A stretch of 32,000 nt of DNA from Candidatus Heimdallarchaeota archaeon B3_Heim (GTDB lineage: Archaea > Asgardarchaeota > Heimdallarchaeia > Hodarchaeales > Hodarchaeaceae). Each line of letters opens with the position of its first letter. Within the stretch, counting starts at the first letter, position 1. The notes under the pieces were generated by a model, which had not been told where the DNA came from, ran no database searches, and saw only the letters and a program-made list of their open reading frames with translations. Shown one piece after another: positions 1 through 32,000 of the stretch. The stretch is from positions 90,001-122,000 of the forward strand of contig NJBF01000004.1 of NCBI GenBank assembly GCA_003144275.1, given 5' to 3'. The position numbers and the translations under genes were made by a program.

Positions 1-693
1 AGTTGGCCATATTTCATTCCTATGCCTATAGGTCTTGGAACAATGGGAGCGTTTATTTCTCAAAAAACTCCAATACGTTCACGAAATGATTTATTTGATG
101 TCGGATTAGCAGGGCCTATTTTTGGATTTATTATCGCAACTATATTCTCAATCATTGGTCTGATGAATTCGATTGTTATACCAGCAGCAGAAGTTACTCA
201 AGAATTTTCAAATCCATTGGGATTATTTGACCTGAGATTAAATAATCCTGATCGAACGAGAATATTATTATTTGAGATTCTTGCCTTTTTTTTCGTTCCA
301 CAGCAAGGTAGTGATGTTGTAATCTTTTTGCATCCTTTTGCTTTTGCAGGGTTCATTGGATTTTTTCTTACAAGCTTGAACTTAATTCCTATCGGTCAGA
401 GTGATGGTGGCCATGTTGCAAGAAGTATATTCTCAGAAAAAAATCATCGAATGGTCACCTATATCAGCGCAGGTGTTCTAGTAGGTCTTGGTTTCTGGAT
501 TTTTGCTATTTTACTATTATTTATGTATTCACAAACTGGACATTCAGGCCCCTTAGATGATTTAACTGAATTGTCCCTTTCTCGCAAAATTGTGACAGGA
601 AGTATTCTGGTATTAATCTTGCTATGTCTACCCTTATCTCCTGATTCCTTATTTGCTGAACTGCTCTCTGATATTTCATCCATTTTTGGATGA
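1..693 (+). CDS. Site-2 protease family (peptidase M50) membrane metalloprotease, 5'-truncated by window edge
   Basis: Frame is open from base 1 (SWPYFIPMPIG...). It has the PYFIP and AGP motifs, several TM segments and the M50 C-terminal NxxPxxxxDG motif (NLIPIGQSDGGH). The HExxH motif would lie upstream of the window. Confidence 0.85.
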   Translation, partial: SWPYFIPMPIGLGTMGAFISQKTPIRSRNDLFDVGLAGPIFGFIIATIFSIIGLMNSIVIPAAEVTQEFSNPLGLFDLRLNNPDRTRILLFEILAFFFVPQQGSDVVIFLHPFAFAGFIGFFLTSLNLIPIGQSDGGHVARSIFSEKNHRMVTYISAGVLVGLGFWIFAILLLFMYSQTGHSGPLDDLTELSLSRKIVTGSILVLILLCLPLSPDSLFAELLSDISSIFG

Positions 694-727
694 AAGAACT
701 AACAATCCTTTTCCTCCAAAATAAAAT

Positions 728-2515
728 CTAGAAATCATGATAATAGGCATCATTTTTTCGCTGGTCCCGATCTAAGCGGCTTCCCAACTTGTTTAACCGG
801 GCTCGTCCAGTTTCAGGATCTCTACGAAACGTAACATCTATTTCCTTCAAAAATCTATTAAGGGCTGCTTTTTTGGTTAATGGTCCAACTGTTCGACCTA
901 TACTCCCTGGAGTTCCTTCAAAGAGCATAATCCTATCTGCTAACGCGTCAGCGATTTGAATATCGTGCTCGATTGCAATACATGCGGCATTGTTTTTGGA
1001 GACTATATGACGGATGACACGAGTGGCTTTCAAACGTTCTTCAACATCAAGAAATGCGCTTCCTTCATCAATGATGTACAAGTCTGCTTTTTTCCCTAGA
1101 CAACCTGCAAGAAAACATCGTTGAAGTTCTCCTCCACTCAGTGCGCGTATTGGTTTATCTAAAAGATGCGAAATTGAGAATGGCTTCAGGATATAGATGC
1201 TAAAAGCACGAGAGCCTATGAATAAATTTGTGTACTGAGTCAAAAACTCCCGCACGGTTCCTGTAAATTTTCGGTGTAGAAATTGCGGCTTAAAGGAAAC
1301 CGTTACTGACTTTAATGATTGAGTGAGGTGGCGAGCGAAAGTGGTTTTCCCTAATCCATTTTCTCCAAGAATGCAGAGTATTTCCCCAAAATAATTCATC
1401 CCTTTATCAACAGTTAAATTAAATGACCCGACTTGTTTTTGGAATGCTGGAAATTCTACCCCAGGTCTTCCCTCCCAATCTCTCTCTTTCACTACGCGGG
1501 TAAACTGAATACGTTTGCCACGTATCCGAACATTCTCATCTTTTAATCGACCGAGAAGAAAGTTGTTGATTCCTTTCTTAGTACTATATGCTAAAGTTGA
1601 GATAACCCCAAATTTATGTGGTTCTCCATAAAATAAATAGATCAGATCACTCTGAAAGTCAAGGATAGCAATATCATGCTCAGCAATAAAGATAGTTTTT
1701 CCTGCAGAAGCCAATTGGTGAAAAATCTTTGCCATTTTTATGCGTTGCCGGAAATCCAAGAATGTACAGGGCTCGTCAATGAGATAGACATCGGCATTCT
1801 GTAATAGAGCTTTACCGATGGCTAGTCTTTGCAACTCTCCCCCGGATAATTCTTTAGGAATTCGATTTAGAATTGGAGTGAACTCCATCAGCTCAATTAC
1901 TTCTGTTAGGGAATAATATCCTTGATTCTCACTTTGTGATAAGATATCTGATACCGAATCTGAAATTTCAGTAAGATGGGTGAAGATTTGAGGTTTATGC
2001 GCAACCTTAAGTGCATTAGCATCCACTTCTGCAAGAAATTGACGAAAACTGGAGATCTTTAGTTGTGAAAGAAAATGCTCGTATCCCTTTTCTGACTCTT
2101 GGTGATCTCCTCCATTGGGTCGCATTCCAGCTAAAATGTCTAATATTGTTGATTTACCAATACCATTTACTCCTAATAAACCGATAACCTTTCCAGAGTG
2201 TATTTGAGGAACACCAAAAAATCGAAACCCATTTTCATCATAACTATGTACTAATAACCCAGCTGTTTCAATTGAAGGTAAATTAGTTACACTAAGAGCG
2301 CGTGGAAAACATTTATTGATGCAAACACCACATGTTCCCTTTTTTGCCATTAAACAAGTATTGTTATTGATAATAGGTTTTCCAGTCCCCTTTCGAATGG
2401 TTATAACGTTCTTCTGACCTTTAATAACTAAAGGACAGTATTTTAAACACGCATATCCACATAAATCAGGTTTACACTTATCATAATTAATACTCAAGAT
2501 TCGGATCGTAACCAC
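728..2515 (-). CDS. rli1: ABCE1/Rli1 ribosome recycling ATPase with N-terminal Fe-S domain (divergent copy)
   Basis: N-terminal Cys cluster (CKPDLCGYACLKYCP...C-x7-CGVCINKC); two NBDs (GVNGIGKST, GENGLGKTT), each with LSGGELQR; C-terminal TFRRDPETGR hallmark. GTG start. Confidence 0.92.
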   Translation of the reverse strand: MVTIRILSINYDKCKPDLCGYACLKYCPLVIKGQKNVITIRKGTGKPIINNNTCLMAKKGTCGVCINKCFPRALSVTNLPSIETAGLLVHSYDENGFRFFGVPQIHSGKVIGLLGVNGIGKSTILDILAGMRPNGGDHQESEKGYEHFLSQLKISSFRQFLAEVDANALKVAHKPQIFTHLTEISDSVSDILSQSENQGYYSLTEVIELMEFTPILNRIPKELSGGELQRLAIGKALLQNADVYLIDEPCTFLDFRQRIKMAKIFHQLASAGKTIFIAEHDIAILDFQSDLIYLFYGEPHKFGVISTLAYSTKKGINNFLLGRLKDENVRIRGKRIQFTRVVKERDWEGRPGVEFPAFQKQVGSFNLTVDKGMNYFGEILCILGENGLGKTTFARHLTQSLKSVTVSFKPQFLHRKFTGTVREFLTQYTNLFIGSRAFSIYILKPFSISHLLDKPIRALSGGELQRCFLAGCLGKKADLYIIDEGSAFLDVEERLKATRVIRHIVSKNNAACIAIEHDIQIADALADRIMLFEGTPGSIGRTVGPLTKKAALNRFLKEIDVTFRRDPETGRARLNKLGSRLDRDQRKNDAYYHDF

Positions 2516-2771
2516 GCTACTTTATGTGAATGAAAGCTAAAAGGATAACCTATAACTTCTACGGATAACGATTGGAAGCATATCTAGTAAATGGAGGAAG
2601 AGAATAAGTTACCTCTGCTATTCAAATGGACTCTTATCCTTCGCCTAATGAGGATTATTGCCAAGAAAAACGTTACAAAATGATTTAAAGAATATTGAAG
2701 AGTTCATATTTCTTGTTAGCGCCTGCGAAGAGAGCAGTGATAATAATATACTTTGATTGTAGGAGATACCA

Positions 2772-3284
2772 GTGGATCCAATTGGGCACTTAGAATGGAC
2801 TTTAGGCTTTGGGCTAATTCTATTTGCGATTTTTCAGATTCCTCTTGACGCTTTAAGTTTTTTATTGTTAGGAATAGGCTCCGACTTTCCAGATATCTTT
2901 GATTGGATTTTCTATAGAGGTAAGAATTTCCAAGAAGGCCACCGTGAAATATCCCACACAGTATTTTTCATTGGCGTTCTGCTAATTATTAGTTACTTTA
3001 TTCCTGTTGTAGGATTCTTAACACTCGGTTCTATCATGCACATACTAGAAGATATTCTTGCAGGAAGAGATCCAATCTATTTGTTTTCCCCGATATCACA
3101 TAGAGGTGCGACTCGTTTAGTGTCAATGGAGCAATCAATAGCAATCGGTGGAAGGGTCAGAAATTTGATAAAAAGTTCTTATCATGGTTCAGAAAACATT
3201 GGTGATGAGCTATCTTGGTTATGGTTTTTGACTATTCTGGGATCATGGTTTTTTATATTAGGAATATTCATGTACTTTGGTTAA
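2772..3284 (+). CDS. YdjM/DUF457-like membrane metal-dependent hydrolase
   Basis: N-terminal H, GSDFPDIFD, HREISHT and HILED motifs in a 4-5 TM protein; GGAG SD before the GTG start. Confidence 0.75.
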   Translation: MDPIGHLEWTLGFGLILFAIFQIPLDALSFLLLGIGSDFPDIFDWIFYRGKNFQEGHREISHTVFFIGVLLIISYFIPVVGFLTLGSIMHILEDILAGRDPIYLFSPISHRGATRLVSMEQSIAIGGRVRNLIKSSYHGSENIGDELSWLWFLTILGSWFFILGIFMYFG

Positions 3285-3300
3285 ATAGTGGGAATGAAAA

Positions 3301-3837
3301 ATGGAAGCCTTAAAACATACCGAATGGGTATTTGGGGTCATTTTTTTCTGGTTTGCATTTTTCCAAGTCGATCTTACCTCAAATCCTCATTGGGTTCTCT
3401 ACATCATATTGGGGAGTCAAATCTCCGATTTCCTGGAATTATTTCTAGTTAAAATTAATATTTCAGAAAAAATGGCTCGTAGAGCTACTCATGATTACTT
3501 ATTTGTCATCATTATTTGGATAGTTTTTCCAGTCAAGATGCATCATGAAATAAATATGTTTTCAATAGCTCTTGCCGTTCATTATATAATCGATTTATTT
3601 TCTGGTCTTGAACCTATTTATTTAGGAGGATTATTATTTGGTGAGCGAACCGCGTTTATCTATGTGACTCAATCTCATCGTGCTTCTATTGGGAAGAGAA
3701 TTGAGGCATGGGGATCAGACTATTTTGTTGCTCAAACTGAAAGCCCCTCAGCTGAGCTTGCATGGTTTTGGGTAATGCAAATTGCGGGATCCGTTTTTTG
3801 TGGCTTAGGGATTCTTACATACTTGTGGCTTGGGTAA
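3301..3837 (+). CDS. Paralog of the upstream YdjM-like hydrolase with altered metal-binding motifs
   Basis: Colinear similarity with 2772-3284 (H.EW..G, GSQISDFLE, RRATHD, HYIID..G.EPIYL, ELAW.W). Confidence 0.65.
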   Translation: MEALKHTEWVFGVIFFWFAFFQVDLTSNPHWVLYIILGSQISDFLELFLVKINISEKMARRATHDYLFVIIIWIVFPVKMHHEINMFSIALAVHYIIDLFSGLEPIYLGGLLFGERTAFIYVTQSHRASIGKRIEAWGSDYFVAQTESPSAELAWFWVMQIAGSVFCGLGILTYLWLG

Positions 3838-3994
3838 TTCCAAACTAAGAATTAAGGTAAAGAATATTTGCTCCAAGATATTCCAAAAAATTTGATAGAT
3901 TTGCTGAGTTTAGCGTTTCCCATTTGAATATCATTTTAAGAATGAAAGAAGTGTTGCCTAGTAGAGAAGAATAGCTCACCACGGGGCAAATAAT

Positions 3995-5887
3995 ATGGTC
4001 TGGTCAAAAATCGTCTCAATCAGTTTATTTCTACTTGTTTGTAGCTCTGGAATCGGATACATTTCAGTATTAACAACGACTACAAATTCACCGACAACTG
4101 AATTATCTGAATCAGTTAATTCTTTGTTACAAACGCCAATAAGTAGCAGAAATGAAGATTCACAATTAATTTCTACAAAAAACTCAGCCCTTCAATCAGT
4201 AAAAGACATACCAACTATTTCTCCCAGTTCACAAGCTGTAGAGCAAGCAGTGGATAGTTCACGTCTATTTTGGGTTCCAGATGTATCAACCTATCCTTAT
4301 GAATTCTATCAAATTAATGCTACCTTGAAAGTCAATGGACCACATAGCTTAATCTATTCAAATACAACCGCCGTTTCTGATCCAGAATTGTTGGATATGA
4401 ATGATAGCTTCGAAAGTCTCGTCTATCCAACCATCACAGATTTCTTTGGTACACCCCCCGATATTGATGGTAATAATAAAATTATCCTGCTTGTTTATGA
4501 TATTGATGAAATTGAGTATGGTTTTGTTGCTGGATTCTTCTATTCGCTTAATCAATATTTGAACACCGAGCTTCACCCCTCAGAACGTTATAGTAATGAG
4601 GCAGAAATTCTCCATATTGATATTTTAGCAGCAGGCAACATGGACACAGTCGCTCACGAATTTCAACATCTTATTCATTTTGGTCATGATGATGATGAAG
4701 AAACTTGGTTCGAAGAAGGAGCATCAATGTTTGCAGAGTATTTAATTGGCGGTGATGCCTTTAGTGGTGGAGTTGGTACAGATTTTCAAGATAATCCTGA
4801 TGTTTCATTAACTTATTGGGATCTAGGAGGTTCCTCGGTTCTAGCTAATTATGGTGCATCCTACACATTCTTCTTATATTTAGCTGAACAATATGGGGGT
4901 AATCTCATTATCAAAGATTTAGTTGAACGATCAGTAAATGGAATTACAAGTATAGAAAATTCTCTGATCCAGAGTGGATATGATGTCCCATTCGTAGAAG
5001 TATTCCGCAATTGGACAATTGCTAACTTCTTAGATGATACTTCATTTGCAGATGGGGCTTATGGGTATTACAATGATAGTGTATTAGTCAACACCGAATA
5101 TACATATGTAATGTCGCCGCTACCTCGTACTGAGAATTCTGTTCCGTTTTGGGGAACGGATTACTTGAAGTTCAGTTATCCCAGTGAACTACCTTTTACA
5201 TTTGAGTTTCAAAGTGAATCTTCTGATGGTTTTCTAGTTAGTATAATCATGAAAAACACAACTACAATTCCACTGAATACAGAGGTCATTCCGATTATGA
5301 TCACTCCTGATGGCTTCGGAAACTTTTCTACATCAGAACTAAACATCACAGCCGACGAAATATATGTTGTCGTGAGTGCCTATACTGAGGCCGGAACTCC
5401 TGACCACGACGATGAGAATCCTGCACCTGCACAAGAATATTGGTTCATTGTTAATCCAGAAGGAATCTACATAGCCCCAGGTACTCTCATCTATTTAGAT
5501 AATATCCTCAATCTAAGTAATATTACCGTGGTTGATTCCCACGGCTTTGTGTGGGTGGTTGCTGATGGTGCCACCTACGAAATATTATCCTCAACTGGTG
5601 AAACAACTGGTATTACAGGTACCTTCGTCTATGATTCAGAGAACCAAAGTTGGCAAGCGCTCAATATCGATCTTGGAACGCTTTCACAAGACGAATATAA
5701 GGTTAAATATATGTTTTATAATACCACATCAACTGGAATCACTTATTCAGAAATATTTACCACCATTATCTCGACGACACAGACCACATCGGCCTCTAAC
5801 TCCACAAATACAATAATTCCAGGATTTCTTGCAGTCTTCTTAATCATTACAATGGGAGCATTTACCCGTTCACGGAAACGGAAATAA
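3995..5887 (+). CDS. Secreted, C-terminally anchored zinc metalloprotease (M30/M6-like zincin)
   Basis: Signal peptide; PPDIDGNNKIILL segment; AHEFQHLIH (HExxH) followed by WFEEGASMFAE; S/T-rich linker, IPGF, TM helix and basic tail RSRKRK. Confidence 0.8.
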   Translation: MVWSKIVSISLFLLVCSSGIGYISVLTTTTNSPTTELSESVNSLLQTPISSRNEDSQLISTKNSALQSVKDIPTISPSSQAVEQAVDSSRLFWVPDVSTYPYEFYQINATLKVNGPHSLIYSNTTAVSDPELLDMNDSFESLVYPTITDFFGTPPDIDGNNKIILLVYDIDEIEYGFVAGFFYSLNQYLNTELHPSERYSNEAEILHIDILAAGNMDTVAHEFQHLIHFGHDDDEETWFEEGASMFAEYLIGGDAFSGGVGTDFQDNPDVSLTYWDLGGSSVLANYGASYTFFLYLAEQYGGNLIIKDLVERSVNGITSIENSLIQSGYDVPFVEVFRNWTIANFLDDTSFADGAYGYYNDSVLVNTEYTYVMSPLPRTENSVPFWGTDYLKFSYPSELPFTFEFQSESSDGFLVSIIMKNTTTIPLNTEVIPIMITPDGFGNFSTSELNITADEIYVVVSAYTEAGTPDHDDENPAPAQEYWFIVNPEGIYIAPGTLIYLDNILNLSNITVVDSHGFVWVVADGATYEILSSTGETTGITGTFVYDSENQSWQALNIDLGTLSQDEYKVKYMFYNTTSTGITYSEIFTTIISTTQTTSASNSTNTIIPGFLAVFLIITMGAFTRSRKRK

Positions 5888-5912
5888 GACTCTCCAATAA
5901 TACTGCCTCTTA

Positions 5913-7583
5913 TTATTTTTCAAAAATAAGAATACTTTGATGAACAACGCTTGGGATATAAGAATAAGGATAGCCAAAAATGTGGAGGGCCTTATCGGGT
6001 GCATACCACACAATTTCCTCACGAAAATGATAACCAAGTGACACTAGGATTTCTGCAAGTGACGAAGCAAGGAGTAAAAATCGACCAACCTTAATTGATC
6101 TTCCCTCTTGTTGTTCTGTCAATGTTCGATACATATTACCGATAAATACGGCTAAAATTCTTCCATTAGCGAGCTTGCTAAAGCAATCCCTGAAGACATT
6201 CTGAACCAGATCGCGCCATTCCTGGATTGTAAGGATTGTAGCTTGATCAAACTGTTTAAGAGAGGAATGAAGCTTTTCTTTTGACTCCTCCCCCGCTTTG
6301 GAAAATCGACCACGAGTTTTCCTCAATTTGTCCATTGCCCAGTATGGAACATCTGTCATTATCATCCCTATACTTTCATCCTCAATAATCTCATTTACGA
6401 TGTGAGTTGAGTCTCCGACCACGTATGTTTGTTCTGGTAATTGCATACGTCGACACACTTCATAGTATACCTCTTGCCATTGAGTATTGATATCAATACC
6501 AATCGCTTTCCGACGAGCAAGTGAAGCACCCAATAAAGAACCTCCAACACCCACAAATGGATCAAGAATGAGGTCAGTTTGGTTTGGGGAATAACGACGG
6601 ATTAAATACTCGATTAATTCAGGTGGTTTCATTCCACCATGTTGACCACGCAATTTATGCTCAAAAGAAGGAGGAAAACTTCTGTGCAACATGAAAGTAG
6701 GCCCAATGGGGAGCTGCGATTGATCAGTAAAATCAAGCGCCTGAGAAGGATTCGATATAAATGACTCTTTACGCAATACTAGGAATCGTCTTTGAGGAGG
6801 TATGACTGTTATTTCTTCTTTAGAATTTGAAGGTTCAAACCAGAATCGCTCGGCTTTTAAAATTAGCCCTAACGAGTTCAGTTGAGTCGTCATTAATTTT
6901 GTTAAGGCAAAGTTCCATTCTTGAGATCTTTTTTCGTCATTAGTTGTAATTTGATTATAGAAAGGAATTGCTAAGACCATATACCCATTTTCTATCAACT
7001 TTGAGGCAGTATTTCTGATTTTATTAGTAACCTCCCTTACCCACCCATTTATTGCGGCAGTAAATTGGGATTCTGTTAACTGGTTTTCCTTTATACTTTG
7101 ATTGAGCATATCTGTTAAAACAAAATTGATGGAATTATCAGCGACTTGGGTAAGCTCAGAAAATGGTTCATATGTTATTTTACCTAAATTAGTGATCTTT
7201 AAATAATCCACTACCTTCCTGAATTTATCTAAGTTAACTGGATCACTATCTAAACCAATTATTGATCGGTCAGATGATTCAAATTTCATATTAGTATAAT
7301 AACCAGCTAATAATGTACTTCCAAGTCCTGCGAGGGGATCAAGAATGATACCATCAGGTTTAGTAAATGTTTCAATGAATTCTTGACTTAAATCGATTGG
7401 AAGTGAATGTAAACCGCGACTATTAGTGGGGGGAGGAAAACGAGAGGGGAAAACTTTTGGAATAATGGTTTTAGTCGAAAATAACCACTCTTTCCCTGTG
7501 AAATCATTGAGGGCATTTCTTCTATCATATACCCCACGCTCTAAACGATCTTCCTGATAGTCTTTCAACGGTTTTTGTGGCAT
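5913..7583 (-). CDS. N4/N6 amino-DNA methyltransferase with two tandem MTase domains
   Basis: Two SAM-binding motif I copies (ILDPLAGLGST, ILDPFVGVGGS); DPPY-like TDVPYW in the second half only; N-terminal NALNDFTGKEW motif; GGAG SD. Confidence 0.8.
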   Translation of the reverse strand: MPQKPLKDYQEDRLERGVYDRRNALNDFTGKEWLFSTKTIIPKVFPSRFPPPTNSRGLHSLPIDLSQEFIETFTKPDGIILDPLAGLGSTLLAGYYTNMKFESSDRSIIGLDSDPVNLDKFRKVVDYLKITNLGKITYEPFSELTQVADNSINFVLTDMLNQSIKENQLTESQFTAAINGWVREVTNKIRNTASKLIENGYMVLAIPFYNQITTNDEKRSQEWNFALTKLMTTQLNSLGLILKAERFWFEPSNSKEEITVIPPQRRFLVLRKESFISNPSQALDFTDQSQLPIGPTFMLHRSFPPSFEHKLRGQHGGMKPPELIEYLIRRYSPNQTDLILDPFVGVGGSLLGASLARRKAIGIDINTQWQEVYYEVCRRMQLPEQTYVVGDSTHIVNEIIEDESIGMIMTDVPYWAMDKLRKTRGRFSKAGEESKEKLHSSLKQFDQATILTIQEWRDLVQNVFRDCFSKLANGRILAVFIGNMYRTLTEQQEGRSIKVGRFLLLASSLAEILVSLGYHFREEIVWYAPDKALHIFGYPYSYIPSVVHQSILIFEK

Positions 7584-7613
7584 CTCCTTAAACGCCTAGC
7601 ATTTATAATTTCA

Positions 7614-7913
7614 TTATATTGATAAAAGCACCCACAATATAACAGGGAGGCCAAACATTAGTAATAGCCCAATGTAACCTGCTAATCGAATACGTACCAC
7701 TCGTGTTTGGCATGGTTTACAATAATATTTCTGAATGAAATCACGTTTCTGCCCAATAAACTGCGAAAAAAAGTTCTCGTGCCAATCCTCTACAATGCAA
7801 TCAGTACAAAAGAATTTATGACATCTCTCACATTCTTTCGTGTCATAACTCTTTGAATGATTGACACACACTGATCCCTGTTTCCGTGAGATTTGTCTTT
7901 TTGTGTTACCCAT
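7614..7913 (-). CDS. Small B-box-like zinc-finger protein with C-terminal TM helix
   Basis: C-x2-H-x8-C-x2-C-x4-C-x2-C, a further CxxC (CKPC), then a hydrophobic C-terminus. ATG at 7913 preferred over TTG at 7931. Confidence 0.7.
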   Translation of the reverse strand: MGNTKRQISRKQGSVCVNHSKSYDTKECERCHKFFCTDCIVEDWHENFFSQFIGQKRDFIQKYYCKPCQTRVVRIRLAGYIGLLLMFGLPVILWVLLSI

Positions 7914-8083
7914 GATTCTTTCACAATTCAAGTTTTAAGGGGTAGTAATGGTTAAAAAAATACCTTAATTTTGAGTATTTATCATTAAAGATCAATCTTA
8001 CCATATGAGTATTTTCCGTCCCAATGTTTTGAATTTTTACCAAAATAATAATATATTAAATCTGTTCACTTTTTATTTATAAG

Positions 8084-9292
8084 ATGATATCTATGATCTG
8101 CCGTCTAGCCACGAATGATGACAAAGAAGCAATTAGGAAAATTAGAGTCTATGCATTCGAGGGAAGAAAAAATCAATATGACCCTCCAAAAGTAGCTGGT
8201 ACAAAGCCTTTAGTGGTTTATCCATTAATAGATTATGTCGTAGAAGAGGATAATACGATTACAGCGGCCATAGGTGTAATAGATTTTAGTCAGCGTATTC
8301 GAGGAGTATGGGTAAGAATGGCAGGCATTTCAGCTGTCGCATGCAAACCAGAATATCGAAGGAAACATCATATCACTAAATTACTCGAATTCTTATTTAA
8401 AGATCTTGACAAGAAAGAATACCTTGTCTCTTCTCTCTACCCCTTCTCTTATGAATTTTATGAAAGGGTAGGGTATGCGCATGTAGATTCCCTAGAAGTA
8501 TATACCGTTCGATGTTCTGATATAAACCAAAAACCCACTCCAAACCGTCGGATAGAGGAAGATTATGATTCCGAGTTTGCACGATGTCAACCCCTGTACC
8601 AAAAAATGACGGCAAAAATTGATGGATTAGTAAAACGTCCTTCGAATATTTGGAAAGATTTGTTAGGATGGAGATGGTATGAAAACGGGTTTCAATTTAT
8701 TTGCCAAGATCTTGAAGGGAATGATCTAGGATATATTATCATTCGATTTGAGCAAAAAAGTCACCAAAACAAATTTCCTTTTATTGAAGTAAAAGAAATG
8801 GTCAGTTTTGACCCTGAAACGAAGCAAGCGTTACTAAACTTTCTAGCAAATCATGATTCGCAACGAAAACATATACAATTTGCTCCACTCGATTCAAACT
8901 ACCTGCTCTTTATGAAGAATCCTGATATTAAAGAAAAACGGTCAAAGACCAATTCGATGTTTAGGATACTAAATATTGAGAAACTTCTCCCTAAACTAAA
9001 TTTCCCAGCAGATATTGCAGAAGAAGTGTGTTTCACGATTTCGGATCCCAATTGCTCTTGGAATAATAAAACATTCGAATTACATATAATTAAAGGCAAG
9101 GGTCAAGTAATGATTAGCCAAAACGATTCTAATCTTCTATTGACCATTAATTCATTAAGCCAAATCATTTTTGGGTTTTATTCAGTCGCAGAATTGGCAG
9201 AAGTAGGAAAAATAACTGGTTCTCCTACTGAGATTAATAAATTATCATACATATTCCCAAAACAGTCAGCTACTCTTCGTGATTATTTCTAA
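8084..9292 (+). CDS. Eis-family GNAT N-acetyltransferase (GNAT-GNAT-SCP2-like)
   Basis: GISAVACKPEYRRKH acetyl-CoA motif, SSLYPFSYEFYERVGY motif, and C-terminal SCP2-like region (DPNCSWNN...LSQIIFG). Confidence 0.88.
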   Translation: MISMICRLATNDDKEAIRKIRVYAFEGRKNQYDPPKVAGTKPLVVYPLIDYVVEEDNTITAAIGVIDFSQRIRGVWVRMAGISAVACKPEYRRKHHITKLLEFLFKDLDKKEYLVSSLYPFSYEFYERVGYAHVDSLEVYTVRCSDINQKPTPNRRIEEDYDSEFARCQPLYQKMTAKIDGLVKRPSNIWKDLLGWRWYENGFQFICQDLEGNDLGYIIIRFEQKSHQNKFPFIEVKEMVSFDPETKQALLNFLANHDSQRKHIQFAPLDSNYLLFMKNPDIKEKRSKTNSMFRILNIEKLLPKLNFPADIAEEVCFTISDPNCSWNNKTFELHIIKGKGQVMISQNDSNLLLTINSLSQIIFGFYSVAELAEVGKITGSPTEINKLSYIFPKQSATLRDYF

Positions 9293-9483
9293 TCGTCTTT
9301 TACTCATCTTTCAGTATGTTTTAGAATTACCAGACTCCGTAGACAACCAACTATAAGCACTACTGATTGTATATACAAATTGAACCTTTTAATAGCGATT
9401 TATCCTAGTCACTGTTCCGTCATTTATACCTTTAAATAGATCTATGCCCTGAAGTATATCAGAAGATTGATTTTATTAGAGTT

Positions 9484-9759
9484 GTGAATTGGATGATGGA
9501 AAATATAACGTTAGAAATGGCTGAAGCAAAATTAATAACATCTCTAAGTAATTTAGTTTGGATACTCCCATGTTTAATGATATTAGAGAATATTATATCT
9601 ATTGGTTTCTTACAGAACGATACCTGGAGTTCCAAGGGGACAATGTCAATTTTAACAACCGTTTTATGGGTTGTTGTAATCTTCAAAGTCATCAATGTTG
9701 TAGAACGTCAACTCAATGCTGAACGAGAACTCCGAATTAAAAGGTACAAGTCTAGGTAA
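9484..9759 (+). CDS. Small hypothetical membrane protein (2 TM)
   Basis: Fills the gap between two genes; two hydrophobic stretches and a basic C-terminus. True start may be one of the ATGs a few codons in. Confidence 0.55.
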   Translation: MNWMMENITLEMAEAKLITSLSNLVWILPCLMILENIISIGFLQNDTWSSKGTMSILTTVLWVVVIFKVINVVERQLNAERELRIKRYKSR

Positions 9760-9769
9760 TACGATTAAA

Positions 9770-11032
9770 TTACTCTGGCTTACTAAACGAATATTGACGA
9801 TCAAAATCTCCCGAGAGAATCTCATCATGAGCTAGGCGACCGATTTCGGAGTGAACTTGGGGAAAAAGGGGAACAGGCTTTTCTGATGACCAGGGTGTAC
9901 CAGGTAGTGGCATGAAATAATGTAACCGAACGCGGGCTTTTCTTCCAAGGTCGCGCATCACTTCAAGCGTATCCCATTGATCTTGCTCAGTTTCTGAAGG
10001 AGTTCCGAGAATGAAATCAAAGACAGGCGTATAGCCCTGAGAAGTTAGCAGATCGTACGCACGCATTCCTGCGTCTACGGTGTGTCCACGACGCATATCA
10101 TGAAGGATTTTATCAGAACCACTTTGAAATCCAACTGAAATTTGAGTATTATCGACCGAGGAAAAGATAGAAACAATATCTTCTGTGATATATTCGGGTC
10201 TAACTTCAGAGGGAAAGGTTCCTAAAAATAACCGAACATCATACTGACGAATCTGCTGAACTAATTCCTTGAGTATGGGGATATTCGGGATCCCTCGTTT
10301 TTTCTCCATGTAACCTAATGAATTTGGTGCAATAAATCGTATATCCACCTGTTTTTTCAATGGATGAAAATACTCGTAATAATGCTCAATTATCTTTAAG
10401 ATGGCATCTATAGATCGAAACTTTGGATTTCCATACATATATGGTACTTGACAGAAACGACAACGAAACGCACAACCACGCATGATTTCAATGGGTGGGT
10501 GAAGAGGAAAAGGTTCATGAACCGAATAAGGACAATAATGATTAAGATCAATACGTGGACGTGCGGAAGTTTGTACCAAATCATCATTTGTATCCAGATA
10601 CCCAATACCTGGAATGGTAAGTGGATGATGGAGAGAAAAATGTTGTTTACTTAACGAGTGTATGAGTTCAGGAAAAGTTACCTCTCCTTCACCAATTACA
10701 ACGAAATTTGCACCCATTTTCAGAATCTCAAGGGGGTTTCCTGAAGCATGAGGGCCTCCGATAACTGAGATCACTTCTGTAGAGGAAAAATTGTCATTTA
10801 AACTCTTTAATCGAGTTTTCAACTCTGAAAGAGTCATATTTCGTGAAGATTCTCCATAAATTACCCTATATCCCTTGGAAGTCCAATTTTCAATCGTTTT
10901 AGTAACTTCCCCCTTGATAACTTCAAATGGAATATTATGCTGAGAAAGACTTGCTGATATTGCTCCAAAAGCATACCAAGTGATTTTATCCCAATAAAGT
11001 AAAACGACATACTTATTGACATCTTTTAACAT
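9770..11032 (-). CDS. B12-binding domain radical SAM protein (MJ1487/TIGR04013-like)
   Basis: N-terminal cobalamin-binding region (IGGPHASG...VVIGEGE); CxxxCxxC in EIMRGCAFRCRFCQ; FPSEVRPE, QSGSD and FMPLPGTP motifs. Confidence 0.85.
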   Translation of the reverse strand: MLKDVNKYVVLLYWDKITWYAFGAISASLSQHNIPFEVIKGEVTKTIENWTSKGYRVIYGESSRNMTLSELKTRLKSLNDNFSSTEVISVIGGPHASGNPLEILKMGANFVVIGEGEVTFPELIHSLSKQHFSLHHPLTIPGIGYLDTNDDLVQTSARPRIDLNHYCPYSVHEPFPLHPPIEIMRGCAFRCRFCQVPYMYGNPKFRSIDAILKIIEHYYEYFHPLKKQVDIRFIAPNSLGYMEKKRGIPNIPILKELVQQIRQYDVRLFLGTFPSEVRPEYITEDIVSIFSSVDNTQISVGFQSGSDKILHDMRRGHTVDAGMRAYDLLTSQGYTPVFDFILGTPSETEQDQWDTLEVMRDLGRKARVRLHYFMPLPGTPWSSEKPVPLFPQVHSEIGRLAHDEILSGDFDRQYSFSKPE

Positions 11033-11076
11033 AGAAAAAAGCCCTTGTATAAATATAATTAAAGAAAAGTAAGGAA

Positions 11077-11233
11077 TCCCTTGGCCGTGATTCGAACACG
11101 GGACAACTCGGTGACTACCCTGACTAACAACCTCATCATCGATTACTCAAAGGTGTGACTTTTGCCTACAGCCGAGGGCTCATTAGACTAGGGCTCTACA
11201 CGAGCCATAGTTTCCAGGCTGAGCTACCAAGGG
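11077..11233 (-). tRNA. trnY: tRNA-Tyr(GTA) with two introns: canonical 37/38 intron (11113-11165, 53 nt) and D-loop intron (about 11182-11210, about 29 nt)
   Basis: Acceptor CCCTTGG/CCAAGGG plus A73 (C1:G72, the archaeal Tyr identity); D stem GCTC/GAGC; anticodon stem CTCGG/CCGAG; loop CTGTAG^A with anticodon at 11167-11169; T arm CCGTG-TTCGAAT-CACGG; no encoded CCA. Confidence 0.92.
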
Positions 11234-11539
11234 AAAGGATTCATCTAGTGATTTTAAGATCTGGTTCTGATAAGGATATTTCTCCTATTTTCCAAATCTC
11301 ACCATGAGACACGATAAAAGAATATTTTATATTCATTCTGTAGTTATCAAATTTAATTTTTTAGGTTTGAATCTCTTAGCATTGTCGGATATAAACGAGA
11401 ACTCCACCTATAATGTTTCCAGGGATCTTTTCCGGATTAATATCTGTTGATAAAGGACTGTTTCATAATGAGAACTTGATTCTTGGGTGTATAAAAATAA
11501 TTAAAACTATTAACTATAACCTTCTATTCTAATTAAGAG

Positions 11540-12397
11540 TTGAAACTAGAACTGAAACATATTTATGCTGAGAGAGACACCTGGAGAAGGGTGTATCATG
11601 ATCTTAGCCAAAAAGGATATACACATAAAAAACTTAAAGAAACATTTGGCACGACTTTATATCACCAACGATTTGTTGGTTATGGGTTGACTAAGGAGAA
11701 GTTTGCTAAATTACAAGAAATTCTTGAGTATCAGATACCGACAATTCCAAATCCACATGGGATCAAACCTAAATTCCTTGAAAAAAATGAAAAATTAGCT
11801 GAACTGATTGGAATAATCCTTGGAGATGGTGGAATGTCGAAAAACTCAATTGTTATTTCGATACATTCGGAAAATAAAGAATACATAAGAAAGGTAACAA
11901 TTCTAATTAATGATGTATTTTCCTATGCGCCAAAATACCATAAGCGGAAAAATAAGAATGTCATCGATGTGAAAGTCCACTCGCAAGGAATTGTGCTTTC
12001 ATTATTAAATCTAGGTTTAGATACAGGAAATAAGGTGAAAAAACAAGTAAATATCCCTAAATGGATTAAAAAAAATGATTCTTTTTTTATTGCTTGTGTA
12101 AGAGGATTAATTGATACGGATGGATATATTGGAAAATATGTAAAGAAAAGAGGTAAATATACTTGGTTTCAATATCATGTTGGTTTTGATAATTATTCTC
12201 TTAACTTGCTTAGCGATTTCGTTGAATTTTGCAATCGTTTCGATATCCCAGTATCACGCACTAGTAAGTACAAAGTAATCATTGGAAGTAGGAGAGGAGT
12301 ATTAAGAATCTTGAAGATTACACAGCCTTTCAAACTAAAAAACATAAAGTTTGACCTCAATGAATTGGGAAAACACTTGGCCAATATTCCTTCATGA
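11540..12397 (+). CDS. Free-standing two-motif LAGLIDADG (DOD/intein-type) homing endonuclease
   Basis: Motifs LAELIGIILGDGG and CVRGLIDTDGYI; Lys-rich; about 80 aa N-terminal extension; no intein splicing residues; TTG start with an in-frame TAA two codons upstream. Confidence 0.88.
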   Translation: MKLELKHIYAERDTWRRVYHDLSQKGYTHKKLKETFGTTLYHQRFVGYGLTKEKFAKLQEILEYQIPTIPNPHGIKPKFLEKNEKLAELIGIILGDGGMSKNSIVISIHSENKEYIRKVTILINDVFSYAPKYHKRKNKNVIDVKVHSQGIVLSLLNLGLDTGNKVKKQVNIPKWIKKNDSFFIACVRGLIDTDGYIGKYVKKRGKYTWFQYHVGFDNYSLNLLSDFVEFCNRFDIPVSRTSKYKVIIGSRRGVLRILKITQPFKLKNIKFDLNELGKHLANIPS

Positions 12398-12443
12398 ACT
12401 AAATAGCTACTCATCTTGTGTTTGCATTTCTAATATTGTTTTA

Positions 12444-12502
12444 AGGGTTCATTAGACTATGATTCTACTCAAGCCACAGCTTTCAGGTTGAGCTACCAAG
12501 GG
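12444..12502 (-). pseudogene. Decayed direct copy of the tRNA-Tyr 5' half including the D-loop intron
   Basis: Ungapped alignment to 11175-11233: 49/59 identical. G15, G19 and G24 are changed to A; similarity stops at the start of the anticodon stem; no anticodon loop, T arm or 3' acceptor strand nearby. Confidence 0.85.
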
Positions 12503-12605
12503 GAAAGCACGAATTACTAGTCAAACAGGCGGCAGAATGAATCTATATAGAGATTCACATGACCTCAGAGGTAGAAAAGAATGAAAATTCTATCTTGAGA
12601 AGCAG

Positions 12606-13010
12606 TTATTCTTGAGAAGTTTGGGCTTCCAAGAGGATTTCTATTTTATCGAGACGCTTGTTGATTTTTTGTAAGGAAGTCATAATCAGTTGAAGACGTC
12701 GATCGACAGCAGAAGCGTCACCTGTTGTTTCGAATTCTTGGGGTACAAGCGATTTGCCTTCGGCTAATCCCGCATTTTTGTATAGTTCCCCTGCAACTTG
12801 AGCTAGTAATGCTTTTGGTACTTGATGCTCGATGTCTGCTTCTTTACAGGCTAATTTCAGACCAGTTTCAACGACCGCCTCTGATAAGTGCTCGCCTAAG
12901 TCAACAGAAGTAGCTACATCGCCACGAAATATAAGTTCAACGACAGGATTCCCTTCTCTTTTTGTTAAACGGGCTTTAAAGGCCATTCCTGGAATATTTG
13001 CTTCGGGCAT
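12606..13010 (-). CDS. Hypothetical protein with C-terminal coiled coil
   Basis: GAGGA SD before ATG; heptad-like VDRRLQLIMTSLQKINKRLDKIEILLE. Confidence 0.7.
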   Translation of the reverse strand: MPEANIPGMAFKARLTKREGNPVVELIFRGDVATSVDLGEHLSEAVVETGLKLACKEADIEHQVPKALLAQVAGELYKNAGLAEGKSLVPQEFETTGDASAVDRRLQLIMTSLQKINKRLDKIEILLEAQTSQE

Positions 13011-13138
13011 TAGATTTTTCCTCGTAAAAGTGTATTCAATAGTTTAGAATAATAGGTGAATCGGAAAGTGATATACACTTTCTAGTAATTCAATGCGCAT
13101 TAATAATCATATGTAAATTCAGATGTGGGAATGGAAGT

Positions 13139-13495
13139 CTAACCACCGAACATATCTTTAATTCCACGGCGAATCGAATCAAGGAAAGATAACCCATTCA
13201 TCATTAAGCGTTGGATCTCCAGTAAATATCGTCTACGGGAAAGAGTTTCTTGAAATACTAAGTATAATATACCGACATTACTGATAGCCGCAAAACCAAC
13301 GATTAATCGTACAAAAATCAAGTTTTCATTACTTTCAAACGCAAAAAGTAGAATAGATGCCACAATCAATAATATAGTTGAGATAGCCAACAATAATGTT
13401 GCTACTAGCCAGAAAAGATATTCGTGTTCGAGCTGTCGTACTTCTCCACGTCCTGAATCTAAAAATTTTCGAATAGAAGGGGGAATAGCTGATAT
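13139..13495 (-). CDS. Small 2-TM membrane protein, probably starting at a non-canonical ATA (13495) or CTG (13498)
   Basis: Frame is open 34-35 codons upstream of the listed TTG (13393), up to TAA at 13499-13501. SD GAGGTG lies 6 nt before ATA. Confidence 0.6.
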   Translation of the reverse strand: MSAIPPSIRKFLDSGRGEVRQLEHEYLFWLVATLLLAISTILLIVASILLFAFESNENLIFVRLIVGFAAISNVGILYLVFQETLSRRRYLLEIQRLMMNGLSFLDSIRRGIKDMFGG

Positions 13496-13544
13496 CAGTT
13501 ACACCTCTCACGATACAACTCTTGAGTCCTCATAGAATGCCAGA

Positions 13545-14354
13545 TTAATTAACACTTCTACTTTCTGCTTCTGATTGAAGATCAGGTATAATATACTTTA
13601 ATCCAGTCGAGGCATCTCGTCCGACTATTACTTTCACACCATACGCATCAAGGATAGATTCTACATTAATCACATCATCAGGAGATCCAAGAACTCGAAT
13701 CTGTCCATTTTTCAAGATTATGAGGCTATCACAATATTGGGCAGCAAGAGCAAGGTCGTGCAGTACAAGTATCACTCCAATCTGTTTGGTATGACATACT
13801 TCTTTACATAACTCCATAATTTTGTACTGCATATTGATGTCAAGATGGAGCGTTGGTTCATCAAGACAGAGAATTTTTGGATCCTGTGCAAGACCTAGTG
13901 CAATAGTCACGAGTTGTTTTTCCCCTCCACTGAGCTCACTAACATCTCTATTCACAAGATGAGTTATTCCCACTCGCTCCAATGCTGAATTCACAATTTG
14001 ATAGTCCGTTTCTGACTCTCGTTGATATACCCCCAAATGTGGATATCGCCCCATAAGAACGGTTTCAAATACTGTAAATCCTGCAGTAAAACTACTAATT
14101 TGTGGGACAACTGAAAGTATTCGTGCAAGTTCTTTCCTTTTATATTGGGTTATTTCCTTGTCGTTGATATGAATAGAACCCTGATCCACTTTTAATATAC
14201 CAGCAATACACCGCAAAAGCGTGGTTTTTCCAGAGCCATTAGGCCCAATAATTCCAATAATCTGCCCTGGACCTGCATTAAATGTGATGCTATCGAGGAT
14301 TTTTACGTCTTCATACTGAAAAGACACCTTTTCAACCTTTATTTCCATTTTCAT
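13545..14354 (-). CDS. Cobalamin/iron-siderophore ABC transporter ATP-binding subunit (BtuD/FepC-like)
   Basis: GPNGSGKTT, LSGGEKQ, CLDEPTLHLD, VLHDL. Confidence 0.92.
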   Translation of the reverse strand: MKMEIKVEKVSFQYEDVKILDSITFNAGPGQIIGIIGPNGSGKTTLLRCIAGILKVDQGSIHINDKEITQYKRKELARILSVVPQISSFTAGFTVFETVLMGRYPHLGVYQRESETDYQIVNSALERVGITHLVNRDVSELSGGEKQLVTIALGLAQDPKILCLDEPTLHLDINMQYKIMELCKEVCHTKQIGVILVLHDLALAAQYCDSLIILKNGQIRVLGSPDDVINVESILDAYGVKVIVGRDASTGLKYIIPDLQSEAESRSVN

Positions 14355-14361
14355 TCCTCGT

Positions 14362-15516
14362 TCAGTATCCTGTCTTCTTGTATTTTCTTAAAAGATAAAG
14401 AAAAAATGGTGCACCACAAAAAGCAGTTATTATTCCAACAGGCAGCTCAGTTGGATAAATGATAGTTTTTGCAACAACATCTGCTAAAATCAAAAAGCTT
14501 GCACCACTTAGAGCGGAAACAGGAAGCAAAATTCGATGGTCAGGCCCCGTAATCAATCGAACCAAATGTGGAATAATCAGCCCAACGAAACCAATAACTC
14601 CTGTAAAGGCAACAGAAATTGCAGTCATTAAAGTAGCTAAGACTAATAATAATTGTCGAAGTTTTTGTACATCTAATCCACGAAATTGTGCAGATTCTTC
14701 ACCTAACAATAATAAATTTAAGGGTCGCGATAATAAAAGGCAAAGAAAACAGGAGGGGATAATAACCATGGCTGCAATAAGCACAGAATCCCAATCCCCT
14801 TCAACTAATGATAAACCGCCCATTAACCAGAAAACAATAGGTCGTAAATGTTCTCCTGAAATATATGTCAAAAAAGATGTGATTGCAGTCATGAAAGATC
14901 CAACTGTAATTCCCGACAGAAGTAAGGTATCAACACTAATTGTACCACGAATATTTGAAATGTAATACACTATCGTAATTGTAATTAGCGCCCCACCAAA
15001 TGCAAAAATAGGAAGAGTGTAGCCTGCTAAGAAGAATAGCGATCCACCAGCAACTATGGCGATTGAAGCTCCAACCGAGGCCCCAGATGCCAAACCAATG
15101 ATATACGGATCAGCCATAGGATTCCGAAAAAGCGCTTGCATTACCGTTCCTGCAACAGCTAATGCCATTCCAGCAAAAGCACCCATAATAACCCTTGGAA
15201 GACGAATATCCCAGATAATCACTTTTGAAATATCTGTACTGCCACTTATGGGGATATTCAAGAATTCGAGTAAAGGACGAATAATATTTTTCCCAATTTC
15301 TCGCAGTACATCAAAAATACTAAAAATTCTTGTACTTGCTGGACCAAATGGACCAGCAGATCCAAACATAATTGCAAAGACTATACTAAAAACAAGTCCT
15401 AATGAACTTGCAGTTATCATCAAAGTCCAGTATAATCTCCTTCGTTGATATCGCTCAAGGGACGTATGAAGAATAGTATCGTCTGTTCCTTTTTGCAGGT
15501 TCTGCGACATCTTCAT
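14362..15516 (-). CDS. FecCD/BtuC-family ABC permease
   Basis: IRLPRV, QALFRNPMADPYIIG, GVIGFVGLIIPH, ELPVGIITA. Confidence 0.93.
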   Translation of the reverse strand: MKMSQNLQKGTDDTILHTSLERYQRRRLYWTLMITASSLGLVFSIVFAIMFGSAGPFGPASTRIFSIFDVLREIGKNIIRPLLEFLNIPISGSTDISKVIIWDIRLPRVIMGAFAGMALAVAGTVMQALFRNPMADPYIIGLASGASVGASIAIVAGGSLFFLAGYTLPIFAFGGALITITIVYYISNIRGTISVDTLLLSGITVGSFMTAITSFLTYISGEHLRPIVFWLMGGLSLVEGDWDSVLIAAMVIIPSCFLCLLLSRPLNLLLLGEESAQFRGLDVQKLRQLLLVLATLMTAISVAFTGVIGFVGLIIPHLVRLITGPDHRILLPVSALSGASFLILADVVAKTIIYPTELPVGIITAFCGAPFFLYLLRKYKKTGY

Positions 15517-15535
15517 AATCTCCTAGTCCCCTCTA

Positions 15536-16633
15536 CTATGAATGAACACGTCTAAATATTATGACAGCCAGTACAGGAATTATCCCCATGATATCGAACA
15601 TGTGAAAGGTGACTATATCCTTGGTACTTGGAGATATCGTCATTGTAGTAGTATTTGATGTACTTAGAGTGGTTGAAGTACTCAGAGTTTTTGATTTAAC
15701 CTCATCCTGTACCTTGGAATGAATAGCTTCGAGCCCATCAATAATCCTAGGCCCACCTCGTGACACCCAGTCTTCATTAATAGGAAAAATCATCCCATTT
15801 TTGACTGCACTAATTGCTTCCCAGCCCACTCTTGCAGTTATTGATGAGGTATTTGTTGTTGTCCAAGATCCCTTGGTATAAAATATGATATCGGGATTAT
15901 TAATTATAATAAATTCATGGTCAACTTGTGGGTAAAGGCCTGTAGCGTTCTCAGCTATATTGATAGCACCCGCGAGCTCAATTAAATCATGACCATAAGT
16001 CCCTTTTCCAAAAGTATAGAGAGGATCTGATGCAAATTCAAGATAAATCTTGGGTTGATAGGTGAAGGATGAAGCATTCAACAGTACAGAGTCCAGTCGA
16101 GTTCTTAATGAATTTTTGAGTAGTGTTGCTTCAGTTGTATGATTGGTTATTTGTCCTACTTTTACGATGTCATCAAAAACATCTTCTAGAGTAAAAGGAG
16201 CCAAGATAAAGACTTGAATACCTTGGTTCTCCATCGCCGTCACATCATCATTGCTGGTGATCCCTGCTCCAAAAACCAAGTCAGGATTAAGTACAAGAAG
16301 TGCTTCCAAGTCAATAGCTGGAAAATTGGACACTTTGGGTAGTGATGCAGTTTCATTTGGAAAATTACTGCTGAAGTCAACAGCAATAACTTTATCACCA
16401 GCCCCAACGGCATATATTACTTCTGTTGTACTAGGGGCAATACTTACAATCTGTTGCGGTTCTTCAGTAAATGTCACGTTACGACCATAGCCATCGGTTA
16501 GAGTAAGCGGATAAGAAGCATTAGCTAGAGAAATTAATTTATTCTCATCTTCTATATTTGCTTTCACTATTGTTATACTGAGTGAAATGGTAAATGTTAA
16601 AATTAAAATATAATTAAAAGATCGATATCTCAT
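15536..16633 (-). CDS. BtuF-like (helical backbone) substrate-binding protein, probably for cobalamin
   Basis: YPLTLTDGYGRNVT..EPQQIVSIAPSTTE, LNPDLV, NPDII and RGGPRIIDG motifs; S/T linker plus C-terminal TM anchor. Confidence 0.88.
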   Translation of the reverse strand: MRYRSFNYILILTFTISLSITIVKANIEDENKLISLANASYPLTLTDGYGRNVTFTEEPQQIVSIAPSTTEVIYAVGAGDKVIAVDFSSNFPNETASLPKVSNFPAIDLEALLVLNPDLVFGAGITSNDDVTAMENQGIQVFILAPFTLEDVFDDIVKVGQITNHTTEATLLKNSLRTRLDSVLLNASSFTYQPKIYLEFASDPLYTFGKGTYGHDLIELAGAINIAENATGLYPQVDHEFIIINNPDIIFYTKGSWTTTNTSSITARVGWEAISAVKNGMIFPINEDWVSRGGPRIIDGLEAIHSKVQDEVKSKTLSTSTTLSTSNTTTMTISPSTKDIVTFHMFDIMGIIPVLAVIIFRRVHS

Positions 16634-16687
16634 ATATATCCCATAAACGGTAATTAATTGAATGTATTATCGTAAATTGTTTTTTAT

Positions 16688-16707
16688 TATAGGTGTAACT
16701 ACCTATA
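16688..16707. promoter_or_regulatory. Candidate operator palindrome TATAGGT-N6-ACCTATA upstream of the btuF-like gene
   Basis: Perfect 7-6-7 inverted repeat 55-74 nt upstream of the ATG, immediately downstream (minus strand) of a TTTTAAAA TATA-like box. Confidence 0.5.
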
Positions 16708-16990
16708 GATTTTAAAATAAATTACAATGATTAATGGTATTTCATTGTCTCTTCCATGTTCTAACTAGTAATAGCAATTTAACCTTATTGTATGTCAAGA
16801 AAGTATGAAATTAGTTTTATTTAATCTAAAATTTGCTATTATTAATTGATAATACTTTAACATGGTGAATAAGAAGGTAACCATTCTAGAAAGGGGAAAA
16901 AAAAGTAAGAAGAGAGAATTTAGACCATGATAGCTAAGGAAACACACATTATTAATTGGAATCTGTATATAGAAAGGATTATTTGTGAAT

Positions 16991-18154
16991 CTAAATACCA
17001 GCTTCTTCTCGTAAAATTGATGCCATATCAGTTTTCTCCCAGGTAAAATCAGGATCGTCTCGACCGAAATGGCCATAGGCCGCTGTTTTGGTATAAATAG
17101 GCCGTTTAAGTTCCAATCTTTGAATAATCATTCCTGGACGAAAATCAAAATGCTTCTGGATAAGCTTTAGTATCTCCTTCTCTGGTACATTACTAGTACC
17201 TCTTGTGTCCAGATTGATAGATAATGGTTTAGCTACTCCAATACTATACGCAATTTGAATTTCACATTCAGCCGCTAAACCTGCAGCTACAATATTTTTA
17301 GCAGTCCATCTTGCTGCATAGGAACCTGATCGATCAACCTTTGATGGATCTTTGCCTGAAAAACAACCTCCACCGTGAGAACCAACACCACCATAAGTAT
17401 CTACAATAATTTTGCGTCCAGTAAGGCCAGTATCACCATGAGGGCCACCGATTACAAAACGACCTGTTTCGTTCACGAAAAATTTAGTTTCTTTTGTAAG
17501 ATATTCGTCAGAAATGACTTTTTTAATAATTTTACCTATAATTTCATCTTTGATTTCCTTATGAGAAACTTCATCTGAATGCTGGGCCGCAATTACCACA
17601 CTAGAAACAGCTACAGGCTTACCATTATCATATCTAACAGTAACCTGAGATTTCCCATCGGGTCGCAACCATGAGATCTCTTTTTTCTTCCTAGCTTCCG
17701 TAAGTTTTTGAGTAAGAGCATGAGCAAGTGTTATTGGAATTGGCATTAATTGTTCAGTTTCACGACAGGCGTAACCAAACATCATTCCCTGATCACCTGC
17801 TCCTTGGTTTTCTGGATTATTCCTCTCAATACCTTGTGCAATATCAGTGCTTTGTTTATTAATTGCATTTAAAATAGCTACAGAATTGTAATCGAAGCCC
17901 ATTCGAGAATTTGTGTAACCTATCTCCTTAATTTTCTTCCGGACTATTTTTTGAATATCAACGTAGGTCTTAGTGGAGATTTCACCTCCAATTATTGCCA
18001 TACCTGTTGTTAAGAACGTTTCACAGGCTACATGTCCATCAGGATCTTTAGCTAAGACTGCATCAAGTACTACATCCGAAATCTGATCAGCCATTTTATC
18101 TGGATGACCCTCTGTGACGGACTCTGAACTAAATAAATGTCGTGTTGAAACCAT
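16991..18154 (-). CDS. metK: S-adenosylmethionine synthetase, bacterial/eukaryotic type
   Basis: [39 protein letters not shown]. Confidence 0.97.
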
Positions 18155-18272
18155 TTTGCATTCCTTCTTTTTATTATTCTAATTACCAATATTTCATTCA
18201 ATGTTGTTTTGGGATTTATTTTATCTTAATTTTCTGTGAAGATTTATCTAATATCTGAGCCATTTGAGCTGA

Positions 18273-19235
18273 CTACTCCTTTACTGTAGGAGTACCCTCC
18301 GTAATCATCTTGAATACATCATAACGGCCAAGACCATAAACATGAATCCATGGTACTCCATTTTCTCGTAATGTGCAATAATTTTCATGAGCAATTTGAA
18401 GAGCTACTTGAAATTGTTGCTTTTTAGACGTTTTTTGTTTCAAACGAGTTTTAATTTCCTGTGAAAGAGGGATACCAGTAACGTTTGCGATAGTAAATGA
18501 AGGTGGAATCACACCTACACCTATTGGAATATCTTTACAATCTATCTCATCTTTAAAATTTAAGAATTGGAGAGGGTCAAAAAGACCTTGAGTAATAAAG
18601 AAATCTGCTCCAAGATCTCGTCTTTTGTTAAATAACTCGATTTGCTGTTTTCTGATACGTCTTTTAGATCCATTTGCTGATTCTTTAAATTCATTAGGAT
18701 CAATAACACTCCCAACAATGAAGTTACCATCATCAATATAAGGAACATCGACTGTTTTCATGCTTGGAATCTGATTTGATAGAGAAGAATACAAATCTGG
18801 GTTTGTAACGCCTTTAATAAAGGTCAACAACTCAAGAGAATTATTAAAAAAACCTGAAACCTTTGGACCTCTTGGATCACCCAACACTGGTAAAAGGTAT
18901 TCAATCCCAAGCCTTCTTGCATCTAAAAGCTCGTTAAAAGTATCGTGTAGAGAAAGACGTGTCGTTAAATGCTGAACTGGGTATGTAATGGCTGCGTGAT
19001 TTGAATTTCTTAAAACTGTTGAAATTAGCTTCATGGTTGATATTGATGATAAACGGAAAGTGGCACGATTTGTGACAGAAATGAAGTCGATAGATGAAGC
19101 CATTTGTCGAATTAAGTAAGAAAATTTGGAAATCTCTGAATGTTCAAGCTCATTTGAATGAATATGAGGAGGTTCTATTTCAACACTTAAGCTGGGTTGA
19201 AATTTCTCTCTCTCTATCATGAAAACGCCTCTCAA
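18273..19235 (-). CDS. metF: Methylenetetrahydrofolate reductase (MetF/MTHFR family)
   Basis: SVEIEPP, DFISVTN, HLTTR, VLGDP, GADFFITQGLFD and WIHVY motifs; 4-nt overlap with the upstream gene. Confidence 0.8.
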   Translation of the reverse strand: MRGVFMIEREKFQPSLSVEIEPPHIHSNELEHSEISKFSYLIRQMASSIDFISVTNRATFRLSSISTMKLISTVLRNSNHAAITYPVQHLTTRLSLHDTFNELLDARRLGIEYLLPVLGDPRGPKVSGFFNNSLELLTFIKGVTNPDLYSSLSNQIPSMKTVDVPYIDDGNFIVGSVIDPNEFKESANGSKRRIRKQQIELFNKRRDLGADFFITQGLFDPLQFLNFKDEIDCKDIPIGVGVIPPSFTIANVTGIPLSQEIKTRLKQKTSKKQQFQVALQIAHENYCTLRENGVPWIHVYGLGRYDVFKMITEGTPTVKE

Positions 19236-20503
19236 ATGGACCGATAAGTTGGTAAGCCTAATTTATCCTGTAAGATAGATCGAGCTTTGTGAGTACCCTC
19301 AACCATTGCAGAAAGCATCATATGGAGGTCATTGAGCTTCCTAACTGGTCGTAACCCACAATCTGGAGCAGCTAATAATAAAAAGGGCCCTATTTCACCC
19401 AATTTCCCCTCTAGAAATTCTGCTTGGTAAAGAAGACGATCTCTAACGAGTTCACGTAATTGCTGCTGTGCAGTACCTGATTTTACTTCTTCATCAGAAA
19501 AATGACGGTCAGCATGTACCTCTAGAATACCGAGCGCCAATTTACATCTTGATCCTTCATTAAACGCCTTTACAGTTCTTTCCAAACTATCTTGATAAGA
19601 AGAACGGTCATTATGGGAAGTACCAAGAGATTTTTTATCTCTATTTGCATATTCAAGACTACCGTAATCCCATGGAAGTTGTGGAAGATCTTCAAACAAA
19701 ATATCATAACGATGAGAAAAGCAAGTATGAAAACCGAATTTACAGTTATATTTCTTTAATTCGTTCCGAATTCCTTTGAATAACCGCTTATAAGCTTCAA
19801 TATAACTTTCTCTATCTGCTGGAATAGTAGTATATGCAGGTTCGTCAGAGGTAATATATCGTGCACCACTTTTAATTGATTCTTTGATTTCAGGGATGAA
19901 TACTTCGTCAACTAGATCAAATAAGAATTGTTTATCACTAGAAGGGGTTATCGTCCAATTGAAAACCGTATAAGGCCCAGTAAAACAGAGTTTGAGGGGT
20001 TTTTTAGCCACCTGTTTGGCATATTCAAATTCATCAATGTAAATTGGATTTTTTCGTCGGATATTTACATCTTTTATGCGTACCCCAGGCTTATAGAATC
20101 GGTCATCGAAAGAACGTACATGTTCATTTTCTAAAAATATGCCTTCAATATCTTTTGCAGCATGTTCATACATCTCCCGTCTCCATGCTTCTCCAGTAAA
20201 TACAATATCAAGCCCTGTACTTTCGAGAAGACGAATATTGAAACGTAATCTCAATTTTAGAACATCCAACTCCCACCGTTGAAGGTCAATTTCATTCGTT
20301 TGAGGTCTATTCATAAGTAATGAAATAGCTTCTTGAGATTCACCTAATTCTAATTTTTCCCACCAGTAATGAACTTCATCTAAGTGATCAGGGGGGATCT
20401 CTCTTCCTTGCAATGCCAGAATTGTAGCATTCAATTTCCGCATGGATCCTATTTCATGGGTTGGCAGTAAAAGATTGAATGGATCATTGTCACTATTGGT
20501 CAT
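19232..20503 (-). CDS. Cobalamin-independent methionine synthase, catalytic (C-terminal-type) half
   Basis: THEIGS, GEAWRREM, DEPA; Zn ligands H-x-C (FHTCF), E (SLEYAN) and C (APDCGLR). Confidence 0.85.
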   Translation of the reverse strand: MTNSDNDPFNLLLPTHEIGSMRKLNATILALQGREIPPDHLDEVHYWWEKLELGESQEAISLLMNRPQTNEIDLQRWELDVLKLRLRFNIRLLESTGLDIVFTGEAWRREMYEHAAKDIEGIFLENEHVRSFDDRFYKPGVRIKDVNIRRKNPIYIDEFEYAKQVAKKPLKLCFTGPYTVFNWTITPSSDKQFLFDLVDEVFIPEIKESIKSGARYITSDEPAYTTIPADRESYIEAYKRLFKGIRNELKKYNCKFGFHTCFSHRYDILFEDLPQLPWDYGSLEYANRDKKSLGTSHNDRSSYQDSLERTVKAFNEGSRCKLALGILEVHADRHFSDEEVKSGTAQQQLRELVRDRLLYQAEFLEGKLGEIGPFLLLAAPDCGLRPVRKLNDLHMMLSAMVEGTHKARSILQDKLGLPTYRSI

Positions 20504-20507
20504 ACTA

Positions 20508-21569
20508 TCACCTGTCTTTCAGTAGCTTCACGATAACTTTACCTAATTGTTGTACCTTGAGATCGGCCACAGCCCTTGGAACAAATTCCAAACGAGAGGT
20601 AGGAGCCAAAATAATCTCTTTGGCTTGAGACTCGGCAAGTTCACTTCCTAATTTAATCAGCTCATCAGATTTTTCTACCACAAGCTCCCCCTGAGCATCT
20701 CTAAAATAGCTTTGAGCATCCACAACACCTGCAATTAGTGATTTGCCATTAATATCATAAGAAAGTAATTCCTGAATATTATTTCTTAAACAATCAACAC
20801 CAATCGCCCAAGCATTGGAATTTAGCAATAAATGCAGAATATCTGAAGAAAGCTGATTATAAGTATGAAAAGCTATATTTAACGATGTGCTTGAACTTAT
20901 TTGACTCCAGAGATCATTTAATAAGGAAATAGTATCCTTTCCTATTGATTCCCAGGCAATAAACGACTCATTGAATACAATATGTGAATAGCCACGCGAT
21001 GAAAGGAATTTCAATTCAGAGATTAAAATCTCTGAAAAGTCAATCATGAGATCATCTATGGATTTGTATACCTTGTCCCCATCTTCATTGATTGCAGCTG
21101 CTCGCGAGAAAGAAAACGGACCTGGCAAACATATGCTCCAAGCATTATTTTTGAGCTCACTTGGTAGAAAAGGCATTTGCAAGATATTTCCATCAAGAAA
21201 AGGATGTTTAGCGTTTTGGAGGATGGAGTTTTCTGAGAAGATTCTTCCAGTGACGATTGGCTGGCGATAAAAGGTATTAGTTAATGGTATACGGGCAACT
21301 GGGAGGTTCTTAACAGATTTATCCGTAGATAAACCCCCTAGTTCTTCGGAAAAGGGTCTAAAAATATCCCACCATCCTAAATTTCCAGTGGAGATAGCCA
21401 GACAAGATGTTTGGGTTAAAAGCTTAGTAAGATTTATAATATCGTCTTTAAAAGCCTTCTTGACATTATCAGGGGAGGATGTTCTACCATACTTGAAATC
21501 AAAAATTTTTCTGATCAAGGGTTCGGAGAGAGGATGAATTCCTGTTAAAATTGAACTAAATCGGGTCAA
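20508..21569 (-). CDS. Non-catalytic N-terminal-type half of a split MetE
   Basis: TGIHP, TNTFYRQP, LPGPFSFS, VFNES and AGVVDAQS features of the MetE fold; Zn-ligand positions degenerate (FHTY, APTSRL); 4 nt upstream of the catalytic half. Confidence 0.75.
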   Translation of the reverse strand: MTRFSSILTGIHPLSEPLIRKIFDFKYGRTSSPDNVKKAFKDDIINLTKLLTQTSCLAISTGNLGWWDIFRPFSEELGGLSTDKSVKNLPVARIPLTNTFYRQPIVTGRIFSENSILQNAKHPFLDGNILQMPFLPSELKNNAWSICLPGPFSFSRAAAINEDGDKVYKSIDDLMIDFSEILISELKFLSSRGYSHIVFNESFIAWESIGKDTISLLNDLWSQISSSTSLNIAFHTYNQLSSDILHLLLNSNAWAIGVDCLRNNIQELLSYDINGKSLIAGVVDAQSYFRDAQGELVVEKSDELIKLGSELAESQAKEIILAPTSRLEFVPRAVADLKVQQLGKVIVKLLKDR

Positions 21570-21809
21570 TATGAATCAGGTACCAAGTTCTGAAATGGCT
21601 ATTCATATATTGCTGTGAGAAATATGATTGAGGGGAATATTAATAGGCCTCACCATCCACGTTTTTAATTGTAAACCTGACAATCATTATCAATTCAAGC
21701 AATTAAAATATTGTGAAATGACATTCAAACCGCTTAACAGATAAGGTACTATTATTAGGATAATCTTTGATAGTATATATTCCCTCAAGCATAGACTAAG
21801 GCTAAAAAA

Positions 21810-22379
21810 GTGAATGAACCCATGTTACCAGATTTAATTGATTTACGCCGACTAAGGAAAATTACTGGAATCACACAGGATGAAGTAGCTCATCGAGCGG
21901 GGATTTCTCAATCCATGATAGCTAAAATAGAAGCAGGAACTCTTAATCCATCTTACAATGTTATTCGTAAAATCTATAACATTCTATATTCAATTGAACA
22001 CAAGAATCAAACCAAAGCGTATGAAATCATGTCTCCTGTGATTTTTGTGAAAAATACTGACAGTGTTCAACAAGTATTTGAAATTATGAAGCAAAATAAT
22101 ATATCCCAGTTACCAGTCTTGACAGAGAGTGGAAAAAATGTGGGAAGTGTAACGGAACACACCCTATTAGATATTTTGTTAAAGGGGCAAACGTTAGAGG
22201 AAATAGCCGAGAAAGCAGTTGACAATATAATGAAAGATGTATTTCCTGTAGTAAGCCGAGAAATACCATTGGATGCAATTGCAAATTTGTTAAAGTTTTC
22301 ACCCTGTATTTTAGTCTCAGAAAATGGACAAATTACGGGCATAATAACGAAGGCAGATTTACTGAAAACTTCAAGGTAA
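21810..22379 (+). CDS. XRE-type HTH plus tandem CBS domain transcriptional regulator (COG3620-like)
   Basis: LRKITGITQDEVAHRAGISQSMIAKIEAG helix-turn-helix; CBS pair (ISQLPV...GSVTE; GIITKADLL). Confidence 0.9.
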   Translation: MNEPMLPDLIDLRRLRKITGITQDEVAHRAGISQSMIAKIEAGTLNPSYNVIRKIYNILYSIEHKNQTKAYEIMSPVIFVKNTDSVQQVFEIMKQNNISQLPVLTESGKNVGSVTEHTLLDILLKGQTLEEIAEKAVDNIMKDVFPVVSREIPLDAIANLLKFSPCILVSENGQITGIITKADLLKTSR

Positions 22380-22463
22380 ATTGTCGATTATTCCATTATT
22401 GAAAGTAATTATGACAACATAATTAAGAGAGAATAAAGCAGAAGTGTTGAGAGGTTGGAATGA

Positions 22464-22964
22464 TTGTTTGAAGTAAAACCAATTGGTTATATTCGCAAAT
22501 CAGAGGAAGGATCGTTCATAAAAATTCTCCCCGAATACAAAATGGGTCTATATCGCTTGGAAACAATATCTCATATCTTCATTCTTTGGTGGATTCACGA
22601 AAATGACACAAAGGAGGCCAGACAAGCGCGTATAACGATACCTCGAGTTAGAAATGCCGAGGTTGAACCTGAACAAATGGGAACATTTGCGACACGATCT
22701 CCAAGAAGGCCAAATCCTATAGGAATGACTTTAGCTCGGATAACATCCATCATTGATAACCATATTTATGTAGATTATATTGATGCCTTTGAAGGAACAC
22801 CTGTAATAGATTTGAAACCCTATCTCCCAAATGGGGATAGAATTGATGAAGAAATTAGCCTCCCACCATGGTTTGCTCATTTACACACTTCTAGACCACC
22901 GAACTTAAACAAAAATGATCAAGAAAAATGTGGGAGTGAATTTACGGAAGAAGGACGTTTTTAA
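22464..22964 (+). CDS. tsaA: TrmO/TsaA (UPF0066) SAM-dependent tRNA methyltransferase, single-domain form
   Basis: KPIGYI, GTFATRSPRRPNPIG, DAFEGTPVIDLKPY. Confidence 0.88.
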   Translation: MFEVKPIGYIRKSEEGSFIKILPEYKMGLYRLETISHIFILWWIHENDTKEARQARITIPRVRNAEVEPEQMGTFATRSPRRPNPIGMTLARITSIIDNHIYVDYIDAFEGTPVIDLKPYLPNGDRIDEEISLPPWFAHLHTSRPPNLNKNDQEKCGSEFTEEGRF

Positions 22965-23577
22965 GAGCCTCAGGGAAAAGTAATAACCCAGCAGCAATAG
23001 CCCCTTTCTGAGCAAGGGAAAAAGACTCCGCAGTACCGACTATTACTACGATTTTTCCCCATGATAGACCTTGTGTCACTTTTTGAATCCGTTGCTTGAC
23101 TTTTCTGGAAGTCAGAGGCGATGTAGGTAGGGGGGGATAAATAACATTCAGCAAATAGAATTTATCTCTTGCTTCTTGAAAAAAGACAGTACAACCCTTG
23201 GAACCGGCAAGTAAGGCCTCGTCACGAAGAACAACAGTATTTAGATAGTCAATTCCAGTCGCTTCCAGACAAACAACTGCATCTTTCGATCCGACTGTAA
23301 AATTAGCGCCAAAAGAAACGTGAATAGGCGAAATATGCATAATTTCCTCACATTTGGCCAAATAATCAGCCCCTTCTTGAGAGAGTGTATGCCCTTCACG
23401 ACGACTAATTTTCTTAATGAGCTTCTTATCCACCAAGTGATGAATAATAGGGCGAGTTTGATCCTTTGTTAGACCGAGATGCTGAGCTAACCGATAACGG
23501 CCTAGATTTTGATAACGGGTAAATTGATGAAGAGAAAGATAGTGTTCTATGAAGGAATGATCGCTCTTAAGACTCAT
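22942..23577 (-). CDS. Winged-HTH protein, DUF4443-like putative regulator
   Basis: GRYRLAQHLGL...LVDKKLI...GHTLS wHTH; LRDEALLAGSKGCTVF motif; 23-nt convergent overlap with trmO. Confidence 0.65.
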   Translation of the reverse strand: MSLKSDHSFIEHYLSLHQFTRYQNLGRYRLAQHLGLTKDQTRPIIHHLVDKKLIKKISRREGHTLSQEGADYLAKCEEIMHISPIHVSFGANFTVGSKDAVVCLEATGIDYLNTVVLRDEALLAGSKGCTVFFQEARDKFYLLNVIYPPLPTSPLTSRKVKQRIQKVTQGLSWGKIVVIVGTAESFSLAQKGAIAAGLLLFPEALKNVLLP

Positions 23578-23686
23578 ATTGTAATTATTCCTATTTGCAA
23601 ATCACAAAATTCGAAGTGAACTTTGACAAATTGTTTCGAGGTCCACTGAGATTTCATTCAGGAAAGACTTTAATTGTTATCGATAC

Positions 23687-24052
23687 ATGGTAATTATCCT
23701 AGAAAGGTTAGGAGAAATATCAATGTATTACGCAGATGCGCTCAGTGACGGATTGGCATGGTGGGGAGAAAAAATATGGATTTTCCTGCATGATTTACCC
23801 CCAACCGAGTGGGTCGAAGGAACAGAGTATACTCTAAAGATTCTCTTGTATCTATCACCGATAATTATTTTCCACCTGCTTATATTCATTATTTTCAAGC
23901 TCCGTTCACGAAGAACAGAAGATAAATTGATGAAGCGATTTAAACTCGCGAAGCTCTCCTATGTGTGTCCACATTGCAACTATATTCCAGAATATGCCCC
24001 AAAAACGGGTGTTTTCTTTTGCCCAAAGTGTGGAAAAATGTCACATATTTGA
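23687..24052 (+). CDS. Small membrane protein with C-terminal zinc ribbon
   Basis: One TM segment, then CPHC-x11-CPKC. Confidence 0.7.
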   Translation: MVIILERLGEISMYYADALSDGLAWWGEKIWIFLHDLPPTEWVEGTEYTLKILLYLSPIIIFHLLIFIIFKLRSRRTEDKLMKRFKLAKLSYVCPHCNYIPEYAPKTGVFFCPKCGKMSHI

Positions 24053-24198
24053 ATAATAGGCATTCTCACTCAAATATGTAGAAACATTGGTTTATTACCT
24101 ATCAGAATTCATTTGCGGTGTAAGACTTCAGCAATGAGTAGAAATTTTTTGAGAATAAGATTAATCAAATATAGATTATTGTAACTAAATGACTTAGA

Positions 24199-25194
24199 AT
24201 GACTACTTCTAATAAATATACAGCTTTAGAAGCTGTAATGAAACAACAGCTAACAATGGAAGTTCCTTATGCTGTATGGAAACATTTTGTTGAAGCAGAT
24301 AGGACAGCAACAGGATTAGCAGAGGCTCAACTACAATTTCAAAAAGAATTTAATTCCGTCTTCATGAAAATCTCGCCCCATGGCAGCTATTGTGTTGTAG
24401 ATTTTGGAGGTATTCTGGGAGGATATCGACCCATATCTGGGTCACGTATTTGTGAACGGGTACCTATTCTATCATTAGATGATTGGGAAACATTAGAACC
24501 TGTGGATCCAAATGAAGGGGAATTTGGAGAGCAAATAAAAGCAGTAAAAATTATAACTCGAGAAACAGAGGGGAAAGTACCCACTGTCATGACAGTTTTC
24601 TCTCCGTTCATGGTAGCTTCAAAGCTAGATCCAAATTTACTTGAAAACCTAAGTCAAGATCGGGATTTACTCACCAGTCAACTAAAAATGCTGACCAAAG
24701 TTATGAATGACTTTTCACGATCTGCTCTCGATGCAGGTGCAGATGGATTATTTTTAGCTACACAGCATTTTAACGAACAATTACAATTAAATGATTTACA
24801 AGAATTTGAGTATCAACCAATGGAATCCATCTTATCAAGTAGTGAAAGGAAATCTTTTTTCAACATTCTCCACTTACATGGAGAGAACCCCTACTTTCGT
24901 ATGGCAAGTGAATTGCCCGCGATTCATGCAATCAATTGGCATGATCAACAAACAAGCCCCGCATTAATGGAAGGTAGACAAGATTTTAATGGAGCACTCT
25001 TGGGAGGGTTAGATGAAATGGGAATGATACGAGAAGGATCGAGCACACAAATTCAAGAAGCCATTTATCAAATTTATCGGGAATTTGATGGTCGAGGGCT
25101 AATCTTTGCTCCAGGATGTGTTCTCCCTCAAAATTTTGCTGATGAACAAATAAATCATGTCATAACGGCGATAGCGTCCTTACAGCCTATATAA
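24199..25194 (+). CDS. Uroporphyrinogen decarboxylase/MtaA-superfamily TIM-barrel protein
   Basis: TVFSPF, AGADGLF, LHLHG, INWHD, GGLD and IFAPGCVLP motifs; lacks the RQAGRY motif of true HemE. Confidence 0.75.
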   Translation: MTTSNKYTALEAVMKQQLTMEVPYAVWKHFVEADRTATGLAEAQLQFQKEFNSVFMKISPHGSYCVVDFGGILGGYRPISGSRICERVPILSLDDWETLEPVDPNEGEFGEQIKAVKIITRETEGKVPTVMTVFSPFMVASKLDPNLLENLSQDRDLLTSQLKMLTKVMNDFSRSALDAGADGLFLATQHFNEQLQLNDLQEFEYQPMESILSSSERKSFFNILHLHGENPYFRMASELPAIHAINWHDQQTSPALMEGRQDFNGALLGGLDEMGMIREGSSTQIQEAIYQIYREFDGRGLIFAPGCVLPQNFADEQINHVITAIASLQPI

Positions 25195-25201
25195 TCACCA
25201 A

Positions 25202-28159
25202 TTACCCTAAAATTTTTTCTGGAAGATGCTTGGAATAAATTTCATTGACTTTTTGGCTGGCTTTAACCACAATTACAATGAGATTAGAGAAGAGAATTGC
25301 CATTACAAGCCAAAAATCAACACGGGGACTAATAATTACCCCACCGATGTTGATATGTTGAAAATTAGGGAGAATGGTCATTCCCCACATTCCAAGAATG
25401 CTTCCACTGAGGCTGGCAATAAAACCAAGAGTTGCTAGTTGCAAAACAAGACTAAAAGTAATTTGTTGACGATTTGCTCCTAAATATTGAAAAGTAATTA
25501 TCGTACGCTCATTTGCCACAATTGGATGAGAAATAACTGAAGCAATACTTAATAATGATAAAACAGAAACTATAATCACTATAGTCGTCAATGTTGTAGT
25601 AATTAGAGAAAGAGTAGAAGACAGAAATCCAGAAACAAATTCGGATGACCATACTACTGAAAAACTGCTATCTTGCCAAAATGCGTATTTCCCTGAAGTT
25701 AAAATTGGTCCATTAGTATCAATTCGAATTAGGATCTCAGATTCATGATCAACAAATGAAATCAATTGCTTAGGATAGATTTCTTCATTATGGGTTACAA
25801 CTAAGGAATAATTACCCCATGGAATTCCTAATAGTCGAATTTCACCTGCAGTATCAGTGAATACCTTAATTTCAGTATTATAAAAATCATTTCGGAGAAC
25901 TACGAAAGCCAGATCAAGATTTTGATAAAATTGATTCTCAAATGTAAGATAAAGATCGCCACTCAACTCTATTGTTATGTTCAACCACAATATCTGACTT
26001 TCAGTTAAATTTTGAATATGAAGAGATGAAAAACCCAGTGTGGTAAGCTCAATCGTGTAATTTCCAATAGGTACAATGAACTCAGCCATCCCTGATCTAT
26101 TTGTAAGCAAAGTGAAAAGTTGTCCAGAAGAATCAGCAACTGATACTTCTATATTATTGATAGGAGAACTACTTACAGACTGAGTCAGGAGGGTCACACG
26201 AACCTTACCAAGATTTATATCAATGTGAGTTGTTTGATTGTATACTAATACATAACCATTCCAACTGAAAATATCTTTAGATACCGAGATACTATAATTT
26301 CCTGGATCGGGAAAAGAAAACTGAACGTCTCCTGTGCTATTTGTCAATCCAAATGCTACTAAACTCTCATTATCCCTTATCTCAAGATAAGATTCATCTA
26401 GACCGTTTGTATGGGGATCAAAGCTCGTTCCATTTCTTACACGTATATTCAATTTGTATTCGTCATAGAAATCGATAACAAGAGACAGAAAATTTGTAAA
26501 AGTGACAACACGTGTGTGAATTTTACTTTGATTGTCGATTAAAGATATAATAATTGAATAATTTAAACCCACGTTTAAAACAAATACACTCGTCCCGTTA
26601 GTATCAGTAAGTTGCGAAATAATTGTATTATTAGGCCAGCGAACCGATATATTTGCAGAAACACCATTCTGTTGGGAATTTCGAATCCACAGATGTAATT
26701 CATCAGCTCCTAAAATAATAGTGCGACGAATTAACCCCTCAATTGAGATGTTAAATGCGTGGAGATAACTAGAATATTTGTATATGACCCGATATGGCCC
26801 TGGCTCAAGATAGATTGAAGTATTACTCAAATAATTTGCTGTATGATAAATTTGTGTCCCATTAGGAAGAAGGATAGTGAAATTTCCCCCATTAATCTCG
26901 AGACCTGCAGTATAATTCCTTACAACTAATGAAAAAGAGCTATCAATATTGATAGATACTAATGTAGATTGGGTTACATGATATAATGAATAGTAGGAGA
27001 GATTTTGATAATATACTGCAAGGTTGTATGCTTTATCAGGAACATTTGGGAAAAATACAACTCCTGATTCATTAGTCCTACCAGAGTAAATACCTTGATT
27101 ACTAAAACGCTCGATTACGTTAACTGTAGCATTGAAAGCTAGATTAGAATTATGCAAAACCTTTATCGCAAGATCATGGAAGGTGCTACCGATAGATATA
27201 ACAAAAGGAGTATAAAAAAACTGATTGACAAAGACACGAAGAACATTACTTTGACCTGTACTCGGAGGAGAGGCGACAAATTCATAAGTTCCGAATCGGA
27301 GATGAAAAAAAGTAATATTTCCCGATTCAATATATTGGGTTTTGACATGTTGACCATAGGGAGTATAGGCAATAATTGGTATGTCTTGGAAGGTACTTTT
27401 TAATTCTGGATCATCAGTGGATAAAGAGATAGGGACTAAATATTCTTGTGTCAGATGCTCGGATACGTCCTCTTTTGATATAACATTGGTATCAATAAGC
27501 ACTTGTAAGAATGATACAAATCCAGTACTCTTACCAGTCATAGTTTGACCTAGAGATAATGAAACTATCAATTCTTCATCACTAGGAGAGTCAGATCGTA
27601 AGATACCAGTTATTACAACTTCTATAACAGTCTCATCCAATGTACAGGCAAGTTGGAGAGTATCGCCTACAGAAAGTCCCAAATTATCCGCTAAAATGTA
27701 CCCTACCATGGCTCCATTAATCACCGTCTTGCTAGAATGACCAAACCTTGGATCAAACCATGAACCTCTGATAACTTGGGTTGAAACAAGAGAAGTAAAA
27801 TTAAATGTCACTCCACGAACAACAACTGATTTATCAGCCAAGTTCTGGGCCACTGATAAACCAAGTGTTTCAGGACTGATCGTAAGAACGCCTCGTATCT
27901 TTTGAATATCTTGTTGAAGTGATAATGGGACTTGGCCTGTGAAAGGAGTTGTAATTCCAGGTTGAGTGACAACAATAATATTTTCACTTTCACCAAGGAA
28001 AAACTCCTCTGCACCCACCCCCAACATGAAGGCACCGATTGAGCCTGAAGTAACAGATACGAAAATTATCCCTAGAATGAATAGCCAAAGATCCTTGAAT
28101 GAAAAGATCTTGATTCGAGCTAAATTTGTACTTTTAGGGGGTGAGAATTGTTGTAACAC
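25202..28159 (-). CDS. FtsX/MacB-family permease with a large extracellular insertion of about 7 beta-sandwich repeats
   Basis: N-terminal TM, MacB-like periplasmic core (VVVRGV, MVGYILADNLGLSVGD), repeats at about 25720-27445, C-terminal FtsX TMs (ERTIITFQYLGA). GTG at 28159 with GGAG SD preferred over the listed 28252 start, which overlaps the upstream gene. Confidence 0.8.
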   Translation of the reverse strand: MLQQFSPPKSTNLARIKIFSFKDLWLFILGIIFVSVTSGSIGAFMLGVGAEEFFLGESENIIVVTQPGITTPFTGQVPLSLQQDIQKIRGVLTISPETLGLSVAQNLADKSVVVRGVTFNFTSLVSTQVIRGSWFDPRFGHSSKTVINGAMVGYILADNLGLSVGDTLQLACTLDETVIEVVITGILRSDSPSDEELIVSLSLGQTMTGKSTGFVSFLQVLIDTNVISKEDVSEHLTQEYLVPISLSTDDPELKSTFQDIPIIAYTPYGQHVKTQYIESGNITFFHLRFGTYEFVASPPSTGQSNVLRVFVNQFFYTPFVISIGSTFHDLAIKVLHNSNLAFNATVNVIERFSNQGIYSGRTNESGVVFFPNVPDKAYNLAVYYQNLSYYSLYHVTQSTLVSINIDSSFSLVVRNYTAGLEINGGNFTILLPNGTQIYHTANYLSNTSIYLEPGPYRVIYKYSSYLHAFNISIEGLIRRTIILGADELHLWIRNSQQNGVSANISVRWPNNTIISQLTDTNGTSVFVLNVGLNYSIIISLIDNQSKIHTRVVTFTNFLSLVIDFYDEYKLNIRVRNGTSFDPHTNGLDESYLEIRDNESLVAFGLTNSTGDVQFSFPDPGNYSISVSKDIFSWNGYVLVYNQTTHIDINLGKVRVTLLTQSVSSSPINNIEVSVADSSGQLFTLLTNRSGMAEFIVPIGNYTIELTTLGFSSLHIQNLTESQILWLNITIELSGDLYLTFENQFYQNLDLAFVVLRNDFYNTEIKVFTDTAGEIRLLGIPWGNYSLVVTHNEEIYPKQLISFVDHESEILIRIDTNGPILTSGKYAFWQDSSFSVVWSSEFVSGFLSSTLSLITTTLTTIVIIVSVLSLLSIASVISHPIVANERTIITFQYLGANRQQITFSLVLQLATLGFIASLSGSILGMWGMTILPNFQHINIGGVIISPRVDFWLVMAILFSNLIVIVVKASQKVNEIYSKHLPEKILG

Positions 28160-28163
28160 TATG

Positions 28164-29345
28164 TTAACTCTCCAAGCCCCGTGTGTTAATAGAAAGTCGA
28201 TTAGGTTTGGTAAACGAAAGTCGGATTGCAGGAAATGCAGCTGCAACAACAATGATGAAATTTGAAAGAATAAACGTAAGAATAATAATGGATAGTGAGA
28301 AATCAGGGATGATATAACTTCCTTGGAAGAATAACGTTAGGATCGAGAAAATGATAGAAGGAGTGATTAAACCAAGCATGAGTCCAATTATTAATCCCAC
28401 ATTCCCCACTATTAATGCCAAAATTCCAACTATTGTAAATAATTGGACAGAGGATAGTCCACAAGCCTTCATAATTAGGAAATCCCGTTCATAATTTGTT
28501 AAAAACCATGAGATTGAATGGAAAATCCTAATTAGTGCGATGATGAAAAGAACAACAAATAAGAGATTAAGTTGCTCAAGAATATCCGAAAACATGCTCG
28601 CGGTAAAAATATCTGCTTGTTTTTCTGGTCTAATAATTAAGTTGGGAAATTGATTATCCAATGAAGTTTGCAAATCTGTTATGGTTTCATGTGCAAAAGC
28701 ACCATTCTTCAGTAAAATTTTTATTAACTGATAACCATGAATGGCTGAAGTACTGTTAAAAACCCTAAGATAATCAGTTATATCCAGAATAACGGTATAT
28801 TGTAGCTCTTTCATATTTTGGACAATACCTGCAACGTATAGATTCATTGATACGTTTCTATCAGGATGATTAATAAAAACATCCAAAGATGGCAAAAAAT
28901 TCTGTAATTCCTTGCCAATTAAACATTCAATAGAAGTGTTACGCGATTTTGGCAAAGTACCACCAATCAATTCACCTTGAGAATAAAAATCGAAGAGAGT
29001 AGAGAGATTTGTCCCTAGGATTTTCACAGTGAAGGAAGAATTAAGGCTAATAAGTTCAATTGTTTCTTCCATTAAGGGTAATATAACATCTATATTAGTA
29101 TGGTTCAACATAGAAGGAAGAGTAGTCGGAAGAGGGGCAGAAGGGAAAGAAGGGGCAATGTACAAGCTTTGGGAATCCCCAGCCTTGGCTGTAATACCAA
29201 AGATCTGGGAAGAAAAACCCGAAACAACACCTGAAACAGCAATAATCATAGCAATAATTAAAGCGAAACCCATAATAGAACGAAAAGAGTGTTTTTGACT
29301 ACGTCCAATGATTCTAAGGATAAAATGAAAGTACAATAAAAACAC
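28164..29345 (-). CDS. FtsX/MacB-family ABC permease
   Basis: N-terminal TM, periplasmic domain (LIGKEL, VAGIV), ERDFLIMKACG and AAFPAIR FtsX motifs. Confidence 0.82.
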   Translation of the reverse strand: MFLLYFHFILRIIGRSQKHSFRSIMGFALIIAMIIAVSGVVSGFSSQIFGITAKAGDSQSLYIAPSFPSAPLPTTLPSMLNHTNIDVILPLMEETIELISLNSSFTVKILGTNLSTLFDFYSQGELIGGTLPKSRNTSIECLIGKELQNFLPSLDVFINHPDRNVSMNLYVAGIVQNMKELQYTVILDITDYLRVFNSTSAIHGYQLIKILLKNGAFAHETITDLQTSLDNQFPNLIIRPEKQADIFTASMFSDILEQLNLLFVVLFIIALIRIFHSISWFLTNYERDFLIMKACGLSSVQLFTIVGILALIVGNVGLIIGLMLGLITPSIIFSILTLFFQGSYIIPDFSLSIIILTFILSNFIIVVAAAFPAIRLSFTKPNRLSINTRGLES

Positions 29346-29559
29346 ATACTTAAACGGATTAGTTTAATATACAACAGATAGAATAATTAAAATCTTTGCT
29401 TATGTTTTGAATGATTGATAATAATATGCAGCTCAAGTACACTTAAATTCACAAAATAATTCATAATATTGAATTATAAGAAATAATTTCTGCCAAGCAA
29501 GAAATATTTAGTCCTTATCAGACAAAGTTTTTGCTCGAAGAGTCTACTAGGGAAAAGTA

Positions 29560-31908
29560 ATGATATCTATACTCGATCTCCTACCGATATTGACGATATT
29601 TTCGATAGGAGCTGTTGCGTGGAAGGGAATAACCGTAATTTTTCCCACTGATATGAGAAAAACAGAATTGTATAATATTTTTCTGATATGTGGAACAATA
29701 ATACTAGTTTTTCCATTAATGCTGATAGGAATACAGGAGGAAGGAGCAGTAAAAATTGTAACTAGTACAATTTCTATTACAATAATTAATTTTCAGGGAT
29801 GGAGTCTATTATATTTCTTTGTAGGATTGATCACAGCAATATTCTTTGGTTATAAGCTACTCAGAAAGCTACTTGCTAATCTCGAGAATTTTCAATTCCG
29901 AAAAGAAACATTTGCTAACTATCAGATAATATTGTTAACTTTTTTATTATTGGATTATCTATTTATTCAGGTAGTACTCCCTTTACGAGGATTTGATGCC
30001 TTATACTATTATTTACCAGAAACAGAAGTATTTTATCAAGCGAATCGAATTACTGAATTTAATTATCTATCATTTTTACCAGTAACTAAAAGTCCACTTA
30101 ATGTATTACTGTACGTATATTCTCTATATACCACAGGTGAATTAGCTATTCAGCTAATGCCATTTATTTTTCTGGTAGGAATAGTCTTTTTAGTTTATGA
30201 TTTTGCATTAGAATTCTTTGATAATAAATCCTTAGCTCGAACTGCAGCAATCTTTACTTTAGTTTTTCCACTTGCATATTGGCTAATGAATTACTGGGCG
30301 TTTTACCAGGATCTATACCTGTGCTATTTCTTTTCAGCTAGCTGTTATTTTAGCTGGAAATGGTATAAAAGTCCATCAAATCACGGATATGCACTATTAA
30401 TAGGCTTTGCTATAATCAATACAATATTATCGAAAATTACTGGTTGGGTTTTGTTGATTGTTTTATTGCTCTGGATACCAACTCAAACACGATATAAATA
30501 TATTAGATTAGGCACTGTAGTAATACTGGGAATGTTTTTATGTATACAAGCAGCTACTCGTATTTATATTGGTGCAATACTGCCAGTTTCTATCGCATTC
30601 ATCTTAACAGGGTTTTTAATCGTAAAGGAACATGATCCCATTAATCCAAGAAAAATAGTTAATTATAGTCCATTGATATTCGGTATAGTCCTAGGTGGGA
30701 TGTGGTTAATGGATCGGATGAGCTTATCAGCTTCGGTTTGGTACGAAATAAGTGAATTATACTTCAAGGTATCACATTCAATTATCTGGACATATCCTAC
30801 ACAACCACAAGATCCACTTCTTTTTACTCTAGAAACCGTCCATAGGGCTAATTTTATTTCTGCAGCAGGATTTTTATTTTTGAGCTCTGCATTCGTTCTA
30901 CCATGGGCATTCTTGAAAGTATCAGCATTAGTTGAGTATAAGAAAATCTCCCCACTACTCATTTGGGTTCTAGTTTTTTTTGGTATATGGACAACTTACT
31001 ACCTAACTAATTCAATTCGATACCTTGTTCCTATTATTGTACCAATTATTCTAATTATTACTTGGGGATCTCACCAATTCTATCAGAAACTAAATGTATA
31101 CATTTCAAATGAGTTCTATATATCTATTATTGCTTTCATGGGCTGTTTCAACATCTATTATTTAATTTCAAGTGACTTGTTAGTACTAAACGAACAAACA
31201 CAGGTTGAGATTGGGAAAAACTATAATCAAGCTGCTCTTAGCTATTATAACCATCCTGAGATATTAGTTGTCCAAATAATTATGTTTACATTTATTATGT
31301 TGTTAATGACAAATATAAATCGTAAAATACCTTCGATTCAAGGAATGAAGCGATTTTCAAAAATAAAACTCTACAGAGTGACTTTTATCATCGTGATAAT
31401 TATTCCAATTGCTGTTCAATCTTATCTACTAATATATACCCAAGGGGACTTTGAACAATTTCATGCTATCCATGAATATGAGTATAGGCCTGAATATCAA
31501 GAAGTAGTAACAGTAATTCAGCAACAAAACCAACCCCTTTCAGGAATTATGACCGTTAGAATGCCTGGGTTGCAGTTGTTCACAAAACAACCAGTAATCG
31601 ATATTTATTATCAGAATACTTTCTTTGTGGGGGATCCCTTTTTCACGAATACCAATTTAACAGAATTAATTAATATCCTACACGACCCTCTGAGTTATAC
31701 TATCCAAATTGGAGAAACAACTACTTATCAATTTTCTATTAGATATATCATTGTACCATCCACTAAGAATATATATTATAATATTTATATAACCCAAATT
31801 AAAGCAAATTCGGTACTTTTCAAAAGCTTGGAACAAAATGACCAATCCTTTAATCTTTTGTTTTTGAATTCTGATTATAAAATTTTTGAATTGATTTTTT
31901 TGGAGTAG
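29560..31908 (+). CDS. Large polytopic GT-C-fold (PMT/ArnT-like) glycosyltransferase
   Basis: Many TM helices; first-loop GFDALYYY acidic motif, YQDLY, SKITG and RYLVPI motifs; soluble C-terminal domain. Confidence 0.65.
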   Translation: MISILDLLPILTIFSIGAVAWKGITVIFPTDMRKTELYNIFLICGTIILVFPLMLIGIQEEGAVKIVTSTISITIINFQGWSLLYFFVGLITAIFFGYKLLRKLLANLENFQFRKETFANYQIILLTFLLLDYLFIQVVLPLRGFDALYYYLPETEVFYQANRITEFNYLSFLPVTKSPLNVLLYVYSLYTTGELAIQLMPFIFLVGIVFLVYDFALEFFDNKSLARTAAIFTLVFPLAYWLMNYWAFYQDLYLCYFFSASCYFSWKWYKSPSNHGYALLIGFAIINTILSKITGWVLLIVLLLWIPTQTRYKYIRLGTVVILGMFLCIQAATRIYIGAILPVSIAFILTGFLIVKEHDPINPRKIVNYSPLIFGIVLGGMWLMDRMSLSASVWYEISELYFKVSHSIIWTYPTQPQDPLLFTLETVHRANFISAAGFLFLSSAFVLPWAFLKVSALVEYKKISPLLIWVLVFFGIWTTYYLTNSIRYLVPIIVPIILIITWGSHQFYQKLNVYISNEFYISIIAFMGCFNIYYLISSDLLVLNEQTQVEIGKNYNQAALSYYNHPEILVVQIIMFTFIMLLMTNINRKIPSIQGMKRFSKIKLYRVTFIIVIIIPIAVQSYLLIYTQGDFEQFHAIHEYEYRPEYQEVVTVIQQQNQPLSGIMTVRMPGLQLFTKQPVIDIYYQNTFFVGDPFFTNTNLTELINILHDPLSYTIQIGETTTYQFSIRYIIVPSTKNIYYNIYITQIKANSVLFKSLEQNDQSFNLLFLNSDYKIFELIFLE

Positions 31909-32000
31909 AAAGACATTATTTTTTTTTAAGATATTTGAGTCAGTTTTAATGCATATCTCAAAAATAAAGAAAATAAATTTCAGATACTAGTCTTTTCATA

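Follow-up and report, generated by a model that had tools for sequence, protein, structure and literature searches.

The window analysed here is a stretch of 32,000 nt from Candidatus Heimdallarchaeota archaeon B3_Heim (Hodarchaeales; assembly GCA_003144275.1, contig NJBF01000004.1, positions 90,001-122,000 of the forward strand; G000 below), and the locus of interest lies at positions 11,077-12,502. A tRNA-Tyr gene, a LAGLIDADG endonuclease gene and a second, partial copy of the tRNA gene are found there between two flanking protein genes. The features are as follows, with L029 and G013 denoting two related lineages:

9770-11032, minus strand: B12-binding radical SAM gene (Pfam Radical_SAM and B12-binding), just downstream of the tRNA and on the same strand
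11077-11233, minus strand: intact single-copy tRNA-Tyr(GTA) with two introns, from in-silico splicing, its status as sole full copy and orthologue alignments
11233-11213, 11183-11166 and 11112-11077, minus strand: tRNA-Tyr exons 1, 2 and 3, from in-silico splicing
11212-11184 and 11165-11113, minus strand: D-loop and anticodon-loop introns of tRNA-Tyr, from in-silico splicing
11175-11233, minus strand: putative replacement 5' part (nt 1-28 plus D-loop intron) that came with the cassette; its upstream flank differs from the ancestral promoter flank
11234-11539, no strand: cassette spacer, probably with promoters that diverge towards the tRNA and the endonuclease gene; 77% identical to L029, with near-100% blocks
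11540-12397, plus strand: LAGLIDADG homing-endonuclease gene, 285 aa, TTG start (Pfam LAGLIDADG_3, fold match)
12398-12443, no strand: 46-nt junction spacer from the endonuclease stop codon to the break in the old tRNA; 63% identical to L029
12444-12502, minus strand: putative displaced original 5' part (nt 1-28 plus D-loop intron), decayed and ending at nt 28; mutated in D-loop and D-stem, and contiguous with the ancestral flank
12503-12605, minus strand: promoter region of the ancestral tRNA-Tyr, including a TATA box (12543-12550); ~90% identity to the sequence immediately preceding the tRNA in G013
12606-13010, minus strand: conserved 134-aa gene, function unassigned, beside the locus in all relatives examined

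Neither ARAGORN nor Rfam reports any tRNA in the window, and the tRNA-Tyr gene and its fragments go undetected by ARAGORN with intron mode on or off and by Rfam at the gathering threshold or at E<=10. As a result, we used manual splicing and orthologue alignment instead. In-silico removal of two introns, one of 29 nt in the D-loop (11184-11212) and one of 53 nt in the anticodon loop (11113-11165), from the minus strand of 11233-11077 gives a clean 75-nt tRNA-Tyr(GTA) cloverleaf, and alignment shows that the D-loop intron is truly missing in orthologues of other species. The 3.9-Mb assembly contains one full copy of this tRNA, and the sole second match to it is 12444-12502 (83%, E 7.6e-11). This partial copy aligns without gaps to 11175-11233 at 49/59 positions, spans the D-loop intron and, in canonical numbering, tRNA nt 1-28, and shows G-to-A changes in both D-loop and D-stem. 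The repeats enclose nothing but the 285-aa reading frame and two spacers, of 306 and 46 nt. An intact tRNA-Tyr and a decayed 5' copy around a LAGLIDADG gene is thus what the locus contains, as an earlier sequence-only reading of the same DNA had claimed.

Two blocks of the 306-nt spacer (~11283-11345 and ~11470-11502) are near-invariant between G000 and L029, with a TATA-like run in each, and this spacer probably holds the promoters for both the tRNA and the endonuclease gene. Its stop-to-stop frames match no Pfam family and contain no integrase remnant. Moreover, Pfam searches in any frame find no recombinase or integrase domain in the cassette or its spacers, in agreement with the integrase-less element of the sequence-only reading. 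Sequences related to the 46-nt junction spacer are present in other clades. The possibility that this spacer is a decayed continuation of the tRNA was rejected when 1126 of 2000 shuffles scored as well. A duplication of the tRNA's own 5' part as the source of the D-loop intron in clade A (G000 and L029) was also discarded as not significant (396 to 1873 of 5000 shuffles).

Alleles of the tRNA-Tyr locus in Hodarchaeales

Empty alleles, which the sequence-only reading had proposed seeking in close relatives, are present in the two nearest, G013 (flanks 90-92% identical) and G003. In both genomes, the homologue of the 134-aa gene, a single tRNA-Tyr and the radical SAM gene stand in a row; the radical SAM flank, which is collinear with that of G000, directly follows the tRNA, and the cassette is missing. 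Both repeat copies of G000 map to the same 67 nt of G013, and the insert in G000 has a size of ~1.2 kb relative to the empty site, with collinear flanks on both sides. The promoter flank of the G013 and G003 tRNA matches the flank of the decayed copy at 12444-12502. Because the decayed copy retains the ancestral flank, it appears to be the original 5' part, and the 5' part of the intact tRNA would have arrived with the cassette together with its upstream region, in line with the proposed supply of a replacement 5' part and promoter by the cassette. Consistent with this, 11175-11233 is 93% identical to the L029 cassette allele, compared to 82% for the remaining tRNA. The ancestral promoter region at 12503-12605 would now drive the fragment only. 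G013 is without the cassette even though its dS from G000 is only 0.13-0.29. Low-share DNA contigs from sequencing runs cover parts of the occupied allele and, in a relative, one joint of the empty type, but are too fragmentary to carry weight.

At least seven other lineages have the cassette at this locus (L029, L030, L031, L042, L043/L044, G014 and P0003), with endonucleases that are 55-82% identical, and the layout of replacement plus displaced end recurs in L030, L031, L042 and L043. The stub formed by the displaced part ends at nt 28 in G000, L042 and L043/L044, and at nt 24/25 in L030/L031. The endonuclease gene of G014 is followed, 12 nt past its stop codon, by a copy of the other tRNA side (~nt 27-89). 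Alignment of these junctions shows a breakpoint that is common to the lineages. Fragments in L030, L042 and L043 are preceded by a TATA-plus-downstream motif as in G000, but L029 has lost the stub and the old promoter while keeping the tRNA and the endonuclease gene. Decay of the displaced half, as envisaged in the sequence-only reading, is evident from the mutations in the G000 stub; the stub and its promoter are almost pristine in some lineages, however, and conservation of both seems to exceed neutral decay in several of them, so that the simple model of a decaying half appears to fail there. Clade C stubs have two mutations in common, which implies that those stubs at least were passed on by descent and not formed de novo.

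In a comparison of 12 tRNA-Tyr genes, variation among stem pairs is confined to 28:42, precisely where the junction falls. Cassette-linked tRNAs in clades B and C have C28:G42 or G28:C42, and every stub that reaches the site has T28. In clade A, as represented by G000, T28 is present in the stub and the intact tRNA alike, and no protective change distinguishes the occupied from the empty clade A exons, nt 1-45 being identical to those of G013 and G003. The L043 stub (D-loop GGAA, T28) and intact tRNA (GGCAA, C28:G42) represent different allele types, suggesting that the replacement part is foreign in this lineage. The two G000 copies have two intron states in common, decay of the stub masks their origin, and the replacement part is not visibly foreign.

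Of 22 genomes in the genus, 4 have the family, as do 6 of the 83 in the class, and the flank tree requires at least four gains or losses of the cassette. Within clades, synonymous divergence is lower in the endonuclease gene than in the flanks (pS 0.36-0.46 versus 0.50-0.62; dS ~0.5 versus ~1.0, for short genes and a simple Nei-Gojobori estimate), and both are saturated between clades. This contrast suggests that the endonuclease gene is younger than its flanks within clades. In addition, site patterns in the radical SAM gene favour (G000,G013) by 40:5:2 and those in the anticodon intron favour (G000,G003) by 10:1, a phylogenetic switch that we regard as a sign of recombination inside the tRNA. 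The lower synonymous divergence and the switch together suggest spread by break repair, and they fit conversion without proving that the endonuclease drove it. At the clade level, the endonuclease and flank trees agree, and the amino-acid identities follow those of the flanks, a pattern that is also compatible with long vertical residence plus losses. Given the presence of the cassette in three clades and the agreement of the two trees, it is old at the locus, and the empty alleles may be secondary losses by direct-repeat recombination.

The endonuclease and its tRNA-linked relatives

The 285-aa protein matches Pfam LAGLIDADG_3 (E 8e-11) and consists of an N-terminal helical domain of ~80 aa followed by two LAGLIDADG domains, the motifs of which end in ILGDGG and LIDTDGY. 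In an alignment of 10 homologues, D96 is nearly invariant and D194 is invariant. The AlphaFold model (pLDDT 87) has the tandem alpha-beta-beta-alpha-beta-beta-alpha fold, with I-Tsp061I, E-DreI, intein endonuclease domains and I-AniI as top Foldseek matches; I-Tsp061I is the best solved match both by sequence (2DCH, E 1.3e-5) and by fold. On the basis of the modelled fold and the catalytic aspartates, which match those of I-Tsp061I-type enzymes, the protein looks competent as an enzyme. A dN/dS of ~0.2 shows purifying selection. The gene is a stand-alone reading frame, with no enclosing intron or intein; it adjoins the intact tRNA on the opposite strand, and in G000 lies outside and antisense to that tRNA rather than within an intervening sequence bounded by bulge-helix-bulge (BHB) motifs.

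In G008 and G033, tRNA-Pro(CGG) is interrupted at nt 26-29 by a paralogue with 44% identity. An uninterrupted tRNA-Pro allele, with a 97% identical flank, is located on another contig of the same metagenome-assembled genome as an interrupted one, and the G033 paralogue is pseudogenised by two stop codons. The 5' and 3' parts of the G008 tRNA-Pro are ~1.7 kb apart with no duplication, and no BHB-like pairing was found at their junctions. Only decaying remnants of an interrupted tRNA-Pro are present in G009, and an inversion in G012 has its breakpoint within the tRNA.

A wider set of homologues was obtained by alignment-query search and comprises 80 loci in Asgard, DPANN and CPR genomes. At 64 of these a tRNA lies within 300 nt, compared to ~5 expected (~0.06 per locus), and the adjacent tRNAs include those for Ser, Pro, Thr, Gln, Arg, Leu and Ala. 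For several isotypes, homologues are found repeatedly next to a tRNA and a partial tRNA copy. The endonuclease gene belongs to a large and apparently undescribed tRNA-associated LAGLIDADG clade in these three groups. One homologue, in G072, was considered as an intein and rejected, being a 769-aa protein with multiple HTH domains plus LAGLIDADG.

Proposed homing and its alternatives

Our preferred interpretation, to which we assign a probability of roughly 0.6, is that the Hodarchaeales tRNA-Tyr gene harbours a minimal selfish cassette with a free-standing LAGLIDADG homing endonuclease as its core. The cassette would comprise the endonuclease gene, spacers with promoter(s) of its own and a spare copy of tRNA nt 1-28, and would have been inserted at tRNA position 28, on the 5' strand of the anticodon stem. 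With the spare nt 1-28, the essential single-copy tRNA would stay whole, and the original promoter and 5' part would be left as a stub beyond the endonuclease gene. We infer that a tRNA-Tyr allele without the cassette is cut through both strands by the enzyme at ~nt 27-29; repair would then copy the cassette from an occupied allele, with the stub and old flank serving as homology arm on one side and the tRNA 3' part on the other. Recombination between the two direct repeats could subsequently remove the cassette again.

The minimal tRNA-homing element of the sequence-only reading is partly supported, being favoured by the architecture, the empty alleles and the tRNA-linked homologues, but the age of the cassette at the locus and the clade A alleles do not fit it as well. 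Changes at 28:42 may allow occupied alleles to escape cutting in clades B and C. If the target is wholly within the tRNA, however, a clade A host would itself be cut and direct-repeat repair would then delete the cassette, which counts against the model. Since clade A exons are the same as those of the empty alleles, self-immunity in this clade is left without explanation by the model.

It is possible, but in our view unlikely, that the gene encodes a resident domesticated LAGLIDADG protein without current homing, perhaps a WhiA-like DNA-binding regulator or a factor of the tRNA-Tyr locus. A single ancient rearrangement would then have duplicated the tRNA 5' part, followed by vertical inheritance and repeated loss. 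Such a history would accommodate the congruent trees and flank-tracking identities, the low dN/dS, the junction that looks common to clades, the common mutations of the clade C stubs, the occupied clade A allele with no protective change, and an old promoter and stub conserved as if functional. The protein also has weak Pfam WhiA_N matches, and one database names a homologue WhiA. WhiA proteins have lost the catalytic aspartates, however, whereas these residues are invariant or nearly so in the 10 aligned homologues. The distribution is very patchy even among sister species, as illustrated by the empty G013 allele at so small a dS, and the within-clade dS of the endonuclease gene is about half that of the flanks. 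Moreover, the different allele types of stub and intact tRNA in L043, the pseudogenised copy in G033 and the occurrence of both tRNA-Pro alleles in one genome assembly argue against a resident gene, and paralogues at many tRNA isotypes in three superphyla point to target switching by a mobile element rather than to one regulator.

Conservation of the stub and the old promoter with its TATA box across clades might instead mean that the stub is functional, either as exon 1 of a giant-intron or trans-spliced split tRNA, for which the widely separated and unduplicated parts of the G008 tRNA-Pro could be a precedent, or as an antisense RNA controlling the endonuclease gene. We regard this proposal as improbable. 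An intact tRNA-Tyr adjoins the G000 stub, which is itself mutated in the D-stem and D-loop, and L029 retains the tRNA and the endonuclease gene having lost both stub and old promoter; in addition, the G008 tRNA-Pro junctions have no bulge-helix-bulge pairing and the interrupted tRNA-Pro is decaying in G009. Least probable is a decayed remnant of a larger integrase-mediated element in the tRNA 5' half, with the repeats as old att sites and the LAGLIDADG gene as cargo: archaeal integrative elements do use tRNA genes and leave partial copies, and in Caldiarchaeum a recombinase-bearing element separates a tRNA-Thr 5' fragment from the intact gene 1.8 kb downstream (PMC3293823), but the insert here is small and both its flanks are collinear with the empty allele, integrase or recombinase signal is missing in every frame, the repeats are inexact at 83% identity, the same endonuclease-only cassette occurs in at least seven lineages within a family that is tRNA-linked at most loci, and the other side of the same tRNA breakpoint adjoins the cassette in G014, contrary to what an att duplication predicts.

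Breaks made by this family and decay of its cassettes may also be a source of unusual Asgard tRNA genes, with non-canonical introns, fragments, in-place inversions and 28:42 switching as target escape, although we consider this extension doubtful. The best hint comes from G010, which is without the endonuclease gene. In its tRNA-Tyr, 12 nt of exon sequence that include nt 28 are directly repeated on either side of the "D-loop intron", and the 19-nt filler resembles the cassette junction spacer (11/13 positions; 75 of 5000 shuffles score as well). This intron matches what an internally deleted cassette would be predicted to leave. Under the same extended reading, the old promoter and stub, conserved across clades, could have been kept as an antisense brake on the endonuclease gene.

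Relation to known systems

I-Tsp061I and I-DmoI are archaeal rRNA-intron enzymes located within bulge-helix-bulge introns that are removed by splicing. Among solved structures they are nearest to the protein described here, which resembles them as a monomeric double-motif archaeal enzyme with a stable-RNA gene as its predicted target. Unlike them, the Hodarchaeales endonuclease has an extra N-terminal helical domain, and its gene is located outside the mature gene and on the opposite strand, a duplicated gene part substituting for the intron. SSV-type and pNOB8-type elements employ tyrosine integrases to target tRNA genes, leaving a partial tRNA duplicate and keeping the intact gene. The tRNA-Tyr cassette has the same outcome but is without integrase, is only ~1.2 kb in length, and has repeats that are not exact att cores.

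In Caldiarchaeum subterraneum, the tRNA-Thr(GGU) locus is polymorphic in a natural population and was proposed as an example of how tRNA genes may become disrupted (Sugahara et al. 2012, PMC3293823). Both loci have a tRNA 5' fragment upstream of an intact tRNA with a mobile insert between them; the Caldiarchaeum insert is multi-copy and has a DNA recombinase, and is therefore transposon-like, whereas the present insert is single-copy and has a homing endonuclease only. The T4 enzyme SegB is a free-standing GIY-YIG endonuclease encoded in a tRNA cluster, which spreads by break-induced conversion with co-conversion of flanking tRNAs, a process termed "intronless homing" (PMC2330249). The two systems resemble each other in having a free-standing endonuclease gene among or beside tRNA genes, but SegB belongs to the GIY-YIG type and to a phage, while the present enzyme is a LAGLIDADG protein in a cellular genome. 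We know of no report of partial tRNA duplication or of insertion inside a tRNA gene for SegB.

A close parallel in architecture is provided by fungal mitochondrial mORFs that carry a replacement gene end, in atp6 of Allomyces macrogynus and in atp6, atp9, cox2 and nad3 of Glomus (PMC3630166). There, a LAGLIDADG or GIY-YIG reading frame is inserted together with a duplicate gene terminus, which can be of foreign origin, so that the gene is whole and the native terminus is displaced nearby (PMC3630166). An endonuclease gene accompanied by a duplicated gene end, a displaced native end and the absence of intron or intein are features of both systems, as is a foreign replacement part if L043 is considered. 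Here, however, the host is a tRNA gene on a cellular archaeal chromosome rather than a mitochondrial protein gene, replacement affects the 5' end, together with a new promoter, and not the 3' coding end, and the endonuclease gene is on the opposite strand with no in-frame fusion; the replacement in G000, moreover, is not visibly foreign. Our literature search found no paper on an endonuclease cassette with a spare gene end in tRNA genes.

If the homing interpretation is correct, the cassette would represent a selfish strategy in which an essential single-copy tRNA gene of a cellular genome is invaded without intron, intein or integrase by means of a spare gene end, a strategy already known for a few mitochondrial protein genes. 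Being large and linked to tRNAs in Asgard, DPANN and CPR genomes, the enzyme clade may be a major overlooked class of mobile elements. A 2026 census of Asgard tRNA introns tested several routes of arrival and found no general one (10.64898/2026.10.13.758758). The tRNA-Tyr locus adds a candidate route for intron arrival, and related species offer, for this one tRNA, alleles that are occupied, empty, rearranged or possibly scarred. Enzymes of this family are also candidate rare-cutting nucleases with predicted targets in tRNA genes.

The tRNA-Tyr locus and its empty alleles

Contig C87 of a MAG (G000; 3.9 Mb, 94% complete) forms the window, and close protein homologues are assigned by database names to Candidatus Hodarchaeales (Asgard archaea). 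ARAGORN and Rfam report no tRNA anywhere in the window; splicing in silico, with both introns taken out of 11233-11077, gives a clean 75-nt cloverleaf. The tRNA features are:

11233-11077, minus: tRNA-Tyr(GTA) with two introns
11184-11212, minus: D-loop intron, 29 nt
11113-11165, minus: tRNA-Tyr intron at the canonical 37/38 site, 53 nt
12502-12444, minus: stub, a partial 5' copy of the gene's first 59 nt, comprising tRNA nt 1-28 and the D-loop intron

The D-loop intron has no counterpart in orthologues of other species and is thereby confirmed as an insertion. The gene is single-copy in the G000 assembly, where the stub is its sole other match (E 7.6e-11). The two copies are separated by a 306-nt spacer, an oppositely oriented ORF of 285 aa, and a 46-nt spacer. 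The sequence-only reading, which described a partial tRNA-Tyr copy and a LAGLIDADG gene bracketed by tRNA copies, is confirmed by an ungapped match of 49/59 nt and by two LAGLIDADG motifs in the ORF. The anticodon-loop intron (11113-11165; 53-60 nt) has a core kept genus-wide (...CACACCT..GA....CGATGA..AGG.TGTTAG...), which loosely resembles a C box but has no D box; its two allele types in clade A (G000, the occupied locus L029, and the genomes G013 and G003) are distributed at odds with the flank tree.

Empty alleles, with one tRNA-Tyr and no cassette, had been envisaged for close relatives and were found in G013 (flank identity 90-92%) and G003 (75-77%), in which the 134-aa gene, the single tRNA-Tyr, and the radical SAM gene are directly consecutive. 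Both G000 copies match the same 67 nt of G013. Upstream of the stub, the sequence (TATA box at 12543-12550) is the orthologue of the promoter flank that precedes the lone tRNA of G013 and G003; no such orthology holds for the sequence ahead of the intact G000 tRNA. The stub is therefore the original 5' part, still in place, and nt 1-28 of the intact gene with its upstream region belong to an insert of ~1.2 kb. No Pfam family is matched in any frame of the cassette spacer (11234-11539), in agreement with the view that it holds no integrase remnant. With ~8 changes unique to it across its 59 nt, the stub has been decaying for roughly as long as G000 and G013 have been separate (dS 0.13-0.29), or longer, and the empty alleles could have arisen by reversion, through recombination of the direct repeats.

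The endonuclease and its cassette in other lineages

Homologues with 55-82% identity occupy the tRNA-Tyr locus at L029, L030, L031, L042, L043/L044 and P0003 and in the genome G014. The displaced tRNA parts, with their distances from the endonuclease stop codon, are:

L030 stub: nt 1-24, 5 nt
L031 stub: nt 1-25, 4 nt
L042 stub: nt 1-28, 1 nt
L043/L044 stub: nt 1-28, 43-44 nt
L029: old promoter and stub deleted
G014 fragment: duplicate of nt 27-89 (opposite side of the break), 12 nt

Taken together, the stubs and the G014 fragment show that the stop-codon end of the cassette can adjoin each of the two sides of an nt 27/28 break. Relative to both its flanks the G014 tRNA is inverted, and the intact tRNA lies upstream of the endonuclease gene. 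L043 carries in addition an inverted tRNA 3' fragment, an insertion of IS605 type, and an intron in the T-loop (31 nt, in the tRNA-Tyr at 169-330). Comparison of window 11077-11233 with L005, L006, L008 and L010 shows the whole tRNA-Tyr inverted between the same two genes in G009, G011, G006, G010 and G014 relative to G000, G013, G003 and L029-L031, with no boundary repeats seen at the inverted gene. IS605-family genes lie at L043 608-2325 (a resolvase-type TnpA and TnpB/OrfB, between tRNA-Tyr and the endonuclease gene) and at L029 4509-5714 (TnpB, downstream of the 134-aa gene).

The claim that the displaced half decays holds for the G000 stub, in which D-loop and D-stem are altered, but not for L043, where stub and old promoter are nearly pristine and the promoter motif is common to several clades. 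The orphaned promoter (window 12503-12605; upstream of the L030, L042 and L043 stubs) is kept beside the stub in distant clades as a TATA box with a CTRGSGCC-like motif ~10 nt downstream, facing the endonuclease gene in antisense direction. The stub may stay conserved because repeated homing refreshes it, because the intact gene converts it, or because it has a function, for instance in antisense control. Two spacer blocks (11283-11345 and 11470-11502), each with a TATA-like run, are ~100% identical between G000 and L029, with synonymous sites of the flanking genes about half saturated; they may act as promoters or encode a small RNA.

The aspartates of both LAGLIDADG motifs are kept in homologues, dN/dS of the gene is ~0.2, and the AlphaFold model of the protein is confident (pLDDT 87). 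By both sequence and fold the closest solved relative is I-Tsp061I, an archaeal rRNA-intron endonuclease. A helical N-terminal domain of ~80 aa precedes the nuclease core, and in the G072 relative several helix-turn-helix repeats stand in its place. This 769-aa protein (L037 1450-3756, minus) ends in a LAGLIDADG domain of the same family, and an intein was rejected on account of that architecture. In Nanohaloarchaea and in further Heimdallarchaeia, distant homologues adjoin genes for tRNA-Thr(UGU), tRNA-Arg and tRNA-Leu. The expected recurrence beside tRNAs of various isotypes was indeed seen: of the 80 best homologue loci identified across 185,579 species genomes (Asgard, DPANN, CPR and others), 64 show a tRNA no farther than 300 nt from the matching stretch, against a background of 0.06 per locus (~5 of the 80), and in 55 of these 64 it lies just downstream on the same strand.

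Vertical residence or movement

The endonuclease and flank trees agree at clade level, and amino-acid identities follow those of the flanks, as for a domesticated, vertically inherited resident gene, the main rival explanation, which we consider unlikely; the cassette junction also looks common to the clades, so that the cassette is old at this locus. Other results speak for movement. Presence and absence on the flank tree require at least four changes, and synonymous divergence of the endonuclease gene within clades is about half that of its flanks (pS 0.36-0.46 versus 0.50-0.62), both being saturated between clades. At third codon positions, G000 and L029 are 74% identical in the endonuclease gene and 59-62% in the flanks. 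Among G000, G013, L029 and G003, G000 pairs with G013 at 40 informative sites of the radical SAM gene, whereas 10/11 sites of the anticodon intron give G000+G003 and G013+L029, the switch falling between 11074 and 11113, in the 3' exon or immediately ahead of it; in L043, moreover, stub and intact tRNA are different allele types (GGAA D-loop and T28 versus GGCAA and C28:G42). Repeated, break-induced conversion at the tRNA would fit these signs of movement, with the endonuclease as its possible cause.

Pair 28:42, the only variable stem pair among 12 tRNA-Tyr genes, sits at the junction. In clades B and C, further Hodarchaeales groups with the cassette, cassette-linked tRNAs have C:G or G:C there, and stubs reaching position 28 have T. 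The difference would be consistent with target escape; clade A, to which the window belongs, has an intact tRNA with T28 and exons identical to those of empty alleles, with no protective change in the exons. The endonuclease gene is absent from G010, whose tRNA-Tyr (L007 ~1507-1680, minus) holds a 31-nt insertion between exact 12-nt direct repeats of exon, AAGAGCCCTCGG, spanning nt 28, and the 19-nt filler matches the G000 junction spacer at 11/13 positions (75/5000 shuffles score as well). This insertion may be the scar of a deleted cassette, now serving as an intron.

A selfish homing-endonuclease cassette is the best supported reading (probability roughly 0.6). It would resemble fungal mitochondrial mORFs, in which an endonuclease and a replacement gene terminus are carried together (PMC3630166), here in an Asgard archaeal tRNA gene. 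T4 SegB is a free-standing endonuclease amid tRNA genes (PMC2330249), and in Caldiarchaeum a recombinase element separates a tRNA-Thr 5' fragment from the intact gene (PMC3293823). A 2018 survey placed all archaeal group I introns in rRNA genes (PMC6125680), and a census of tRNA introns in Asgard archaea from 2026 (10.64898/2026.10.13.758758) leaves their arrival route open and does not mention LAGLIDADG; our literature search turned up no account of LAGLIDADG cassettes associated with tRNAs.

A paralogue in tRNA-Pro(CGG)

In G008 (L011 1-2865) and G033 (L012, L027), tRNA-Pro(CGG) is split at nt 26-29, with no duplication, by a paralogue of 44% identity; the G033 copy is pseudogenised by two stop codons. 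In G015 this tRNA is uninterrupted, and a second contig of the G008 MAG (L026, G008:C32) ends in an uninterrupted tRNA-Pro with a 97% identical flank, indicating presence/absence polymorphism in one population or bin. Only remnants are found in G009 (L022), a 48-nt 3' piece of the endonuclease gene and a decayed tRNA-Pro 3' part, and G012 (L016) has an inversion with a breakpoint inside the tRNA-Pro 5' part. Beside the locus, L011 ~326-462 (minus) is one of several further heavily interrupted tRNAs noticed; it begins GGGACGTGG and has an apparent T-loop intron. Because a UGG anticodon can read CCG, tRNA-Pro(CGG) is plausibly dispensable, which would explain why plain disruption survives at tRNA-Pro, whereas at the single tRNA-Tyr all the cassettes found are gene-restoring ones.
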